From the IMG/VR virus record IMGVR_UViG_3300045995_000108, positions 32,001-96,000 of that record: a DNA stretch of 64,000 nucleotides; one strand, 5' to 3'. The DNA comes from a virus. How positions within the stretch are numbered: position 1 is the first letter of the stretch; each line of letters begins with the position of its first letter. Both the position numbers and the translations under genes were made by a program. Below the pieces are notes generated by a model. It worked only from the letters and a program-made list of their open reading frames with translations, was not told the DNA's origin and searched no databases. Of this stretch, positions 1 through 64,000 are shown in pieces.

Positions 1-160
1 ATTCTGTGAATTTTGGGACGACAAAAACTCGTACCCGAGGACTATAGCGATTGATAATGCACCTGTTAGCTTGGCTAAGTGACGGAAATTGGTACAACTT
101 AAAATTTTGGTCAGCTTGGATTGTGATATGTTATGTACTTTACTTACTAATGGATTTTGA

Positions 161-778
161 ATGAAAGACGAACTCGAACAGGATCTTTGCAAAAAGTATC
201 CAAAGATTTTCAAAGACAATCGTCATCCTGACGCTCGCGTTTCTGGAATGCATTGGGGCATTTCCGTGGGTGATGGCTGGTATCATGCCATCAACAACGG
301 CTGCTCGCTAGTGCAGAATCACATTGACCACTCACGCAAGCAACGTGTGCAAGCACTGCGATACAACCGCGCGATTAAACGTGCAAAAGGTGGGGACTCG
401 TCCAGTCTACGCAAGACTTTTGCAATGAAAGACGGCACACTGACTCAGTGGCAAGAAAACGCTTTGCAAAAAGTATTTGATGAAGGGATGCAATTCAAGC
501 CAGTGCCTGACGCTTGTGAACAAGTGATTGCAACGCAAGTCAAGGAAAAGTTTGGCGACCTGCGCTTCTACTACCAAGGTGGCGACAGCTTCTGCGGCGG
601 CGTCATTGACATGATGGAAGCAATGACCTCTACTACTTGCGAAGACTGCGGCAACGTAGGTGCCAAGCTTGGCGGCGGGTGGATCAAGGTTCGCTGCGCA
701 CCGTGCATACTTGGCTTCAAGCAATCAATGGCTGACTACGAAGTTGCAGATGACGAGCTAAGTGATCGTAATACCTAA
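161..778 (+). CDS. hypothetical phage protein with C-terminal CxxC...CxxC
   Basis: 205-aa ORF; QVKEKFGDLRFY segment and CEDC/CAPC Cys pairs. Confidence 0.6.
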   Translation: MKDELEQDLCKKYPKIFKDNRHPDARVSGMHWGISVGDGWYHAINNGCSLVQNHIDHSRKQRVQALRYNRAIKRAKGGDSSSLRKTFAMKDGTLTQWQENALQKVFDEGMQFKPVPDACEQVIATQVKEKFGDLRFYYQGGDSFCGGVIDMMEAMTSTTCEDCGNVGAKLGGGWIKVRCAPCILGFKQSMADYEVADDELSDRNT

Positions 779-1257
779 TGAATAAGATTTACTACGAAAA
801 AGTGGGTCGCAAGTACGTGCCAGTGGCAGAGTACGACTCTATGTTTATGGATTCGTTTGCTAAAGGCAATCACCTGGTGATGTGCTATCCAGGCGGAACG
901 TCACGCCGCTTTAACATTGAGCCTGCACTTGCTCCTATGATTGCAGCGGGTAGGTTTGCAGAAGACGAAATGTGTAGGATTATGGTTCTGAAAGCGACTG
1001 AGATGCGCCCGCAGTCAACCCCCGTCACTCCTGCGCAAAAAGACGCCTGGCAAAAACTCAGCGAAGCATTTGGTGACACTTCAACTGTGCTGCAAGGTGC
1101 GGCGATTCGAGACATTGTTGACGAAGGGTTAAAAGCATTGCAAGTAGAAGCTGAAAAGCTATTGCGAAATGAAGCAGTTAAACAAGCGTATGAGCAATTT
1201 CTGTTTATTGCTGCGCTAACAAAGGAACACAATGACAATGCATCTACATCATCCTAG
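778..1257 (+). CDS. hypothetical phage protein
   Basis: 159-aa ORF coupled to the upstream gene (TAATG overlap). Confidence 0.6.
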   Translation: MNKIYYEKVGRKYVPVAEYDSMFMDSFAKGNHLVMCYPGGTSRRFNIEPALAPMIAAGRFAEDEMCRIMVLKATEMRPQSTPVTPAQKDAWQKLSEAFGDTSTVLQGAAIRDIVDEGLKALQVEAEKLLRNEAVKQAYEQFLFIAALTKEHNDNASTSS

Positions 1258-1624
1258 TTTGTCGATGTCAGGTAAGAAAAAGGGCAAGCAAAAGTTTGCC
1301 AGTGCTGAAGCAAAACAACGCCACATGCAGCTCGAGCAAGAATGGGCTATACTTAAAAAGCAACATGGTGCTGACCTAGAAGAAAAGAAACGTTCTCGTG
1401 CAATGGGTGCTGACAATTTGTCATCTTATAGCCTCCAAGCACCACCAGGTCGTGAAACAAAGCATGTACCGTCACGTGGTGATGGTTTAGGATCTGCGGC
1501 ACTGGCACCCGCTAAAGTGTACACAGGCACAGAAATGCTGGGCATTGGGCAATTGCACAAGAGTAATGCAGTTCCAGTGTTCAGATCAGAGGATGCAGCA
1601 GACATTGCACGTATGCGGCGCTAA
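1232..1624 (+). CDS. conserved hypothetical protein of T4-like phages
   Basis: C-terminal YTGTEMLGIGQLHKSNAVPVF motif recalled from T4-like phages. Confidence 0.55.
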   Translation: MTMHLHHPSLSMSGKKKGKQKFASAEAKQRHMQLEQEWAILKKQHGADLEEKKRSRAMGADNLSSYSLQAPPGRETKHVPSRGDGLGSAALAPAKVYTGTEMLGIGQLHKSNAVPVFRSEDAADIARMRR

Positions 1625-1660
1625 ATATATTGTCTAACGAAAGGATAACACAGACAACAC

Positions 1661-1879
1661 ATGGCTAAATCAGATTTAATGAAATTCGCAGGTAAGGTAG
1701 CCGAAGTCCTTCCTGGCGCAATGTTCCGAATCGTACTAGAGAACGAACACAAGATTCTTGCAACATTGGGCGGTAAACTTCGACAAAACAAGATCCAAAT
1801 TTTACTTGGTGACAACGTGGACATTGAAATGAGTCCATATGACCTATCTCGTGGGCGAGTAATTTACAGACACCGATGA
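1661..1879 (+). CDS. infA: translation initiation factor IF-1
   Basis: 72 aa; GKV.EVLPGAMFRIVLEN, GKLRQNKIQILLGD.V, SPYDLSRGRVIYR match IF-1. Confidence 0.95.
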   Translation: MAKSDLMKFAGKVAEVLPGAMFRIVLENEHKILATLGGKLRQNKIQILLGDNVDIEMSPYDLSRGRVIYRHR

Positions 1880-2199
1880 TTAACTTAACTGAAAACGCTG
1901 TAACTAAGATCAAAGACATCTTAGCAGAGGAAAACAACCCGCTCACAAAACTGCGCATATTTGTGCAAGGTGGCGGATGCTCAGGATTCTCGCATGGTTT
2001 CACCCTGGAAACTGAAGCTAACGAAGATGATTTCCAAGTTACTGACTACGGCTTTACTCTCCTGATTGACTCAATCAGCGCACAATACTTAACTGGTGCT
2101 AAAGTGGACTACAAAGAGTCACTAATGGGATCAAATTTCGCCATAGACGTACCTAACTCTACTGGATCTTGCGGCTGCGGCTCTTCTTTCTCAATGTAA
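1876..2199 (+). CDS. erpA: A-type Fe-S carrier (ErpA/IscA/HesB family)
   Basis: LRIFVQGGGCSGF and C-terminal CGCGSSF. Confidence 0.93.
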   Translation: MINLTENAVTKIKDILAEENNPLTKLRIFVQGGGCSGFSHGFTLETEANEDDFQVTDYGFTLLIDSISAQYLTGAKVDYKESLMGSNFAIDVPNSTGSCGCGSSFSM

Positions 2200-2247
2200 C
2201 CATAGTTGTTCTTTTGCTAAATACTACATTAGCAATGGAACAAACTC

Positions 2248-5200
2248 ATGAGTGTAAACTTAACAACGGTCAACATAGGAACTGAACCAAATAAGGGTGA
2301 TGGCGATCCAATTCGCACGGCTTTTGACCTCGTCAATAACAATTTCACTGAGGTTAAAAGCAAGATTGAGGGATTATCCAACGGTGTCATCAACAACGCG
2401 GGATACATAGATACTCAAGTTTTAGTTGCCAACACCAGTACAATCAATGCGTTAACGGTCAGCAACATTGCATATTTTAGTAGCAATGTCATTGCGGATA
2501 GCCTTTATGTAAACACTGCGATCACTGCTAATACAGTATCAAGCATTGGAAACATTACAGTAGGCGATAGCCTAAACGTAACTAATGATGTGATTATTAA
2601 TGGTAGCTTAACCGTGTTAGGCGCAGCGTCAGTAATCAGCTCTACTGATTTAACAGTACATGATTCGTTAATATCGCTGCATACTCCGTCCACTGGTACA
2701 CTAACGTCAGACGACACCAAAGATATAGGTGTATTATTTAATTACTACAAAAGTGGTGCAACAAATGCAGCATTAATATGGTCTAATACCACTGGGTCAT
2801 TGGAGTATTATTCTGAAGGCACGCAAGCATCAGGTAGAATCACTGGTGTGTACGGAGATATAAAGGCTGGTAGCTTTTTTGCAGCCAATACAAGTGCAAA
2901 CTCCATTGGAACAAATGGCGGAATAGCAGCGGCAGGCACAATAACAGCAACTTCATTAGTCAGTACAGATATTTCAGTGACTAACGCTGCAATTTCTGGA
3001 AACTTGACAATAGCAGTTCCATTGGCTGGTAAAAATATTCATGGAAGTTTATACTTAACTGGTACTGACAACGTATACATTAACGGTGAACCAGTAACTA
3101 CTTCTATGTCGCACTTTACTGGCGGCATGGTTCCTAACTTAGCATGGTTTGTTAACGGAGTAACGGCAAACAGTCAAGTTACCTCTACTAGCACTACAAG
3201 TGGTGCGATGACAGTAGACGGCGGGTTAGGTGTTACTGGTAACATCTACGCCGGCGCTATCCGTAATACTCCTATATCAGGTAGCACGGGTGACTTCACT
3301 GCATTGTCAGTAGCATCTACTTTTGCTGCATCATCTGTGTCGTTCTTGGGTGGCTACATTACTAACGTCCACGGCGATGCTACTCAATGGGCGGTAACTG
3401 ATTTTGTTTCTGGTAATGTTAAAATTACTGGCGGAACTATTACTGGTTTGACTGGCTTAGGTGCAGCCAATGCTACTATTACTTCTGGTACTATCACAGG
3501 CTTATCTAACTTAACATCCAGTGCAGCAACTATTACTTCAGGGTCATTGACAGGGCTGTCACAAGTTACAACAACTAACTTGACATCTGCTAATGGACTA
3601 GTAACCAATGCAAATGGTGCACGTATTGCTGGTGACTTCACTAACGCAACAGTAGCTAACAGGTTGATGTTCCAAACAACTGTTACTAACGGTGCGACTA
3701 ACATATCCGCTATCCCACGTGGTACTATCGTGACAACGGCGTTAACGGGTGCGTTTCGCATTGAGGATGCATCATCAATCATAACAGGCAATGGGTCAAG
3801 TGGTGGAATAGAGTTATATCAAGATACAGAACTTCGCTTAGTTTCCTCAACTCGTGGTACTGGTACGTATTTACCAATAACTGTGCACACGAACGGCAGC
3901 AAAGCTGCTCAATTCTCCACTGGTCATGATTTTACAGTTTACAATACTGGCGGCACTGCTGGTGTTATCACGCTGGGTGCAAATGGTGTTGTAACAGCAA
4001 CATCATTTACTGGGCGTTTAATAGGTCTTGCAGATACTGCGACCTTGGCAAACGGCGTAACTTGGGGTAATGTAACAAGTAAGCCAACATTTGCGACTGT
4101 GGCGACTAGCGGTTTGTACACTGATCTAAGTGGCACCCCAATTATTCCAGCAGCACAAGTGCAGTCCGACTGGACAGCAGCATCTGGTGTTACAGCTATA
4201 CTCAACAAACCATCCCTGGCGGCAGTAGCTACCAGTGGTTCATACACTGACTTAACTAGCAAGCCAACTATTCCTACTGTTCCTACAGCAGTGTCGGCGT
4301 TTACAAATGATTCAGGTTACATTACTTCTGCGACCCTTGGTACGTATGGTGTAAGTCAAATTATCGCTGGCACGAATATTGTTATCAGTCCTGCTGGTGG
4401 CACAGGCAATGTAACTATCAGCACTACTGCAACAGCTAATGCATCGTTATTAACAAGTAGCACATTATCGTCTAATGTAACTGCATCGTCATTAACCAGT
4501 GTTGGCACATTAACCAGCTTAACGACAAGTGGCAGTATTACAGTTGGCGGTAACTTGATTGTTAACGGTACAACTACCACAATTAATGCAACGACATTAG
4601 ACGTAGCAGACTTAAATATTACTGTAGCTAAGAATGCGGCGACAGCGGCGGCAGCGAATGGTGCTGGCATTACAGTTGCAGGTTCCAACGCAACGTTTAC
4701 TTATACAAGTGCAGATGATCGCTGGAACGCAAACAAGACTATTAACGGTACAATTACTAATGCTACACTAGCAGCTGGTGTAGATTGGGCCAATGTAACT
4801 AGCAAGCCAACTATTCCAGCGGCACAAGTGCAAACTGATTGGAATGCTGTATCTGGTTTAGGTGTATTACTAAACAAGCCAACACTAGCAACAGTCGCAA
4901 CAAGTGGGTCATACATTGACTTAACTAACAAGCCAACTATTCCAGCAGCACAGGTACAAACTGATTGGAATGCTGTATCTGGTTTAGGTGTATTACTAAA
5001 CAAGCCAACTATTCCAGCAGCACAAGTACAGTCCGATTGGAATGCAGTGTCTGGCATTGGTGTCATCCTTAATAAGCCAACATCGCTACCTGGTGCAAAG
5101 TATACAGAAAGTGCATCCGCACCAAGCGGTCCAACAGCAGGCGATCGTTGGTATAATACTGCATCTGACATCTTGTATCAATACATTGGTACATCGTGGG

Positions 5201-5817
5201 TAGACGTTTTCACTGCGGGCATTACTGCTACGTCAACAGCAACAGCAAACGCTATTGCACAACGTGATGCGACAGGTGGATCAGCATTTAGCACAATGAC
5301 AGCAGCCAATGTATTCGTTACAGGTACCGTAACAACATCCGGTGCAGGCACTGTTAACATTGGTACGAACACGAACAAGTTTGGTACTATCTACGGTACA
5401 GCAACAACAGCGCAATATGCTGACTTGGCTGAGATTTACATGTCAGACAAGAACTACTTACCAGGCACTGTGGTTGTATTTGGTGGCAGAGACGAAATCA
5501 CAGTGAACGACCACGAATACGATACAAGAATTGCAGGTGTCGTATCCACTATGCCTGCGTACTTGATGAACGACGTGGCGGCAGGCTTACAAGAAACTGG
5601 TGCTTATGCAATTCCAGTGGCATTAACTGGTCGTGTACCTTGCCGTGTGCTTGGTCCGATTAAGAAGGGTGACTTGCTAGTAGCATCTAAGTTTGCAGGT
5701 GTAGCAAAAGCTATAAACAACGCACAATGGTTACCTGGATGCGTTATTGGTAAAGCATTATCTGACTTACCTAACGTAGAGATAACAATAATTGAAGTAG
5801 TAATAGGGAGATTTTAA
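2248..5817 (+). CDS. tail fibre/baseplate-associated virion protein
   Basis: N-terminal NIGTEPNKGDGDPIRTAF (T4 gp9/gp10-like), Thr/Gly/Ala-rich body, internal repeats, C-terminal YADLAE-initiated chaperone-like domain. Confidence 0.8.
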   Translation: MSVNLTTVNIGTEPNKGDGDPIRTAFDLVNNNFTEVKSKIEGLSNGVINNAGYIDTQVLVANTSTINALTVSNIAYFSSNVIADSLYVNTAITANTVSSIGNITVGDSLNVTNDVIINGSLTVLGAASVISSTDLTVHDSLISLHTPSTGTLTSDDTKDIGVLFNYYKSGATNAALIWSNTTGSLEYYSEGTQASGRITGVYGDIKAGSFFAANTSANSIGTNGGIAAAGTITATSLVSTDISVTNAAISGNLTIAVPLAGKNIHGSLYLTGTDNVYINGEPVTTSMSHFTGGMVPNLAWFVNGVTANSQVTSTSTTSGAMTVDGGLGVTGNIYAGAIRNTPISGSTGDFTALSVASTFAASSVSFLGGYITNVHGDATQWAVTDFVSGNVKITGGTITGLTGLGAANATITSGTITGLSNLTSSAATITSGSLTGLSQVTTTNLTSANGLVTNANGARIAGDFTNATVANRLMFQTTVTNGATNISAIPRGTIVTTALTGAFRIEDASSIITGNGSSGGIELYQDTELRLVSSTRGTGTYLPITVHTNGSKAAQFSTGHDFTVYNTGGTAGVITLGANGVVTATSFTGRLIGLADTATLANGVTWGNVTSKPTFATVATSGLYTDLSGTPIIPAAQVQSDWTAASGVTAILNKPSLAAVATSGSYTDLTSKPTIPTVPTAVSAFTNDSGYITSATLGTYGVSQIIAGTNIVISPAGGTGNVTISTTATANASLLTSSTLSSNVTASSLTSVGTLTSLTTSGSITVGGNLIVNGTTTTINATTLDVADLNITVAKNAATAAAANGAGITVAGSNATFTYTSADDRWNANKTINGTITNATLAAGVDWANVTSKPTIPAAQVQTDWNAVSGLGVLLNKPTLATVATSGSYIDLTNKPTIPAAQVQTDWNAVSGLGVLLNKPTIPAAQVQSDWNAVSGIGVILNKPTSLPGAKYTESASAPSGPTAGDRWYNTASDILYQYIGTSWVDVFTAGITATSTATANAIAQRDATGGSAFSTMTAANVFVTGTVTTSGAGTVNIGTNTNKFGTIYGTATTAQYADLAEIYMSDKNYLPGTVVVFGGRDEITVNDHEYDTRIAGVVSTMPAYLMNDVAAGLQETGAYAIPVALTGRVPCRVLGPIKKGDLLVASKFAGVAKAINNAQWLPGCVIGKALSDLPNVEITIIEVVIGRF
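4804..5080 (+). repeat. 72-bp coding repeats (KPTIPAAQVQ[T/S]DWNAVSG.GV.LNK) in the tail fibre
   Basis: Near-identical copies start at 4804, 4930 and 5002; a diverged copy lies near 4135-4270. Confidence 0.9.
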
Positions 5818-6452
5818 TGGCGTTTCCAGCAAGTCCGACAAACGGGCAAACAACAACCATAAACAGCGTAACATATACTTTTGCCAGTGCATCTAATTCC
5901 TGGACGAGAACTGGAGTCGTCGTAACTGTTGGTACAGTTTCATCTGCAGGACCAATTACACTTAATGGTGACCAAAACTTAGGTGCAGCAGGTGCGTATA
6001 ATTCTGGGTCTGTAACCAATGGCTGGGCAACAGTATACGCGACTAACTTTGCGGGCACAGCAAGCACCGCAAAGTACGCTGACTTGGCTGAAATGTACAA
6101 GGCAGATAAAGAATACGGTCCTGGCACTGTGCTAGTGCTTGGTGGTAGAGCAGAGGTTACTGAAACTAACATGCCAGCGGACTATAGGGTTGTTGGTGTG
6201 GTATCCACTGAGCCAGCTTACTTAATGAACTCACATTGTGGCGGTATCTCAGTACCAATTGCATTACGTGGGCGTGTTCCCCTTAAGGTAGTAGGATTGG
6301 TGTCGTCAGGTGACTTGCTTATTACATCCGAAGTACAAGGCTATGCTAAGAGCATTGGTGGCGATACGTCGTATGGGCCGGCAATTTTTGCTAAAGCAAT
6401 CACATCACACGCAGGACAATATTTAGGTTCAATTGAAGCAGTTATTTTATAA
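5817..6452 (+). CDS. short virion protein with YADLAE chaperone-like C-terminal domain
   Basis: C-terminal half paralogous to the end of the upstream fibre (YADLAE.Y, GVVST.PAYLMN, ALxGRVP). Confidence 0.7.
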   Translation: MAFPASPTNGQTTTINSVTYTFASASNSWTRTGVVVTVGTVSSAGPITLNGDQNLGAAGAYNSGSVTNGWATVYATNFAGTASTAKYADLAEMYKADKEYGPGTVLVLGGRAEVTETNMPADYRVVGVVSTEPAYLMNSHCGGISVPIALRGRVPLKVVGLVSSGDLLITSEVQGYAKSIGGDTSYGPAIFAKAITSHAGQYLGSIEAVIL

Positions 6453-9001
6453 TGTCATATATTACTTGGAACACTAAATCTGGTTTACTGGGTGCTATTG
6501 CGCAGTCGCAATACTACGAGTTCCCGTTAAGTGCAATTGATTCAAATTCAATGGCGTTACAATTTACGCACATTGCTGGTACTATGCCTATAGGTATGCG
6601 TATTGATAGTACCACTGGTATAGTTAAAGGTGTACCAGTCATTCAAGCTACTGGGCTATCCAAGACAGTGTCTAATATGTTCACTATACGAGCAAGCAAT
6701 GCTAACGGTGTAGTCGCAGATAGGTCATTTACTATAACTGTGAACAACTTTAGTTCTGTCAAAATCAGCATCAACAGTGGCGTGCTTGGCACGTATGATG
6801 ATGGTAAGTTATTATCATACCAATTTACAGCCACGTCAGACAATCCAGCACCACAGTTAACGTGGAGCATCGTTGACGGTGAGTTACCAATGGATATGGT
6901 TACTGGCAAACCCATCACTCTTGATTCAACTGGCCTATTGCATGGACACATTAGCAGACTAGTTGACTCAACTGGAGTTCCGATTGGTTACGATCAGACT
7001 AACGAGGATACATTCCCATATGACTTTCCTGCTGAAGGGCAAGATAGGTCTTATACGTTTACGTTAATGGTGTCTGATGGCGCAAATTTTGATACTGCAT
7101 CCATTAACATTAATGTTGTGGCTAAAGGTCACTTAACCGCTGATAACGCAATTACATTAATCAATAATACATTTCTGACAGTGGATACTGATAACAATTA
7201 TCCACCTGTTATTATCACAGATCCATCCACTATCCCTGTCTTAACAGTGGGCGACAATTTTACGTTTAAATTTGATGCAATTGATCCAGACGATGGTAAT
7301 CACGGCGCGACCAGATGGGGAACGTCTGCAAACATTAGTGCAGCAGGGATGACAATTAGTAACATTACTGGATGGATGAGTGGAACAGTGCCACAGCAAT
7401 CAGAAGCACAAAAAGAGTACACATTTGGTGTGTATGCATATCATGAGACTAACCCAACAGTCCTAAGTGTTATTGTACCAGTAACCATAACCACAGTTAA
7501 AGATAGCTCTAACTATATTACGTGGACCACACTAGCTAAATTGGGCACACTGGTTAACGGAACAATAAGCGAGTACAAGATAACAGCTATCAACAATGCA
7601 GGAAGAGATCTTACGTATTCATTACTGCCACGTTATGCAGTTACCATTAACGGTACCACAGTTAAAGTAGATGCTGCGGATGTATTTGCTGCGATTGCAA
7701 TGGTACGTGAAAAATTACAAATCAACCAGTCAGTTCCAGACAGCGCATTTACAATAACCCCCATTGCGGCTAATATGCCATCTAATTTGTCATTGATGCC
7801 CAATGGTGAAATTGTGGGCCGCTGCGGTTTTGAATACTTCTCAATTGACAATCACTCTGCCAATATCACCGTGGACAATACATCGGGCATTACAACTGGA
7901 ATGAATGTTACGGGACCAGGTGTTGCTGCTGGTTGTCACGTTATAGGTGTTTATGGGCCAAATACAGTCAAGATTCAGCCGTCAGTGTTCATCACTGAGG
8001 GTTCGGAAATCAATTTCATTAACCTAATCACTAACGTAAGCGTAACGAAAGCACTAACTAGCCTAAGTACAACTACTCTAATAGATGGTGGCAAAACGAC
8101 GTTTGATAACTCTTACAACTTCACCGTTAAAGCATCGTCAGTGGATGGTTCAGTGTCAGACACAAAAGTATTCACTATTGCTAAAGAAAATTACAATAGA
8201 GCGCCATATGTTGATGTTTGGTTACGTGCATTATTACTTAAAGAACAACGTGACTTGTATTACAGCATAGTCACTAACACTGACATATTCCCAACTGAAT
8301 TAATTTACCGTATAGATGATCCGTACTTTGGCGTAGCGGACACACTAAAAATGTTATTTGCTCCAGGACTAACTTCTAGCGAATTATCAGTATATGCGTC
8401 TGCCGCAGTGCTAAACCACTACAACAAAACCATCAAGTTTGGTAGCATCAAGACTGCTCGTGCACTAGACGACAAGTTTAACGTGCAATATGAAGTGGTG
8501 TATATTGATGTGGCTGACGACAAAGAATCTAAAGGAAAGTCAGCGGGATTGTCGCAAGAGCCCGGAGTAAATCCATTCTTGTACAATCGCTATCCTGACG
8601 ATAATAATCCTTATGCTTACGTTGCTGACGAGTTTACAACGTTGTACCCAAACAGTTATACTAACATGCGTTACCGCTTGAGCAGTGGCGTTGGGTACGC
8701 TAACCGCGGAGCCCTTCCACGCTGGATGACATCACGCCAAGAAGATGGTAAAGAACTTGGGTTGGTTCGTGCGATTGTCTTGGCTTATACTGTGCCAGGT
8801 GCGAGTAAGCTAATTGCATACAGACTTAAAGACAGTGGAATTGTGTTTAGTGACATACATTTTGTGACTGATAGATATTATGTTGGTACCAGTGCATCAT
8901 CTAATTACAATCCAGTAACAAACGACTTCTTTGTTCCTACTGAGGACACTGATCTAACAGATAAATACATACATTACAAACAATACGGAGTTTACCGATA
9001 A
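6452..9001 (+). CDS. baseplate/structural protein with Ig-like repeats
   Basis: 849 aa, beta-rich FTI/FTV repeats, LPRWMTSRQ near C-terminus, structural-gene context. Confidence 0.65.
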   Translation: MSYITWNTKSGLLGAIAQSQYYEFPLSAIDSNSMALQFTHIAGTMPIGMRIDSTTGIVKGVPVIQATGLSKTVSNMFTIRASNANGVVADRSFTITVNNFSSVKISINSGVLGTYDDGKLLSYQFTATSDNPAPQLTWSIVDGELPMDMVTGKPITLDSTGLLHGHISRLVDSTGVPIGYDQTNEDTFPYDFPAEGQDRSYTFTLMVSDGANFDTASININVVAKGHLTADNAITLINNTFLTVDTDNNYPPVIITDPSTIPVLTVGDNFTFKFDAIDPDDGNHGATRWGTSANISAAGMTISNITGWMSGTVPQQSEAQKEYTFGVYAYHETNPTVLSVIVPVTITTVKDSSNYITWTTLAKLGTLVNGTISEYKITAINNAGRDLTYSLLPRYAVTINGTTVKVDAADVFAAIAMVREKLQINQSVPDSAFTITPIAANMPSNLSLMPNGEIVGRCGFEYFSIDNHSANITVDNTSGITTGMNVTGPGVAAGCHVIGVYGPNTVKIQPSVFITEGSEINFINLITNVSVTKALTSLSTTTLIDGGKTTFDNSYNFTVKASSVDGSVSDTKVFTIAKENYNRAPYVDVWLRALLLKEQRDLYYSIVTNTDIFPTELIYRIDDPYFGVADTLKMLFAPGLTSSELSVYASAAVLNHYNKTIKFGSIKTARALDDKFNVQYEVVYIDVADDKESKGKSAGLSQEPGVNPFLYNRYPDDNNPYAYVADEFTTLYPNSYTNMRYRLSSGVGYANRGALPRWMTSRQEDGKELGLVRAIVLAYTVPGASKLIAYRLKDSGIVFSDIHFVTDRYYVGTSASSNYNPVTNDFFVPTEDTDLTDKYIHYKQYGVYR

Positions 9002-9477
9002 TGACAAGCTTAATTAACCCATCTAACATTGACATCACGTATCCAATTGCAGGCCAAGACAATGATAGCCAAGGGTTTCGTGACAATTTTAAAAACATCC
9101 AGACAGGGTTAGAAACTGCCCGCTCGGAAATCACTATATTACAATCTGACCTTACTTCGGCAATTGCTGATATTGCGGTAAAAGGATTGGAGACCTTGCA
9201 ATACGAAATTCCAGCAACGGGCGCAACGATAACAGTATCTGGCATCACTTCTGTTTTAGTCGTTAAACCTGCCAGCACTATCGCTTCAGCAACCATCGTA
9301 TTCCCAACAACTCCCACAAACGGGAAAACATTAAATATTTCGTTTGGTGCCGACATCACTGCATTGACATTGAGCAGTACTGACACCATCAGTGGTACAG
9401 TCACATCAGCCATAACCAATTCTTATGCTAAATGGGTATATAGCACAATTGGAACAACTTGGTTTAGAATAGGTTAA
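9001..9477 (+). CDS. putative structural protein
   Basis: YPIAGQDNDSQGFRDNF N-terminus, coiled coil, beta-rich C-terminus; coupled to upstream gene. Confidence 0.55.
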   Translation: MTSLINPSNIDITYPIAGQDNDSQGFRDNFKNIQTGLETARSEITILQSDLTSAIADIAVKGLETLQYEIPATGATITVSGITSVLVVKPASTIASATIVFPTTPTNGKTLNISFGADITALTLSSTDTISGTVTSAITNSYAKWVYSTIGTTWFRIG

Positions 9478-9537
9478 TCAAACTCATTGACTCCTGTGTC
9501 CTGATTAGCTTACAATAGCTAACACATAGGAGTTTTC

Positions 9538-9933
9538 ATGGATAACAAACAATATTTGGAATTGAGCGACCGTACTTGCAAGCATGTCGAAACATTGACA
9601 ATGGATGCAAAGAAATATGATTTGATGCACGCCACTTTGGGCATTGCAGGCGAGTCTGGCGAGATCGTTGACGCAGTTAAGAAGAGCGTCATTTATGGCA
9701 AGGAACTTGACGTTGCCAATATGCGCGAAGAAATTGGCGACATTATGTGGTATATTGCACTCGCTTGCCGCACGTTGGATTTTGATCTGAACGAGATTTT
9801 GGACGAGAACATTGCAAAGCTGCAAAAGCGTTACCCAGACAAGTACAGTGACTTCCACGCTGGCGCACGTTTGGACAAAGTAGAAGATGCCATTGTGGCA
9901 GCAGTAGCACAGTCTACGTGGATCGAGCCCTAA
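9538..9933 (+). CDS. MazG-like NTP pyrophosphohydrolase
   Basis: LGIAGESGEIVDAVKK...EEIGDIMWY...NIAKLQKRYP. Confidence 0.9.
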   Translation: MDNKQYLELSDRTCKHVETLTMDAKKYDLMHATLGIAGESGEIVDAVKKSVIYGKELDVANMREEIGDIMWYIALACRTLDFDLNEILDENIAKLQKRYPDKYSDFHAGARLDKVEDAIVAAVAQSTWIEP

Positions 9934-10051
9934 TGCAACTATTAGATCGCGATAAGTTGCTTGAGATTTACGCAATTTTAGTCTCTGGTCGCACTCACGA
10001 AGCGAGATTATTGTTAGCTAAATACTTGAAAATCGAAGAACATTTGACGAA

Positions 10052-10609
10052 ATGATTAAACTTGCGGCACTCTTAATTACAGTATTTTTAGTAGGATGTA
10101 GTTCTGTGCCGCACGTTGAGTCAGTGGCTGAAGCACCAATAATCGAATACAAAGGTGGTGGGGATGGTTCAGTACCACCGCCACCAATGCCTGCGCCAGT
10201 AGCCGAGAATTGCTGTCACACCAGTAGTCAGTTGTTGTCACAAGCATTTGGTCAAACACCAGAGCCAGTGTACACCGAGGGTGAGGGAATGAGTGCCCCA
10301 ACTGCAAGCAAGCCAAAAGCTCAGCACAAGGCAGCAAAGATTGCCACCGCAGTAGTTGGGACCATAATGTCAGCAGCACAAGCAGCGACTGATTCGGTAG
10401 AAACAAAGATAGAGCGTGACGCAACTGGCAGTATTGTTAAACAAGAAGAAGTGATCAAGCACGATTCGATATTAGGAACACTAACCAAAGTTGTTGGCCT
10501 GATAACAGGTATGTTCGGACTATATGTCGGAGCAAAGAACTTCAAAGAGAAATATTATGCATCCACTAGCACCAAGCCTAAAAGACGTACCGGACCAAGA
10601 GTTATATAA
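10052..10609 (+). CDS. lipoprotein with C-terminal TM helix (u-spanin-like architecture)
   Basis: Lipobox LVG-C, Pro-rich linker, hydrophobic ILGTLTKVVGLITGMFGLYVGA, basic tail. Confidence 0.55.
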   Translation: MIKLAALLITVFLVGCSSVPHVESVAEAPIIEYKGGGDGSVPPPPMPAPVAENCCHTSSQLLSQAFGQTPEPVYTEGEGMSAPTASKPKAQHKAAKIATAVVGTIMSAAQAATDSVETKIERDATGSIVKQEEVIKHDSILGTLTKVVGLITGMFGLYVGAKNFKEKYYASTSTKPKRRTGPRVI

Positions 10610-10817
10610 AAAGTATAACGACTTGCTCGCAAGGTTGAACCAAGCATGGCGTTACGGTCCTCATGGTCTTGTCCCACAAATTCAAATGATGATGGAACAC
10701 TACAAGACCGAAATCTCAGAGCGTATGATCAAACAACAGCAAGACATGGCTGAACGTGCAGCCAAAGGTAAAACTAAAGATGGCAAGGGTTATACTGGAG
10801 TCATTGACATTGTCTAG
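10557..10817 (+). CDS. hypothetical protein
   Basis: ORF with in-frame ATG at 10557 (MHPLAPSL...). Confidence 0.55.
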   Translation: MHPLAPSLKDVPDQELYKKYNDLLARLNQAWRYGPHGLVPQIQMMMEHYKTEISERMIKQQQDMAERAAKGKTKDGKGYTGVIDIV

Positions 10818-11228
10818 CATTCCGTTTAACATTGTTAGGGAAGCGGTGGGCAAAACGCACAGGCTACAAGCAAAATGGACAATACAACAGATGCCTGAAG
10901 AACCAACTTGGTACGAGGAATACGAACTCACCGACGAGGAAAAAGAAGGATTGGGTCCCGTAGAGCAGGAGGTGTGGAAAGCTCTTAAAACATCAAAGAT
11001 GCTCGACTTAGAGTCCGAGATTATGGATATGCTGTCTGCAGAAATATGTAAAGAGATGGATGCGCAAATTCTTAAGGAAATGTTACGTGGAACATAAGCT
11101 AAATGAAGATGAGCAAAAGGTGTGGGAGATTTTGTCTACTCCATATGTCCCGCCGTATGACATGAATGATCCTGCTTACATTCAAAAGTTGATTGACGAA
11201 GTTAAAGCATCATTTCTAGCAAAGCAAA

Positions 11229-11747
11229 ATGAGATACGATAAATTCGGACAAGGTTACGCCACACAAGACGAGCTCTGTGATTTATTGTACAGAGATCCA
11301 GCACTAAAGCTGGAACAGTTTAAGGTAGAGGATTGGGACGAGTATAACTATCATGTCAAATCGACATACGCCCCCTTCCCCCTAGTACAAGAGTACCACC
11401 CACTGCCACCAGATTACGACATTGCTTCTTACGATAGAGCACAGCAAGAGAACTGGTATATGCCAGACGAATATAAAACATTGGATATAGCGGCATACGT
11501 TTTAGGACTATGCAAGACAGAAGAAGAGTTACAGAGAGTGGGACAAGAGCTACTGTTATTTTATGACCGTAACCTTGAGAACCTGCTAAGATATATGAAG
11601 TACATGGTAGATACCATGCGTAAGAACAATGTCGTGATGGGGTTAGGTCGTGGGTCAAGTACAGCAAGCTATGTGCTCTACTTGTTAGGGGTGCACAAAA
11701 TCAATTCGATCTACTTCGACCTGCCAATTGAGGAATTTTTGAAGTGA
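11229..11747 (+). CDS. stand-alone fragment of DNA polymerase III alpha (DnaE-like)
   Basis: GLGRGSSTASYVLYLLGVHKINSIYFDLPIEEFL resembles DnaE GPGRGSAAGSLVAY.LGIT..DP..Y.LLFERFL. Confidence 0.8.
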   Translation: MRYDKFGQGYATQDELCDLLYRDPALKLEQFKVEDWDEYNYHVKSTYAPFPLVQEYHPLPPDYDIASYDRAQQENWYMPDEYKTLDIAAYVLGLCKTEEELQRVGQELLLFYDRNLENLLRYMKYMVDTMRKNNVVMGLGRGSSTASYVLYLLGVHKINSIYFDLPIEEFLK

Positions 11748-12040
11748 CAGATGTTATATACATTGATGCTGGGTATTACGACTACGATTTTAAACTGGAC
11801 AAGCACTGTGCTGATGTAATCCGTATTAAAGAAGGGATTGACGGAAAAGTAACGTTTATTTGCAATTCCGCAGCAAAGTTCAGTGTTGGTGATGTATATC
11901 AAATAGCTTTTAATCACCCACAAGATGAAGGCGATATGTTATTCTTTAAACTAAAGTACCCACATTTGCAAATCATCGACCGTGAAAAAGCGGTAGCATA
12001 TATTTCTAAGTCGACACATTTACAGTTAAATACACTATAG
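11744..12040 (+). CDS. hypothetical protein
   Basis: 98-aa ORF overlapping the upstream stop (GTGA). Confidence 0.5.
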   Translation: MTDVIYIDAGYYDYDFKLDKHCADVIRIKEGIDGKVTFICNSAAKFSVGDVYQIAFNHPQDEGDMLFFKLKYPHLQIIDREKAVAYISKSTHLQLNTL

Positions 12041-12049
12041 GAGATACAG

Positions 12050-12532
12050 ATGGCTCAAGCAACACACAGATCAGCAAACGGTAAAATGATAGCAATGGAA
12101 ACATTGCGTCTAGAGAATGAAAAAACAATTGCAGTGGGTAACATGAAAGTTAACGCTCGCGGTGATACATTAGGTCCGGGTGGTCGCCCAATGGCAACAA
12201 AGCAAGAAACGGTAAACGAGTATTACAACTTACATACGCCCACCATTGGTGGCAATCAGGTTGTACCTGCGCAAGCAGTATTACGCGAGCAGCAATTTGA
12301 TGCACCATCTGCAGACCCATTGATTGAAGAACAAGACGCATTTGACGTAGAAGCTACACCAGCGCCAGCCCCACAAAAGCCAAATCCACACAATGTATCT
12401 GCACCAGCTGGTCAAAAGCCAGTTCGCGGTTCGTTAGCTGCAAGCGTGGCACAGAAGCCAATTGACATCAAGCAAGAGTTAATGAAGTCAGCTAAACAGC
12501 AACATAAAGCAAAAGGTCCAGCACGGTTCTAA
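12050..12532 (+). CDS. hypothetical phage protein
   Basis: SD AGGAG; AVGNMKVNARGD motif. Confidence 0.6.
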   Translation: MAQATHRSANGKMIAMETLRLENEKTIAVGNMKVNARGDTLGPGGRPMATKQETVNEYYNLHTPTIGGNQVVPAQAVLREQQFDAPSADPLIEEQDAFDVEATPAPAPQKPNPHNVSAPAGQKPVRGSLAASVAQKPIDIKQELMKSAKQQHKAKGPARF

Positions 12533-12714
12533 TATGAAAGTTATCACATCATTATTCGAAAAAGACGACCGTCTTTACGGTAAGTCTGAGTTTGACGGTA
12601 CCGGTTTTAATATATACAATTTGCTGAACCGCCCACTCACCGAATGGGATTTCAGTCAAGTCGTAGCCGGCAAGGAATTGCTAGACAAATATCTACCTCA
12701 GAAAAAAGAATCAA

Positions 12715-13125
12715 ATGCGTAAAGAAGAACAGTTATTTCAAACAAGTGGCAAACTGCAAGCCACTAACTCAATCAAAGGCCTCAAGCCAATTAAAGACCA
12801 TGTAATAGTAACTGACATGGACTTTGGTAATCGCAAATTGTCCTCGGGCATTGTGCTACTTAACGACGATGGGAAGTCTGAAGGCATCCGTCCACGTTGG
12901 GCAAAAGTATACAAAGTAGGACCAGAGCAGCGCGATGTTAAAGAAGGTCAATGGATCTTTATTGAGCACGGTCGTTGGACACGTGGTCTAAAGGTGGAAA
13001 TCGACGGGTCGGAATTTACAGTGCGCAGAGTGGACGCTGCCGCTATTATTGGAGTTCAAGATGAAGAGCCTACAGAAGATGACACCATCAGCACAGCAGT
13101 TGTTGGCGACAGCAAGAAACGATAA
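12715..13125 (+). CDS. groES: co-chaperonin GroES-like
   Basis: LKPIKDHVIV, SSGIVL mobile loop, KVYKVGP, VKEGQWI. Confidence 0.85.
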   Translation: MRKEEQLFQTSGKLQATNSIKGLKPIKDHVIVTDMDFGNRKLSSGIVLLNDDGKSEGIRPRWAKVYKVGPEQRDVKEGQWIFIEHGRWTRGLKVEIDGSEFTVRRVDAAAIIGVQDEEPTEDDTISTAVVGDSKKR

Positions 13126-13371
13126 AAGCATAACCTTCAAAGGCATCACTTTGTTTTGCGGTGTAGAACCAAAAGAAGCAGTAGGTAAGAGCAGGGAGGT
13201 TAAAGGCAGTGAGCGTGATGAGATATTAACCTATCTCACTCTCAAAGAGGAACAATCCGTTCCCTATCAAACAAACATAATGGAGATACATCGCGTTGGC
13301 GATAAGATCTATTCCATTTCGTATTACAACGATTCTGAACCATTTGTAGAAGAACTACAGCCATTTAAAAA

Positions 13372-13539
13372 ATGAACATTCAACCAAAAGACACATCAAA
13401 GAATCACTTCCGTGTTTCTATGGCCAAAAGCTTGCTCCGCGTTTTTGCTGGTGCTGCACTTATGTCCCAAATGTTTTACACCACAGGACTTTTAATCATT
13501 CTAGCAGAGGTGCTAGGTATTGTAGAGGAACTAGTATGA
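13372..13539 (+). CDS. small membrane protein (below the ORF-track cutoff)
   Basis: MNIQPKDTSKNHF...LAEVLGIVEELV; ATGA overlaps on both ends. Confidence 0.55.
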   Translation: MNIQPKDTSKNHFRVSMAKSLLRVFAGAALMSQMFYTTGLLIILAEVLGIVEELV

Positions 13540-13727
13540 GTGGAAAAGGTTCGGCACCGCGTCCGTTTAGCGTATCACAGCACGAGTATGACACACGCTG
13601 GGATGCAATCTTCGGCAAAGACAAACACCATTGTGAGCATTGTGGCAAGACTGATTGCCCACATGCTATTGATCCTGCCAAGGAATGCTGCTATAATGTA
13701 GATACACATTCGCAACAAGGCAGCTAA

Positions 13728-14654
13728 ATGAAACAATTATGGGTAGAAACGTATAGACCGAATACGGTAGACGGGTACGTCTTTCAAGACGACAACCAAA
13801 AGCAGCAAGTAATGTATTGGATCAAAGAAGGTTCAATTCCACATTTGCTATTGTCTGGCAGTGCTGGTACAGGTAAGACCACTTTGGCCAAGATGCTTAT
13901 CAATGAATTGAAAATTGATGAGTATGACATTATGATTGCTAACGGCTCTAAAGAAGCACGTAAGGTCGAATGGGTAGACAAGCTTATTAACTTCTGCCAA
14001 ACTATGCCTTTTGGTAAGTTTAAGGTTGTGCTGATTGACGAAGCAGACTACATGAACATTAACTCAGTGCAACCTGCACTCCGTAATTTGATGGAAGACT
14101 ATTCTGCTAACGTTCGATTCATCCTCACTTGCAACTACCCAAACAAGATCATGCCTGCTATCCACAGCAGGTGCCAAGGCTTCCACATTGACAAGACTGA
14201 CCTCACAGAGTTTACTGCTCGTGTTGCAACAGTGTTGGCAACAGAAGGAATGGACTTTGATCTGGATACATTGGATAGCTATGTTAAGGCTACATACCCA
14301 GACTTGCGTAAGTGCTTGAACTTGCTACAAGCCAACAGCACAACTGGTACGCTGGTTGCTCCTTCTTCCAGCGATGCAAGCATGAAGGACTGGAAGCTTG
14401 AGGCAGTTGACATGTTTAAACGTGGTAAAATCCGCGAAGGTCGTCAGATCATCTGTACACAAGGAAGTGTGGATGACATTGATGGTGTGTTCCGTTGGAT
14501 GTACGACAATCTTGAACTGTGGTCTAAGACTGAAGCAGGGCAGGACGAAGCTATCCTTGCAATTCGCAAAGGGCTAGTAAATCACTCTATGATTGCTGAT
14601 CCAGAAATCAACTTATCCGCTACGTTAGTAGAACTAACTCAAATTGAGGTATGA
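13728..14654 (+). CDS. clamp loader subunit (RFC/gp44-like AAA+)
   Basis: LWVETYRP, GSAGTGKTT, IDEAD, IHSRC. Confidence 0.93.
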   Translation: MKQLWVETYRPNTVDGYVFQDDNQKQQVMYWIKEGSIPHLLLSGSAGTGKTTLAKMLINELKIDEYDIMIANGSKEARKVEWVDKLINFCQTMPFGKFKVVLIDEADYMNINSVQPALRNLMEDYSANVRFILTCNYPNKIMPAIHSRCQGFHIDKTDLTEFTARVATVLATEGMDFDLDTLDSYVKATYPDLRKCLNLLQANSTTGTLVAPSSSDASMKDWKLEAVDMFKRGKIREGRQIICTQGSVDDIDGVFRWMYDNLELWSKTEAGQDEAILAIRKGLVNHSMIADPEINLSATLVELTQIEV

Positions 14655-15349
14655 AAATAGGAGTGTTCGGGGATAGCTATTGTCAAGCAGTTGACTATAA
14701 CTCTGCTGGATACAGTAGCTGGTTCGAACTTCTCGGTACATATGGTCACAATGTGACAAGTTATGGAGTTGGTGGTGCAAGCGTAACGTATGCTGCTCAA
14801 CAGATCTTGAAGCACGGCGACGAATATGATTTTATAATATGGTGTGTCACATCTCCTAGTAGGATATCAGTACCAGTAGATGAGGGTCCGCAATTACTAC
14901 CATTCACTGCACCGGACTCCTTTGATAATTGGGAATTTCCGTTTAAAAAATTTGATACTTTACAAAAGATTGCCGCAGTGCGTTCTTGGTATATGTGGCT
15001 ATTTGATATGGATACTGCGATACTTACGGACACCGCGTTAACGCATTATGTGAGTAGCAAGTTCGCAAACGTAATGATTTTACCTTGCTTCTCTGATCCG
15101 TTGGGAGAAAAATTTAATTTGTATTCAGTGTGTGAAATCGAAATGTTGCACTATTTCAACAACAAGAATATCAAAAGCATTTATGAGAAATTTAACGACA
15201 TTCGGCGCTGTCACTTCTCAGTAGAGAATAACAAAATTTTAGCCGAGTTAATTGCTAATAATTTACGTCCAGGAATATTTGACACAAGTTATGATAATTT
15301 CTGCCATACTCCGCAAGCACCATTAGAAACATATTTTAGGAAAAAATAA
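14651..15349 (+). CDS. SGNH-hydrolase-like protein
   Basis: N-terminal VFGDSY, GVGGAS, C-terminal CHF. Confidence 0.55.
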   Translation: MKIGVFGDSYCQAVDYNSAGYSSWFELLGTYGHNVTSYGVGGASVTYAAQQILKHGDEYDFIIWCVTSPSRISVPVDEGPQLLPFTAPDSFDNWEFPFKKFDTLQKIAAVRSWYMWLFDMDTAILTDTALTHYVSSKFANVMILPCFSDPLGEKFNLYSVCEIEMLHYFNNKNIKSIYEKFNDIRRCHFSVENNKILAELIANNLRPGIFDTSYDNFCHTPQAPLETYFRKK

Positions 15350-15798
15350 TGAAACAAAAAGACATTTACCTCGTTGGCTTTTACAGCATGAAGCCACGAC
15401 CAGGCGTGCGTACAACTGTTAAAGGTTGGATGAACGATCAAGCTAACCTACAGTACGACGAGAAGGTAGAGATTACTCGCGGCGTTAAAAACTCTGCAAT
15501 GACTGCGAAGATTGTTCTTAACTTGTCCAAGAAGACAGTTGAGCGCAATGGCTTCAATGCTGACCGTGAGTTCAAGTCGCTATTCAAATACTTCTTTGGC
15601 GGCTACCATCAGTACATTACTGAGGTAATGAAACAACTTGACCCAGCTTATCTTACAACTGTGTTGGATGAATTGCAAGCTGAGATGGAAGCTGCACAAG
15701 CTGCACAAGCTGCGACGATCAAAGAGATCTATGCAACAGCAGTGGCTGATCCTGCACCGCTTCCGCAGGACCCAACGCCTGCGCTAATGGGATACTAA
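15349..15798 (+). CDS. hypothetical phage protein
   Basis: 149-aa ORF, coupled start. Confidence 0.55.
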   Translation: MKQKDIYLVGFYSMKPRPGVRTTVKGWMNDQANLQYDEKVEITRGVKNSAMTAKIVLNLSKKTVERNGFNADREFKSLFKYFFGGYHQYITEVMKQLDPAYLTTVLDELQAEMEAAQAAQAATIKEIYATAVADPAPLPQDPTPALMGY

Positions 15799-15805
15799 AT
15801 ACAGT

Positions 15806-16042
15806 ATGAATCCCGCAATGCTCAAGTTAATGAAGGCTAAAAAGAAGCGTCCTGTTGACCCAAACGCTCCGCCTCGCCCTAATTTGATGTCTCACGACAA
15901 AGTCATTCGCGGGCAAAAAGCGACAATTGATCAACTGCAATACGAGATCATGGCGCTGAAGCAGCAAATGGAGGCAGTGGCTACTAAACTGCATTACCAA
16001 ACGCAATACCTACAACAATTGCATTCACAAATCAAACGTTAA
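15806..16042 (+). CDS. small coiled-coil protein
   Basis: ATG lies 4 nt after TAAATA. Confidence 0.55.
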   Translation: MNPAMLKLMKAKKKRPVDPNAPPRPNLMSHDKVIRGQKATIDQLQYEIMALKQQMEAVATKLHYQTQYLQQLHSQIKR

Positions 16043-16401
16043 TCGCAATGCGATCCAGTAGGGTCAAATTCATCAAGTAAATTTTCACACACGTAGACAG
16101 CCATTCGCTTCTGACGTGTGTTTTTACGAGTCCTTTTCCAACGTGATAGTCTGCGTGTCACAAGCCATTCTTTTGGTAACTCTACAAAGAAAAATGGCGC
16201 TATAAAAAGGTTAGCAAGTACGTCTACTATAAAGCCCACCACAAGCCACGGAAACGCCAAAACGAACCTCACTCCTACGAGTTTCTTCTTCAAATGGACG
16301 CGATAAAGGCCCATAACGAGCACGAAAAGCCCCCAAAACACCCAAAGGTAAATCATCAGCCCAAGGACAGTGTATAGCAGTGCAAAAAGTGCGGTGATCA
16401 T
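16039..16401 (-). CDS. membrane protein
   Basis: Two or three hydrophobic helices; fills a + strand gap; TAAATA upstream on the minus strand. Confidence 0.65.
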   Translation of the reverse strand: MITALFALLYTVLGLMIYLWVFWGLFVLVMGLYRVHLKKKLVGVRFVLAFPWLVVGFIVDVLANLFIAPFFFVELPKEWLVTRRLSRWKRTRKNTRQKRMAVYVCENLLDEFDPTGSHCD

Positions 16402-16416
16402 TATATGTGTATTTAT

Positions 16417-16445
16417 TTGACTAATAATGTGCTTTAATATACAAT
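16417..16445 (+). promoter_or_regulatory. sigma70-type promoter, leaderless transcript
   Basis: TTGACT-17-TACAAT, ATG 6 nt downstream. Confidence 0.75.
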
Positions 16446-16451
16446 ACGTGT

Positions 16452-17003
16452 ATGAAAACTTTTATTACATCTGACCTGCACTTTGGGCACAAGAACATCA
16501 TGTCGTTCTGCCCTAAGTCCCGTGCACGATTCCGAAACGACGTTGACTACATGAATGAAGCAATGGTGCGCGAATGGAACGAACTGATCTCCCCTGGGGA
16601 CCTGGTTTACATTCTGGGCGACGTTGCATTTTGCAATGCTGCTCAAGCAACTGCTTACATGCGGCGCTGTAATGGTCGCAAGATCCTGATTGAGGGTAAC
16701 CACGATAAGAAGCTGGTGCAGGACAAGGCCTTCTCCGCAGAATTTGAATCTATCCACAAGTATCTGGACATCAACTACGACGGAAACAAGATCGTCATGT
16801 TCCACTATCCAATTTTTGAATGGGACCAAGCACACCGCGGCGCTATCCACTTCTACGGACACAAGCACGGTGGTGAATGTCCTGAGATGACAAAGTACCG
16901 CGCACGTGACATGGGAATGGATGCTACTGGCGTTATTGCTATGACAATGGAAGACGCAATCAAAGACGCACTGAAAGGTGCAATTAAAGGACATCATGTT
17001 TAA
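16452..17003 (+). CDS. calcineurin-like metallophosphoesterase
   Basis: SDLHFGH, LGDV, GNHD, HYP, GHKH. Confidence 0.92.
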   Translation: MKTFITSDLHFGHKNIMSFCPKSRARFRNDVDYMNEAMVREWNELISPGDLVYILGDVAFCNAAQATAYMRRCNGRKILIEGNHDKKLVQDKAFSAEFESIHKYLDINYDGNKIVMFHYPIFEWDQAHRGAIHFYGHKHGGECPEMTKYRARDMGMDATGVIAMTMEDAIKDALKGAIKGHHV

Positions 17004-17150
17004 GATTTTTGTTGTAACGTTTGCAACTGGCGTGGTAGTTGACACTAAGGTGCTTGAGTATAGCATCAAGGCTGATGCTGACCGTGCATACCTGTTACTC
17101 AATGATGCGTCAGGCAAATCGTTCAATGTGGTGCTGACGAAGCTGTACTA

Positions 17151-17417
17151 ATGATTACGCATGTCGCAATTAAGTACGATGGCAAGATTTATTCTCTGCC
17201 ATCCCCTAATCGTCACCATCACGTTATCCGTATGATTGCGAAAGAGAATGGTGTTGGTATTAAGGGACCTGATGTGCAAGGATTCTTGGACAATGAAGGC
17301 AACTTCCTAAACCGTCGGGAAGCATACATTCACGCAAAGGAATGTGTTCAGGTTATACGCAAAGTAGGACCTGGCATGTATGATGGCAATTCACTTTTTT
17401 CTGAGGACTTGTGGTAA
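17151..17417 (+). CDS. hypothetical phage protein
   Basis: RHHHV...QGFL...FLNRREA...LFSEDLW. Confidence 0.6.
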   Translation: MITHVAIKYDGKIYSLPSPNRHHHVIRMIAKENGVGIKGPDVQGFLDNEGNFLNRREAYIHAKECVQVIRKVGPGMYDGNSLFSEDLW

Positions 17418-17680
17418 TGGCTGAAATCGAAACTGGAATTACAATTAACGTTTACGCTGACCCTGAATATGGGTATGCTGTGAACGTTGCGGAAGACGAA
17501 CTGTCTATTGCTTATACTGACAGTAAAGGCAACGTGGACGGAACTGCAATCACATTTGGCTCAAAGGCTGAAATGGAAGCAGTGGCGCTGGCCATGCTCA
17601 AGGCCTGCAAAATCTAATTTGCAGTTTTATTCACCTTAATATACAATGCATGTATCGTTAACTAACCCTAAGGAAATTTT

Positions 17681-18457
17681 ATGAACGAGATGGAAATTAA
17701 AAAAGAGCAACTTGCCAAGATGGTCAAATATGGCCTGATTGGATTGTTCTGTGCGGTCGCGGCACCTGTAGCGTGGCTCGCAGTGACTGGTATTGCAGGA
17801 ATGCTTGCTGCACTTGGTGTCGCGGCAGTTGGCTACAATCTCGCACCCGTGGTTGCGCTGAAGCTTGCCAATTACAAGTACCGTGCATTGGACGCTGAGC
17901 GAGTTGAGCACCTTGAAAAAGTGCAAGCTGCCGCAGCAGAGAATCCAATTGAAACGATCCAGCTATCGTATAACGGGCGTGTGCAGGATGCTGCAAAGTT
18001 TGCAGACTCCATTACAGAGTTCCGAACTGAGATTAAGAACTACGAAGGCACAGTGAAGGAATTCGAAGCAGAATACCCTGACGACGCCAAAGCGGGACGC
18101 GAACAACTTGCATTTATGCGAGAAAATTTGAAGGAACGCGAAAACCGTTACCAAGCGGTACAAGCTGAACTGGCAAATCTTGCTGCAACAATCAAGAAAA
18201 TGCGAGCTCTCTGGAAGCTGGCTTTGGCTACGCAACGGATGAACAAGCTTGCTGGAATGAACACTGGCGACGAGTTTGCTCGTATTAAAAACGAAGCTGC
18301 CGTGGATAGCGTTATGTCCAACCTCAACAAAGCGTTTGCCCAAATGGAAACTGCTACAATGGTGAATCGCAAGCCAGCAGCGCAGCAAGCGATTGCGAAT
18401 GATCCCTCCCCTGTCCTAATTGTGGACGCAACTGTAACCCAGAAAGTGAGTGCTTAA
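17681..18457 (+). CDS. membrane-anchored coiled-coil protein (PspA-like?)
   Basis: Two N-terminal TM segments then a long helical region; SD TAAGGA. Confidence 0.55.
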   Translation: MNEMEIKKEQLAKMVKYGLIGLFCAVAAPVAWLAVTGIAGMLAALGVAAVGYNLAPVVALKLANYKYRALDAERVEHLEKVQAAAAENPIETIQLSYNGRVQDAAKFADSITEFRTEIKNYEGTVKEFEAEYPDDAKAGREQLAFMRENLKERENRYQAVQAELANLAATIKKMRALWKLALATQRMNKLAGMNTGDEFARIKNEAAVDSVMSNLNKAFAQMETATMVNRKPAAQQAIANDPSPVLIVDATVTQKVSA

Positions 18458-18458
18458 T

Positions 18459-19532
18459 ATGGTAAAAGTAATTGGTTCCGTAGTATTTTTGATTGTGATG
18501 TTGCTGGGCGGCTACTTTGCTGACGCGAAGTTCAAGGCGCAAATTGACGGCATGTTGGGCAAGGGCAACGCTACCGCAACTGAAGCAGTAAGCAAGGCAG
18601 TGCCTGATCGAGTTGAAGCAAAGGCGGGTGGACGACTTGCTACAATTCAGGAAAGTGGCGTGGTAACGGCAAGTGTGCAAAATCCGTCCAAGCCGTTCTA
18701 TAGCAACGATGGCGGACGAGCAAAAGGCTTTAACGTTGACTTCATGAAGATCTTGTTTGATCAGAGTGAGTTTAAGGGCAAGATCAAAGTTGAAGCAAGC
18801 GCAGTTGAGACATATGCTGATGTGCCCAAGCAATTGCTGGATAACAAGAAAGTGGATATCGCGATTGACGGCCTGACGTTTAACGACGAAGACTTGAATG
18901 GCGTTGTGTACACTATCCCTTACGTGAAGGACTTTGGCTACAGTTTGATTATGGCCAAGGGTGACTCTCCTGGCGCTGGTATGCGAATTGGTGTGCTGCA
19001 AGGCGACCCTGATGCAAAGGCTGCGGCTGAGAGTGCTTTCCCTGACGCTAAGATCATCGAAGTAAGCGACAAAGCTGATGCAAATGGTAAGTGGATCGTG
19101 GGCCATATTAAGTCCAAGAAGGTTGATGCAGTGATGTATGACTATCCGTTCGCCGTAGCAGAAGTCGAAGGAACTGACCTCCAGTTCGCAATCGCTAAGA
19201 TCAAGGGTACTGACATTAAGTACAGCATTGGTGTGCGCAAGGATGACAAGGATTTGCTGGCTGCGTTGAACAGCGCAATTCGCAAGGCAATGGACACGCC
19301 AGAGTATCCTGACATGCTGAAGACGTACTTCATGAGCACAAGTGTTGCCGCAGTGCGCCGCGCAAGCTCTGGTGAAGTTAGCTACATCGTTGTCAAGGGC
19401 GATACGTTGAGCACTATTGCACAAGCGCAACTTGGCGACATCAAGCGTTACACTGACATCCAGGCACGTAATAACTTGGCTAACCCCAACTTTATTGCAG
19501 TGGGCCAGAAGCTGGTTATGCCTGCTAAGTAA
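18459..19532 (+). CDS. family-3 solute-binding protein fused to C-terminal LysM
   Basis: GFNVD, VDIAIDGLT, YTIPY, VDAVMYD; YIVVKGDTLSTIA...NNLANPNFIAVGQKLVMP. Confidence 0.88.
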   Translation: MVKVIGSVVFLIVMLLGGYFADAKFKAQIDGMLGKGNATATEAVSKAVPDRVEAKAGGRLATIQESGVVTASVQNPSKPFYSNDGGRAKGFNVDFMKILFDQSEFKGKIKVEASAVETYADVPKQLLDNKKVDIAIDGLTFNDEDLNGVVYTIPYVKDFGYSLIMAKGDSPGAGMRIGVLQGDPDAKAAAESAFPDAKIIEVSDKADANGKWIVGHIKSKKVDAVMYDYPFAVAEVEGTDLQFAIAKIKGTDIKYSIGVRKDDKDLLAALNSAIRKAMDTPEYPDMLKTYFMSTSVAAVRRASSGEVSYIVVKGDTLSTIAQAQLGDIKRYTDIQARNNLANPNFIAVGQKLVMPAK

Positions 19533-19548
19533 GCTGGTTTAACGCAGA

Positions 19549-19572
19549 GAAAGGGCTGAAATATGCCCTTTC
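19549..19572 (+). terminator. hairpin, probable terminator
   Basis: GAAAGGGC-tgaaatat-GCCCTTTC after the SBP-LysM stop; U-tract is short. Confidence 0.55.
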
Positions 19573-19601
19573 GTCACGATTTGACGATTAAATCCACTTA
19601 A

Positions 19602-19866
19602 TGTACAATAGTGGCTTAGTAAGTAAACAAGGCGATAGAGATGAACAAAGCACTGTACTACATTAACCTGCCACTCCTGCCTGCGTTCTTTGCAGTATCG
19701 TTTGCGCTGAACATGTATAAACTCACAAAGCAAGCTTTCCGCTGGTCAGTAAGCGAGACAAAAGACACTTATCGTTCCAATCGCCGCCACTACAATGTCT
19801 GATTTGACCATTTAATGGTTTTATTGTACAATAGTGGCTTAGTAAGTAAACAAGGCGATAGAGATG
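19602..19866 (+). repeat. 42-bp direct repeat carrying -10 box, leader and ATG (19602-19643 and 19825-19866)
   Basis: TGTACAATAGTGGCTTAGTAAGTAAACAAGGCGATAGAGATG occurs twice, each with TTGAC 17 bp upstream of TACAAT. Confidence 0.95.
19641..19802 (+). CDS. small hypothetical protein (53 aa)
   Basis: MNKALYYINLPLL...; starts at the ATG of the first promoter repeat. Confidence 0.6.
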   Translation: MNKALYYINLPLLPAFFAVSFALNMYKLTKQAFRWSVSETKDTYRSNRRHYNV

Positions 19867-20061
19867 CAAATTTTTAAAAACACAGTTATCCAGTCCACTT
19901 TGCGTTTCGCTAAGGACTTCACTGTTGTCCAGATTCTGGGTTGCGGCTTTGTTGTCATCCATTCTGCCTTTGCGTTGAATGCTGCTAAAGAGACAGGACA
20001 CAAGGTGCGCACTATCTGTGGCAAGAGCTTTGGTCTCTCCCTGTTCACCCGCGCCGTTTGA
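19864..20061 (+). CDS. small hypothetical protein
   Basis: Starts at the ATG of the second promoter repeat. Confidence 0.6.
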   Translation: MQIFKNTVIQSTLRFAKDFTVVQILGCGFVVIHSAFALNAAKETGHKVRTICGKSFGLSLFTRAV

Positions 20062-20086
20062 CACTTTAATAGGTTTAATGTAGAAT
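20058..20086 (+). promoter_or_regulatory. sigma70-type promoter, leaderless transcript
   Basis: TTGACA-17-TAGAAT, ATG 6 nt downstream. Confidence 0.75.
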
Positions 20087-20092
20087 ACTTAC

Positions 20093-21004
20093 ATGATGCA
20101 AAAGCGACTAAAACAATTTGTTCAAGACAATCCTAAGCTGGTTACCATGCGCGAGTGTGGCGACGGCATTTTTGTCTTGAAGTACAAGAAGACTGTCTTC
20201 TTTGACAATCTGTGGAACGAGTATTTGGAAGAATGCCGTGGCACGATTGTGGATGCTGACTTCAATGTCGTGTCCCGTCCCTTCACCAAAATCTACAATT
20301 ACGGAGTGGAAGCTAAGGCTCCTGTTCTGTCTGACGACACCCCTGTTACTGCTTACCGCAAGGTAAACGGTTTTATGGTAGCAATGACTTGGTACAAGGG
20401 TGACATCCTTGTGTCCACTACTGGCTCCACTGACAACGACTACACTGCTATGGCAAAAGAGTTGATGTTGAAGCACCAGTGCTGGGAAGATTGGCAATTT
20501 GAGTTGCGGGCTGCTGAAGGCGTGACTCTGATGTTTGAATGCTGCCACAAAAACGATCCGCACATTGTTGTGGAAAACGAAGGTCTGTACTTTTTGGGAC
20601 TGCGCGAAAACTCGTGGGATTCCAAAGTAAAGATGTTTGGTCCTGAGATGACTGAGTGGGCACGTGATTACGCTCTGTCGCATTTGAAGTGTGGATATTC
20701 CGAAGCTTTCCATGTAACAATGGGTGAGCTGAAGGAAATGTCTGCTAAAGTGCAACATGAAGGCTTCGTGCTTTATACTAAGGATGGCGTATCTTCCAAG
20801 ATCAAGTCTCCTTACTACCTAACATCAAAGTGGGTAGCACGTAACCCTCGCACTGACAAGTTGGTTAACCCTGACTTCAAGAAGCAAATCGACGAGGAAT
20901 ATTACCCACTCGTGGATGCAATCAACGCCAACATCGTTGAATATACTGCAATGGACGAGCAAGGTCGCCTTGCTTGGGTACGTAAATTTTTGGGAGTAGT
21001 GTAA
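20093..21004 (+). CDS. T4 Rnl1-type RNA ligase
   Basis: ECRGTI, SRPFTKIYN, motif I KVNG, EGFV, KIKSPYY. Confidence 0.85.
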   Translation: MMQKRLKQFVQDNPKLVTMRECGDGIFVLKYKKTVFFDNLWNEYLEECRGTIVDADFNVVSRPFTKIYNYGVEAKAPVLSDDTPVTAYRKVNGFMVAMTWYKGDILVSTTGSTDNDYTAMAKELMLKHQCWEDWQFELRAAEGVTLMFECCHKNDPHIVVENEGLYFLGLRENSWDSKVKMFGPEMTEWARDYALSHLKCGYSEAFHVTMGELKEMSAKVQHEGFVLYTKDGVSSKIKSPYYLTSKWVARNPRTDKLVNPDFKKQIDEEYYPLVDAINANIVEYTAMDEQGRLAWVRKFLGVV

Positions 21005-21471
21005 TGCCAACTTTATACATGCTTATTGGTGTTCCTGGTTCAGGCAAGTCTACCTGGATCAAAGCGCAAAACTTTGATATGTCTAAGACATTGATCGCGT
21101 CCACTGACGACCAAATCGAGCGACTTGCAGCCGCAGCAGGCAAGACTTACAGCGAGGTGATTAATGACCTCATTAAGCCTGCCACTAAGGTTATGAATCA
21201 ACAGGTCCTTGAAGCCATTCAAGTGGGTGCAGATGTTGTGTGGGATCAAACCAACATAAGCGTTAAAAGTCGTGCACCCAAGCTGGCAGTGTTTCCAAAA
21301 GAATACAAAAAGGTAGCAGTAGTATTTCCTACGCCAGGCGCAGTTGAACTGGGCCGTCGTCTCGCAAGCCGTGCAGGGAAGAACATTCCCGACTATGTTA
21401 TGCGCAGCATGATTGCTAACTTGCAACCTCCTTCCGCAAGGGAAGGCTTTGACAAGATTATAACGGCATGA
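21004..21471 (+). CDS. P-loop polynucleotide-kinase-like protein (AAA_33)
   Basis: GVPGSGKSTW, STD, DQTN, PP...EGFD. Confidence 0.85.
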   Translation: MPTLYMLIGVPGSGKSTWIKAQNFDMSKTLIASTDDQIERLAAAAGKTYSEVINDLIKPATKVMNQQVLEAIQVGADVVWDQTNISVKSRAPKLAVFPKEYKKVAVVFPTPGAVELGRRLASRAGKNIPDYVMRSMIANLQPPSAREGFDKIITA

Positions 21472-21710
21472 CAAACCCGGTTGACATTATTGGGCGTGAA
21501 CTCAACATAGGCGACTTTGTTGTGTTTACGAACAGCGTATATGAAGTAAAGGGATTGGGCAAGGCCAACCCAAGCTATCACGGTTATGGCACTGTGCAAA
21601 TTATGTTGGCAAACCCGTCCAAGACTACACGACCGCAAAAGAAAAACAGCGGGGATATGTGCCTTATTCCCAAAGAAGAATACTTGATTTACTTACTGAA
21701 AAAGAAATAA
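21468..21710 (+). CDS. hypothetical protein
   Basis: DIIGRELNIGDFV motif; coupled start. Confidence 0.55.
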   Translation: MTNPVDIIGRELNIGDFVVFTNSVYEVKGLGKANPSYHGYGTVQIMLANPSKTTRPQKKNSGDMCLIPKEEYLIYLLKKK

Positions 21711-21884
21711 CATGACAAAAACAGTTTATATTGTATTGGCAATCTTAGTAGTGGTTGCTGGTGTAAAGCTTTCCGACAACAAGGAAAAAGCCAATGAGCA
21801 ACTGGCGCAATGTATTGCATCCGGCGGCACCGCATTGCGCGGTAGTACGTGCGTAAATTTTTCAACTCAACCCAAGTAACAAAT

Positions 21885-22232
21885 ATGGAACAAGTATCAG
21901 GATTTATGGTTTTTTGGACGCATCAGCCACACGGCGCTGATTGTATGCAACCAAGCGCAAGCCATTTTGAAATGAACGAAATGAGCGCAGCACTTGCGTT
22001 CATGGAATCACTGCGCAAGGAAGGCCTCGCCCAGTTTGTGACGATGGTTTCCCAAAATTCCAACTCAGTTGGTAAGGCTGGTGTCGCTTCCATTGTTGAC
22101 GGCAAGACTCCTGACGGATTTGCCTATGAATGGTCTAAGGCTGGTCGCGCAGGCAAGATGAAGCGTTCTGAGCGTACAGTGTCTGCACTGCAAGGCACTG
22201 ATGCTGTGGAAGTGAAACAGGACGACGAATAA
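21885..22232 (+). CDS. hypothetical protein
   Basis: In-frame ATG at 21885. Confidence 0.55.
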   Translation: MEQVSGFMVFWTHQPHGADCMQPSASHFEMNEMSAALAFMESLRKEGLAQFVTMVSQNSNSVGKAGVASIVDGKTPDGFAYEWSKAGRAGKMKRSERTVSALQGTDAVEVKQDDE

Positions 22233-22565
22233 TGTACGGCAATCCTTACATTGCCATTGCCATTGTAGTGGTACTTTTTGTGCCATGCCTTGTGGTGGCA
22301 ATGTTGTGGCTTGCAAAAATGACGAATCACAATGCATTGGATAAAGAATGACTTGCACCCACACAAGAGAACACAGCCGCTGGGTCACAAAAGTAGACGA
22401 CTGGTACGGACACGATACAAGCGAGTGGGAATACACGACAGAAAACACCACTGTTGACATTGACTTGCATAGATATAAATGTACGCAATGTAATCAAATA
22501 ATGTATTACTCTGGTGCGGCAAGAGAATACTACGAAACTGGTGTGGACCGCAAGGGACTATTTAA

Positions 22566-22763
22566 ATGATTAATGAGCAAGACCTCGTCTACCGTCTGCG
22601 CAAACGTGCAGAGATACGCCGACAGATTCCCGGGCGGCGAAGTGTGGAAGAAGGCACTCCTGACCGCATTGCGGATATTCTGGAAGAAGCGGCAAACGAA
22701 ATTGAAAAGTTGCGTAACGACATTGAACATTGTTGGCAAGACGCCGCAGGAGCAAGTTTATGA
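22566..22763 (+). CDS. hypothetical phage protein
   Basis: DLVYRLRKRAEIRRQI...EEAANEIEKLR. Confidence 0.6.
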   Translation: MINEQDLVYRLRKRAEIRRQIPGRRSVEEGTPDRIADILEEAANEIEKLRNDIEHCWQDAAGASL

Positions 22764-22896
22764 AAGAATCTAAGAATATGCTTTATCGGGGGCATATAGA
22801 CTTGGCTATGAAGTTGGTTTTACATTGCGAGCAATCGCAGCGTTTGTCGACTTCATGATGTTTCCGTTTCCTCGGTAATCAACTTTAAGGGATATT

Positions 22897-23205
22897 ATGG
22901 CAACCGCAGTACAAATGACAAACCAGAAGACTGGTATTGTTAAGCAGGGATTTTTTGGATTTAGCTGGACTTACTTATTCTTCGGATGGTTCGTTCCATT
23001 GCTCCGTGGCCATTATGCCATGGCTGGCATTCACTTTATGATCGCAATTGTGTCAGCGTTTACGTTTGGCATTCCACAGTTGATCCTGGCATTTATGTTT
23101 AACAAGTTTTACACATTGCGCCTGCTTGAAGACGGATACACTTTCAGTGATCCAGACGAAGCACTGGTACAACGTGCAAAGCGTACTTTGGGTCTTGTTC
23201 TTTAA
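22897..23205 (+). CDS. small membrane protein
   Basis: GFSWT..FFGWFVPLLRG; hydrophobic; SD TAAGG. Confidence 0.65.
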   Translation: MATAVQMTNQKTGIVKQGFFGFSWTYLFFGWFVPLLRGHYAMAGIHFMIAIVSAFTFGIPQLILAFMFNKFYTLRLLEDGYTFSDPDEALVQRAKRTLGLVL

Positions 23206-23217
23206 CAGGTAATTATC

Positions 23218-23604
23218 ATGCGCAAACTATTGATTGCTCTCCTGGCGTTTTCTGCTATCACTGCAACTGCACAAGTGGTTGATCAACGTGGTACTTACAA
23301 CTACATTCCAAACGCGGGCGACCGTGTACCAGACGGCGCAAGCGGTCCAGGGATTGTTTACACTCAACGCACAACAGGCACGATCATTTCAGTAGGCATG
23401 CCCGTGTACAAGAACGTGGTCAATGGACAGCAATGTGAAGGGCAACCTGTCCAGTGCACTCCCACGTTTGAACAACGCCTGGTTGGCTATCCGTTTACAG
23501 TGCAGTACAACCACTTGCAGATGCTGGGCTTTATGACTCGTCGTCCACAGATTGGCGAAACCGCGGAAGTCATTATCCGCAGCACGTTCTACGCCGCACA
23601 GTGA
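23218..23604 (+). CDS. secreted protein
   Basis: Signal peptide MRKLLIALLAFSAITATA. Confidence 0.6.
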   Translation: MRKLLIALLAFSAITATAQVVDQRGTYNYIPNAGDRVPDGASGPGIVYTQRTTGTIISVGMPVYKNVVNGQQCEGQPVQCTPTFEQRLVGYPFTVQYNHLQMLGFMTRRPQIGETAEVIIRSTFYAAQ

Positions 23605-23605
23605 T

Positions 23606-23634
23606 TTGACAGTGAATGCACTTTAATGTACAAT
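23606..23634 (+). promoter_or_regulatory. sigma70-type promoter, probably leaderless
   Basis: TTGACA-17-TACAAT; in-frame ATG at 23640. Confidence 0.75.
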
Positions 23635-24048
23635 GTATTATGACAGAGCAAAAAACATTTTACATTAACGATCACCCTTTCCTGAAGTGGACTTGCGAAA
23701 GCGTGGAAGTCGTGCTAACCGGACTGCGCGGTTTCGTGCAGGACGGTCATTGGCACATGGACTACATCGAAGCAGAAAAAGTGGTCAACGTATGTATCGG
23801 ACGGATGGGCTCGGTTGATTGGGATCACCCCATCAACGTGATGAAAGTAAAGACACTGAGGCGCGAATGATCCGAAGTTTGACAAGAAAACAGGTTGACG
23901 CCGTTCATGCTCTTATGCTAGAGTATGATGACGCTAGAGAAGTAACCTTTAGTACCGAAAGCAACAGCGGAATTGGCACTAACATTTACGCAACCATAAA
24001 GTATCTTGGCTATCGTGAAGTTACAATTGACATAACAGACTACGAGAA

Positions 24049-24531
24049 TTGGTAATGCCATTTATTGAGAACATAGCAGCAAGTGATGTGCCTCGTGGGT
24101 TACACCGTGACCCAGGGCCAAATTCTATGCTGATCCAAATTACAGATCCAGGTGGATGGAAGCCTGATCCAAAGCACGTATTCAAGGAGCGTCACTTTTT
24201 TGAGTTCCTTGACGTTGAGAAGGACACTGAGGTGGACGACGAAGAAATGCGTTGCTCACAGGAACAGGCGTCTCAACTTGCTGCTTTGTTAAAGAAGGCT
24301 CTCGCTGAAGACATGAACGTTATTGTGCACTGCTATGCCGGCGTAGCACGTTCTGGTGCAGTAGCAGAGGTAGGTGTGATGATGGGGTTCGACGATACCT
24401 ATACATACCGTGCACCTAACTTGCATGTCAAGCACAGGATGCTGCATTACTTAGGTATGCAGTATGATCCAGACGAGGTGCTGGACGAGGAATTTTGCTG
24501 GAAACATACTAAAATAGGATGGGAACGATGA
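24049..24531 (+). CDS. Cys-based (tyrosine/dual-specificity) phosphatase-like protein
   Basis: VHCYAGVARS = HCx5R. Confidence 0.8.
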   Translation: MVMPFIENIAASDVPRGLHRDPGPNSMLIQITDPGGWKPDPKHVFKERHFFEFLDVEKDTEVDDEEMRCSQEQASQLAALLKKALAEDMNVIVHCYAGVARSGAVAEVGVMMGFDDTYTYRAPNLHVKHRMLHYLGMQYDPDEVLDEEFCWKHTKIGWER

Positions 24532-24685
24532 AACTTAAACGAGATACCAAAGACGCATTGAAGCTGGGTGGCATAGTAATTGCCGTGGTTGCATTTTTTG
24601 CAATTGGCATTTACTACGAGATGGCCGTGTGGCAGGAATGCCGCCAAACCAACTCTTGGTTTTATTGCATGAGGGTACTAAGCAA

Positions 24686-25282
24686 ATGAAGCGCAAATTT
24701 AAAAATCTAATCCTTACTGACGCGGATGGCGTGCTACTAGATTGGGAGTGGGCCTTCTCAGTATGGATGCAGGAAAAAGGTTATAAGCTGGCAGAGGGCC
24801 ATAAAAAAACATACGCACTGCATCACTGGTTTACTGACCTTGAATTACCTGACGCACGGAAGCTGATTATCCAATTCAATGAATCCGCAGCGATTGGCTT
24901 TTTGCCTGCGTTCCGTGACAGTATGTTCTACGTTAAGCGGTTGTATGAGGAACACGGATTTAGATTCCACGTAATCACAAGCCTTAGCCTGGATGCCAAT
25001 GCGGGCAGATTGCGTGAGATGAATCTACATAAACTGTTTGGTGACGCGATTGAAACTGTTACATGCCTTGACACCGGTGCTGACAAAGATGAAGCACTAG
25101 AACCCTTCAAGGGGAGTGGGTTGTATTGGATTGAAGATAAGCCAAGCAATGCTGACCTGGGTCTTGAACTTGGGCTAAAGAGTTTGCTTGTTGAACACGG
25201 GCACAACATGGGACACGACAATCCTCACTTGCCAGTTGTCAAAAGCTGGAAAGAAATTTACGACATAATTACCAAGAAGTAA
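24686..25282 (+). CDS. HAD-family 5'-nucleotidase-like (T4 30.2-like)
   Basis: LTDADGVLLDW, WIEDK. Confidence 0.8.
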   Translation: MKRKFKNLILTDADGVLLDWEWAFSVWMQEKGYKLAEGHKKTYALHHWFTDLELPDARKLIIQFNESAAIGFLPAFRDSMFYVKRLYEEHGFRFHVITSLSLDANAGRLREMNLHKLFGDAIETVTCLDTGADKDEALEPFKGSGLYWIEDKPSNADLGLELGLKSLLVEHGHNMGHDNPHLPVVKSWKEIYDIITKK

Positions 25283-25299
25283 TTTATTGAACTCATGAC

Positions 25300-25322
25300 A
25301 AAGCGGGCTCGGGCCCGCTTTT
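25300..25322. terminator. bidirectional intrinsic terminator
   Basis: AAAGCGGGC-tcgg-GCCCGCTTTT between convergent genes. Confidence 0.8.
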
Positions 25323-25350
25323 CATTGTGTTATTGCAATGTAATCAAATA

Positions 25351-26139
25351 TTAATTCTCCCCGTAAAGTCTTAATACTTCACGCATTGCGACACTACGTT
25401 GTGCGTCTTTTGCAGCAAACTTCGTGTAGCCGAAGATGTCTGAACCATCCGCTACGATCTTGTCAATGAAATCCAACAGTCCATTGTCGCGGGCAAACTG
25501 ATTATCCGTTTGGTTCAGGTCACCTGTTACAACCATCTTCGAGTTCTCACCGAGGCGTGTTAAAATCATCTTCATCTGATTAATGGAAGAATTTTGGGCT
25601 TCATCAAAGATGATCCAAGCATTCTTAAAGGTACGTCCTCTCATAAAAGCTAGGGGAGCGAGCTCAATTTGTTGTTCTTCTAGCATTTTAGTGACCTCGA
25701 TTGGTCTGTAGTATTCCAAGACATAATCCATAATTGGCTTAGTCCATGGCTCCATTTTCGCATTCAAGTCTCCTGGTAGGAAACCATGCTTCTCATCGTC
25801 TACGCCGACGGCTGGTCGTGTAATGATGATCTTCTTGCAAGTGCCGTCTCTGAATGCTTGTAGAGCTGCGAGCACTGCAATCATAGTCTTACCTGTACCT
25901 GCTGGGCCTGTGGCAAAGACTACGTGTTTGTCTGGGTTTTGTAAATCGTCAATGTAATCCTCTTGTGCGCGAGATTTAGGAGTAAGGTTAATCGGGCGTT
26001 GGCGTTGAGGTCTATAGTTATCAATATCTATCGTATTATTCGCGTTTGTTTGTGTTGCGTTGTGGCGGTTGTATGTGTTGCTACGGGATTGAGTTTGGAA
26101 CTCAGGTTGGGCTAGAGCCCTATTCTTACGCTTGGACAA
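25351..26139 (-). CDS. phoH: PhoH-family ATPase
   Basis: GPAGTGKT, RPAV, GFLPG, FMRGRTF, DEAQN, GDLNQ; probable TTG start at 26139 after AAGGAG. Confidence 0.95.
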   Translation of the reverse strand: MSKRKNRALAQPEFQTQSRSNTYNRHNATQTNANNTIDIDNYRPQRQRPINLTPKSRAQEDYIDDLQNPDKHVVFATGPAGTGKTMIAVLAALQAFRDGTCKKIIITRPAVGVDDEKHGFLPGDLNAKMEPWTKPIMDYVLEYYRPIEVTKMLEEQQIELAPLAFMRGRTFKNAWIIFDEAQNSSINQMKMILTRLGENSKMVVTGDLNQTDNQFARDNGLLDFIDKIVADGSDIFGYTKFAAKDAQRSVAMREVLRLYGEN

Positions 26140-26290
26140 ATGTAACTCCTTAGTTGTTATAACTTTGTGCATTTCGATTACAAGCTCAGTTTGTTTGCTT
26201 GTACTATTATTTAAAGATAGGGTTAACATAGTTTAAACATAGTACATAACTTTGTCGTCGCAGCATAAGTATTAAGCTAAGTGCGACGTG

Positions 26291-26821
26291 TTAGCGTTTC
26301 CATTCAGCGTAGATTCTATTGTTTGTGTCCCATACACATTCTACTAACTTAAACCCAAACTTGTCAGATAATCGCACATGCTCTTCCACAGTCCAAGGAT
26401 AGAAGTTGATGTCTTGACATTCAACGTTTAGGTGATCCTTGCTACCTGGGTTGCAGCGCCAATAGATTCTAGCTTTGTCGGTTAACAGTGATACTACTTT
26501 AGTAGTTTGTCTTTCAACATCCTCTACTGTGCCAAAATTGATAGAGCCTAAGCAAAATGCAACATCAAACTTCTTGTTCGTTTGGAGGTCGTCGATTCCT
26601 ACTTTCATATCAGCTTGGTCAAATGCAGGGTCAATGCCAAATAGATTTGGTATCAAACCTTTGAACGGATTTGCTCCGCAGCCAACGTCAATTACGGACT
26701 CACCGTAGTTAACTTTTTTAACCAGCGCGAGGCCAGATTTTTCGTATTGCGCTAGTGAGCCGTTTTTACGGTACCAGATGGTACCAAAGTAATGGTTGAG
26801 ATATTCTTGATTTACAGTCAT
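26291..26821 (-). CDS. class I SAM-dependent methyltransferase-like
   Basis: VIDVGCG, GID, FDVAFCLGS. Confidence 0.75.
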   Translation of the reverse strand: MTVNQEYLNHYFGTIWYRKNGSLAQYEKSGLALVKKVNYGESVIDVGCGANPFKGLIPNLFGIDPAFDQADMKVGIDDLQTNKKFDVAFCLGSINFGTVEDVERQTTKVVSLLTDKARIYWRCNPGSKDHLNVECQDINFYPWTVEEHVRLSDKFGFKLVECVWDTNNRIYAEWKR

Positions 26822-26860
26822 GATTTAGTGTATAATGTAATTAACTATGTATTTATTTCT

Positions 26861-28318
26861 ATGGACATCTACTTAAACTATCTTCCCTACGTGCTTGCTG
26901 GTACGTTGTACGGATTCATATTCGGGCTCATTCCTGTAGCAGGTGCACTAACTGGGCTAATCACCATTTACGGATTCATTGACGTATTTCATAACTCACC
27001 CTACGGATTGGTTGTGTTTACCACCGCCCTAGTTGTCAGTTGTAGCATAGGTGACTTATTCTCGTCTATCGTTATGAACATTCCCGGTGCTGCGGGCAGT
27101 GCAGCAACAATGGTAGATGGGTTTCCAATGTCTAAGAAAGGACAAGCGGCAAGGGCACTTAGCGCAGGTATCTTCTCTAGCGTGGGGCAAGGTGCAATCT
27201 GGGGCATACTCGTTTTTGCTTTCCTTCCGTACTATGCGCCTGTGGTGTTAAGTTTTGGTATACCAGAAATGCTGTGCTTCCTAATACTTGCAATGACTTG
27301 CGTTACCTTTATCAACAGTCATTATTGGGTGCGTGGACTTATTGCATTGGCCGCAGGCATCTTTGTTGGGCTAATTGGTATGGACCCAAACACAGGTGCA
27401 GCACGATTTACGGGTGGCTGGTACTACTTACAAGATGGTGTTCAGATTGTCCCTATTTTGGCAGGCTTCCTGGCTATACCAGAATTGCTAGAAGCACTGT
27501 ACTTTCAAGTCAAACACATCCCACCACCAAAGGATACATGGGAACAGATTAAGCAAGGTATGCGTGATGCGTGGCGTTACAGAAATGACAGTGCAAGGGC
27601 AGGATTGATTGGTGGTGTGATTGGTTTACTGCCTGGCATTGGTGGTAGCATTGTGGATTGGCTAGCGTATGGGCAAACATGTGCACTAGCGAAGAACGAC
27701 AAGATTCCGTTTGGCGAAGGTAATGTGCGTGGTGTAGTGGGAGCAGAGGGTGCGGGTATGGCACAGAAGGCAACTGCTTATGTCCCCACAGTTTTGTTTG
27801 GTGTCCCAGCAGCGCCGTTTGAAGTTATCATCATGTCACTGTTCATGATGGTAGGGTTGGAAATGGGATCAGTGCAGTTACTCACTGATAGGACGTTCTT
27901 TAATGCGCTAAGTTATGGTTACATGGTAAGCCTTGTACTTACATTCTTCATATCTATCGTGTTCATTAAGTATGCGTCAGGCATAACAAAAGTGCCCATG
28001 AAGTATTATTTCATCCCTATCCTGGGCGTAATTGTGTGGTCGTCCGTGCAGTACACAGGTGGGTGGGAAGACTATGTCATCCTTGCAATTTGCTCTGCCC
28101 TGGGTATGTTATTCAAGCACTTTAAATTTAGCCGTGCATGTCTTATCGTGGGTGTTGTATTGGCAGGTAGATTGGAAAAGACATCAATTCAGTTTAATAC
28201 ACTGTACACCTGGCAAGAAGTTATTACTCGTCCTATTGCAATGGGCTTGCTTGCATTTACTTTGGTTGCCATAGTCTATGGGATATTTTTCAGTAAGTCT
28301 AAGATAAGCTACACATAA
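26861..28318 (+). CDS. tctA: tripartite tricarboxylate transporter large subunit
   Basis: NIPGAAGSAATMVDGFPMSKKGQA, GLLPGIGG, VP...FGVP; about 12 TM segments. Confidence 0.9.
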   Translation: MDIYLNYLPYVLAGTLYGFIFGLIPVAGALTGLITIYGFIDVFHNSPYGLVVFTTALVVSCSIGDLFSSIVMNIPGAAGSAATMVDGFPMSKKGQAARALSAGIFSSVGQGAIWGILVFAFLPYYAPVVLSFGIPEMLCFLILAMTCVTFINSHYWVRGLIALAAGIFVGLIGMDPNTGAARFTGGWYYLQDGVQIVPILAGFLAIPELLEALYFQVKHIPPPKDTWEQIKQGMRDAWRYRNDSARAGLIGGVIGLLPGIGGSIVDWLAYGQTCALAKNDKIPFGEGNVRGVVGAEGAGMAQKATAYVPTVLFGVPAAPFEVIIMSLFMMVGLEMGSVQLLTDRTFFNALSYGYMVSLVLTFFISIVFIKYASGITKVPMKYYFIPILGVIVWSSVQYTGGWEDYVILAICSALGMLFKHFKFSRACLIVGVVLAGRLEKTSIQFNTLYTWQEVITRPIAMGLLAFTLVAIVYGIFFSKSKISYT

Positions 28319-28405
28319 ATACTTGGCTTGCACAGTAAGTACACTCAACACCAAGGTTGCGAGAGTACAGTTATTAACCAAGCTGACACTTCAAAAGGAA
28401 AAATC

Positions 28406-29473
28406 ATGTCATTATTTAAACGTGCCATTCTGGCACTCGCGGTCTTTACGGCTGCACTTTCTGCTCACGCGGATTATCGTTTCATCGTACCACAAGAACC
28501 CGGAAACGGAACAGACATTTGGGCACGTATCATTGCTAGAGAAATGGAAAAGAAGCTAGGTGAGAAAATCATCGTAGACAACATTCCAGGCGCTAACGAT
28601 GTACCGGGCTTTAACAAGTTCCACAATACACTGCGCAAAGATCCAAAGACAGTTATGGTCGCACACGGTGGCAACGCTGAATCGTTCTTGTACCAAAACG
28701 TAGATTACAACTATGCAGAGTACGACCCAATTGGTCTGCAAAACTTAACTATTATGGTTGGTCGTCGTAACGACTCTGATCCATTCAAAGATGTAGTAAA
28801 GTTTCCTAATGCGTCAGGAACCAATCCTGACATCATTGCAATGACGTTGCTTGTATGTGGACCAGGCAAGACAATGAAAGAGTATGCTGCTTGCTTCCAC
28901 GAACATTTCAAATATGTTAAAGGCATGACAGGCAATGAGCGTAAACTGTCTTACATGCGCGGTGAAGTTAACGCTATCCGCGAAACTCCATCTGCGTACT
29001 TAAAGAACATTCGGCCACAGCCTGCCAACATTGATTGGTTTAGTGCAGGTGTCCTTGATCTGAAGACTGGAAAGGTTGTAGCAGATGTTAATTTTCCAGG
29101 AGTAGACTTCCAATCAGTTTACAAAAAGAAGTGGGGCGTTGCTCCTTCTGGTGACTTATACGATGCATGGTCGTTAATTAAGAACTATCGTGACGTATTG
29201 CAAAAGGCGCTGTACGTTGACAAAGGCAATCCTAACAAGGAAGTATTGCGCAAGGCATTGCGTGATACATTAGCTGATCCAGTGTCGCTTGCTATCATCG
29301 AAAAAGAAACTGGCAAGTACGAATGGTTCATTGGCGACGATGTGGCTAAGGCACACAAAGCACTTGAAGCATTGACTACCCGTAAGGCACTAAAGGATCT
29401 AGTATGGTGGGTTTCCACTGTGCTTAACCAAGAAGCTATCTACAAAGACAACATCGCTAAAGTAGCGCACTAA
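28406..29473 (+). CDS. tctC: TctC/Bug-like periplasmic substrate-binding protein
   Basis: Signal peptide, then IVPQEPGNGTDIWARIIA...LG..IIVDNIPGA. Confidence 0.8.
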   Translation: MSLFKRAILALAVFTAALSAHADYRFIVPQEPGNGTDIWARIIAREMEKKLGEKIIVDNIPGANDVPGFNKFHNTLRKDPKTVMVAHGGNAESFLYQNVDYNYAEYDPIGLQNLTIMVGRRNDSDPFKDVVKFPNASGTNPDIIAMTLLVCGPGKTMKEYAACFHEHFKYVKGMTGNERKLSYMRGEVNAIRETPSAYLKNIRPQPANIDWFSAGVLDLKTGKVVADVNFPGVDFQSVYKKKWGVAPSGDLYDAWSLIKNYRDVLQKALYVDKGNPNKEVLRKALRDTLADPVSLAIIEKETGKYEWFIGDDVAKAHKALEALTTRKALKDLVWWVSTVLNQEAIYKDNIAKVAH

Positions 29474-29474
29474 C

Positions 29475-30101
29475 ATGCCCGCCTACAAATATATTTTCAT
29501 TGTAGGTGCTCCTGGTAGCAAGTGGAGTGGGGTCAGTAAAAATATTTACTATTCAAAGGATATTGATCGCAGCGATTACAGCGAGGAGCGAGAATATTGG
29601 CGTAACGGGCAACTCATGCACTCAGGCGCATATTTTGACCCGGGTATGGAGTTTGGCGAGTTTTTTGATGTGCTTCACATGCACACAAAAGAAGAATGCG
29701 AAGCAGAGTTTGATCGTCCGTTCTCAGGAGAGGGTGTTCGCATCATTAAGTCGCATTGCTTTGCTAATCACATTGACTTTATCAAGGAAACATGGCCTGA
29801 GTGCCCTGTTGTGCTAGTGTACAGGGATGATGATCAATGTTTGGGCTGGTGGGTGAAGAGTGGGCATTTTGATATTACCTATCCGCTATATAATAAATAT
29901 TATGTGAACCTGCATGAAATGGGCGTGATTATTTCGCAACAAAACGCAGGCATCCTTGAGGCTGAGCGCAAGTATTTTAAGTTTGAGTTTATGGATCTTC
30001 GTAATAATCTTCAACTATGCGATGCGTTGGACATCGCTACCCCACCAGTTGAGTACATGCAGCAATACTCGGAATCAGATGTAAAGGTATATGTAATATG
30101 A
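29475..30101 (+). CDS. sulfotransferase-fold/P-loop-like protein
   Basis: IFIVGAPGSKWS, IIKSH, VLVYRD. Confidence 0.5.
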   Translation: MPAYKYIFIVGAPGSKWSGVSKNIYYSKDIDRSDYSEEREYWRNGQLMHSGAYFDPGMEFGEFFDVLHMHTKEECEAEFDRPFSGEGVRIIKSHCFANHIDFIKETWPECPVVLVYRDDDQCLGWWVKSGHFDITYPLYNKYYVNLHEMGVIISQQNAGILEAERKYFKFEFMDLRNNLQLCDALDIATPPVEYMQQYSESDVKVYVI

Positions 30102-30169
30102 CAACAAAAAGAATGCATTCCACTTGACCCCATAGTCCAAGCTAAATAACATATAACTGAATTAAAACT

Positions 30170-30760
30170 ATGGCACAGGACATTACAGACGTAATCAACA
30201 ACGTAAAAACGCTAACTATGACGGATAGCGCCATCAATACCATGATGGACTTTGAACGTGTGATTGATGAATTAGATTTATACGCATTTGCTAACTGGAA
30301 AAAGGGCGAACTAGTAGAAGGTCCCATTTACGAAAAGTATTTCGTAACATGCACATTTATGTGGCCTTACAAGTTTATGCCCGATCCACGTGCAGCAGAG
30401 CGTTTAACTGACTATGGCTGCGAAGTAGGTTACAAGCGTGACCACTTAGAATATCCTGTTAAGATTAAGCAATCAACAGATTTTAAGCCTGGCACTAAGT
30501 TTCCCAAATCAGCTAAGGCACCTGTTTGGTTAGTAAAGATTGTTATGCCTAAGACGTTAATGCAAGAGATTCACCAAGGTTCTATGGAACTTGAAGCTGG
30601 CGACGTTGACATGGAAGACATTGAACAAGCATACGAAACTGGACAGGACGACAAACAATATAAGACCGGCACTGCCGCACCAGTAGGTGGGCAACCGGCA
30701 CCAGGCGGCGCTCCGGGCGCACCTGCACCAGGTGGAGCACCAAATGCACAGCAAGCTTAA
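30170..30760 (+). CDS. conserved phage protein
   Basis: DFERVIDELDLYAFANW, MPDP; TAAATA upstream. Confidence 0.6.
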   Translation: MAQDITDVINNVKTLTMTDSAINTMMDFERVIDELDLYAFANWKKGELVEGPIYEKYFVTCTFMWPYKFMPDPRAAERLTDYGCEVGYKRDHLEYPVKIKQSTDFKPGTKFPKSAKAPVWLVKIVMPKTLMQEIHQGSMELEAGDVDMEDIEQAYETGQDDKQYKTGTAAPVGGQPAPGGAPGAPAPGGAPNAQQA

Positions 30761-31292
30761 TGAAGGTTTAGAGCAAAACGACTTGAAGCGCCTTGTGCAC
30801 TCCGAGTTGCACATTGACGAGTTTAAGAGCAAGCTAGGTCGTGACGAAGATGTTATTGTCACAAGCTTCAAGCTAAAGGGTAAAGAACCAGCTAAAGACT
30901 TGATGAGCTTCTGCGAAAAGGGCTATACTTGGGTATTAGACGCTGATGTTTCCTCTGGTGAAATGGACGATGGTGACTATGTTGTGTTCGTTGAATGCGA
31001 GCGTAACGAGCAGTACCCAGAGAATCTAATGCAATTGATGTTTGACTTGATGAACTTGACTGAGCAAAAGATTGAAGACTGGCGCTTTCGCTACCACAAG
31101 TCCCACGAAGATCACGAAGTTGATACAGACGTACTTCGCGAGATTGTTCCGTTAAGCACTAGCGCATACGAGAAGAAGTTCGGTCATACAGAGATAGACA
31201 AACTCAAAGCATCAGCTGGTGTTAAAGTAACAACCAAGGCTCCAGTCAACGCTCATACTGAATCCCTTCGTCGTGCAGCGGGCTTAATTTAA
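30744..31292 (+). CDS. conserved phage protein
   Basis: IDEFKSKLG, LDADVSSGE, YVVFVE; ATG at 30744 after GGAG. Confidence 0.6.
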   Translation: MHSKLNEGLEQNDLKRLVHSELHIDEFKSKLGRDEDVIVTSFKLKGKEPAKDLMSFCEKGYTWVLDADVSSGEMDDGDYVVFVECERNEQYPENLMQLMFDLMNLTEQKIEDWRFRYHKSHEDHEVDTDVLREIVPLSTSAYEKKFGHTEIDKLKASAGVKVTTKAPVNAHTESLRRAAGLI

Positions 31293-31329
31293 CCGAAAAT
31301 CCATAAATACGGTATCAAGGAGATATCGT

Positions 31330-31971
31330 ATGGATTTCACAAAAGAGCAATTAGAGCAAATTATCGTTGGTAACGATCACGTAGACGAGTGGTACACCGC
31401 GTTGCAAACGGTAATCGAGAAGTACGAGTTAAACACTCCTAATCGTTTAGCAGGATTCCTTGCGCAATGTGCACACGAATCCAATGGATTCAAAGTAATC
31501 CGCGAGAACCTAAATTACAAGTGGGAATCGCTACGCCGTGTGTTCCCTAAGTATTTCCCAACAGACGACTTAGCAAAGCTATACGCACACAATCAAGAGA
31601 AAATTGCTAATCGCGTATATGGCGGGCGTATGGGCAACGGACCAGAAACAACAGGTGACGGTTGGAAGTACTCTGGTCGCGGATTAATCCAACTTACAGG
31701 TCACGACAATTACAAAAATTTTGCTGACAGCATTGGCATGACGCTGGACGAAGTAGTAGCACATTTAGGTACATTTGAAGGTGCTGCTGACTCTGCAGGT
31801 TGGTTCTGGAACTCACGCAATTTAAATGATTGCGCTGATGCGGATGACATTCTCACAATGACTAAGAAGATCAATGGCGGCACAATTGGATTAGAAGAGC
31901 GTACTAAAAATTACGAACACGCCAAGGAAGTATTAACTCCTAAGGAAGAACAAAATGCTGTGGATTCTTAA
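31330..31971 (+). CDS. endolysin, glycoside hydrolase family 19
   Basis: FLAQCAHES, ENLNY, GRGLIQLTG..NY, TKKINGG..GLEER. Confidence 0.93.
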   Translation: MDFTKEQLEQIIVGNDHVDEWYTALQTVIEKYELNTPNRLAGFLAQCAHESNGFKVIRENLNYKWESLRRVFPKYFPTDDLAKLYAHNQEKIANRVYGGRMGNGPETTGDGWKYSGRGLIQLTGHDNYKNFADSIGMTLDEVVAHLGTFEGAADSAGWFWNSRNLNDCADADDILTMTKKINGGTIGLEERTKNYEHAKEVLTPKEEQNAVDS

Positions 31972-32401
31972 TTTTTTCCCTGACTGGTTCTTTCACTTAA
32001 TCCTATTAAGTGGCATTGGCATACTAATGTTTGCCTCTGTGGTGACAAAATTTCCAGGGCTGACGCAATACGGCTTAGAGTTCAAGATTGTCGCTCTCGT
32101 GCTTATTGTTGCTGGTCTGTTATTTGAAGGTGCATTGTCACTAGAGAAAGACTATAAAGTACAGCAAGCACAGCTACAGCACGAGCTAGACTTGGCTAAC
32201 GCTAAGAGTGCACAGATTGTAACTAAGGTCGTGGACCAAGTTGTCTACCGTGACCGCATTATCGAAAAGCAAGGTACTAACACTGTCACATACATTGACA
32301 AGTGGCACGACGCTATTGATAAGGGTTGTGTGTTAAGCAAAGAAGCAATAGACGGGATCAATAAGAACGCCGTTGCACCATTAATAGAGGTTCCAAAATG
32401 A
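31955..32401 (+). CDS. putative i-spanin (Rz-like)
   Basis: N-terminal TM segments, coiled coil, C-terminal Cys; lies between endolysin and lipoprotein. Confidence 0.7.
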   Translation: MLWILNFFPDWFFHLILLSGIGILMFASVVTKFPGLTQYGLEFKIVALVLIVAGLLFEGALSLEKDYKVQQAQLQHELDLANAKSAQIVTKVVDQVVYRDRIIEKQGTNTVTYIDKWHDAIDKGCVLSKEAIDGINKNAVAPLIEVPK

Positions 32402-32673
32402 ACCTCAAACTAATCTGCATCACAGGCGTCATACTATTAAGTGGATGCGCATCTACTATTAAAGCTCAAAAATTTCCGGATAGTGATACACTTTTGACTA
32501 CACCGTGTCCTGTATTGGATTTAGTTCCAGCAGACACCACCAAGTTAAGCGACTTGGAAAAAGTAGTAGGTGGTAACTATACGAAGTATCATCAATGCGC
32601 CAATCAAGTAAATGGGTGGATACTATGGTACAACGAGCAAAAGAAAAATTACGAATCAGTAGGGAAGAAATGA
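32398..32673 (+). CDS. putative o-spanin lipoprotein (Rz1-like)
   Basis: Lipobox LSG-C, Pro/Cys pattern, NY..YHQC. Confidence 0.75.
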   Translation: MNLKLICITGVILLSGCASTIKAQKFPDSDTLLTTPCPVLDLVPADTTKLSDLEKVVGGNYTKYHQCANQVNGWILWYNEQKKNYESVGKK

Positions 32674-32990
32674 ACGAACGCAAAGCAGAACATTGGATGC
32701 AATCCACATGGCGCCCACTTATGGCGCTCCAATACATGATTACTTGTCTGTGTGACTTTGTAATCTTCCCAATCCTATGGAGCCTATTACAGGCGTACCA
32801 ACACGGTGCAGTAACAGATCAGTGGGACCCAATTACATTGTCTAATGGCGGTATGTACCACATGGCAATGGGTGCTATTATTGGTATCTCTGCTTGGGGA
32901 CGCACTAAGGAAAAGGTAGATGGCGTGAGCACGTTGCCAGCGCCAGTAGCACCAAAAGCAGTGCCAGCAGCAGATCAACCTGCATTATAA
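32670..32990 (+). CDS. holin (GTA 3TM-like)
   Basis: WRPLM..., YHMAMGAIIGISAWGRTKEK. Confidence 0.75.
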   Translation: MNERKAEHWMQSTWRPLMALQYMITCLCDFVIFPILWSLLQAYQHGAVTDQWDPITLSNGGMYHMAMGAIIGISAWGRTKEKVDGVSTLPAPVAPKAVPAADQPAL

Positions 32991-33007
32991 TTTTGGTAAC
33001 AGTGTAG

Positions 33008-33036
33008 TTGACTAGTAAATACTAGTCTGCTATACT
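33008..33036 (+). promoter_or_regulatory. sigma70 promoter with nested TAAATA and 8-bp palindrome
   Basis: TTGACT-17-TATACT; GACTAGTA-aa-TACTAGTC at 33010-33027. Confidence 0.7.
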
Positions 33037-33046
33037 CGTTACATAC

Positions 33047-33898
33047 ATGGATAATCACTACTCTACACTAGGCGTAGCCGAAACGGCTACAGAAGACGAA
33101 ATCAAAAAAGCTTACCGAAAGCTTGCGTCTAAGCACCATCCTGATAAAGGTGGCGACACCGAACAGTTCAAAACTATACAGACTGCGTACGACACGATTG
33201 GCAATGCTAACAAGCGGGCCGAATATGACGATGTGCGTAAGAATCCTGGTCGCCATGGTGGCTTTAGGTTCAGCACAAGCGATATGGACAGTGGTGGGCC
33301 GTTCCCACCAGGAATGGAAGACATTCTGCGTGGATTTGGTTTCGGTGGCGGATTCCGTGCACAGCAGCAACGTCGTAACAAAGATGTCCAGATCCGTTTA
33401 TCAATTGATTTGGCAGATACCTTACAGAAGCAAACTCGTATTGTAAAGTTCAACACTACAAACGGCGAAGAACAAACCGTAACAGTGGACATACCAAAAG
33501 GTGTACACTCTGGCAGCACAGTAAAGTACACAGGACTAGGCGATAACTTCTTTGCCACATTGCCGCGTGGTGACTTGTATGTTCATTTAACTGTAAATCC
33601 GCACCCATTGTTCCAGATTTTCGGACACGATTTGCTTGCGCCTATTGACATTGATGCAATAGATGCTATACTGGGAACTAAGCAAGTTTTTAAAGTGCTG
33701 GATGGCACTGAATTCGAATTAACCATTCCACCAGGAATACAAGGAGGTACAAAATTCAAAATTGCAAATCAAGGGCTGTGCTATCACCAGCAAGAACATC
33801 GTGGCCATTTATATTTGGTTGCTACTATTAAAGTACCAACATTGTCAGAAGCCCAACTAGAAATCATCAAGCAAGTTAAACAACTCAACATAACCTAA
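33047..33898 (+). CDS. dnaJ: class II J-domain protein (DnaJ/CbpA-like, no Zn finger)
   Basis: HPD motif, G/F-rich linker, GDLYV C-terminal domain. Confidence 0.92.
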   Translation: MDNHYSTLGVAETATEDEIKKAYRKLASKHHPDKGGDTEQFKTIQTAYDTIGNANKRAEYDDVRKNPGRHGGFRFSTSDMDSGGPFPPGMEDILRGFGFGGGFRAQQQRRNKDVQIRLSIDLADTLQKQTRIVKFNTTNGEEQTVTVDIPKGVHSGSTVKYTGLGDNFFATLPRGDLYVHLTVNPHPLFQIFGHDLLAPIDIDAIDAILGTKQVFKVLDGTEFELTIPPGIQGGTKFKIANQGLCYHQQEHRGHLYLVATIKVPTLSEAQLEIIKQVKQLNIT

Positions 33899-33899
33899 T

Positions 33900-36191
33900 A
33901 TGTCACTACAAACTAATCCAGAGATTGATCACATTGTTTCCGAAGCCGTTAATATCGCTAAGGAACACAAACACGAGTACGTAACAGTAGAGCACTTGAT
34001 GTTCGCTATGTGCAAGTACAAACCATTCCACAAGTTGCTTGACAATTTCGGCGTAGATGCTGCTGGCATGGTAGCAGAGTTGGACATGTACATTATGGGA
34101 CTAAGTGATATCACTAAGCCTAATGTAAACGAACCAAAGCGTACACATACGCTGGAGCGTGTGTTTAACCGTGCGTTTACGCAGGTGTTATTCTCTGGAC
34201 GTACACACATTCAGATTATTGACTTGTTCCTGTCTATTCACGCAGAAGCAAACAGCTATGCACATTACTTCATGGTAAAATACGGCCTGGATCGTCAACG
34301 CTTCATCGACTTCTACAGTAAGAACTACGCAGAAGAAAAGCAAATCAAGGAACTGTCTGCAGAGAAGGTAGACGAGTTTGTTGAGCAATATTGCGAAAAT
34401 CTCAGCAAGCAAGCTAAAGCAGGTGAGATTGATCCTGTTATTGGTCGAGACTTTGAACTGCACGAAGTTGCAGAAACACTTGCACGTCGCAATAAGAGCA
34501 ATGTGCTTATGGTTGGCGATCCTGGCGTAGGTAAGACTGCTATTGCAGAAGGACTTGCACTTAACATTGTAGACGGCAAGGTGCCTGCCTTCTTGAAGGA
34601 CTACACAGTCTACAGTTTGGACATTGGTGCATTGCTTGCTGGTTCTAAGTACCGCGGTGAGTTTGAAGAAAAGTTCCAAGACGTTATCAAGGGACTAAAG
34701 CTCAAGGGCAAAGCTATTTTGTTCATTGACGAAGCACACCAGATGAAGGGTGCTGGTGCTGGGGCGCAATCAAGCGTTGACTTCTCCAACATGATTAAGC
34801 CTGCGCTGACCAAGGGCAAGATCAAAGTTATTGCAAGTACGACATGGGAAGAATACAATACTTCCTTTGAGAAGGATCGTGCACTAATGCGCCGCTTCCA
34901 TCGTCTGCCTATTGACGAACCAACGATCGAAGTAAGCAAGGAAATTTTGCGCGGTCTAAAAGAGAAGTTTGAAAAGTTCCACGGTGGTTCAGTTACTGAT
35001 GATGCAATCATTGCCGCAGTTGAACTAAGCGCACGTTACCAAGCAGACAAGAAGTTGCCGGACAAGGCTATTGACTTGATCGACATTTCTTGCGCACGTC
35101 TAAAGATCATGACAGAAGATTTTGAGGTCACTCGCTACCACATTGTGGATGCTATCTCGCGTATGACAAAGATTCCCGTAGAGCAGATTGGACAAAGCAC
35201 AGACGCAAAAGATGCTGCACCAATCCTGCAGGGGATGGAAGGACGCATTAAGGAAAAGCTGTACGGTCAAGACAAAGCGGTTGAAGCTGTACTTGAACAA
35301 GTTTACATTGCACGTTCGGGATTGAAGGAAGTTGGTAAGCCGATTGGTAGCTTCTTGTTCCTTGGCCCAACAGGCACAGGTAAGACTGAGCTTGCTAAGT
35401 TGCTTGCTGACAACTTGGGTATGAAGTTGCTGCGCTACGATATGGGCGAGTACCAAGAGAAGCACACTGTGGCTAAATTCATTGGCGCGCCTCCTGGATA
35501 TGTTGGCTTTGACGATGGTGGTGCTGGCGGTGGTAAGCTGATCAATGACATCCAGAAGAATCCAAACTCTGTATTGTTGTTTGACGAAATTGAAAAGGCT
35601 CACCCTGACGTAAGCAATGTATTGTTGAGCATGATGGACGAAGGTAAAGTTACATCGTCTGGAGACAAGGTTGCTGACTGCCGTAACTGTTACGTTATCC
35701 TGACAAGTAACTTGGGTTCCGCTGCATCCGAACAAAACGCTATTGGCTTTGGCCGTTCGTTTATTAAGGATGGCGAGGATGACAAGGCAGTTAAGGACTT
35801 CTTTAAGCCTGAGTTCCGCAATCGTCTTGATGGCATCATTAAGTTCAAGAAGCTGGACGAGTTGTCTATGCGTCGCATTGTAAGCAAGTTTATCATTGAG
35901 CTGAACACGCTGATGGTAGACAAGCAAATCAAAGTACGCCTGTCAGAAGCGGCAGTGGACGAGATCATCAAGACTGGATTTGACGCTAAGATGGGCGCAC
36001 GACCTGTTAAGCGTAAGATCAACGAGATCGTTAAGGTCCCATTGTCCAAGAAGATCTTGTTTGAATCTGTACCGCCAAACAGCGTAGTGGTAGTAGACTT
36101 CAAGGACGGTAACTATACATTCGACTCGAATGTTGTATCTAACCTAACTGTACCATCAGTAGATGAGCGCGGATTTATCATATTGGGTTAA
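33900..36191 (+). CDS. clpA: Clp ATPase ClpA-like
   Basis: Clp N-domain, GDPGVGKT and GPTGTGKT Walker A motifs, no ClpB M-domain, AIGF loop. Confidence 0.9.
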   Translation: MSLQTNPEIDHIVSEAVNIAKEHKHEYVTVEHLMFAMCKYKPFHKLLDNFGVDAAGMVAELDMYIMGLSDITKPNVNEPKRTHTLERVFNRAFTQVLFSGRTHIQIIDLFLSIHAEANSYAHYFMVKYGLDRQRFIDFYSKNYAEEKQIKELSAEKVDEFVEQYCENLSKQAKAGEIDPVIGRDFELHEVAETLARRNKSNVLMVGDPGVGKTAIAEGLALNIVDGKVPAFLKDYTVYSLDIGALLAGSKYRGEFEEKFQDVIKGLKLKGKAILFIDEAHQMKGAGAGAQSSVDFSNMIKPALTKGKIKVIASTTWEEYNTSFEKDRALMRRFHRLPIDEPTIEVSKEILRGLKEKFEKFHGGSVTDDAIIAAVELSARYQADKKLPDKAIDLIDISCARLKIMTEDFEVTRYHIVDAISRMTKIPVEQIGQSTDAKDAAPILQGMEGRIKEKLYGQDKAVEAVLEQVYIARSGLKEVGKPIGSFLFLGPTGTGKTELAKLLADNLGMKLLRYDMGEYQEKHTVAKFIGAPPGYVGFDDGGAGGGKLINDIQKNPNSVLLFDEIEKAHPDVSNVLLSMMDEGKVTSSGDKVADCRNCYVILTSNLGSAASEQNAIGFGRSFIKDGEDDKAVKDFFKPEFRNRLDGIIKFKKLDELSMRRIVSKFIIELNTLMVDKQIKVRLSEAAVDEIIKTGFDAKMGARPVKRKINEIVKVPLSKKILFESVPPNSVVVVDFKDGNYTFDSNVVSNLTVPSVDERGFIILG

Positions 36192-36894
36192 GTTCAACCC
36201 AGAGGTTGCTTTTGAGCATACACAAAAGCAATTCTTTGGGAAGTTCGTATACCGCATTGCCTACAATATTCCAGCGGCTTTGTATATCAACAAGGCAGGG
36301 GACAAAACTATGCAGGCTTACATCGACTGGCGGAAGGTGCAAGCCAAAACGCAAGTTGGCGGTATAACGGGCGGGTACAACTACTACTGGACTCGCGATA
36401 TTACCGACAAAACTGATCCCGTAATGCTAGAGCATTTCCGCACGTTAAAGAATAAGTACGATCTAAAGTATAGACTCGAAGCTTCGAAGTTTGGGGTTTA
36501 CTCTAACGACGAAGCTGAGTTGAAAAAGTTTAACGACTCAGTGCTGCCACTGTATCACAACACTCTGCAGGAAGTAACTGGTCCCAAGGATGCTGCACAT
36601 CGCAAGCTATTAGAATCAGGTCATATCACAAGCAAAAACAAAAAAGGTTACAAGTACAAGGTGACCTTCCGTGACGGCAAGTACGATGCGAATGCCAAAC
36701 TACAGTTGATTGCATACTTTGATAGTCTCGACGGAATTGTTTCCATTGGTAAGGCGACACGAAGATCGTTCACCAATGGGCACTCATATACATGGGGTAA
36801 TTATATTCACACCAGTGACACTTCCATTCTGACATTTGTGGATCTCATCATTCCCGGGCTTGTAAACAAGACCTTTGAGATTACAAAAATATAA
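36163..36894 (+). CDS. hypothetical phage protein
   Basis: 243-aa ORF. Confidence 0.55.
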   Translation: MSADLSYWVKFNPEVAFEHTQKQFFGKFVYRIAYNIPAALYINKAGDKTMQAYIDWRKVQAKTQVGGITGGYNYYWTRDITDKTDPVMLEHFRTLKNKYDLKYRLEASKFGVYSNDEAELKKFNDSVLPLYHNTLQEVTGPKDAAHRKLLESGHITSKNKKGYKYKVTFRDGKYDANAKLQLIAYFDSLDGIVSIGKATRRSFTNGHSYTWGNYIHTSDTSILTFVDLIIPGLVNKTFEITKI

Positions 36895-36942
36895 TCGCTG
36901 CTTTCGCTCCCAATAAATACTACTATAACTAAGGAGCCTAAC

Positions 36943-37101
36943 ATGGCAAAGCTATTAACTGAAACAATCACAATTACCCTAAGCAAAATGATCCGTAACG
37001 ACGAAAAGTCTACAACAGTGTTGGACGAGGAAACGCTTGCTGGGCTCGTATCTGTAGTCACTGAGCTCGCTGGCGACGGCGTAATGGTAGAAGTCGAATA
37101 A
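36943..37101 (+). CDS. small protein (52 aa, below the ORF-track cutoff)
   Basis: TAAATA plus SD AAGGAG; MAKLLTETITITLSK...VEVE. Confidence 0.65.
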   Translation: MAKLLTETITITLSKMIRNDEKSTTVLDEETLAGLVSVVTELAGDGVMVEVE

Positions 37102-37106
37102 ACATC

Positions 37107-37445
37107 ATGCGTAAATTTGCAATTACAACAATCCTGGATCGCAATACGTTCCAAACTACACAAACTATTATGGAACGTGATGACGCCGGTGTAATTACTG
37201 AGCTGTACTCCGGTCCGTCATTGGATGTGTACCCAAAGTACACAGCAGCACAATTAGGTAAGATCGATGCAGTGAACTCAGTGTTAGCTACTAAAGGTGA
37301 GGCACCATTGACTGAAGCAGAGATTCAATTCCTGATCGACCCAATGCACGATGCATCTGCGGAAAAGCTTAAGGCAGAAGACTTACAGCGCCTAGCAGGC
37401 TTCACTGTAGAAAAGAAGATCGTATACCTAGACAAACAATCATAA
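37107..37445 (+). CDS. hypothetical protein
   Basis: 112-aa ORF. Confidence 0.5.
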   Translation: MRKFAITTILDRNTFQTTQTIMERDDAGVITELYSGPSLDVYPKYTAAQLGKIDAVNSVLATKGEAPLTEAEIQFLIDPMHDASAEKLKAEDLQRLAGFTVEKKIVYLDKQS

Positions 37446-37457
37446 ACGAAAGAGATC

Positions 37458-38354
37458 ATGGTCAAGAAAGTAACTAAACATTCAAACACTACGGCACAAG
37501 CTAAGACAGCGGATGCAGTAGCACAAATCAAAGCAGCCGCAGAAGCTGCAAAAAATGCTCCAGTAGCACAACCAGAAGGTACTCGTTACGACTTTAAGAA
37601 GTCGCACCTACACATTGGTATCCCTTGCTACGGTGGATTAATTTCTGAACCAACGATGACATCATTAATCCGCTTCATTCTGCTTGCTAACCAAGTAGGC
37701 TTGAACTGGTCGTTAGACACGATGGTTAACGAATCTCTTATCACTCGCGGCCGTAATAACTTGATGGCTAAGATGATGACTAACAAGAAAGCTACTCACT
37801 TCTTCTTCATTGACGCAGACATCCGCTTTGAACCAGATGCTCCTTTGAAAATGATGGTATGTGACAAAGAAGTTATTGGTGGTTTGTATCCTAAGAAGAG
37901 TTTGCCTGTATCGTACAACATCAACTTACTGGCACAAACAAAGGTACAAGGCGATATCTTTACGGTTGACACAATGGCAACCGGCTTCTTGATGTTCAAG
38001 CGTACAGTGTACGAGCAATTGATTGCTGCACATCCTGAATGCAAGTATGTAGACGATGTTGGCCTTGGTAAGCAATACGAACCAATGATGTACTCCATCT
38101 TCGATTGCAAGATTGATGCTAAGGGTCATTACTTGTCCGAGGACTGGTTGTTCTGCCGTCGTTGGCAAGAGCTTGGTGGCGAGATTTGGGCACACGGTAA
38201 GGTGTTGTTGAACCACATTGGACACTATGAGTTCAATGGTAACCTCGACAAGATGCCACAATTTGGTCAGCAAGTTGGCGTAATGCCTGATGCGTTGAAT
38301 GCAGCTATGCACCAAGCTAAGACTGAGCCTAAAGAAGTAGCTAAGGCTGAATAA
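37458..38354 (+). CDS. GT-A fold glycosyltransferase-like protein
   Basis: IPCYGG, ESLITRGRN, FIDAD (DxD), YLSEDWLFC. Confidence 0.75.
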   Translation: MVKKVTKHSNTTAQAKTADAVAQIKAAAEAAKNAPVAQPEGTRYDFKKSHLHIGIPCYGGLISEPTMTSLIRFILLANQVGLNWSLDTMVNESLITRGRNNLMAKMMTNKKATHFFFIDADIRFEPDAPLKMMVCDKEVIGGLYPKKSLPVSYNINLLAQTKVQGDIFTVDTMATGFLMFKRTVYEQLIAAHPECKYVDDVGLGKQYEPMMYSIFDCKIDAKGHYLSEDWLFCRRWQELGGEIWAHGKVLLNHIGHYEFNGNLDKMPQFGQQVGVMPDALNAAMHQAKTEPKEVAKAE

Positions 38355-38839
38355 TGTCTAATACCAATGAAGAACTAAACTTCCACATTGGTATCTCTGG
38401 TACTTACTGGAATAAGAAACCACGATACTTGGTTTCTATTCAGGCTGTTGACGGATCTAATGCTGGTGGCATTCCTGGGGAACTAACCATCACAGCAGAG
38501 TCAGACAAAGTTGAGTACGTAGATTTTGTTGCTGATTTACCTGATGGTGAGTACGAGTTGCGCATTCACTTATGCAACAAGGACGATTACGATGTAGTTA
38601 AAGCCGGTGACGGCAGAATTGCATCTGACATGTTGCTTAACATTGAGAGCATTGAGGTGGATGATATTGATCTTGGTACACTGCGCCACAGTGCAAGTGT
38701 ATTCAAGCCTAAGGTTGCGCAAGTGTATAAGGGCGAAACTATTACCGAGTTAAAAAACTGTGTCAACCTCGGTTGGAATGGTGCTTATACCTTGCCTTTT
38801 ACTGTTCCTTTCCACTACTGGTTGCTTGAGAATCTCTAA
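38354..38839 (+). CDS. hypothetical protein
   Basis: 161-aa ORF ending PFHYWLLENL. Confidence 0.55.
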   Translation: MSNTNEELNFHIGISGTYWNKKPRYLVSIQAVDGSNAGGIPGELTITAESDKVEYVDFVADLPDGEYELRIHLCNKDDYDVVKAGDGRIASDMLLNIESIEVDDIDLGTLRHSASVFKPKVAQVYKGETITELKNCVNLGWNGAYTLPFTVPFHYWLLENL

Positions 38840-38891
38840 GTTAACTATATAGCTTAATCCGTGCTAAATACTGCAATAAGACGGAATTTCA

Positions 38892-40274
38892 ATGTATATT
38901 GCAGAACTATTTCATGGTGGCCCTGAGCAACCAGAAGAAAAACAAGCTGATTTGGTCGAAACAAGCCAAACTCAGCTTGTCGTACTCTACCCTGGGCGCT
39001 TCCAACCTTTCCACTTAGGTCATGCAGATGTATTCCGTACATTGCAAGCTAAGTTCGGACGCGATAATGTTTTCATCGCAACATCTAACAAAGCAGACGG
39101 CGGCAAAAGCCCCTTCAACTTCACAGACAAAGTAACGATCATGCACGCCGCTGGCGTTCCTAGCGATCGTATACTGGAAGTCCAATCCCCATACAAGTTA
39201 CCTGCACAATTTGACGCTACTACAACCGTATTAGTTGTTACAGTAGGTGCGCCTGATGCTGAACGCCTGCAAGTAGATGGTGTTAAGAAGGATGGCAACC
39301 CAGGTTACTACAAAACATTCAAGAGCTTAGACGAATGCGTTACTGCTGACAAGCATGGCTATGTAGTCATCGCAGCAGAGCGTCAAAAGGTTATCACATT
39401 GAACGGTCAGCAAGTGGATGTATCGCACGGTACACCATCTCGTGCTGCCTGGAACTCTGTGCGCAAGGACCCTAAGGGCCGTGCAGAGTATATGAATCAA
39501 ATGTTTGGTCGTGCTGATCAAGAGCTTGGTTTAGTATTAGACAAAATCCCAGAATCCGTTCAAGCAACAGAAAGTATAGATATGCAACGCAGAGTACCAC
39601 CAACTAAAACACAACCAATTCACCCTGAAGAATTGGATAGCTTAATAACAAGCATTGGACAAAAAGCAAAGCAAGGCCCAATGAAAACAGTGTGGAACCC
39701 GCTTACCCGTAAGTACAAGGTAGTGCCAGAGCATGAGGCTGCATTGGAAGAGGACGATATGGCTCCTATGTCTCGTGAAGAGTACAATCACCGTCGTAAA
39801 GCATTGCAGCAAATTCAAATGGACCCACAGTTAACTAAAGATCCTACGTTACGCAAAGAGTTGATTAAGAAGATTGCACAGTTAACTATGCAAGCACGTT
39901 CTGCAGGTGTATTGCCTGAGTCTGTTCACGCTGCACACGTACAAGAAAACAAAATGTACTCTGCAAGAGCTATTGTAGAGACTATCAAATACCTAAAGGA
40001 AAGTATGTTGCAGGAAAGCATCAAGTCTAAGATGGCTGCTGGTGCTTTAGCTGGTGCAATGGCGACTGGGGCCGCAGCATATATGCCAGCATCTGCATAC
40101 ACTCAAAATCACTCTAAGAATCTTGCACCTGTGTCACAGTCAGAACGAGATAAGAATAACTATGACGCTCCGTGGACTGCTTATAGCAAAAAGAAAGCTC
40201 TTGATAAAGCCAATACCGAGGTAGATGCAGAGCAACGTAAGAACTACCACAAGCACCCAGTGAGTAAAAAATGA
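38892..40274 (+). CDS. HIGH-motif nucleotidyltransferase fused to a modular tail; probable internal head protein
   Basis: YPGRFQPFHLGH, KSPFNF; N-terminus MYIAELF; multiple hydrophobic-x-E sites. Confidence 0.75.
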   Translation: MYIAELFHGGPEQPEEKQADLVETSQTQLVVLYPGRFQPFHLGHADVFRTLQAKFGRDNVFIATSNKADGGKSPFNFTDKVTIMHAAGVPSDRILEVQSPYKLPAQFDATTTVLVVTVGAPDAERLQVDGVKKDGNPGYYKTFKSLDECVTADKHGYVVIAAERQKVITLNGQQVDVSHGTPSRAAWNSVRKDPKGRAEYMNQMFGRADQELGLVLDKIPESVQATESIDMQRRVPPTKTQPIHPEELDSLITSIGQKAKQGPMKTVWNPLTRKYKVVPEHEAALEEDDMAPMSREEYNHRRKALQQIQMDPQLTKDPTLRKELIKKIAQLTMQARSAGVLPESVHAAHVQENKMYSARAIVETIKYLKESMLQESIKSKMAAGALAGAMATGAAAYMPASAYTQNHSKNLAPVSQSERDKNNYDAPWTAYSKKKALDKANTEVDAEQRKNYHKHPVSKK

Positions 40275-40561
40275 AAACAGTAAGCATAAGCGTAGATGTA
40301 TGGTGTGATTACGATGACTTTGTTAAGCCAGCGTACCGTGTCTACGTAAATTCGGATATGTTGACAGAGCGCTCATTCATTTGGAAGAGTGCATCGCAGT
40401 ATATCCGTGAGCATATTGAAGTGAACCTATCACCAGGCACACATCATATAACCATAGAAAACTTAACGCCAGAGATGGCAGCGTATCGTATTGAGAATGT
40501 GCAAGTGGACGGCGTTACTGTAGCTGCAACTTCGCCAACCATTGCAATCTTTACAGTATAA
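40271..40561 (+). CDS. hypothetical protein
   Basis: YRVYVNSDMLTERSF. Confidence 0.55.
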   Translation: MKTVSISVDVWCDYDDFVKPAYRVYVNSDMLTERSFIWKSASQYIREHIEVNLSPGTHHITIENLTPEMAAYRIENVQVDGVTVAATSPTIAIFTV

Positions 40562-40564
40562 ATA
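40557..40564 (+). promoter_or_regulatory. T4-type late promoter TATAAATA
   Basis: Exact T4 late consensus; TAAATA core recurs just upstream of genes at 1622, 2218, 10019, 15796, 28316, 30143, 31304, 36914, 38865, 46204, 51104, 58148 and 60515. Confidence 0.75.
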
Positions 40565-40584
40565 TACAAAGACCCGGAATTAAC

Positions 40585-42591
40585 ATGAAAACAACTGAAT
40601 TTATCGTAGAATACGCTGGCATCGGCGACGATGCAGACGCAATGAGCAGTGACCATGAAGTGCAACTAGCCAGACAACAATGCTATAATGCTGCTCGTGA
40701 TGCTATTGCATTGCACCACATACTCAAAGATACACCTGAGCAAGAAAATCTTGAAGATTGGGTTGTTGAAAAACTAACACAAGCTGCTTCTAACTTAAAG
40801 GATGTTATTGAACACTTAGAAGAGCAACGTAACGGCGGCGATGGCGAAGAAATGGACATCATGTCTGCGTTTAGCTTTGAAAGCGCAGAGGCAAAGTATG
40901 CAGAGTTATTAAGCGAGTCCGAACAGATTGATGAATTGTTAAAAATGTCTCCTGCGCAGGCAGACATGGGAGAAAGAATCAGCACGTTAAACAAAGCTTA
41001 TATTTCTGCAAGGAATTTAAACGACTTGGTAACAATGCGAAAAATTAAAGCTCAATTGAGTCAATTAGCTGCGCGAAAAGCATCAATGGCGCCAATTGGC
41101 GAAGAGCAAGTTAACGAACTGTATGCAGACCGTGCAGCAGAAAACGAATGGCATCAACAAGAACGTCCACGTGGACAAGTAGTTGGTGCGCCAGTACAAG
41201 CAGCACGCTCGTTCTTTATAGTGGACCGTGCGACAGGTAAAAAGCTAAAAGCATTCAATGTTCGCTCCGAAGCTGAACGTGCTGCGGCTCGTATGGGTGG
41301 CTTCTCTAAATTTAAAGTTGCTGCTGAAGGCGAAGAAATTGAGAACGATGCTGACCCTATTACAGAATTAAAATTGAAGCCTGAGTTTGCGGGCGATTCA
41401 GGTGAAGGTATTGATATGCCAGCACGTAAGCCAGTTGCTGCAACTCCTGGTGTTAAGGTTACTAAGGTTGGTACAGATACATATCGCGTGTCGTATAAAG
41501 GCAAGTCAATTGAATGCTCGCGTCGTGAAGTACCACATTACAAGCAAGAGATCATGGGCGAAGGTCAAGTTAACGAGTTAGACTCTTCCACTATGAAGTC
41601 GTATATGCAGAAGCGTAAAGAATCACCTATGCCAAAGACAGTGCACAAGGCAGTTAACCAAGCTAACGGTGTACGCTCTGCAAGCGAGAAGATCCACGAT
41701 CAGTTAGTTAAGAAGCATGCCATTGCCGGTGGCGATACTCGCGTTCGCGAAGAGAAAGATGTCCCTGGCTACGCTGATTGGCACAATGCTCGTCAAGACA
41801 AGAAGGATAAGGCAGCAGCTAACCGTAAGAACACTAAGGATGCACAAGCAGCTAAGATTGATATGGCTAAGAAGCCAGTTAAAGAAGCATTTAAGGAAGT
41901 GCCTACACACGGTAAGACAGGTAAGCCAAATGCTAACCATCCTAACTTTGCTAAACACGATGCAGACTTTAAGGCGCAACAAAAAGCAATGCGTCCACCA
42001 GCACAACCTAAGCTAACATTGAACGATGTATGGCGCCAAGTTGAGCATGTCATTGGTCAAATCTTCCCAGACGGCGACCCTATTGACTGGATGGGTCCAT
42101 GGTTGCAAAAGCGTGGCTATAAAGATTTCCAAGTTGGTGACATCATCAACCGTGCTGCCCGCGCAAACGGTTACAAAGACATGTATGCTTACTACGATGA
42201 GTTGAAGCAACAACATGCAGACGATCAAGCTTACGATGCACAAATGGGCGAGTCCGAACAAGTTGACGAACTAAGCTCTGCTACGTTAAAATCGTATGTG
42301 CCTAAGGCTAACCGTTCCCGTGAAAAGGCAACTGATGATATGCGCAAGCAAGGCGGATACGATGCCAAGGTAGACGACAAGATGGGTCGCCGTGCTGAGT
42401 TTACAATGAAGGCTGCTAACAAGCTTAACCAACCAGTTAAAGAAGATGCGTCCGCTGGTGGCACAAGCGTAGGTGGCATTGCTACTGGAATCGCTGGTGC
42501 TAAAGGTGGTAAGCCAGGTACAGGTAAGCCAAAAGAATTAGGTAACAAAGTATCCCGCAAGCAAGTGCAAGTGGGCAAGGGAGTATATTAA
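40585..42591 (+). CDS. putative internal head polyprotein
   Basis: MKTTEFIVE N-terminus; recurrent QVNE/QIDE/QVDE/PVKE sites; highly charged. Confidence 0.65.
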   Translation: MKTTEFIVEYAGIGDDADAMSSDHEVQLARQQCYNAARDAIALHHILKDTPEQENLEDWVVEKLTQAASNLKDVIEHLEEQRNGGDGEEMDIMSAFSFESAEAKYAELLSESEQIDELLKMSPAQADMGERISTLNKAYISARNLNDLVTMRKIKAQLSQLAARKASMAPIGEEQVNELYADRAAENEWHQQERPRGQVVGAPVQAARSFFIVDRATGKKLKAFNVRSEAERAAARMGGFSKFKVAAEGEEIENDADPITELKLKPEFAGDSGEGIDMPARKPVAATPGVKVTKVGTDTYRVSYKGKSIECSRREVPHYKQEIMGEGQVNELDSSTMKSYMQKRKESPMPKTVHKAVNQANGVRSASEKIHDQLVKKHAIAGGDTRVREEKDVPGYADWHNARQDKKDKAAANRKNTKDAQAAKIDMAKKPVKEAFKEVPTHGKTGKPNANHPNFAKHDADFKAQQKAMRPPAQPKLTLNDVWRQVEHVIGQIFPDGDPIDWMGPWLQKRGYKDFQVGDIINRAARANGYKDMYAYYDELKQQHADDQAYDAQMGESEQVDELSSATLKSYVPKANRSREKATDDMRKQGGYDAKVDDKMGRRAEFTMKAANKLNQPVKEDASAGGTSVGGIATGIAGAKGGKPGTGKPKELGNKVSRKQVQVGKGVY

Positions 42592-44753
42592 TGGCTGATT
42601 TACGCAAGCTCATTGCGAGCATGGACAAAATGAACGAAAGCATTGCGCCAGTCGCTAAGACTGTTATTGCAGAAGGCTCCATGCTTAAAGCATTGAACAT
42701 GGTAACCAAGTCTGTCGCTCCCGCTGCTGAGTTAGCTAAAGAGTTTAAGATGTTTAAGGAAGGTTATTGGGACCAAGCAATGGCCAATGTTGAAAAAGCC
42801 CGTAAAGAACGTGCCGGCAAGCCATTCGAGAAGAACCCTGCATCCCACGACGCAAACGGTGTATACAAGGGTGACAAGGACTTAGCTGGGCGCATTGCAA
42901 AGTTACCAAAAGGTGGATTCTCTGACGAGGCACATCCTATTGTTGACGAAAGCGCAGGCGAACCAAGCGTAGATGACATCTTGTATTACTTGACAAGTGC
43001 ATACCGTCACTTGCAACAATACGCTGACCAGTATCAAGACTTCAGCGTTATCTCTCGCGTTTACGACAACTTGCGCTATGACTTAAAAGCTGGAGACTAT
43101 AATGCATTCCAAACTACTTACGAGCAATGCCTAAATAAGTACCCAGATGCTTCTGTTGAGTTGTTTGATGCAATGTTCGTTGAAGCTGGCTTACCAGAAG
43201 AGCAAGGCACTATTGAGCAGTTCATTGAGAAGTGCAGCGGTATGAATGAAGGCATTGGCGATACAATCAAGCGTGGAGTAAAGCAAGTCAAGCGTGGTAT
43301 GCAAGGTTGGGGTGGTGCTCATGGTAAGCCTGGTGAGATTGTCAAGCGTAACAAAGGTCACGATGACAAAACAATTAAGAACTTAGATCTTAAGGGCAAA
43401 ATATACAAGGATGTTGATGGTCCAGCACCTGCACACAGCCCACAAGCATTGCAAAATCGCGTAGTTGACCGTGAAATGAAAAAGCGCGGCTTAGGTGAAG
43501 AAGAGCATAAGTTTGGTCACGAGTTTGCGGCATTTAAAAACCAATTAGAAAAGAAGCACGGGCCAGGGAACGTAAAGTATCAAGGCGACGGAAATGTTAC
43601 TGATGCATACCATGTGAAAACAGGAAAGCACTTAGGCTTCATTGACGGGCAACATGCCGAAATAAGCGAAGGCCCTGCTAATGATCGTTTGAAGGCACAT
43701 GCTGGTGCAATGGTAGACAAGCTTAAAAATGCTGGCAAGAAATTAGTTGCTCCGGTTAAAGATCCTATTCTTGATCAAATGAAGGCTATCACTGACACTG
43801 CTAACAAACGAGCACACGATGCGCAGAACAAAAAGTATGCACCATCTAAAAAGACAGACGAAGCTATTATTCCAGACGGTCCTAATGACAAATGGGGCAA
43901 GGATATGCCTTCTTTTGGTTACAATCCAGAAGAGGAAAAGAAGGATAGCAAATTCTTTAAACAAGCATTTGCAGCACCTAAGTTCGGCGTATTCCGTCGC
44001 GGTGGCGCAATTGGCGACAAAGCACCACACGCTATCAAAACTTTTGATTCAAAAGAAGAAGCGTTGGCTATGTGCAAGCGTTACAACAATTTACTAAGCC
44101 CTGGTGAAAAAGAATACTACGGTTTGAAGTATGTTGTCCGTAATGTCCCTGCGGAAGCAATGGACGAGGCTGATAAGCATTCGTTTGTTGGTAAGATCCA
44201 ACGTGGGCACGAGCTAAAGAAGAAGGTAGACTCTACTTACAAGGATATCGGTGCAGCACAGCAAAAGGGCGACCACCCAGAAGCAAGCAAGGCGTTCCGT
44301 AAGCACGAGCGTTATGCTAACTTAGAGCGCCCAGGTACATGGACTAAGGTTAAAGAAGCAATGCCTGCGGCAGTGGCAACAGCGACACAAAAGATGAACC
44401 CGGGTGCTGCGGCTCCTGCTCCGGTAGCTGGTACAAGTTCTCCTTCCGCCCCTGGCGCACCATCAGCACCTAAGGTTCCGGGCAGTGTAGGCGCAGTTGA
44501 CCCAGCTATCGCTAAAGCACAGCAATCAGCTTACCAAAAGAACATCGCTAAGTTGGGATTAAAGAATGTCAATGCTGCACAAGCTGGTGTAAGTATGCAG
44601 AAGCAAGCAGACGACATGCAAATGAATCCTACTGACAATACAAACAATGCAAAGATTGCAGGTACATTAGCTAATGTACTTAAAGATCCTGCGGGCGCAC
44701 AACAACTAAAAACGCTAACTGACAAGTTTGCTAAAAAGCCAGGAATGCAATAA
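42591..44753 (+). CDS. putative internal head polyprotein
   Basis: Charged modular protein with MNE/IAE/VDE/LGE/ISE/MDE/VKE sites. Confidence 0.6.
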   Translation: MADLRKLIASMDKMNESIAPVAKTVIAEGSMLKALNMVTKSVAPAAELAKEFKMFKEGYWDQAMANVEKARKERAGKPFEKNPASHDANGVYKGDKDLAGRIAKLPKGGFSDEAHPIVDESAGEPSVDDILYYLTSAYRHLQQYADQYQDFSVISRVYDNLRYDLKAGDYNAFQTTYEQCLNKYPDASVELFDAMFVEAGLPEEQGTIEQFIEKCSGMNEGIGDTIKRGVKQVKRGMQGWGGAHGKPGEIVKRNKGHDDKTIKNLDLKGKIYKDVDGPAPAHSPQALQNRVVDREMKKRGLGEEEHKFGHEFAAFKNQLEKKHGPGNVKYQGDGNVTDAYHVKTGKHLGFIDGQHAEISEGPANDRLKAHAGAMVDKLKNAGKKLVAPVKDPILDQMKAITDTANKRAHDAQNKKYAPSKKTDEAIIPDGPNDKWGKDMPSFGYNPEEEKKDSKFFKQAFAAPKFGVFRRGGAIGDKAPHAIKTFDSKEEALAMCKRYNNLLSPGEKEYYGLKYVVRNVPAEAMDEADKHSFVGKIQRGHELKKKVDSTYKDIGAAQQKGDHPEASKAFRKHERYANLERPGTWTKVKEAMPAAVATATQKMNPGAAAPAPVAGTSSPSAPGAPSAPKVPGSVGAVDPAIAKAQQSAYQKNIAKLGLKNVNAAQAGVSMQKQADDMQMNPTDNTNNAKIAGTLANVLKDPAGAQQLKTLTDKFAKKPGMQ

Positions 44754-45544
44754 TGTTTATAAGCGAGCTATTTGAAGGCAAGGGCGATGTCCCTGCCAAC
44801 CCAAAACAAAAGCAAGGTCCTGCTGGCCAGTTTCGTGGCACAGACAAAGCACCTGCTCGCAATAAGTTAGTAGGCGAAGCAACTGGGTTAAAGAAGCGAG
44901 TAAAGATTGTTAAGGGACCAGCTGCTGGTCGCACTGGTTACGTGGGCGAAGTGCATCACGGTCAATTCAAAGGTGCGCCTAAGCAGTTTGTTATCGACCT
45001 TGATGGCGGTGGCAACATTATGTGCTCCAAGGATCAACTACGCTTGATCAAAGATGATATGGGCGAAGCAATGGAGCGTGAGCCACAGTACGCAGATCCT
45101 GACTTCGCTAAGCCTATGTTTGAATTTGGTGATAGCACGGGGTTAAAACCAGGTGCACTCGCAAACCATGGCCTTTTGGGTAATGTCAAAATTTTATCAG
45201 TAAAAGGTCACCACGCAGAAGTTTGCTCTGTGCGTGGTGGAAAGCATTATCACGTAGAGCTATCTAGTTTACGCACTGGACATTTAGACGAAGATACTAA
45301 TCCGCAAGATGAAATCACTATGGATGTACCATTGCTTATTCGTTTGTTAGAGTACGCCAAGGAAGACGCTAAAACAGACATGGATCTGCACAATGTAGCA
45401 GAGCGGTTGATCAAGCTAAGTGGACAAGGTTGTTTGTCTATGGACCAATACGATGCTATCGTTGGTGGTGTAAAAGAAATGGCACCAGGTCGCGAAGCTT
45501 ATGCTGGCCGTATGCGTGTGCCTGGCTTTAACTCTAATAGATAA
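44753..45544 (+). CDS. putative internal head protein with KOW/SH3-like modules
   Basis: MFISELFE; RVKIVKGPAAGRTGYV; ITMDVPLLIRLLEYAKED. Confidence 0.6.
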   Translation: MFISELFEGKGDVPANPKQKQGPAGQFRGTDKAPARNKLVGEATGLKKRVKIVKGPAAGRTGYVGEVHHGQFKGAPKQFVIDLDGGGNIMCSKDQLRLIKDDMGEAMEREPQYADPDFAKPMFEFGDSTGLKPGALANHGLLGNVKILSVKGHHAEVCSVRGGKHYHVELSSLRTGHLDEDTNPQDEITMDVPLLIRLLEYAKEDAKTDMDLHNVAERLIKLSGQGCLSMDQYDAIVGGVKEMAPGREAYAGRMRVPGFNSNR

Positions 45545-46206
45545 TGCGCAAGCAAGAATTCGTCACTGAGTACGAACGCCGCACTGACAACTCTAAGCAA
45601 ATCTTTGCTCAGCTTGAAGAAGCTGGTTATGTATTGCTAGGTGGCGGTCAGGATGCGACAGTATGGGGCAGAGACGAGGGTGAAGTGCTTAAGGTAATCA
45701 TGCCGTCTGAGAATAAAGAAGCAGCAGAAGCAAGCTTTATGTTCTTCTTTAAGCTGTGCAAACGTTTGCGCGGCAACCCCCATGTACCTCGCTTTATTGG
45801 CGGTGATGAATCATTTGAAATTAACGGAACACCGTACATGCAGTTTTCAATGGAAAAGCTAAAACCATTAGAACACAGTAGCATTGCAGAAGCAGCAGTG
45901 TGGATAATGAGTGACTTTGCCAATATGGCTGGAATGAAACTATCCACGCTAGTTAAAGAGGCGCCACGCAATAATTGGTTCGTTGGATATCGTGACAGCA
46001 ATTCTACCCAAGACACAGGTAAAGAGTTTGCTGAAGCAATGCAAGATCCCTCTACCTTTGCCTCTTACGACAAGCTATTTAAGACAATGCAATACTTTTA
46101 CAAAAATGGCAAAGCACAGGGTTTAGGGTGGGACTTGCATACTGAAAATGTTATGCAACGATCAGACGGCACTGTAGTTATTACTGACCCATATTACACC
46201 AGCTAA
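45544..46206 (+). CDS. protein-kinase-like fold enzyme
   Basis: LGGGQDATVW (Gly loop), VLKV, MEKL hinge, DLHTENV catalytic loop, ITDP. Confidence 0.8.
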   Translation: MRKQEFVTEYERRTDNSKQIFAQLEEAGYVLLGGGQDATVWGRDEGEVLKVIMPSENKEAAEASFMFFFKLCKRLRGNPHVPRFIGGDESFEINGTPYMQFSMEKLKPLEHSSIAEAAVWIMSDFANMAGMKLSTLVKEAPRNNWFVGYRDSNSTQDTGKEFAEAMQDPSTFASYDKLFKTMQYFYKNGKAQGLGWDLHTENVMQRSDGTVVITDPYYTS

Positions 46207-46213
46207 ATACTGT

Positions 46214-46312
46214 ATGCAAGGTACAGAACCAATCCCAGGGAATGAATATCCCGTATATCCAGAACAACAAGGCGAAGAGGATCGCAAAATGAATCCTTTC
46301 TCGCCCGTTTAA
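46214..46312 (+). CDS. 32-aa peptide, leaderless
   Basis: MQGTEPIPGNEYPVYPEQQGEEDRKMNPFSPV; ATG 4 nt after TAAATA. Confidence 0.5.
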   Translation: MQGTEPIPGNEYPVYPEQQGEEDRKMNPFSPV

Positions 46313-46313
46313 A

Positions 46314-46405
46314 GACCACACCTTAGGACCTTATGGTTACGTGGGGGTGGCTACTACCCTAGGATGGCTGGCCGGGAATCCAGAATCCTTAAAGTGTAGC
46401 ACCAT
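46314..46405 (+). ncRNA. candidate structured RNA
   Basis: GC-rich intergenic stretch with stems ACC/GGT, AGGAT..CTGG/CCAG..ATCCT and GGTG-GCTAC/GTAGCACC. Confidence 0.4.
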
Positions 46406-46462
46406 TTCTCTTTACTTTTCAACCACGTTAGTGTTATACTAACAAATACTTTAGGAGACTAC

Positions 46463-46756
46463 ATGTCAGATATCGAAGATCAAGACGACGGCGCTGAAGG
46501 CGTTCGCACATTTAACGGCGCAGCAAAGATTAAGCTCACACAATTATTCAATGATTCCCAAACTACATTGCGAGAAATTGAAGACTTGTCTGGTGGCCTA
46601 AACGACACAATCAAAGCTGTCGCGGAAGAACTTGAGATCAAACCTGGCTTGCTCAAACGTGCAGTGAAGATTGCATTCAAGGCTAAACTTGGTGAGACCA
46701 ATAAAGACCATGATGAATTAAATACTATTCTCGAAACAGTTGGAAAGACACTGTAA
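46463..46756 (+). CDS. small DNA-binding protein (T4 DsbA/GapR-like)
   Basis: DTIKAVAEELEIKPGLLKRAVKIA. Confidence 0.6.
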   Translation: MSDIEDQDDGAEGVRTFNGAAKIKLTQLFNDSQTTLREIEDLSGGLNDTIKAVAEELEIKPGLLKRAVKIAFKAKLGETNKDHDELNTILETVGKTL

Positions 46757-47109
46757 TGGCTTACTTTGGGTATCATTTAATGCTGGACTGCTCTGGCTGC
46801 AAGGGGATTGATTCCAAAGAAAACATTCATGCTTTCATTAAGCAATTGGTTCCCGACATCGACATGCTCGCATACGGTGAACCAATTATTGAATATTTGC
46901 TGCCAGGTGACCCGAAGCAAGGCTATAGTTTGATGCAGCTAATCACTACGTCAAACATTTGCGCTCACTTTATGGAACTGGATGGAACTGCTTACTTCGA
47001 TATCTTCTCATGCAAAGAGTTTGATGTTGAGTTGGCCAAACAAATCGTACACCAATACTTTAATCCCGACAAAATGCGGGTCAACTTTTTAACACGAGAT
47101 GCGTCTTGA
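46756..47109 (+). CDS. speD: pyruvoyl-dependent S-adenosylmethionine decarboxylase family
   Basis: GYHLMLD..GC, LITTSNICAH, DIFSCKEFD. Confidence 0.8.
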   Translation: MAYFGYHLMLDCSGCKGIDSKENIHAFIKQLVPDIDMLAYGEPIIEYLLPGDPKQGYSLMQLITTSNICAHFMELDGTAYFDIFSCKEFDVELAKQIVHQYFNPDKMRVNFLTRDAS

Positions 47110-47396
47110 CAGCTTTTATTAATGGAATAGTTAATTGGGCAAAACGCGATTACCATGAATGGCCATTGCGATTTATTTTCGAGGTATCTGCATGGTTTGC
47201 GAGTATTGGTTGTGCGCTGACTATGGCACTCACAATTCCTAACCCTCCCTTCCTTATTCTTTATCCACTATTCATTTCTCAATGTATGGTTTTTGGTTGG
47301 TCAGCTTGGACTCGAAAGAGTACAGGAATGGTCGCCAACTACTTGTTACTCGTTAGCATTGACTCTGTGGCACTGGTTCGTTTATTATTGCACTAA
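47106..47396 (+). CDS. small three-TM membrane protein
   Basis: Hydrophobic; NPP...YP. Confidence 0.6.
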   Translation: MTAFINGIVNWAKRDYHEWPLRFIFEVSAWFASIGCALTMALTIPNPPFLILYPLFISQCMVFGWSAWTRKSTGMVANYLLLVSIDSVALVRLLLH

Positions 47397-47408
47397 CAGG
47401 AGTTTATT

Positions 47409-50144
47409 ATTAGTTACGTAGACGGCATTCACGATAGGGCAAAAGACATAATCCACGTTGTCGAACGTGTGAATGGTGAGCGGGTATACAAAGAGTATCC
47501 CGCTAACTATGTCTTTTACCAAGACGACGCAAAGGGTAAGTTTCGCACTATCTTTGATACACCTGTAACCAGGTTCAGTTCAAGGTCTGGCAAAGAGTTT
47601 CAAAAGGAACTTGCCATGGCTAAGGGCTCTGGTAAGAAGGTATGGGAAAGCGACTTTAAGCCAATCTTCCGCTGCTTGGAAGAAAATTACCTCCATGCAG
47701 CATCCCCAAAGCTACACACAGCATTCTTCGACATTGAGGTGGATTTCCACCAAGAGAAAGGCTACTCTAAGCCTGAAGATCCGTTCAATGCTATTACTGC
47801 GTTCTCAATCTATCTTGACTGGTCAGACAAGCTAATTACTTTGGTATTGCCACCTAAGTCGTATAGCTGGGAAACTGCGGAAGAGATTTGCAACAAGTTT
47901 GAAAACTGTATCCTCTTTGACAGCGAAGAAGAAATGCTTAAAACATTCTACGCTATCATCGACGATGCAGACATCTTAAGCGGCTGGAACAGTGAGGGCT
48001 TCGATATTCCGTACACTGTTATGCGTACTATTCGCATACTGAGTAAGGACGATACTCGCGGCTTCTGCTTGTGGGGTCAACTACCCAAGCAACGTATGTT
48101 TGAACGTTATGGTACAGAGTCAATGACATTTGATACCGTGGGCCGTGTGCACATGGACTATATGCAACTGTATCGCAAGTACACCTACGAAGAACGTCAT
48201 TCCTATTCCCTAGATGCTATTGCTGAGTATGAGTTGGGTGAGCACAAGACCCCATACGAAGGAACACTAGACCAATTGTACAATCAAGACTTTGCGAAGT
48301 TTATTGAGTACAACCGCCAAGATACCATGTTGTTATCCAGGCTCGACACGAAGTTAAAATTCATCGACTTGGCGAACGAACTTGCACATGAAAACACTGT
48401 GCTATTACCAACCACGATGGGCGCGGTTGCAGTTACTGAGCAAGCTATCATTAACGATGCTCACAGTAGAGGTATGATTGTTCCTAACAGAAAGGCCAGA
48501 GATGAACAAGGTGAAACGCAAGCCGCAGGTGCCTATGTTGCTAATCCCAAGAAAGGGATTCACAAAGACATCGGAGCAATCGACATTAACTCCCTCTATC
48601 CCTCGGCTATTCGTGCCCTCAACATGGGACCAGAAACAGTCGTCGGACAACTCCGCCCAATACTGACGGATGCATACTTAAAGAATAAGATGCTGCCTGA
48701 GGTTAAGAACGGCAGGACTTATGTGGGGTGCAGCCTGTCAGAAGCGTGGGAAGGTTTGTTTGGTTCCCTAGAGTACACTGCCGTTATGGACATGGACCCA
48801 AGCGTAGAGATTACGATTGACTGGGAAGCTGACGGCAACAGCACTACACACAGAGCAGACGAAGTTTGGCGTGCTGTGTTTGAAGGTGGTCAACCTTGGC
48901 TCCTATCTGCGAACGGTACTATCTTCCGTTACGACAAGAAGGGCATTGTGCCTGGTTTGTTGGAACGTTGGTACTCTGAACGTAAGGAAATGCAGGCTAA
49001 GAAGAAAGCTGCGACAGAGAAGGAAGATATTGCTTTCTGGGATAAGCGTCAGCTAGTTAAGAAGATTAACTTGAACAGCTTGTATGGTGCTCTACTTAAC
49101 GGTGGTTGCAGGTTCTTTGACCATCGTATTGGACAGTCTACTACGCTATGTGGTCGCGTTATTGCACGTCACATGGATGCACACGTTAACGAGGCAATCA
49201 CTGGTGTTTATGATCACTTAGGTGACGCTGTAATCTACGGTGACACTGACTCTGTTTACTTCTCTGCTTGGAAGACGATTGAAGCAGATGTTAAAGCAGG
49301 CAATATGACATGGGACCGTGATACTTGTGTGCAACTGTACGACAAGATTGCAGACTCCGTTAACGACAGTTTCCCTACGTTCATGGAAAAAGCATTCCAT
49401 TGCCCACTTGAGATGGGCGGCATCATCAAGGGCGGTCGTGAACTGATTGCGTCTCAAGGATTGTTCATTACCAAGAAGCGTTACGCTGTATTGATTTTCG
49501 ATATGGAAGGTACACGCTACGACTTGATGGACGAAGCAACTGCTAAGAAGAAGGGTGTTATCCCGCACACAGGTAAAGTAAAAGCTATGGGCTTGGACTT
49601 GAAGCGTTCTGACACACCTAAGATCATGCAAGAGTTCTTGATGGAAATTCTGACTGACTTGCTTACTGACAAGGGCAAAGACCTTATCATTGACAAGATC
49701 AAGACGTTCAAGCAGAAGTTTGCTGATCTTCCAGCATGGGAAAAGGGCACACCAAAGCGTGTCAATAACTTGACAAGCTATGGGCAAAAGGAAAAAGACT
49801 CTACTACTGGTAAAGCTAACATGCCAGGTCACGTTCGCGCAGCTATCAACTATAACAGACTGAAGCGTTTGTATGGTGATAATGTGTCGCAAAGTATCGT
49901 GGACGGTATGAAAACTATTGTGTGCAAGCTAAAGGATAATCCATTGGGTTATACTAGCGTGGGTTATCCAACTGACTTGGCGCACGTACCGCAGTGGTTT
50001 AAAGAGTTACCATTCGACCAAGACAAAATGGAGATGACTATCGTGAACCAAAAGGTGGAAAACTTGTTGAGCGTACTTGACTGGGATATTACCGCAAGTA
50101 CGGACATTAACAGCACCTTTGAATCATTGTTTAGTTTTGACTAA
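47409..50144 (+). CDS. family B DNA polymerase (gp43-like), probable ATT start
   Basis: DIEV exonuclease I motif, DINSLYPS, KINLNSLYG, YGDTDS; SD AGGAG 6 nt before in-frame ATT. Confidence 0.95.
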   Translation: MSYVDGIHDRAKDIIHVVERVNGERVYKEYPANYVFYQDDAKGKFRTIFDTPVTRFSSRSGKEFQKELAMAKGSGKKVWESDFKPIFRCLEENYLHAASPKLHTAFFDIEVDFHQEKGYSKPEDPFNAITAFSIYLDWSDKLITLVLPPKSYSWETAEEICNKFENCILFDSEEEMLKTFYAIIDDADILSGWNSEGFDIPYTVMRTIRILSKDDTRGFCLWGQLPKQRMFERYGTESMTFDTVGRVHMDYMQLYRKYTYEERHSYSLDAIAEYELGEHKTPYEGTLDQLYNQDFAKFIEYNRQDTMLLSRLDTKLKFIDLANELAHENTVLLPTTMGAVAVTEQAIINDAHSRGMIVPNRKARDEQGETQAAGAYVANPKKGIHKDIGAIDINSLYPSAIRALNMGPETVVGQLRPILTDAYLKNKMLPEVKNGRTYVGCSLSEAWEGLFGSLEYTAVMDMDPSVEITIDWEADGNSTTHRADEVWRAVFEGGQPWLLSANGTIFRYDKKGIVPGLLERWYSERKEMQAKKKAATEKEDIAFWDKRQLVKKINLNSLYGALLNGGCRFFDHRIGQSTTLCGRVIARHMDAHVNEAITGVYDHLGDAVIYGDTDSVYFSAWKTIEADVKAGNMTWDRDTCVQLYDKIADSVNDSFPTFMEKAFHCPLEMGGIIKGGRELIASQGLFITKKRYAVLIFDMEGTRYDLMDEATAKKKGVIPHTGKVKAMGLDLKRSDTPKIMQEFLMEILTDLLTDKGKDLIIDKIKTFKQKFADLPAWEKGTPKRVNNLTSYGQKEKDSTTGKANMPGHVRAAINYNRLKRLYGDNVSQSIVDGMKTIVCKLKDNPLGYTSVGYPTDLAHVPQWFKELPFDQDKMEMTIVNQKVENLLSVLDWDITASTDINSTFESLFSFD

Positions 50145-50145
50145 T

Positions 50146-51090
50146 ATGAAACTTAGTGAACTAGTTGGATTACGTAACCTGTTGAATGAAAGTATCGCAC
50201 TAGAAGAAGTTAGGGCATCTACTGAAATTCTTTTGCAAAGAATTAGCAGTGTGAGTGACACGATAACCAATGCTGAATATGTAGCATCTATTCATCGTAT
50301 CCGAGATTATTACGGAGAGATACTTACCCTGGTAGAGAAGCCACCAAAAGAGTTGCACACCATGCTAGACCAAATTGACGCAAAGATCAATAAACTCACT
50401 AAGGATTTCCATAAACGTGGATACATTATCAACGGGTTCTTTGCAAGCAATTCTACTGACGTAGACGGGGAGCGCAATCTTAGAACTGTGCCAGTTGCGT
50501 CTGACATAAAAAAATTGGTTGGCGCCCGTATAGATATGCACTCGTCTTGGCAGTATCCTGGCCTAGAGATTGGCCCAGGTGACGGCGAGTGGACACCTAT
50601 GTTAGTGGCATCCGATCCGTTGTACGTAATTGACAACCATCAAGAATTTTTAGATGTGACCGCTAATCAATTTCCTGACGACTACCAACGCAGGCTTCGC
50701 AAATATGTCATTGACTTCAGAACAAACGACATAACAGAATTGCCCAAAAATCAAATTGGGTTTGCGTTTGCTTGGAATGTGTTTAACTTCTTTCCAGAAT
50801 ACGAATTGAGGCACTACTTAACACAGGTGTTTGCCGCATTACGACCGGGCGGAACATTGTTGTTTAGCTATAACAACTGTGATAACCCTATCCAGGCTGG
50901 ATTTGCAGAAGAGGGATGGATGTCGTGGATGCCACGCACGTTACTTACTTCTGTGTTAACTGATTTGGGTTACACTGATTTTACATTTTTTGAGCCGGCG
51001 CTGAACGTATCATTTGTTGAAGTTAAGAAGCCTGGAGAAAAGACCACAGTCAAAGCCCATCAAGTTTTAGGTGAAATAAAATTTTCATAA
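50146..51090 (+). CDS. SAM-dependent methyltransferase-like
   Basis: GLEIGPGDG, LRPGG.LLFSY. Confidence 0.75.
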   Translation: MKLSELVGLRNLLNESIALEEVRASTEILLQRISSVSDTITNAEYVASIHRIRDYYGEILTLVEKPPKELHTMLDQIDAKINKLTKDFHKRGYIINGFFASNSTDVDGERNLRTVPVASDIKKLVGARIDMHSSWQYPGLEIGPGDGEWTPMLVASDPLYVIDNHQEFLDVTANQFPDDYQRRLRKYVIDFRTNDITELPKNQIGFAFAWNVFNFFPEYELRHYLTQVFAALRPGGTLLFSYNNCDNPIQAGFAEEGWMSWMPRTLLTSVLTDLGYTDFTFFEPALNVSFVEVKKPGEKTTVKAHQVLGEIKFS

Positions 51091-51155
51091 CAGTTGATAA
51101 ATCTAAATACATCTGTTACAATCAACTATCAACACGCATACATCACGGAGAAAAC

Positions 51156-51896
51156 ATGCAAGATCATCTATTAGACATCGTCAAACACGCACTGCCAATC
51201 GGAATCGAATTGGTCAAGGTTACTGGAACTAAAACTGAAACAACTATTAACAGTATTGCAGAAGACCGTTCTGTAATTGTAGAAGCTAAATTCAAAGCGC
51301 CAGTCGCTGAATTCAACGGCGTATTCGGAATGCCAAATTTGGCAAAGCTGAATACTATTTTGGGCATTCCAGAGTACGCTAAGGAAGCTAAGTTGACAAT
51401 CCTTACCCGCGATGTTGACGTAGACGGTACTACGGTTAAGCTGCCAGCTGGCGTTAACTTCACAAACAAGGCAGGCGACTTCAAGAACGACTATCGCTTC
51501 ATGGGTAAGGAAGTTGTAGAAGACAAACTGAAGGCAGTTAAATTCCGCGGTGTTAAGTGGAACGTAGAGTTTACACCAAGCGTTGCAAGCATTCAGCGTT
51601 TGCGCTACCAAGCAGCAGCCAACAACGAAATTACAACCTTTGTGGCTAAGACAGAAAAGGGCGCTTTGGTGTTCTACTTTGGTGACGCAGCATCCCACGC
51701 AGGTAACTTTACGTTCGACAACAATGTTGCTGGTACACTGTCCAAGGCATGGTCGTGGCCCGTTAACCAAGTTATTGCTATCCTTGCACTCGCAGGTGAG
51801 AAAACATTCAAGATCTCCGACGAAGGTGCTGCAATGATTACAGTTGACAGCGGCTTGATTGAATACAGCTACATCATCCCAGCCCAAACAAAATAA
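51156..51896 (+). CDS. probable sliding clamp (gp45-like)
   Basis: Size, alpha/beta pattern, FGMPNLAKLNTIL, position after the polymerase. Confidence 0.5.
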   Translation: MQDHLLDIVKHALPIGIELVKVTGTKTETTINSIAEDRSVIVEAKFKAPVAEFNGVFGMPNLAKLNTILGIPEYAKEAKLTILTRDVDVDGTTVKLPAGVNFTNKAGDFKNDYRFMGKEVVEDKLKAVKFRGVKWNVEFTPSVASIQRLRYQAAANNEITTFVAKTEKGALVFYFGDAASHAGNFTFDNNVAGTLSKAWSWPVNQVIAILALAGEKTFKISDEGAAMITVDSGLIEYSYIIPAQTK

Positions 51897-53021
51897 GTGG
51901 AGCAGTTTTTCTGTCCGTTACCTTGGATACATCAATTCATTCAAATTGATGGAATCAAGATGTGTTGCGTGAGTAGCACAAGTCTTAATATGACACCAGA
52001 CGAGTTTAAACACTCTGATTTTATAAAAGATGTCAAAAAGACTATTACGGATGGAAAAATCCCACACGATTGCCAATCTTGTGTTAAGCAAGAACAACGT
52101 GGGGTCAAAAGTGTACGCGAAGGAATTTTAAAAGACTTTGCATATACTATTGAGACAGTCCCTGATCAAATCGAATATTTAGATTTGCGCCATTCCAATT
52201 TGTGCAATTTTTCGTGTCGTATATGCAGTCCAACATATAGTACCAGTATTAATAGAGAAGTCTTGTCTAATACGAAGCTACTTGCATATTACAGCCCAGT
52301 CGAGGTGGGTCTCAAATATGACATTGCATCGTCAATTGATTCATTGATTCCCAATTTGTCTAGATTAAACTTAACTGGTGGTGAACCACTAATAATAAAA
52401 GAAAATCTGGACATTTTGCAACGCCTATTGGATCAATGCCGTAATGATGTGCATTTGCTTATCACAACCAATGCCTCTACATTCAATCCCAAAATATTGA
52501 ATCTCATTAAGCAGTTTAGTAATGTACATTGGACCATAAGCATAGATGGTGTTGACGAAGTTGCTGAATACGCACGGTATGGTACTGATTGGCCTACCGT
52601 TCACGCCAATGTTCATCAGATTCTGCAACTAAAGCATAGTGTTTCCATAAATGTGACAATCAGTGCATACAGCGTATTAGGATTAGCTGCAACTTGCAAT
52701 TGGTTTAATTCGTTACGCAATGCGTACCAAAATCAACCATTAGAGATTATGTTCGGTGTGGCCACAAATGTAGACATTAAATTTCTGCCTATTCATATGC
52801 GTAAAAATGCAAAAGAAAATTTAGATCAGGCCATTGCAGTGATAAGTAATATCACAACCAATCCAGAATCTGAACTAGTTACTCTAAATAGCTTGCGTAA
52901 TGATTTAAACGATGTTACAATACATAGAGCAACAACTAAATTCATTCAATTTACTCGTGACTTAGATGCATCAAGAAATCAAAGTTTCGAATCGACATTC
53001 AAATTACCTTTAGAAATATGA
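51897..53021 (+). CDS. radical SAM protein with N-terminal SPASM/twitch-like domain
   Basis: CPLPWIH, CNFSCRIC, TGGEP, TTN, ISIDG. Confidence 0.88.
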   Translation: MEQFFCPLPWIHQFIQIDGIKMCCVSSTSLNMTPDEFKHSDFIKDVKKTITDGKIPHDCQSCVKQEQRGVKSVREGILKDFAYTIETVPDQIEYLDLRHSNLCNFSCRICSPTYSTSINREVLSNTKLLAYYSPVEVGLKYDIASSIDSLIPNLSRLNLTGGEPLIIKENLDILQRLLDQCRNDVHLLITTNASTFNPKILNLIKQFSNVHWTISIDGVDEVAEYARYGTDWPTVHANVHQILQLKHSVSINVTISAYSVLGLAATCNWFNSLRNAYQNQPLEIMFGVATNVDIKFLPIHMRKNAKENLDQAIAVISNITTNPESELVTLNSLRNDLNDVTIHRATTKFIQFTRDLDASRNQSFESTFKLPLEI

Positions 53022-53461
53022 ACCAACAAGAACGCGACACAATTGAACGCATCAAAGAGAAGGCTGTGCGCCAAATCTTTGTCACTTTCCAAAAGGAAGG
53101 CATTCATTGCTATCCTGCCGCAGCCACAGACCCAATGCTTGCGACAGGTGACCAATACGATGTCTCCTTTTTGGGCACCCCACATCGACACATTTTCCAC
53201 TTCCGCGTGGACATTGATGTGTTCCATAACGACCGCGACATTGAGTTTATTCAATTCAAGCGTTGGCTCGAAAACCTTTACAAGGATAGCATCCTTGCGT
53301 TAGACTACAAGAGTTGCGAGATGATCGCTGACGACTTGTACATTCAAATCGCTGCACGGTATCCTGATCGTGCAGTAAAAATCGAAGTATCCGAGGACGG
53401 CGAAAACGGATGCACAATCGAATACAACACCCACCGTCCAAGTCAATTAATTAAGGTCTAA
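53018..53461 (+). CDS. QueD/PTPS-like T-fold protein
   Basis: GIHCYP, HRHIFHF, SCEMIA, VSEDGENG. Confidence 0.6.
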   Translation: MNQQERDTIERIKEKAVRQIFVTFQKEGIHCYPAAATDPMLATGDQYDVSFLGTPHRHIFHFRVDIDVFHNDRDIEFIQFKRWLENLYKDSILALDYKSCEMIADDLYIQIAARYPDRAVKIEVSEDGENGCTIEYNTHRPSQLIKV

Positions 53462-53462
53462 A

Positions 53463-53720
53463 ATGGCAAAAGAACAATACATGCAAAGTCCCCGTGTACG
53501 TCAGGAAATGACTCGTCTCTTCGACGAGCTTGATGCATACTTGGAGTTCTGCAAAAAGCAGGGCTATGTATTTGACGAGTCCCATCTCTACAACGAGAAG
53601 ACTCCATGGGGTGAGTGGCAACGTGTCCTGAACGGGAAGTTTCCCAAGGACAACTGGTCTCCTTACCCTAAGGAAAAGCGTGACTTTTCCAAGCCGCGTT
53701 CGCATTTCTCCACTCGTTAA
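53463..53720 (+). CDS. hypothetical phage protein
   Basis: FDELDAYLEFC...GYVFDE..LY. Confidence 0.55.
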   Translation: MAKEQYMQSPRVRQEMTRLFDELDAYLEFCKKQGYVFDESHLYNEKTPWGEWQRVLNGKFPKDNWSPYPKEKRDFSKPRSHFSTR

Positions 53721-53726
53721 TCCTTT

Positions 53727-55361
53727 ATGCCATATAAAGACGATTTAACGGCGAAGCAAAGCGACTACGCCTACTTTCTACCAGCGTTAAGCGGATTTTA
53801 TTCCTCTTACGTTGGCAAGCAAAGACATGAACAGCACGTAGATGCTGCCCGTATTCCTAAGCGATTTGAAAATGGCATTGAGGGATTAAACTATCTCAAT
53901 GAAGAAGAAGCTTACTTCAAGTATAAGTGGTCTCTGTATTCTGCAGGACACGCTAACTTGGATACCACTAAGTTTGATCCGTCTGAGGACATGATTCGCA
54001 ATCGTTCTAAGAATAGCTTTGTACTTGGTGACTCTGGTGGATTCCAGATTGCCAAGGGAGTATGGGAAGGCGACTGGCGTGCTAACTCTGGTTGTGCAAA
54101 AGCTCAAAAGTATCGCACACAGGTTCTTGATTGGATGGAAAGCTACATGGACTACGGCATGGGATTAGATATTCCAGGCTGGGTTTGGCGTACCCCAAGG
54201 GGTGTGGCTGCAACCAAGATTGAAACTTACCAAGAAGCTATGGAAGCTTCCAAGTACAACTTCGAATATTGGATTAAACATCGTCGCGGTAACTGCAAGT
54301 TCTTGACAGTTCTGCAAGGTGATAATCACGAGCAGGCAGATGAGTGGTATGAGGAGATGAAGAAGTTCTCCGATCCTAAGCATTACCCTAACGAGCACTT
54401 TAACGGTTGGGCTATGGGATCGCAAAACAAATGCGATGTACACCTTATCTTGAAACGCCTTGTTGCATTGATTTATGATGGATTGTTGGAAGAAGGCAAG
54501 CAAGACTGGATTCACTATCTTGGTACATCCAAGCTAGAGTGGGCAGTTATGTTTACCGATATTCAACGTGCTATCCGGAAGAACCACAACCCAAGTCTAA
54601 GCATTAGCTTTGACTGCGCATCTCCTTTCCTGGCAACAGCGAACGGGCAAGTGTATTGGGACAACCGTCTTGAAGACGAAGACAAGTGGTCTTACCGTAT
54701 GATGAAATGTGTGGATGATAAGAAGTATGCACTAGATACTCGCATGTTCCGTGATGTGGCAGTCAATGATGGGCATTTCCCATCGTTCATTGACAGTCCA
54801 ATCATCTCGCGTATGGAAATCAATGATGTATGTCATTACGGACCAAACGATGTAAACAAGATTGGTAAGATTGGCCGTACGTCGTGGGATAGTTTTGCTT
54901 ATGCATTGCTGATGGGGCACAACGTCTATGCACACATTAAGTCTGTACAAGACAGCAATGAGCGTTACGACCAAGGCATTGTTCCTGAAATGCTGATACA
55001 CGACATGAAGATGAAGGGTGCGTTTAGACAACTCGTCGACGCAATCTTTTCTGCACCGTCCCGTGCTGCCGCTGATAAGTTGGTTAACGAAGAAAGCAAT
55101 TGGTACTTACAGATTACTGGATCAAGTGCAAACGGCTTGCTAGGTAAGAAAGCTGTCAATGCAGATACGATGACAGCAAAACACATGGTGATCGAAGGTA
55201 CCATCCACGATAAGGTTAAGGTTGAAAAAGTAAAATTCAAACCTGTCGTGATGTCTAACTTGTTCGAGGGTGAAGGCGTGGCAGAATTTGTCCCGCATGT
55301 TGACGATTCAGAAATTGACGAAGCACCACTTGATGACTTGGAGAAAGCAGATGAGCTGTAA
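53727..55361 (+). CDS. dpdA: DNA-guanine transglycosylase (TGT-fold, DpdA-like)
   Basis: DSGGFQ, LDIP, VLQG, IHYLG, SFDCASP, GHN; folE/queD/queE nearby. Confidence 0.78.
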   Translation: MPYKDDLTAKQSDYAYFLPALSGFYSSYVGKQRHEQHVDAARIPKRFENGIEGLNYLNEEEAYFKYKWSLYSAGHANLDTTKFDPSEDMIRNRSKNSFVLGDSGGFQIAKGVWEGDWRANSGCAKAQKYRTQVLDWMESYMDYGMGLDIPGWVWRTPRGVAATKIETYQEAMEASKYNFEYWIKHRRGNCKFLTVLQGDNHEQADEWYEEMKKFSDPKHYPNEHFNGWAMGSQNKCDVHLILKRLVALIYDGLLEEGKQDWIHYLGTSKLEWAVMFTDIQRAIRKNHNPSLSISFDCASPFLATANGQVYWDNRLEDEDKWSYRMMKCVDDKKYALDTRMFRDVAVNDGHFPSFIDSPIISRMEINDVCHYGPNDVNKIGKIGRTSWDSFAYALLMGHNVYAHIKSVQDSNERYDQGIVPEMLIHDMKMKGAFRQLVDAIFSAPSRAAADKLVNEESNWYLQITGSSANGLLGKKAVNADTMTAKHMVIEGTIHDKVKVEKVKFKPVVMSNLFEGEGVAEFVPHVDDSEIDEAPLDDLEKADEL

Positions 55362-56415
55362 AACTATTTACATCGTGCCAATCGAACCAATCGACGCACG
55401 GTACACAAAGCAATGGTACGAGAATATTCCCAAGATCATTCTTGAAGAAGCGAACAAACGCGACGTACCAATTAAGCTAGTTACTATTGATGGTGCTAAG
55501 ATTGAGGCTGGCACAACCAGTGGAGCCTTCCTTGATTTTGGGGCCACCAATGTGTACAAGGCATCGCAATGCGAAGTCGTGTCGCGTATGTTTAGCAGTG
55601 GTATTGTCAAGGCTGGTGACAAGTTTCTTATCACTGATGCGTGGAACTTTATCATCACACCTATCAAGTACATGAGCGACTTGCTTGGTATTCCTGTTGA
55701 GATTCACGGCATATGGCATGCCGGTGCATACGATCCTTCTGACATCCTTGGATACAAGATGCAAAAGCCGTGGCCCAACCATGCTGAACGCTCGTGGTTC
55801 CACTCTTGCGACTATAACTACTACGCAACGGACTTCCACAAGGATATGTTCCTGCGTAACTTGGGTATTGAGCCAGAGTATCATCACAAGGCGATTCGTT
55901 CTGGACAACCGCATACACCAATCATTGAACAATGCAGTCAATATTGGCACACATACAAGACTGGAAAGATGATCTGGCCGCATCGTTATAACGACGACAA
56001 GCAACCTGCCATTGCTGAGTCTATTGCGGAAGTTATCCCCACTGTTATTACACAGAAGATGAACCTGTCCAAAGAGGCTTATTACGAGGAGTTAGGCAAG
56101 GCTTCCGTACTATTTTCGTGCAGTTTGCATGAGAATCTAGGCATTTCCATCATGGAAGGTGTGTTAGCTGGTGTAATCCCCTTCTTGCCTGATCGCTGCT
56201 CTTATTCAGAAATGTATCTCCCAGAGTTCCTGTATCCATCAGAATGGACCAAAGACTTTGCATCTTTTGAGAAGCATCGTCCATTGTTGCTTCGCTTTAT
56301 CAATCATCGAATCAATGATCGCTATAACTACATGGATGCACTGGAACGCCAACGCGACATTCTCATTGAGAAGTACCTGCAACCAACTGTAATGGTAGAC
56401 AAGTTGCTTGGCTAA
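55351..56415 (+). CDS. GT-B glycosyltransferase
   Basis: WPHRYNDDK, HENLGISIMEG (Ex7E-type), SYSEMY; overlaps the dpdA stop. Confidence 0.75.
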   Translation: MSCKTIYIVPIEPIDARYTKQWYENIPKIILEEANKRDVPIKLVTIDGAKIEAGTTSGAFLDFGATNVYKASQCEVVSRMFSSGIVKAGDKFLITDAWNFIITPIKYMSDLLGIPVEIHGIWHAGAYDPSDILGYKMQKPWPNHAERSWFHSCDYNYYATDFHKDMFLRNLGIEPEYHHKAIRSGQPHTPIIEQCSQYWHTYKTGKMIWPHRYNDDKQPAIAESIAEVIPTVITQKMNLSKEAYYEELGKASVLFSCSLHENLGISIMEGVLAGVIPFLPDRCSYSEMYLPEFLYPSEWTKDFASFEKHRPLLLRFINHRINDRYNYMDALERQRDILIEKYLQPTVMVDKLLG

Positions 56416-56600
56416 TGTAGATCAAGTTTGGTGCGATATGTGCAGGCCGCTTTATCCTTGGTTAGAGGACAAGCGGCTTTTGGATCAACGCGACATTCTA
56501 ATGCAGCTATACGAAGCTTGCACTGCACGTGGTCAAGAAATGTACCAAAGCGAAGGCATGGACATTTATCTAGAATACTTAACTTGGTGGAAACTACAAT

Positions 56601-57203
56601 ATGTCCTTCGACCTAATCCTAAAGTTTGAAAAAGAGTTAGCAGAGTTTACTGGCGCTCCGTATGCAATTATGACAGATTGCTGCACACACGCCATTGAAC
56701 TGTGTCTTCGTTACGAACTACAAGATCGTCGCTACATAGACAAGGTTGTGTTTACTGCGTTTACATACTTGTCCGTGCCAATGACCTTCCGCAAGATAGG
56801 CATTAAGTACGAGCACATTGACTACGATTGGACTGGCGAGTATCCGTTCTATGGCACACGTATTTGGGACTCTGCTCGTAGGTTAGAGAAAAACATGTAC
56901 CGCCCACACTCCTTCCAATGTCTGAGCTTTGGACAAGGTAAGCCAATCCAGATTGGGCATGGTGGTGCTATCCTAACTGACGATAAGAATGCGTACACCA
57001 CTATGCTTGCACAACGGTACGACGGTAGAGACCTAACCATATCCCCATGGCACGACCAAAAGGTGTTTAGGGTCGGCTACCATTACAAGCCAGCAATTGA
57101 AGACGCAATGCATGGTTCGGAATTGCTTAAAGCTTATGCTTGCTATCCAGCTAAACCAATGCATGTGATATATCCAGATTTAAGAAAGATAACAATATTA
57201 TGA
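56601..57203 (+). CDS. DegT/DnrJ/StrS-family PLP aminotransferase (short)
   Basis: FEKELAEFTGAPYA...CT.AI, DSA, LSFGQGKPI...GGAILTD. Confidence 0.8.
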   Translation: MSFDLILKFEKELAEFTGAPYAIMTDCCTHAIELCLRYELQDRRYIDKVVFTAFTYLSVPMTFRKIGIKYEHIDYDWTGEYPFYGTRIWDSARRLEKNMYRPHSFQCLSFGQGKPIQIGHGGAILTDDKNAYTTMLAQRYDGRDLTISPWHDQKVFRVGYHYKPAIEDAMHGSELLKAYACYPAKPMHVIYPDLRKITIL

Positions 57204-58150
57204 ACATTTTAGTATTAGGCGCGGGTGGGTTCATTGGATCGCATTTAGTAAAAAGACTCAAAAGTGAAGGTCATTATGTCGTCGGTATGGACTTAAAATA
57301 TCCTGATTTTGACACAACTCACGCAGACGAGTTTATTATCACTGACTTGGCAGATGCAAGATCTCTTGTGTTCCCATACCTTGAGTTTGATGAGGTGTAC
57401 CAACTTGCTGCTGACATGGGCGGAGCGACCTACATATTCACAGGGATAAATGATTCGAACATTATGATGCATAGTGTTCGTATAAATTTAAATGTGCTTG
57501 ACCACTTTAAGGACACAAAAGCAACAATCTTCTATTCGTCATCTGCCTGCATTTACCCAGCACATAACCAGCTTGACCCGTCAGATCCTAATTTGGAAGA
57601 GTCTTCTGCATACCCAGCCAATCCAGATTCTGAATACGGATGGGAAAAACTATTCTCTGAACGGCTGTATCTTGCACATGCAAAAAACCACGGGACTAAG
57701 GTTCGTATTGCACGTTACCACAATGTTTATGGCCCATATGGCACGTTCGAAGGTGGTAAAGAAAAGGCACCTGCTGCAATATGCCGCAAAGTAATTCAAT
57801 CCAACGGTGAGATTGAGATCATTGGTCCAGGATATCAAACACGTTCGTTTTTGTATATTGACGATTGCGTTGATGCAACGATTCAATTAGTACGTAGTGA
57901 TGTTAACTTTCCTATTAACATCGGATCAGAAGAAATGGTATCAATCAACCAATTGGTGGACATTGCATCTGCGGTAGAAGGAAAGCAATTGATTAAAAAG
58001 CATGTATCTGGACCAGTTGGTGTCGCTGGCCGCAATTCTGACAATACGTTAATTGAACATTACTTAGGTTGGGAAAGAAAGAATACGTTGTCAGACGGTA
58101 TCACCAAAACATACAAATGGATTAAATCCGTCATTGACTCCCGCGTCTAA
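57200..58150 (+). CDS. NAD-dependent sugar epimerase (GDP-mannose 3,5-epimerase-like)
   Basis: GAGGFIG, LAADMGG, SSSACIY, YGWEK. Confidence 0.88.
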   Translation: MNILVLGAGGFIGSHLVKRLKSEGHYVVGMDLKYPDFDTTHADEFIITDLADARSLVFPYLEFDEVYQLAADMGGATYIFTGINDSNIMMHSVRINLNVLDHFKDTKATIFYSSSACIYPAHNQLDPSDPNLEESSAYPANPDSEYGWEKLFSERLYLAHAKNHGTKVRIARYHNVYGPYGTFEGGKEKAPAAICRKVIQSNGEIEIIGPGYQTRSFLYIDDCVDATIQLVRSDVNFPINIGSEEMVSINQLVDIASAVEGKQLIKKHVSGPVGVAGRNSDNTLIEHYLGWERKNTLSDGITKTYKWIKSVIDSRV

Positions 58151-58180
58151 ATACAGTACAATAAACAATAGGAACAAAAC

Positions 58181-58879
58181 ATGGATAACAGTAAAAATCT
58201 TTCTCAATTAATCCGCCGCAAAATGCAAGGAAGTGGTAAACGCTTTTGGGCAGGCGACAACATTTCTGAATTCGTTAGCGAAGATGCAAAACAACTTCTG
58301 ATTGACGAAGCTGCTGAAGCATTCGAAGGAGTGCTGGACGCTTTGTTAATTGATCGGGAGAATGATCCTAACAGCAAAGGCACTGCTCGTCGTCTTGCCA
58401 AAATGTACTACAACGAGATCATGTCTGGTCGTTACGATGCACCACCAGACTGCACTGCTTTCCCAAATGACAGCGATGACCGTTATGAAGGAATGTTGGT
58501 TGTTCGTTCAGAATTGAAGTCAATGTGCTCACACCACCACCAGCCCGTTTCTGGCACTGCGTACATTGGTATCATTGCTGCGCAAAAGCTAATTGGCTTG
58601 TCCAAGTATTCACGCATCGCGCAGTGGTGCGCATTGCGCGGCACATTGCAAGAAGAGTTATGCAACGACATCGCAAAAGAAATTGAAAAGGCAACTGGTT
58701 CTGAGAACATTGCAGTTTACATACAGGCCACACATGGATGCTGCGAAAACCGTGGAATAATGGCCCATTCGTCCCTAACACAAACAACTGTGCTCAAAGG
58801 ATCATTTAAAAGCGACCCAGGCACTAAGAAAGAGTTTTTCGACAACATTAATCTACAGCAACAGTTCGCTCCACGATAA
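58181..58879 (+). CDS. folE: GTP cyclohydrolase I
   Basis: SMCSHHH, IGLSK..R, LQEEL, HGC...RG. Confidence 0.95.
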   Translation: MDNSKNLSQLIRRKMQGSGKRFWAGDNISEFVSEDAKQLLIDEAAEAFEGVLDALLIDRENDPNSKGTARRLAKMYYNEIMSGRYDAPPDCTAFPNDSDDRYEGMLVVRSELKSMCSHHHQPVSGTAYIGIIAAQKLIGLSKYSRIAQWCALRGTLQEELCNDIAKEIEKATGSENIAVYIQATHGCCENRGIMAHSSLTQTTVLKGSFKSDPGTKKEFFDNINLQQQFAPR

Positions 58880-58945
58880 TCAAAGTTGACTGATAAATCA
58901 CTTTATTGTACACTGTGATAATCAACAACTCCTGGAGTATTTCTA

Positions 58946-60187
58946 ATGCGTAAATTAGGTCTTGCACTCGCCATTGCTGCTAGTGCATTTTTGGTGGCTT
59001 GTGGTGGGGGTGGAGGCGGTGGCAGTCCTGCAGCCGTGGCACCAACGCCAGTTTCAGTAACGTACAAAGCGTCTGACTGGAATGCAACAATTGCGTGGTG
59101 GGACGATTCGACAAATTCTGGGCAGACTGATGCCTTTGTTAAAGGGATGATTGACAACATTCTGGCAACGGGTTACAGTGGTGTTACATTTTCCTACAAA
59201 AACCCAATTGATATGTCGACTGGGCATGTGCCAGCTTTTGCCACTACAATGGCAAACAACACGCGAATGTTCGCAATGATGGACTATGCGTATTCAAAAG
59301 GGCTCAAGGTCAATATCAAAGAATATTGGACAATGCCTGACAACAGCAACGTCAACCAGTGGAGTGCAAACGATGCCGCAAATTGGTACGATAGTGCAAC
59401 ACCCAATGCGACAAAACCTTATGCCACTACATTGCTGGCAGACATGGACACACATTTCACAGCACTTGCAAGCGTTGCACAAGCGCACCACGTGTCAATG
59501 ATTATCATGGGGTCAGAAAATGACTTCCTCGCATATAACCAATATCACGCGAATTGGGCAAGTATGGTCTCGCACTTACGTGGCAATGGGTTCACAGGCA
59601 AGCTTACTTACGATGCAATTTGGCAAGGCAAGCAAGGCGAGGCTTTTTACAGTGTCACAGTTTGGGACTTGATGGACAAAGTTTGCTTGTCATTCTTCCC
59701 TGACTTCTCTGGTATGCCGCTTACAAATGTACAGGATGTTGTTGCACGATGGTCTAGCGTTAACCTTGCGCAAGTTACAAGCCCCTACGCTGACTTGAAT
59801 GACCCAAATACCCCATTCCCTAGCTATGTCGCTGAACTACTTGCCATTAGCCAAACTTGGCAAAACAAGGAAATTGTATTTGGTGAAAATGCATACGAGA
59901 ATTCAGCTACTGCGCTGATGAACTGGAACAGTGTGACTCAACTAGTTGCTGGCGGTGTGCAACACGATCCAGTGCAACGTCAATTGGCATTTGAAGCAGA
60001 ACTGATTGTTCTAAAGACTCCAGTAGCGCAAGGCGGACTGAAAGGCGTAGTGACAGGCTTTAACTTGATGGGTTACGATCCTTGGGAATACGGTCCAGGA
60101 CCAATGGCTGTATGGAAAGACTGGGAGCAACTGACGGGTACTACATCAGAAGCTACTCTTAAGACATATTTGCAAGCTGGACTCTAA
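58946..60187 (+). CDS. lipoprotein with TIM-barrel glycoside hydrolase-like domain (GH113-like)
   Basis: Lipobox LVA-C, Gly/Pro linker, MGSEND, FTGKLTY, FGENAY. Confidence 0.65.
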   Translation: MRKLGLALAIAASAFLVACGGGGGGGSPAAVAPTPVSVTYKASDWNATIAWWDDSTNSGQTDAFVKGMIDNILATGYSGVTFSYKNPIDMSTGHVPAFATTMANNTRMFAMMDYAYSKGLKVNIKEYWTMPDNSNVNQWSANDAANWYDSATPNATKPYATTLLADMDTHFTALASVAQAHHVSMIIMGSENDFLAYNQYHANWASMVSHLRGNGFTGKLTYDAIWQGKQGEAFYSVTVWDLMDKVCLSFFPDFSGMPLTNVQDVVARWSSVNLAQVTSPYADLNDPNTPFPSYVAELLAISQTWQNKEIVFGENAYENSATALMNWNSVTQLVAGGVQHDPVQRQLAFEAELIVLKTPVAQGGLKGVVTGFNLMGYDPWEYGPGPMAVWKDWEQLTGTTSEATLKTYLQAGL

Positions 60188-60514
60188 ATGATAGCGTTAC
60201 CTCCCGGTTGCACTGTCCCGTACACCGTCCAAATCACAGTTAGTGCACTAACTGACGAGATGATGGAATGGTACGAGATGGTAGGCGGGGAGGTTTCGTC
60301 TGTTAACACCAATACGTACAATCGCGCAAATAAAGAGATCGTAAATAAGCTAGTGCGTTACAATAACTCAAAATGGTGCCATCGTTTTATAGATGGTACA
60401 GGCAATGTGAGATTGAACTTTAGCGGAGAGGACGCTTATGTTGCAAGCGTCTTCCTCATTAAGTTTAACGACGAAATTGTGAATCATAACTTTCGCGAGC
60501 ATGAGTACAAATGA
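60188..60514 (+). CDS. hypothetical phage protein
   Basis: 108-aa ORF. Confidence 0.55.
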   Translation: MIALPPGCTVPYTVQITVSALTDEMMEWYEMVGGEVSSVNTNTYNRANKEIVNKLVRYNNSKWCHRFIDGTGNVRLNFSGEDAYVASVFLIKFNDEIVNHNFREHEYK

Positions 60515-60525
60515 TAAATAAAAGT

Positions 60526-60569
60526 AGCGGTCTTGGCATTCACCCCGCTTGCATAAATTCTGTGGCCAT
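60526..60569 (+). ncRNA. candidate preQ1-I-like pseudoknot riboswitch
   Basis: P1 AGCGG/CCGCT, loop TCTTGGCATTCACC, ATAAA linker, P2 TGGC/GCCA; upstream of denV-queD. Confidence 0.5.
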
Positions 60570-60595
60570 GTTACAATACAACATAGGTAATCACA

Positions 60596-60997
60596 GTGAC
60601 TCGCATAAACTCTAATCTTGACCCAAAATCTCTCAAGCGTATGCATTTGGTTGCAGAGCTGCGAGAGATCACAATGGTCCCGGCTGCACTACGCCGTTCT
60701 TTGCGCACTATACAACCGCAAACCATCAAACAGAGTATTCCCAAGCAGTTTACTTTGAACGCAGGCCACGTTAAATTCTTTTACGATAAACTTGGATTCT
60801 TGCAAAAACGGTTCAACCGTTTAGCAGATGAAATGGTGCGCAGAGGTTATTCCCCTGATCGCAGTCGCATCAAAGCATTTGACGGATTTGACAGAATGTG
60901 GTATAATGATTGGGATAGCACAGACACTGATGACAAAATTGTTGTAGAACGCATTAACTTCCGTATCTCACAAAAACCACATTTATACAAGGATTAA
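60596..60997 (+). CDS. denV: pyrimidine-dimer DNA glycosylase (endonuclease V)
   Basis: MTRIN, HLVAELRE, FTLNAGHVKFFYDKL..L.KR...L..EM..RGY. Confidence 0.92.
   Translation: MTRINSNLDPKSLKRMHLVAELREITMVPAALRRSLRTIQPQTIKQSIPKQFTLNAGHVKFFYDKLGFLQKRFNRLADEMVRRGYSPDRSRIKAFDGFDRMWYNDWDSTDTDDKIVVERINFRISQKPHLYKD
60879..60907 (+). promoter_or_regulatory. near-consensus sigma70 promoter inside denV, facing queD
   Basis: TTGACG-17-TATAAT with extended -10 TG. Confidence 0.6.
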
Positions 60998-60998
60998 C

Positions 60999-61496
60999 AT
61001 GACACCCGTTTCTTACAAATTCACTTCCACAAAAGAATACATTGACGCTTTCCCATGTGCATATCGCCAATGGCGATCTGACTCGCACTGCAACCTGATT
61101 CACGGCTACTCGTTTAGCATGAAGTTCTACTTTGGCACAAACGACCTCGACGCACGTAACTGGGCAGCTGACTACGGTGGACTAAAAGAGCTTAAGAAGA
61201 TTTTGGAATCGCAATTTGACCATACTCTCATCGTGGCGCAAGATGATCCAGATATGGAAACATTCAAGTTGCTGCAAGACAAAGGCATGGCTAAGATTGT
61301 TGTGCTGCCTGCACTTGGTTGTGAAGCACTTGCTGACATGCTGTACAAGTATGTGAACGGTGTTTACATTCCGGAAATGTGGGGAGAAGGTGAAGCAAAG
61401 CGTCTTTGGTGCTACAAAGTGGAAGTTCGCGAGACACAAGCTAATATGGCTTATCGTGAGGGTCACCGTGAGTGGAACGAGGACTTGCTTGCATAA
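60999..61496 (+). CDS. queD: 6-carboxytetrahydropterin synthase
   Basis: CNLIHGYS, DYGGLK, FDHT, GCE, VRET. Confidence 0.9.
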   Translation: MTPVSYKFTSTKEYIDAFPCAYRQWRSDSHCNLIHGYSFSMKFYFGTNDLDARNWAADYGGLKELKKILESQFDHTLIVAQDDPDMETFKLLQDKGMAKIVVLPALGCEALADMLYKYVNGVYIPEMWGEGEAKRLWCYKVEVRETQANMAYREGHREWNEDLLA

Positions 61497-62329
61497 TGGA
61501 TCTTAGTACAGAAGAAATGGAAAGAATTCTCACTCCTAAAGAGGAGGAGCAGACTTTCCTTATTTTGCAAAACAAATGTCCACACAATGGCGGATGGCGC
61601 CATGATGGGCACGGACATAACGATGACGCATACGTTTGCCTTAAATGTGGCGAAACTAAATGGTGGTAAAATGGACATACAAGAATTGTTAGATCAAGAA
61701 GCCACACTGAGTAACACAGGCAAAGGCAAAAGTAATGAGCGTATGGAAATACATACGCTCATTAGGCTGCAACGTTTCCAGCCTGCGCCTATGTGCTTTG
61801 GTCACGATGATTGTGGCACTGATAGGCTATCTATGTGCCCGTGGAGAATGGATTGCGGAACATGAAAACATTTTGCAAAATAGTAACACCTATTCTTGTG
61901 GTGATAGCTGCGATTGCATCAGCTTATGCCATGGTGGTATATGGTGTCAATGACAACAACCTACCACCAAAGTTATGAAACGGTATACATTTGAATTGAC
62001 AGTTACAGAAGGTAACAGCGAGTTTTGGGAAGAGATTCTCGAAAAAGGTAACACAGGCTGCGATGACTTGCTTGAGCAGTTGAAAGACGCTTTAGCAGAA
62101 CACGGATTTGAGCCCGAGGTTAAACTTGTGAAGTACGAGGACAAATAATGAAATACAAACTGGCTTTTGTTAAAGAGTGTAAAGAGTATCGACATGACTT
62201 TTGGTACAAAGATGAACTGAAAGAGTTGATGGCGAGACACGGCATGAACGAGTTATACGAATCAAAAATAAAACCAGTTCGTAATAACAGGTGGAATCCT
62301 AACGAAATATTTGAAGCATTGGAACAAGA

Positions 62330-62557
62330 ATGAACGAACGAATTAAAGAACTTGCTGATCAGGCTTGGCAATATGCCGACAAATACAGCCACGATGGTGA
62401 TGGCAGACACGGCCACTTGTATCGTAATAAGTTCGCCGAGTTGATTGTTCAGGAATGTTGCAGCATTGTCTTGAATACTGAAATCGAGACAAATAATAAT
62501 GCAATGCTTCGTGGCGAAATTGCATCTAGGCTTGTGAAATTTATTAAGGAGAATTAA
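62330..62557 (+). CDS. hypothetical phage protein
   Basis: MNERIKELA...KFAELIVQEC. Confidence 0.6.
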   Translation: MNERIKELADQAWQYADKYSHDGDGRHGHLYRNKFAELIVQECCSIVLNTEIETNNNAMLRGEIASRLVKFIKEN

Positions 62558-62558
62558 A

Positions 62559-63440
62559 ATTTTTGGAACTAATGAAATTATCGGCAAGAAATTTTTCCGG
62601 GACGCACCAGCAAACAGCTTGTTTGTGACAAGTATGTTCTTCACGTTGCAAGGTGAAGGTCCATACGCTGGTATGCCTGCGTTATTCATCCGTCTTGCAA
62701 AGTGCAACCTTGATTGCAGCTTCTGTGACACATTCTTTGACGATGGCGATTGGATGACGTTTGACGAGATCGACGAGAAAGTGATTGAAACCATTTCCCG
62801 TTACTGGACTGATAAAAACGAAGAAGTGCCAGACTGGGCAATTAGCCACAAAACATTCGGCCCAGTACATCCTGGTGTTGTGCTTGTTATGACTGGTGGT
62901 GAACCATTACTCCAAGAAAACATCTCCCTGTTTATGACTGGTATGTTGCCAATCTTCAAAGCTGTGCAAGTCGAAAGCAACGGCATTCCTGACACCGTAG
63001 TACCAGCTGGCGTTACGCTGGTCTGTTCACCCAAGTGTATGGAAAAGAACGGTGTTGCTACTAAGTATTTCTCGCCATCCAAAACTATTTTGGACCGTGC
63101 AGACTGTCTCAAGTTTGTAATGAGCGCAGATGAAGGCAGTCCTTACCACAGTGTACCAGAATGGGCACACGAGTGGAAAGAACGGACCGGCAAAGATATC
63201 TATTGCAGCCCGATGAACATTTACAATTCTTTCCCGCAGCAAATCAAATTGCTACGAGCAGAGAAGGGTGTTATTACGATGGCAGAGCGTTCCACAGTTG
63301 ACGAGGTCATCTCGTGGTGGGAACCGGGATTGCTTGACATGGCAAAGAACGAAGCGAACCATCGTTATGTTGGGCAATACTGTATGCAGCATGGATTCAA
63401 GATGCAGATGCAGATGCACTTGTTTGCGAGTTTAGCATAA
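62559..63440 (+). CDS. queE: 7-carboxy-7-deazaguanine synthase (radical SAM), probable ATT start
   Basis: FFTLQGEG, FIRLAKCNLDCSFCDT, TGGEP, ESNG, CSPK, QMH; SD AGGAG 7 nt before in-frame ATT. Confidence 0.92.
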   Translation: MFGTNEIIGKKFFRDAPANSLFVTSMFFTLQGEGPYAGMPALFIRLAKCNLDCSFCDTFFDDGDWMTFDEIDEKVIETISRYWTDKNEEVPDWAISHKTFGPVHPGVVLVMTGGEPLLQENISLFMTGMLPIFKAVQVESNGIPDTVVPAGVTLVCSPKCMEKNGVATKYFSPSKTILDRADCLKFVMSADEGSPYHSVPEWAHEWKERTGKDIYCSPMNIYNSFPQQIKLLRAEKGVITMAERSTVDEVISWWEPGLLDMAKNEANHRYVGQYCMQHGFKMQMQMHLFASLA

Positions 63441-63561
63441 TGCAACTTACTGCCATCCCATTAGATAAAGACAACAGAATGCTACGTATTGGCTTTGGTA
63501 AAAACAACGGCAGTTGGTTTGCTAGAGTCGATCTGTGGTGCATCGGATTTAGGATTACAAA

Positions 63562-63792
63562 ATGACACCAGGACAAATATTCAACAAGCGTGTAAGCATT
63601 CAGGTAAAGATCTCAACTTGGCAAGCAAAGATGAAAGAGTTGCAAGATCAGTGCAAGCACGTGAAGGCTGAGCATGTAAACAAAGCATCAACTGGCAACT
63701 ACGATCCGTCAGCTGATTCGTATTGGACTGATCACAAGTGTCCCTCATGTGGTAAGGTTTGGCAAACGGATCAAAAGTGGGATCGCAAATGA
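63562..63792 (+). CDS. small Zn-ribbon-like protein
   Basis: CKH...STGNYDP...CPSCGKVW. Confidence 0.55.
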   Translation: MTPGQIFNKRVSIQVKISTWQAKMKELQDQCKHVKAEHVNKASTGNYDPSADSYWTDHKCPSCGKVWQTDQKWDRK

Positions 63793-64000
63793 ATCATAAC
63801 ATCGGGGTAACAGGCAAAACAACTATGGGAACAGGCGCTTATTACGCTCCGTATCAGCCACTGCTGAACTTAGATAAAAACATCATGTTCTACAATAAAG
63901 CAGTTTGGAAGTTGTCATTTGCATTTTTGCCTCGTCGTTGTGCAATAAGTAATAAGCGTATATGGCTAAAGTACGGTTACGAAGGTATAGCAACCACTTA

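What the first reader, a model, noticed from the sequence alone, without database searches (positions are those of the whole stretch)
47398..47470. DNA polymerase appears to start at AUU
Seen: strong SD AGGAG (47398-47402), 6-nt spacer, then in-frame ATT-AGT-TAC-GTA-GAC (xSYVD...). There is no ATG/GTG/TTG in frame until codon 21, and that GTG lacks an SD. Established: AUU starts (E. coli infC, pcnB) are discriminated against by IF3, aided by IF1. Inference: polymerase output is gated by initiation-factor status.
Basis: partly seen in the sequence, partly recalled or inferred. Interest (0 to 1): 0.72.

Follow-up and report, generated by a model that had tools for sequence, protein, structure and literature searches.

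The report
Phage DNA polymerase starting at AUU
The DNA-copying enzyme gene of an uncultured giant freshwater phage has no normal start codon and almost certainly begins at the rare, weak codon ATT behind a strong ribosome-binding site, as do a second gene of this phage and the same gene in many related phages, so gene finders cut these proteins short.

Summary
AGGAG (47398-47402), a 6-nt spacer and ATT (47409) open a 911-codon family B DNA polymerase frame. The first in-frame ATG/GTG/TTG is GTG at codon 21, and it has no Shine-Dalgarno (SD).

About 160 relatives and cultured phages (Phosso: MSYVDAIH) start at exactly this codon. Residues Y3, D5, E19 and R20 are invariant. Model residue 1 superposes on RB69 gp43 residue 3.

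Contigs from three other samples carry the identical ATT, so it is not a one-off assembly error.

The pattern extends beyond this one gene:
- A QueE-like gene in the same window (ATT 62559 behind AAGGAG) shows the same thing.
- One close relative has ATC at the polymerase start.
- In a sister clade, 10 of 49 polymerase genes start at ATT or ATC, always behind strong SDs. This arose at least 5 times, and some have no canonical start before codon 176.

I put about 0.85 on AUU being the real start, and it probably lowers polymerase synthesis.

This scan had already found AUU-started phage polymerases in at least 40 other genomes. It is a new member of a known kind (infC, pcnB).

The parts
47106..47396 (+). 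Upstream 96-aa hydrophobic protein gene (TTG start, TAA stop at 47394-96). It is in the same frame as the polymerase and ends 12 nt before the ATT.
   Evidence: ORF list and translation. tblastn finds homologs directly upstream of the polymerase in about 70 relatives, which keep a 70-85 nt spacer. No Pfam or PHROG family.
47398..47402 (+). Shine-Dalgarno sequence AGGAG
   Evidence: Sequence. Duplex with ACCUCCUUA is -6.9 kcal/mol. The surrounding region 47340-47440 is less structured than shuffles, z = +1.5.
47403..47408 (+). 6-nt spacer TTTATT. It contains a first ATT at 47406, only 3 nt from the SD and unlikely to be used.
   Evidence: Sequence.
47409..47411 (+). ATT, the inferred initiation codon of the DNA polymerase. 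By established knowledge it is read by initiator tRNA as fMet.
   Evidence: It is homologous to the start codon of relatives: ATG 76, TTG 3, ATC 1 in IMG/VR; ATG 73 (plus one locus, L245, whose ATG lies one codon later), TTG 6 in metagenomes; Phosso ATG TCA TAC GTA GAC. It is identical in contigs of three other runs.
47409..50144 (+). Family B (T4/RB69 gp43-like) DNA polymerase, 911 codons plus stop
   Evidence: Pfam PF00136 and PF03104. PDB phmmer hit to RB69 gp43, 2.5e-59. AF2 model of residues 1-400 against RB69: Z 33.3, model residue 1 on chain residue 3.
47469..47471 (+). GTG, codon 21 (Val). It is the first canonical in-frame start, the one a mechanical ATG/GTG/TTG ORF scan takes as the start; it is not the real start.
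   Evidence: No SD, +0.1 kcal/mol. In 72 unique relatives this codon is GTA 25, GTT 17, GTC 17, GTG 6. Starting here would delete strands 3-9 and 14-21 and the invariant residues Y3, D5, E19, R20.
62546..62551 (+). Shine-Dalgarno AAGGAG of the QueE-like gene, followed by the 7-nt spacer AATTAAA
   Evidence: Sequence. Duplex -9.2 kcal/mol.
62559..63440 (+). QueE-like radical-SAM gene (7-deazaguanine pathway), a second gene whose start is ATT (62559-61). The first canonical in-frame start is TTG at codon 21 (62619).
   Evidence: PHROG 2076 QueE-like, 2.4e-44. 78 IMG/VR relatives align from residue 1 as MFGTNEI..., with start codon ATG 64, TTG 10, GTG 3, ATT 1 (L090). Cultured-phage homologs also align from residue 1. 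The upstream ORF 62330-62557 stops 1 nt before the ATT.

Best explanation
The window comes from a 115-kb fragment of an uncultured freshwater jumbo phage. Its replicative family B DNA polymerase is translated from AUU at 47409, placed by the AGGAG 6 nt upstream in an unstructured initiation region. By established knowledge the initiator tRNA reads the codon as fMet, so the protein begins (M)SYVDGIHDR.

Shown here:
- The homologous start position, the conserved N-terminus and its structural need.
- The reality of the ATT in several samples.
- Recurrence of ATT or ATC starts at this gene in related phages, and at a second gene (QueE-like) of the same phage.

Inferred: the weak codon lowers polymerase synthesis to a fraction of what AUG would give, and the strong SD partly compensates. 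Published values for AUU relative to AUG range from 1-2% in vivo in E. coli, to about 10% behind extended SDs in S. aureus, to 48-74% in an optimised in-vitro context.

Also inferred: ribosomes finishing the upstream gene 12 nt away may help initiation by coupling. The result would be a set, low level of a replication enzyme that T4-type phages hold down by other means, namely gp43 autorepression at an operator hairpin.
For: 1. Sequence: AGGAG, 6 nt, ATT; no canonical start until codon 21; no SD before that GTG.
2. Homology: Phosso begins ATG TCA TAC GTA GAC GCG ATT CAC = MSYVDAIH at the same codon. Atu_ph07 (MPFVD), PA5oct and a Vibrio phage (MYID) begin at or one codon after it. All 80 IMG/VR relatives and 78 of the 80 metagenome relatives (73-78% identity) align from residue 1; the other two, L244 and L245, align from residue 3. 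Start codons there are ATG 76, TTG 3, ATC 1 and ATG 73 (plus L245, whose ATG lies one codon later), TTG 6.
3. Y3, D5, E19 and R20 are invariant in 24 diverse polymerases. The AF2 model puts strands at residues 3-9 and 14-21. Model residue 1 aligns to RB69 gp43 residue 3, Z 33.3, rmsd 3.5 A over 370 residues.
4. Contigs of three runs from other studies (river, wetland, pond) are identical over the start, with no variant at 47409-11.
5. The QueE-like gene at 62559 shows the same pattern, and relative L090 shares it.
6. In the sister clade, 10 of 49 polymerase genes start at ATT or ATC behind AAGGAG, AGGGAG or AAGGGGA. They have no in-frame canonical start upstream, and the first one downstream is as far as codon 176. 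The tree needs at least 5 switches, and one subclade has no ATG at all.
7. ATT and ATC sites have stronger SDs than ATG sites: mean -8.1 to -8.4 against -5.1 kcal/mol, Mann-Whitney p = 0.0017.
8. Literature: AUU starts work and are IF3-sensitive (10.1101/063800; PMC5499595; PMC13009471).
Against: - No direct evidence of translation: there is no ribosome profiling, proteomics or reporter assay, and phage and host are uncultured.
- The nearest relatives available (at most 78% identity) almost all have ATG. In the window's own lineage the ATT is therefore derived, and its age is unknown.
- The three supporting samples carry an essentially identical strain at low depth (2.8-5.7x), seen as assembled contigs rather than raw reads. 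Their studies may belong to one campaign.
- The SD-strength comparison is not corrected for phylogeny.
- The size of the expression effect is unknown; published values span 1% to 74% depending on context.
- For relative L077 (ATC), an in-frame GTG 11 codons upstream, without an SD, cannot be excluded as the start.
Confidence: 0.85

Rival explanations
1. Translation starts at GTG 47469 and gives an 891-aa polymerase lacking the first 20 residues. The ATT and AGGAG are leftovers of a start lost by an ATG-to-ATT mutation.
For: GTG 47469 is the first canonical start in frame. The nearest relatives have ATG at 47409's position, so the ATT is a derived single-base change.
Against: - No SD before the GTG, +0.1 kcal/mol.
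- Codon 21 is an ordinary Val codon in relatives: GTA 25, GTT 17, GTC 17, GTG 6.
- The truncation removes invariant Y3, D5, E19, R20 and two predicted strands that match RB69 residues from 3 onwards.
- Residues 2-20 are still 53-79% identical to relatives, with no frameshift or stop.
- Sister-clade genes with ATT have no canonical start before codons 39-176.
Confidence: 0.06
2. The ATT is a sequencing or assembly error, or belongs to a defective minority variant; the functional phage has ATG.
For: The contig is a metagenome assembly. Supporting contigs have low depth, 2.8-5.7x. ATG to ATT is one substitution.
Against: - Three runs not flagged as the source give contigs with 0 differences across the site, and no variant is listed at 47409-11.
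- A second gene of the same contig has the same feature.
- ATT or ATC recurs in independent assemblies of related phages.
Confidence: 0.03
3. The polymerase is made as a fusion by read-through of the in-frame TAA (47394-96) of the upstream 96-aa gene, so no separate start is needed.
For: The upstream ORF and the polymerase share a frame, with only TAA plus 4 sense codons between them. Related complete genomes carry a suppressor tRNA.
Against: - That suppressor has anticodon CUA and reads TAG, not TAA.
- Relatives separate the same two genes by 70-85 nt containing stops.
- The upstream product looks like a small membrane protein, and a shared frame occurs by chance one time in three.
- The SD is placed for a separate start.
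Confidence: 0.02
4. AUU and AUC starts are read by a phage-supplied component, such as an initiator-like tRNA with a GAU or AAU anticodon or a phage initiation factor, so they are not weak during infection.
For: Complete related genomes (353-385 kb) carry 45-49 tRNA genes and a tmRNA, showing heavy investment in translation. AUH starts recur in this group.
Against: - In G006, whose polymerase starts at ATC, the tRNA-Ile(GAU) has a paired G1-C72 end and an ordinary anticodon stem. The CAU tRNAs keep the CAU anticodon.
- No IF3 domain was found in five related records or in this contig.
- The link between AUH codons and stronger SDs suggests the codon is indeed weak.
Confidence: 0.03

Closest known systems
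E. coli infC (IF3) and pcnB (poly(A) polymerase I) AUU start codons
   Same: A conserved protein whose homologs start with AUG is initiated at AUU behind an SD. The codon is expected to lower output and to be discriminated against by IF3 with IF1 (10.1101/063800; PMC5499595).
   Different: - The gene is a phage replicative polymerase, not a host factor.
- There is no autoregulatory logic as in infC, where the product is the discriminator itself.
- The codon is not fixed in the family but switches repeatedly among ATG, GTG, TTG, ATT and ATC.
- Initiation has not been shown experimentally.
S. aureus cvfC1 (AUU), ccpN, citZ and infC (AUA) starts behind extended SD motifs (PMC13009471)
   Same: A weak AUH codon paired with an unusually strong SD at a proper spacing. 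Reporters there give about 10% of the AUG level. Here too, AUH sites have stronger SDs than AUG sites.
   Different: The S. aureus codons are conserved across species and were mapped by Ribo-RET. Here the evidence is comparative only, and the host ribosome is unknown.
T4/RB69 gp43 autogenous translational repression (operator hairpin plus RBS; PMC3014915)
   Same: The same enzyme family, and the same apparent goal of limiting polymerase synthesis at the initiation step. Close relatives of the window carry a covarying 6-bp stem with an 8-nt loop just 5' of the polymerase SD, which resembles that operator layout.
   Different: The window itself has no such hairpin. It uses a 12-nt junction with the upstream gene and a weak codon. 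Binding of the polymerase to the relatives' hairpin is untested.
AUU/AUA/AUC-started phage polymerase and replication genes noted earlier in this scan (e1-5369622, e1-5752626, e1-5966472 and others)
   Same: The same gene class, the same weak codons, the same strong SD, and the same truncation by gene finders.
   Different: Those are other genomes (T4-like soil phages, a 93-kb phage and others) and unchecked AI notes. This one is a jumbo phage of the PA5oct/Phosso/Atu_ph07 polymerase group, with a second AUU gene in a deazaguanine pathway.

Membership tests
Family B DNA polymerase, T4/RB69 gp43 type | DNA_pol_B polymerase domain and 3'-5' exonuclease domain | tested here: met
   PF00136 2.5e-33 and PF03104 1.8e-16. 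phmmer to RB69 gp43 chains, 2.5e-59.
Family B DNA polymerase, T4/RB69 gp43 type | Catalytic motifs: Exo I (D-x-E) and polymerase motif C (YGDTDS) | tested here: met
   The translation contains FFDIEVD and IYGDTDSVYF. D108, I109 and E110 are invariant in 24 relatives.
Family B DNA polymerase, T4/RB69 gp43 type | N-terminal domain fold beginning at the protein's first residues | tested here: met
   AF2 model pLDDT 72.4 with strands at 3-9 and 14-21. VIA-align Z 33.3, rmsd 3.5 A over 370 residues, model residues 1-400 on RB69 residues 3-581.
AUU-initiated bacterial-type genes (infC/pcnB class) | No canonical start codon where homologs start; AUU occupies that codon | tested here: met
AUU-initiated bacterial-type genes (infC/pcnB class) | Shine-Dalgarno at a functional distance from the AUU, in an accessible region | tested here: met
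   AGGAG with a 6-nt spacer, -6.9 kcal/mol. Fold z-score +1.5.
AUU-initiated bacterial-type genes (infC/pcnB class) | The non-canonical codon is kept among relatives | tested here: inconclusive
   The window's nearest available relatives (at most 78% identity) have ATG, TTG or ATC, not ATT. The identical ATT is present in three other samples. In the sister clade ATT/ATC is found in 10 of 49 loci, and one subclade has no ATG.
AUU-initiated bacterial-type genes (infC/pcnB class) | Initiation at AUU shown directly (N-terminal sequence, toeprint, Ribo-RET, reporter) | not testable with these tools
   Phage and host are uncultured.
AUU-initiated bacterial-type genes (infC/pcnB class) | Output responds to IF3 level or state | not testable with these tools
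   Known only for E. coli systems (PMC5499595).
T4 gp43-type translational operator | Hairpin next to the SD of the polymerase gene | tested here: not met
   Absent from the window. Present with covariation in 25 close relatives.

The most novel reading that the evidence does not exclude
Weak AUU/AUC start codons paired with strong SDs, placed just after the stop of an upstream gene, may be a selected and repeatedly re-invented control device in giant freshwater phages. The device would tie synthesis of the replicative polymerase, and of a DNA-modification enzyme, to the host's initiation-factor-to-ribosome state, temperature or ppGpp level, or to translation of the upstream gene. It would replace the operator hairpin that relatives use.
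Probability: 0.2. Interest if true: 0.75.

Novelty: new member of a known kind. Interest (0 to 1): 0.55.

Why it matters
- Annotation: a mechanical ATG/GTG/TTG ORF scan places the first start of this polymerase frame at codon 21, so a start-codon set restricted to those three cuts off 20 residues here. In some relatives the loss would run up to 175 residues, or the gene would look broken. The QueE-like gene would lose 20 residues as well. Catalogues of phage proteins and N-terminal domain models inherit the error.
- Biology: the essential replication enzyme of a large group of environmental phages repeatedly adopts the weakest usable start codons. This suggests that a low polymerase dose is under selection, the same end that T4 reaches by autorepression.
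- Testability: it offers natural series of ATG, GTG, TTG, ATT and ATC variants with matching SD changes, which can test how codon and SD strength trade off.
- Scope: I found no paper describing AUU starts on phage polymerases in the library searched. The scan itself has met the pattern in many genomes, so it may be widespread and overlooked.

Tried and rejected
- Megablast of 47100-48300 against cultured phages gave no match.
- Closer relatives were sought in IMG/VR and JGI metagenomes, but nothing above 78% identity was returned; near-identical records are withheld.
- Run X1 laid no contigs because of the filter, so it says nothing. Raw reads were not available, only Logan contigs.
- A scan of the whole 115-kb contig for further SD plus AUH starts gave four more candidates: 24598 on the + strand and 108683, 109794 and 4059 on the - strand. 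Three look like non-coding frames and one has a nearby ATG, so none was kept.
- There are no tRNA genes in this contig. No IF3 domain was found here or in five related records.
- No initiator-like tRNA with a GAU or AAU anticodon was found in the complete relative G006.
- A profile of the first 139 residues found nothing in the PDB by sequence, even at E = 10. The fold comparison was used instead.
- The upstream 96-aa protein shows no similarity to the gene in the same position in Phosso.
- An exact look-up of the GTG- and TTG-started truncated proteins found neither in the protein collection.
- The idea that the weak codon compensates for loss of the operator hairpin was rejected. Relatives with TTG or ATC starts (L036, L049, L055, L077) keep the hairpin.
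Full report
**What is in the sequence**

One search shows TAA (47394-96), C, AGGAG (47398-47402), TTTATT, ATT (47409-11), then AGT TAC GTA GAC. The frame runs open to the stop at 50142-44, which gives 911 codons from the ATT. Between the in-frame TAA and the ATT lie only CAG GAG TTT ATT. The first ATG, GTG or TTG in frame is GTG 47469, codon 21.

The SD/anti-SD duplex is -6.9 kcal/mol before the ATT and +0.1 before the GTG. The region 47340-47440 folds less well than its shuffles, z = +1.5, so the site is open.

**What the gene is and where it comes from**

- The product is a family B polymerase of the T4/RB69 gp43 type: PF00136 and PF03104, 2.5e-59 to RB69 chains, with motifs FFDIEVD and YGDTDS.
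- The window is bases 32001-96000 of a 115,428-base IMG/VR viral contig rated 29% complete.
- The closest cultured polymerases belong to jumbo phages: Phosso 51%, PA5oct 47%, Atu_ph07 46%.
- Complete uncultured relatives are 353-385 kb long and carry 45-49 tRNA genes.
- Near-identical DNA occurs in river, wetland and pond metagenomes.

**Where homologs start**

Cultured phages:
- Phosso begins ATG TCA TAC GTA GAC GCG ATT CAC (MSYVDAIH), codon for codon on the window's xSYVDGIH.
- Atu_ph07 begins MPFVD behind CAGGAG.
- PA5oct and a Vibrio phage begin MYID one codon later.

Uncultured relatives at 73-78% identity:
- All 80 IMG/VR loci align from residue 1. The homologous codon is ATG in 76, TTG in 3 and ATC in 1.
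- Of 80 metagenome loci, which partly overlap the IMG/VR set, 73 have ATG and 6 have TTG; one further locus (L245) has its ATG one codon later.

Codon 21 in these relatives is simply Val: GTA 25, GTT 17, GTC 17, GTG 6. The window's GTG is therefore not a conserved alternative start.

**Whether the first 20 residues are needed**

- In 24 diverse polymerases, Y3, D5, E19, R20 and R25 are invariant.
- An AlphaFold2 model of residues 1-400 (pLDDT 72.4) has strands at 3-9 and 14-21.
- The model superposes on RB69 gp43 with Z 33.3 and rmsd 3.5 A over 370 residues, with model residue 1 on chain residue 3.
- A start at codon 21 would remove the first two strands of the N-terminal domain.
- Residues 2-20 are 53-79% identical to relatives, so this stretch is still under coding constraint.

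**Whether the ATT is real**

Thirteen runs hold the stretch. Laid contigs from three runs not flagged as the possible source are identical to the window across the start:
- X6 covers 46941-48100.
- X7 covers 47378-47544.
- X8 covers 46900-47651.

No variant is listed at 47409-11. Depth is low (2.8-5.7x), and these are assembled contigs rather than raw reads. This rules out a one-off assembly error, not every population-level subtlety.

**The same feature elsewhere**

*A second gene in the window.* A scan of the whole contig for a strong SD followed by an AUH codon with no canonical start returned one further robust case. It reads AAGGAG (62546-51), AATTAAA, ATT (62559), then FGTNEIIGKKFFRD... 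This is a QueE-like radical-SAM enzyme (PHROG 2076) of the 7-deazaguanine locus. Its first canonical start is TTG at codon 21, with a weak SD of -3.5 kcal/mol.

All 78 relatives with a full match align from residue 1 as MFGTNEI. Their start codons are ATG 64, TTG 10, GTG 3 and ATT 1. The ATT case, L090, shares the window's SD and spacer, yet its own polymerase starts with ATG.

*The sister polymerase clade.* This clade is about 53% identical to the window and begins xY[VI]DALFKRGGD. Its 49 loci have ATG 29, GTG 8, TTG 2, ATT 8 and ATC 2.
- Every ATT or ATC follows AAGGAG, AGGGAG, AAGGGGA or AGGGGA by 6-7 nt.
- None has an in-frame canonical codon upstream.
- The first canonical codon downstream is at codon 176 in L253 and L272, 76 in L273 (a complete 369-kb genome), 72 in L287, 58 in L280 and 39 in L259. 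For those genes there is no alternative to an AUH start.

A maximum-likelihood tree needs 6 changes for the ATT label, at least 5 of them forced by well-supported branches. It also contains a subclade with ATT four times, TTG twice, GTG once and no ATG.

Across 162 unique polymerase initiation regions the mean SD duplex energy is -5.1 for ATG, -6.8 for TTG, -7.8 for GTG, -8.1 for ATT and -8.4 for ATC. ATT plus ATC against ATG gives Mann-Whitney p = 0.0017, without phylogenetic correction.

**Mechanism**

*Shown.* The start position, its SD, its openness, and the recurrence of the arrangement.

*Established elsewhere.*
- AUU is read by initiator tRNA.
- In E. coli only infC and pcnB are confirmed AUU genes, and AUU gives 1-2% of AUG in reporters (10.1101/063800).
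- Behind extended SDs in S. aureus, AUU and AUA give about 10% of AUG (PMC13009471).
- In an optimised in-vitro context AUU gives 0.74 of AUG in rich-medium extract and 0.48 in minimal-medium extract. Excess IF3 halves this or cuts it by more than 60% (PMC5499595).

*Inferred.*
- The codon sets a low polymerase output, and the strong SD partly restores it.
- Both ATT genes lie within 1-12 nt of the stop of a real upstream gene. The 96-aa gene is conserved next to the polymerase in about 70 relatives. Terminating ribosomes may therefore feed the weak start.
- T4 and RB69 limit the same enzyme by autorepression at an operator hairpin next to the RBS (PMC3014915).

Many close relatives have a hairpin in just that place, whereas the window has collapsed the 70-85 nt spacer to 12 nt and lacks it. 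Weak codons and the hairpin coexist in some relatives, so one does not simply replace the other.

It is not distinguished from plain attenuation by anything I could test.

**Rivals**

- Start at GTG 47469: argued against above (0.06).
- Assembly error or defective variant: argued against above (0.03).
- Read-through of the in-frame TAA (0.02). Relatives separate the two genes by spacers containing stops, and the suppressor tRNA seen in a relative reads TAG.
- A phage-encoded decoder for AUH starts (0.03). There is no IF3 domain, and no initiator-like tRNA with a matching anticodon in the complete relative G006.

**Comparison and novelty**

The mechanism belongs to the known infC/pcnB kind. I found no paper on AUU-started phage polymerases in the searched library.

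Earlier notes of this scan report the same thing in at least 40 other genomes. These are unchecked leads, and they agree with what I measured independently here. I rate this a new member of a known kind, with moderate interest. Its value lies in the annotation consequence and in the strength of the recurrent, SD-compensated pattern on an essential replication gene.

Noticed in passing
window 62546-63440: The QueE-like radical-SAM gene of the deazaguanine locus also starts at ATT (62559) behind AAGGAG, 1 nt after the upstream gene's TAA. Relatives start MFGTNEI at the same codon: ATG 64, TTG 10, GTG 3, ATT 1.
   Followed up: yes
L007, L016, L019, L030, L032, L049, L055 and others, about 20-45 nt upstream of the polymerase start (alignment A1): A conserved element sits just 5' of the polymerase SD in close relatives: GCATGTAGAG, a 6-bp stem, and an 8-nt loop GCYNNAAR. 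95.5% of cells are paired, and 5 of 6 pairs show compensatory changes (24 double-change cells against 6.1 in shuffles). One polymerase-type copy is found per relative contig. It is absent from the window. It may be a gp43-like translational operator.
   Followed up: partly
L006, L009, L011-L015, L017 upstream of the polymerase start: Another subgroup of relatives has no SD. Instead it has TTGACT, 17 nt, TAAAAT, 6 nt, ATG, which looks like a promoter giving a leaderless or near-leaderless polymerase mRNA.
   Followed up: no
L256-L293 (sister clade) at the polymerase start: ATG members overlap the upstream gene's stop (GGT TAATG), a classic sign of translational coupling. ATT and ATC members instead have TAAGGGGA or TAAGGAG, where the stop is part of a strong SD.
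   Followed up: partly
G006 (369-kb complete relative): L357-L360: This genome carries 47 tRNA matches, including three CAU tRNAs, a long tRNA-Ile(UAU), and a CUA (amber suppressor) tRNA, plus a tmRNA with tag ANDSFYTEALAA. The suppressor hints at possible TAG recoding in this phage group.
   Followed up: no
whole 115-kb contig (G000): Among 86 SD-supported ORFs of at least 60 codons, the start codons are ATG 58, TTG 19 and GTG 9. TTG is unusually common (22%). AGGAG is rarer on the coding + strand (39 copies) than on the - strand (56).
   Followed up: partly
window 46756-47409: There is a tight operon: a SAM-decarboxylase-like gene (46756-47109), overlapping by 4 nt the 96-aa membrane-protein gene (47106-47396), followed 12 nt later by the polymerase. 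Relatives keep a 70-85 nt spacer at the last junction.
   Followed up: partly
L077 = L166 (IMGVR_UViG_3300010158_004220) at 1501: A close relative has ATC at the polymerase start behind AAGGAG (AATTATC spacer) and keeps the hairpin. An in-frame GTG 11 codons upstream, inside the hairpin and without an SD, is an alternative start that a gene finder restricted to ATG/GTG/TTG could choose instead.
   Followed up: partly

Follow-up and report, generated by a model that had tools for sequence, protein, structure and literature searches.

Riboswitches are very rare in phages, and it has been speculated in a survey of 2017 that phages may use undiscovered classes (PMC5473149). Phage-borne riboswitches that have been described include c-di-GMP-I riboswitches in prophages of C. 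difficile and glutamine aptamers in cyanophages (PMC5473149). The preQ1-I riboswitch folds into a small H-type pseudoknot, and the G in the pair that closes helix P1 is conserved. Its ligand pairs with a cytosine that immediately precedes the P1 3' strand and that itself comes after U or A (PMC11625349).

The element described here was found in the window, which is the whole stretch of 64,000 nt of phage DNA that was analyzed, taken from a 115-kb IMG/VR record. It is a real, covarying and queD-linked pseudoknot of preQ1-I-like design, which lies outside catalogued preQ1-I. A literature search gave no published description of the element. Like the phage-borne riboswitches mentioned above, it would be a metabolite-type regulatory RNA in front of an auxiliary metabolic gene. 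However, the former are rare copies of bacterial classes, while members of the queD-leader family are plentiful in phage contigs and a bacterial counterpart seems to be lacking. The element is abundant in uncultured large phages, tied to enzymes for 7-deazaguanine bases in DNA or tRNA, and absent from Rfam. If it binds a ligand, it would represent a phage-specific riboswitch class and a rare, naturally occurring ON variant of the smallest riboswitch fold known, and would show how phages time the supply of the modified bases that protect their DNA from restriction. Specific for the window is that the UV-repair gene denV appears to have slipped under the control of the pseudoknot and that a putative promoter lies inside the expression platform. 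Further traits of the window are a longer L3 and an extended masking helix.

The pseudoknot and its gene neighbourhood

The pseudoknot is located in a short intergenic gap (Table 1). All strings quoted in the earlier note (AGCGG, the loop, CCGCU, UGCAUAAAUUCUGUG and a GCCA complementary to UGGC) were found when read from the sequence. Together they make up an H-type pseudoknot, P1 plus a loop-to-tail P2, and its existence was confirmed: it is conserved, covarying and tied to queD in phages. P1 was claimed to follow directly after the TAAATA box, which is incorrect, as 5 nt (AAAGT) separate the box from the stem.

Table 1 Features of the pseudoknot locus (positions are those of the window)
Feature	Position	Strand	Remarks
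FolE	58181-58879		Present near the pseudoknot
108-aa ORF	60188-60514	+	Unknown family; TGA stop at 60512-60514
Intergenic gap holding the pseudoknot	60515-60595	+	81 nt, between the 108-aa ORF and denV
TAAATA box	60515-60520	+	Candidate phage-type -10; 5 nt upstream of P1
P1 5' strand, AGCGG	60526-60530	+	Pairs with 60545-60549
P1 loop, UCUUGGCAUUCACC	60531-60544	+	14 nt, read from the sequence
L1, UCU	60531-60533	+	C60532 and U60533 invariant (columns 9-10 100% conserved, 99 relatives)
P2 5' strand, UGGC	60534-60537	+	Within the P1 loop; duplex with GCCA 60565-60568, -6.4 kcal/mol
L2, AUUCACC	60538-60544	+	C60544 invariant (column 26, 100% C)
P1 3' strand, CCGCU	60545-60549	+	Pairs with 60526-60530
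Putative embedded sigma-70-type promoter	60549-60577	+	TTGCAT 60549-60554, 17 nt, TACAAT 60572-60577; TGT before the -10
L3, UGCAUAAAUUCUGUG	60550-60564	+	15 nt; conserved A60553, A60555, A60557 and UC-G 60559-60562
P3, predicted sequestering hairpin	60560-60596	+	60560-60572 with 60580-60596; 13 bp, one bulge, one 3-nt internal loop
P2 3' strand, GCCA	60565-60568	+	Also contributes to the 5' arm of P3
Shine-Dalgarno AGGU for denV	60585-60588	+	7 nt before GTG 60596; AGGAG in relatives
denV-like pyrimidine-dimer DNA glycosylase	60596-60997	+	GTG start; Pfam PF03013 E 6.7e-15, PHROG 1183 E 1.8e-35
queD-like 6-pyruvoyl-tetrahydropterin synthase (PTPS)	60999-61496	+	Pfam PF01242 E 4.4e-15
QueE-like radical-SAM protein	62619-63440		Present near the pseudoknot

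The first gene downstream of the pseudoknot in the window is not queD but the denV-like glycosylase gene of 402 nt. Its GTG start aligns to an ATG in relatives, and the queD start codon is found 1 nt past its stop. The placement of the pseudoknot in a deazaguanine pathway region was partly borne out. FolE, the QueD-like PTPS and the QueE-like protein are present; QueC and TGT/DpdA were searched for in the 115-kb record and neither was found. CheckV estimates this record to be 29% complete, so that the phage is probably very large. QueC and TGT/DpdA may either be located in the absent ~70% of the genome, or the pathway ends at CDG or depends on the host.

Two other open reading frames in this region were noted. 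Between folE and the 108-aa ORF lies an ORF of 413 aa (58946-60187, + strand) without Pfam or PHROG match. Its language-model features resemble those of GH113/GH53-type TIM-barrel glycoside hydrolases (0.95, 184 shared features), which is taken as a lead only. A 200-aa ORF (56601-57203, + strand) matches the DegT/DnrJ aminotransferase model (360 positions) over positions 26-94 only and adjoins an NAD-dependent epimerase/dehydratase gene (57200-58150). It may be a truncated or split sugar-modification gene.

Conservation, covariation and linkage to queD

Folding energies of the window element were not unusual compared to shuffled sequences (MFE z -1.0 for 60515-60600 and z +1.09 for the 43-nt core). 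The fold being thermodynamically unremarkable, the case for the pseudoknot rests on its relatives. With a first QueD query the best 80 of more than 560 IMG/VR relatives were analyzed. These are 84-94% identical and in many cases lie on contigs of 100-380 kb; some 70 of them carry the element at a distance of 15-80 nt upstream of queD. With two other QueD queries, 72 of 80 and 74 of 80 such loci were obtained, counted as loci with a match to model R2. Altogether about 215 of 240 related phage loci have the pseudoknot a short distance upstream of queD. Model R2 was built from 50 relatives, with the window, L001 and L004 (locus numbers of relatives are given as L001 and so on) left out. It matches 60524-60574 of the window with 31.9 bits and an E value of 7.4e-8 over 64 kb, while the runner-up has an E value of 0.089. 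The pseudoknot is single-copy within the 115-kb record and thus is no generic promoter or terminator cassette.

In the queD-upstream regions of related phages, where the earlier note had proposed to look for covariation, both helices were found to be conserved and covarying. P1 is 99.6% paired in 101 aligned elements. Both partners have changed in three of its five pairs (AU/UA, GC/CG and CG/AU/UA) and the two top G-C pairs never vary. Among the P1 variants are AGCGG/CCGCU, ACCGG/CCGGU, AGAGG/CCUCU, AGUGG/CCACU, UGCGG/CCGCA and AUCGG/CCGAU. The covariation score of P1 and P2 together was 0.276, compared to 0.086 for column shuffles (0/500), and was at most 0.07 when the partner was slid. P2 connects the 3' part of the P1 loop with the tail beyond the 13-nt L3, and more than 15 duplex types were found. 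These include GGCA/UGCC, GGCG/CGCC, GGCU/AGCC, GGUG/CACC, GGGC/GUCC, GAAC/GUUC and GACA/UGUC, the longer GGCAU/AUGCC, GACUU/AAGUC, GACUGU/ACAGUC and AUGGCAU/AUGUCAU, and UGGC/GCCA in the window. In a fixed register (MAFFT or CM alignments) P2 is just 70-72% paired, as members differ by 1 nt in L2 and in helix length, yet all five pairs are doubly changed. In view of these limits an alignment-free swap test was run as well. With 115 unique aptamers the true loop-tail duplex had a mean energy of -5.78 kcal/mol versus -4.73 kcal/mol for swapped partners, and none of 20000 permutations was as good.

Fifteen alignment columns are at least 95% conserved among 99 relatives. They comprise the top of P1, the CU of L1, the C beside the P1 3' strand, one C of P2 and, within L3, three A residues plus UC-GC. 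Of these 15, 14 are kept in the window, the exception being U60563 in place of a 99%-conserved C. Its L3 of 15 nt is 2 nt longer than the usual 13 nt. With this L3 insertion and the C-to-U change it is a low-scoring, divergent member of the family.

In a search of the GenBank phage collection no near match was found, and the distant mode gave queD coding hits only; no annotated relative thus exists. Prokaryotic genomes were scanned with a strict pattern, one genome for each of 185,579 species. This pattern matches 35 of 51 unique elements and does not match the copy in the window. Three true copies were obtained, all on MAG contigs of 4-6 kb. Two of these are followed by queD, and the third contig stops just beyond the start codon. 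An exact pattern, GGTCTTGRCAYTCACCCC, matched L084/L085 among viral contigs, but this GC-rich contig is unrelated and the match was taken as chance.

The position of denV differs between loci. L001, a contig with the 108-aa ORF, is ~77% identical to the window in coding DNA. It matches 72 of 73 bases over 60515-60587, with 60578 as the sole difference. In L001 denV is absent and queD follows immediately after the element, homology ending exactly after CATAGG. The element of the window is located on the sense strand of the queD operon as well, but with denV interposed, as in L003/L004 and L008. Among the loci fetched with denV, L003/L004 have the element before denV-queD and L008 has a decayed form. 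L019 has the element before queD, followed by a GIY-YIG-like gene and then denV.

Some further observations were made on these loci. Between the window and L001 (60404-60587 versus 3111-3297) identity is ~95% over the final ~110 nt of the 108-aa ORF, compared to ~77% for the flanking genes. The tract of high conservation thus reaches upstream of the RNA element, and reflects either a recent recombination tract or extra constraint. In L019 the C-terminus of the GIY-YIG-like ORF (2318-3001), EWNEDLFA, repeats the C-terminus of the adjacent QueD, as would be expected if insertion of a homing endonuclease duplicated the end of its target. The decayed copy of L008 (2945-3003) has a P1 of ~3 bp and has retained P2 (GACA/UGUC) and TTGATA-17-TATAAT. 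The denV ATG of L008 is located just 5 nt past the -10, suggesting that the mRNA is leaderless. In L299/L311/L322 (513-540) and L229 (497-522) the full copy is preceded, ~600 nt upstream, by a second one that is truncated and consists of the P1 hairpin plus loop only (model positions 3-29).

Comparison with preQ1-I riboswitches and PeSL cassettes

The queD leader and preQ1-I share the H-type topology, with a 5-bp P1, an invariant closing G-C pair and a P2 between the P1 loop and the 3' tail. In both, an invariant C precedes the P1 3' strand, conserved A residues are present in L3, and the RNA is a leader of a gene of the queuosine/7-deazaguanine pathway. Both C60544 (column 26) and the pair G60530-C60545 are 100% conserved in 99 relatives. 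The base in front of this C is mostly U, A in some relatives and C in the window. C60544 occupies the position of the specificity cytosine of preQ1-I, and by analogy it may contact a ligand.

Clear differences are found as well. The L3 of preQ1-I consists of about 6-8 A-rich nucleotides, whereas that of the queD leader has 13-15 nt with an added invariant UCUG. Its L1 is N-C-U-U followed by 0-8 variable bases, instead of UU after P1, and its P2 of 4-7 bp is a further difference. PreQ1-I is an OFF switch in which P2 occludes the Shine-Dalgarno sequence or favours a terminator, whereas the queD leader is predicted to be ON and is not followed by a terminator. Furthermore, the strict-pattern prokaryote scan gave three copies, on short MAG contigs, while the others are from phage contigs. 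The Rfam comparison pointed in the same direction. Rfam 15 gave no match for the whole window at gathering thresholds, which is 39 bits for RF00522, and nothing relevant, RF00522 included, at E<=10 on 60300-60800. Membership of preQ1-I was not supported: at E<=10 neither RF00522 nor any other Rfam family matched the window, the 115-kb record (control genomes do respond to RF00522) or 106-nt cut-outs of L141 and L117. RF00522 also found nothing at E<=10 in 14 relatives. The idea of a preQ1-I variant with a longer L3 thus holds for the pseudoknot and for the L3, but not for membership of preQ1-I. In view of the missing RF00522 score, the longer L3, the other L1 and the predicted opposite wiring, the element was not filed as a member of that class. 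It would nevertheless work in a similar manner to preQ1-I, from which it may have descended.

PeSL cassettes are repeated many times per genome. They are said to have been described from T4-type phages, as promoter-early stem-loops, by Arbiol et al. in 2010. The queD leader resembles a PeSL in that a hairpin abuts a sigma-70-type early promoter at the junction of gene modules, and in that denV is present or absent exactly at its 3' edge (window versus L001). Unlike a PeSL it is a single-copy, covarying pseudoknot tied to one gene, and many relatives lack the internal promoter. A mobile hairpin-plus-promoter cassette of the PeSL type was ruled out by the single copy in the 115-kb record and the tie to queD.

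Masking hairpin, promoters and mode of control

The 5' arm of the predicted hairpin P3 is formed by the end of L3 and the P2 3' strand; the Shine-Dalgarno sequence and the first base of the GTG start codon lie in its 3' arm. In MFE and partition function predictions the unpaired probability was 0.00 for G60586 and G60587 and 0.01 for 60596. The Shine-Dalgarno sequence was freed once the pseudoknot region was blocked in the fold prediction. RNAalifold predicted an equivalent P3 for 31 A-type relatives, CCUAUG-loop-CAUAGG(AG), with two C's shared with P2. P3 variants changed on both sides are CCUAUA/UAUAGG (L241, L198) and CCUUAUU/AAUAAGG (L173), but covariation is thin since P3 in A-type relatives is near-invariant with mostly G-U changes. 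For B-type leaders RNAalifold gave no consensus anti-Shine-Dalgarno hairpin. In single-sequence folds of these leaders the start codon and the codon after it are paired to the P2 3' strand itself, and the masking helices co-vary (UGCCAUUG/CAAUGGCA, UGUCAUC/GGUGACA and GUCAUC/GAUGAC). The P2 3' strand overlaps the anti-Shine-Dalgarno or anti-start strand and not the Shine-Dalgarno sequence. P2 and the masking helix are thus mutually exclusive in the A- and B-type designs, and a stabilized knot should open the ribosome site. The fold predictions therefore argue for a switch in the ON direction. The ~13-bp hairpin is far more stable than P2, so that switching would need to occur during transcription.

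Promoter-like sequences are found on both sides of P1. The TAAATA box comes after the TGA stop of the preceding ORF and hence is not the stop codon itself. It is a candidate phage-type promoter with a start that would lie at about the first base of P1. TAAATA/TAAGTA or sigma-70-type TATAAT/TATACT occurs 3-10 nt upstream of P1 in most of 51 unique relatives. In its own genome TAAATA is 3.6-fold enriched in intergenic DNA, with 15 copies versus 4.2 expected by length. B-type relatives (L094, L098, L102, L129, L141, L155, L166 and others) have a strong TTGACC-16/17-TATAAT ending 6-8 nt before P1, with which the RNA would start at the stem. The TTGCAT-17-TACAAT inside the window element, to which the earlier note had drawn attention as a caveat, is indeed present. 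It scores 8/12 plus TGn (extended -10), has an expected start near 60584 and keeps the 17-nt spacing even though L3 is 2 nt longer. It also fits a set in its own genome of 15 TTGMHW-17-TAYAAT sites, all on the + strand and 13 with TACAAT, which judged by their sequences are probably the early promoter set of the phage. At the same fixed place a promoter match with TGn and at least 9/12 occurs in 81 of 93 unique A-type leaders, versus 3 of 43 B-type or other leaders. In A-type leaders the -35 begins at the last P1 base and the -10 lies in the hairpin loop, with T1, A2 and T6 of the -10 kept and varying middle positions. A transcript from ~60584 is predicted to be unstructured (-0.4 kcal/mol). 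The embedded promoter is probably genuine and would yield a bypass transcript, but it cannot account for P1, P2, the invariant loop bases and the B-type leaders. A sigma-54 promoter reading of TGGCA...TTGCA was rejected on its GG-to-GC spacing, 14 and not 10. An intrinsic terminator for the upstream ORF was rejected as well (no U-tract, a 14-nt loop and a silent terminator scan).

The evidence leans, on balance, towards 60526-60596 being a conserved cis-acting leader RNA of the queD operon, a pseudoknot switch that most likely has a ligand. The knot (60526-60530/60545-60549 plus 60534-60537/60565-60568) would compete with hairpin 60560-60572/60580-60596, in which both the Shine-Dalgarno sequence and the start codon are hidden. 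Once folded, and most likely stabilized by a small ligand, the knot would free the ribosome site and turn denV translation ON. Translation of queD would follow that of denV, making denV the directly controlled gene here, with queD behind it. Long transcripts, from the TAAATA box or from upstream read-through, would carry the switch, whereas the embedded promoter would give a short, unregulated leader that bypasses it. Both ligand binding and the activity of the two promoters are put forward here as parts of the model. Against this reading, the embedded promoter alone could explain conservation of the 3' half in A-type elements, and an ON switch would be unusual for a biosynthetic gene if the ligand is the product of the pathway. 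More tentatively, and with somewhat less than even confidence, the leader may constitute a new, essentially phage-only riboswitch class, either derived from preQ1-I or convergent. It would then sense a purine or 7-deazapurine metabolite other than, or additional to, preQ1 and act as an ON switch, and in many members, that of the window among them, the early host-type promoter in the expression platform would bypass the switch at one stage of infection. That it is an ordinary, divergent preQ1-I riboswitch, binding preQ1 and repressing the operon as in bacteria, is very unlikely. The topology, P1 length, closing G-C pair and specificity C are the same, the P1 3' strand of relatives comes after UC or AC (CC in the window) as in types I-III, and the gene belongs to the same pathway. 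However, RF00522 finds nothing at E<=10 in window, genome or relatives with a working control search, L3 and L1 deviate as described above, and the P2 3' strand overlaps the anti-Shine-Dalgarno or anti-start strand instead of the Shine-Dalgarno sequence. The phage may not even make preQ1, as no QueC was found in the 115-kb record.

A structured leader without small-molecule ligand is considered rather unlikely, though less so than an ordinary preQ1-I riboswitch. It could be a co-transcriptional folding timer, a thermosensor for denV-queD translation, or a site to which a phage or host protein binds, for instance in autoregulation by a pathway enzyme. The structural evidence is equally compatible with a protein-bound or ligand-free pseudoknot, the known riboswitch models give no match, and the invariant single-stranded bases (L1 CU, L3 UC-G) could be protein contacts. 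However, the layout mirrors the features with which preQ1-I holds its ligand (5-bp P1, closing G-C, the C and an A-rich L3). The element is also tied to one metabolic gene, queD, across very different neighbourhoods, a pattern typical of metabolite sensing. Most improbable is that the locus holds DNA signals only, a sigma-70 promoter for denV-queD plus an incidental or terminator-like hairpin, with no functional RNA. The fit to the set of 15 plus-strand sites, the fixed position in A-type relatives, where T1, A2 and T6 are kept as in a genuine -10, and the spacing kept in the window all favour a promoter, and L008 has retained it with a P1 decayed to 3 bp. However, B-type leaders, which largely lack this promoter and have one upstream of P1, have retained P1, P2 and the invariant bases, and the P1/P2 covariation is not accounted for by a promoter. 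Furthermore, no U-tract follows P1, the terminator scan is empty at the site, the element is single-copy in its genome, and P3 persists in leaders with a spoiled or absent -10 (L241, L198, L279, L304 and L173).

Some minor observations concern promoter-like sequences elsewhere in the 115-kb record (G000). TACAAT is found 88 times on the + strand and 33 times on the - strand. Examples of TTGMHW-17-TAYAAT sites are those at 58134-58162, 16417, 23606 and 51094 of the window, and none is located on the - strand. TAAATA(c) is often found ~20-25 nt before start codons (2200-2247, 31293-31329, 36895-36930, 38840-38891 and 60515-60520), and this recurrent box is reminiscent of the T4 late promoter, TATAAATA.

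Follow-up and report, generated by a model that had tools for sequence, protein, structure and literature searches.

An AUU start codon is predicted for a QueE-like radical-SAM gene of an uncultured freshwater phage

In the window, by which we mean the whole stretch of 64,000 nucleotides that was analysed, a QueE-like gene is most probably translated from an AUU codon at position 62559. We put the probability of this reading at roughly 85%; it would yield a product of 293 aa whose first residue is formylmethionine. A start at AUU had already been proposed for this gene in the initial annotation, and the proposal is upheld by the homologous position of the start in related loci, by a conserved N-terminal extension, by an initiation region that was kept between diverged relatives, and by the recurrence of the same letters in other sequencing runs. 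The phage, which is uncultured and of freshwater origin, has a T4-type family-B DNA polymerase; the window belongs to a 115-kb fragment of its genome, for which CheckV gives a completeness of 29%.

Letters and reading frame at the start site

The coordinates of the features are collected in Table 1. The layout first described for the site, with AGGAG at 62547-62551, a 7-nt spacer and an in-frame ATT one base past the upstream stop, is confirmed by the letters. The match to the Shine-Dalgarno (SD) consensus can be extended to TAAGGAG (62545-62551), and the spacer (62552-62558) is A/U-rich. After the ATT come the codons TTT GGA ACT AAT GAA. The frame is closed on its 5' side by TGA at 62535-62537 and is open to TAA at 63438-63440; between 62538 and TTG 62619 it contains no ATG, GTG or TTG, and GTG 62625 and ATG 62634 are the next such codons. 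At these three codons the family has conserved residues, L21, V23 and M26. In the database, the window's gene is entered as P0004, a protein of 268 aa that was called from ATG 62634. Since the TAA of the upstream ORF is separated from the ATT by a single base, translational coupling is possible.

Two other candidates were considered at the site and rejected. An in-frame ATT at 62553 is located only 1 nt past the SD, and none of the homologues begins there. Fusion to the upstream ORF by a frameshift does not fit the relatives, in which the site carries its own start codon and the preceding ORFs are unrelated.

Table 1. Positions in the window of the QueE-like gene, its start region, its pathway neighbours and the polymerase start
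Feature	Position	Strand	Remarks
Family-B DNA polymerase ATT start	47398..47411	+	AGGAG 47398-47402, 6-nt spacer, ATT 47409-47411
GTP cyclohydrolase I (FolE)	58181-58879		Pathway neighbour, 5' of the QueE-like gene
PTPS/QueD gene	60999-61496		Pathway neighbour, 5' of the QueE-like gene
Upstream 75-aa ORF	62330..62557	+	No family match; stop TAA 62555-62557
Translation initiation region TAAGGAGAATTAAA	62545..62558	+	7-nt SD match and 7-nt A/U-rich spacer
ATT (AUU) start codon, predicted to be read as fMet	62559..62561	+	Homologous codon in 83 loci
Family-specific N-terminal extension of 20 codons	62559..62618	+	Absent from every canonical-start gene call
Downstream in-frame TTG 62619, GTG 62625, ATG 62634	62619..62636	+	Used by ORF finders; no SD
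Radical-SAM motif CxxxCxxC (C49, C53, C56)	62703..62726	+	Iron-sulfur cluster motif
Full QueE-like radical-SAM CDS	62559..63440	+	293 aa plus stop

Identity of the product and its pathway neighbourhood

The gene was named 'QueE-like' because its best scores against the NCBIfam QueE models are far under the curated cut-offs (63.3 bits against a cut-off of 300 for TIGR04349, and 57.8 against 200 for TIGR04322), so that the score stays below the equivalog threshold. The PDB chains matched by the 293-aa product are those of E. coli and Burkholderia QueE. An AlphaFold2 (AF2) model of the product was obtained with a pLDDT of 85.7, residues 1-10 being of low confidence, and QueE structures were its top Foldseek matches (6nhl, 5th5 and 4njg, with E-values of 1e-9 to 3e-7). 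In an alignment of 38 sequences, C49, C53 and C56 are invariant, and so are Q31, E33 and G34 of the QGEG strand, while G32 is nearly so.

In two relatives, the CxxxCxxC motif of the QueE-like gene is interrupted by an in-frame insertion (L059:2350-3714 and L058:1873-3720). The L059 insert, of about 160 residues, is mini-intein-like and placed at the third cluster cysteine, with CSFC before it, FVPS and VVHN at its two ends, and CDTFF after it. The L058 insert is larger, and the ORF reaches 616 aa.

The genes for FolE and QueD located 5' of the QueE-like gene place it in a predicted phage 7-deazaguanine locus, in which it would act as a modified-DNA-base enzyme. A gene for a pyrimidine-dimer DNA glycosylase (Pfam Pyr_excise, T4 endonuclease V family) is found at 60596-60997, between the FolE block and QueD, and a DegT aminotransferase fragment and an NAD-dependent sugar epimerase are present alongside FolE, QueD and the QueE-like gene (window 53000-63440/contig). 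A Pfam search of the 115-kb fragment returned neither QueC nor a Pfam-recognisable, canonical TGT/DpdA; with 29% completeness, the whole phage may differ.

The start codon and the extension in related loci

The codon aligned with the window's ATT was collected for 83 loci, that is, the window and the 82 related loci for which DNA was fetched. It is ATG in 66 loci, TTG in 10, GTG in 3 and ATT in 4. A canonical start is thus present at the homologous codon in 79 of the 83, and an SD-like motif is found upstream in each locus. The family has about 1,700 members; among the 120 best database homologues, about 115 are 290 to 297 aa long and have their N-terminus, MFGTNE, exactly at the window's ATT (73 to 82% identity). 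It had been predicted that homologues would begin with MFG.NE, which is what they do; the opposite outcome, homologues devoid of the 20-aa extension, was looked for, and the extension turned out to be conserved across the family. Cultured phages share it as well: Sinorhizobium phage Phosso, Acidovorax phage ACP17, Dinoroseobacter phages R5C and R26L, and Pseudanabaena phage Pan1 encode members of the same family with the MFG.NE extension (42 to 56% identity), and their annotated starts are at the homologous codon. They differ from the window in that all of these starts are ATG. In the manner of AUU-initiated genes such as infC and pcnB, the window's gene has no canonical start at this homologous N-terminus, and AUU is in frame at that place.

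ATT is carried by three related loci (the window, L007 and L059) and by Rhizobium phage RHph_I1_18 (L002). Within the extension, F2, G3, N5, G9 and F13 are invariant in the 38-sequence alignment, whose members have 54 to 82% identity. In the first 20 codons, pairwise comparisons of the window, L007 and L059 gave 8 to 10 synonymous against 2 to 3 non-synonymous codon changes, and only 4 of the 20 third positions are common to all three. Such a predominance of synonymous change among ATT carriers is the signature of a translated region, and points to clear purifying selection on the extension in three diverged genomes. As judged from the alignments, conservation of the extension is a property of this QueE-like phage family.

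The initiation region and the origins of ATT

Upstream of the ATT, positions -14 to -1 (TAAGGAGAATTAAA) are identical (14/14) in the window, L007 and L059, and none of the 16 positions from -30 to -15 is shared. The upstream ORFs differ among the three, L059 having no long ORF there. The 7-nt SD match of these related ATT carriers compares with a maximum of 6 among 53 distinct ATG relatives. Likewise, the anti-SD duplex energy before the ATT is -9.2 kcal/mol, compared to -6.05 on average in the ATG relatives; the value of -9.2 is reached by only 2.3% of sampled window positions (background mean -3.5). A scan of viral contigs for the initiation region, in which the following codon was allowed to be ATT or ATG, matched only the two other ATT contigs, and the same scan of metagenome contigs gave no match. 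RNA folding around the start was no better than in shuffled sequences for the window (z 0.38), L007 and L059, and z was -1.5 for RHph_I1_18, so that a conserved hairpin was not established.

A maximum-likelihood tree groups the window, L007 and L059 in a clade of seven rows; the other four rows are ATG sequences with unrelated initiation regions, and RHph_I1_18 is placed far from this clade. We take this to mean that ATT originated at least twice, and that one of the origins was kept, initiation region included, over about 25% divergence at the protein level.

A second ATT start and the question of shared control

The initial annotation counted the QueE-like gene as a second ATT case, and the other one in the window is genuine: the family-B DNA polymerase starts at ATT 47409, the homologous position, where the N-terminus of its relatives (MSYVD...) aligns. 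Of 81 polymerase sites, 72 start with ATG at this codon and 3 with ATG offset by one codon; the others have TTG (3), ATT (2) or ATC (1), the start being ATT in L157 and ATC in L107. Overall, ATT or ATC is encountered at 4/83 QueE sites and 3/81 polymerase sites, or 4 to 5%. The proposed genome-wide search for SD-preceded ATT starts was carried out on the whole contig (about 190 ORFs), and the QueE-like gene and the polymerase were the only strong cases. A rate of 4 to 5% per site would by chance yield about two genes of this sort in some 190 ORFs.

The fact that these two genes alone combine a strong SD with ATT could suggest that their AUU starts form one device, dependent, as in infC, on the host IF3 level or translational state. 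The QueE ATT initiation region, unchanged while the neighbouring sequence diverged, fits such a device, since its preservation suggests selection for a weak-start design. However, the two ATTs are not co-inherited, the L007 contig having an ATT QueE gene together with an ATG polymerase, and most relatives have ATG at both genes. The chance rate is sufficient for two cases in one genome, and neither an IF3 gene (Pfam) nor a tRNA gene (aragorn) was found in the 115-kb fragment, although the fragment is 29% complete and the whole phage may differ. We therefore consider a single device unlikely. The L007 pairing and the sufficiency of chance likewise leave without support the idea that one non-canonical-start control governs both DNA synthesis and modified-base synthesis; co-regulation of QueE and polymerase is possible but unsupported. 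The contigs with an ATT or ATC polymerase were too short to contain the QueE gene.

A more specific proposal, which we hold to be quite improbable, sees in the invariant UAAGGAGAAUUAAA-AUU unit a throttle that was selected and responds to initiation factors; it would tie synthesis of the deazaguanine enzyme (and of the polymerase, via its similar AUU) to host IF3 or to the translational state in infection. If this were true, weak start codons would constitute a regulatory layer of giant freshwater phages.

Many of the polymerase loci L083-L162 have a small conserved hairpin-like element about 10 to 30 nt 5' of the polymerase start and just before the SD, for example GTAAGCTCAAAGTTAC. This element, which we take to resemble the translational operator of T4 gene 43, was not seen in the window.

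Initiation at a downstream codon

An alternative to the AUU start is that a mutation of the start codon moved initiation to TTG 62619, GTG 62625 or ATG 62634, in which case a core of 268 to 273 aa would be made and the 60 to 75 nt before it would be an untranslated relic. These are the codons picked by the gene callers, as in P0004, and their presence in frame, 20 to 25 codons downstream, sets the window apart from L059 and RHph_I1_18. Nor would the protein fold stand in the way. In the AF2 model, strand beta1 corresponds to residues 20-29; the TTG is codon 21, at the beginning of the strand, and the ATG is codon 26, inside it. The N-terminus of E. coli QueE is only some 4 to 5 residues ahead of the equivalent strand, so a TTG start would still yield a canonical QueE core, and what a downstream start would lose is the 20-residue extension of the phage family. 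The earlier remark that TTG 62619 has no SD and begins inside the first conserved strand was correct for the SD, and half correct for the strand.

The evidence from initiation signals and from the other ATT carriers nevertheless makes a downstream start very unlikely. None of the three codons is preceded by an SD, and the duplex energies before TTG 62619, GTG 62625 and ATG 62634 (-3.5, +0.9 and -3.5 kcal/mol) are at the background level. The supposed relic contains five invariant residues and is under clear purifying selection, as estimated from codon changes, in the three diverged ATT carriers. Moreover, L059 has CTG, GTA and CTC at the window's TTG, GTG and ATG codons, and a canonical start is reached in its frame only at codon 42, beyond the QGEG strand.

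In Rhizobium phage RHph_I1_18, no canonical start at all is available before the cluster motif. Its gene EVB91_067 (MN988519; L002:1446-2348) belongs to the same QueE-like family, adjoins QueD and FolE genes, and has the same SD-ATT layout as the window, with AGGAG, an 8-nt spacer and ATT TTT GGG one base past the upstream stop (predicted N-terminus (M)FGLNEK). The first canonical start is an ATG beyond CxxxCxxC, and it is from this ATG that the deposited CDS begins; as a consequence, the deposited CDS has no cluster motif, and it bears the name 'hypothetical protein'. An ATT 192 nt upstream of the deposited ATG appears to be the true start of the gene, whose product would be a QueE-like enzyme.

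Sequence error

Contigs of two other public runs, X6 (62523-62673) and X7 (62400-62637), cover the site with zero differing letters; they come from one riverine and one pond metagenome of different studies, neither of them flagged as a potential origin of the window's DNA, at low depth (2.5 and 5.7). Runs X2 and X5 gave no contigs, which may be due to filtering. Although the ATT is just one base away from the codon of most relatives, an error for ATG has a negligible probability, given that identical letters in two other runs exclude an assembly slip, that the sole matches to the initiation region in the scan allowing ATT or ATG were two other viral contigs with ATT, and that two further database proteins read ...RRIKIFGTN... 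through the site.

Comparison with known AUU starts

In E. coli infC, the gene for IF3, and in pcnB, the initiator tRNA is established to start translation at an AUU preceded by a strong SD. In E. coli reporters, AUU gives about 1/4 to 1/8 of the AUG output; values 6- to 8-fold under AUG were measured, and an infC-type junction a few bases past the preceding stop is 4-fold under its AUG version; an A/U-rich enhancer boosts AUU about 3-fold (PMC3592434). The window's gene is like infC in having its AUU behind an SD and a few bases past the preceding stop (UAA GGU AUU in infC, PMC3592434; UAA A AUU in the window), and from infC and pcnB one would expect an output several-fold under that of AUG. 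It is unlike infC, for which autoregulation by IF3 was demonstrated, and unlike both infC and pcnB in that it is a phage metabolic gene with an SD stronger than in its own ATG relatives.

It can also be compared with cvfC1 (AUU) and ccpN (AUA) of S. aureus, in which a weak start and an extended, conserved SD with fixed spacing are kept across relatives (PMC13009471). AUU and AUA starts behind extended SDs give about 10% of the AUG output in that species; Ribo-RET mapping and reporter tests located and confirmed the S. aureus sites (PMC13009471), whereas the window's start is predicted from comparative sequence. For phages, a literature search on AUU/ATT start codons found general papers only.

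The way in which the AUU start could operate can be sketched as follows. The 30S subunit would be positioned by the 7-nt SD UAAGGAG, 7 nt upstream of the AUU, and ribosomes that end the upstream ORF at UAA may re-initiate at the AUU one base further on. The AUU probably cuts QueE output several-fold relative to AUG, a loss that the strong SD and the A/U-rich spacer would partly offset. The window has the ingredients of the known AUU starts, namely SD strength, a spacer rich in A/U and a stop one base before, and we infer that the start is a working but throttled one.

Consequences for annotation and for the phage family

Because ATT is a rare and weak start, gene finders cut 20 to 25 conserved residues from the product in the window, and in RHph_I1_18 the whole iron-sulfur cluster motif is lost, with the result that an enzyme of the deazaguanine pathway is filed as a hypothetical protein in a deposited genome. 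RHph_I1_18, a phage of Rhizobium phaseoli, is cultured, and the start can be tested there. The mechanism of AUU initiation is already known; among phage genes with weak starts, whose number is growing, this one is a clean natural case. For the family itself, the comparisons indicate that AUU was maintained in one group of phages along with a ribosome-binding region of unusual strength and strict conservation, although the sequence around it diverged, and that it appears to have arisen again independently in another member of the family.
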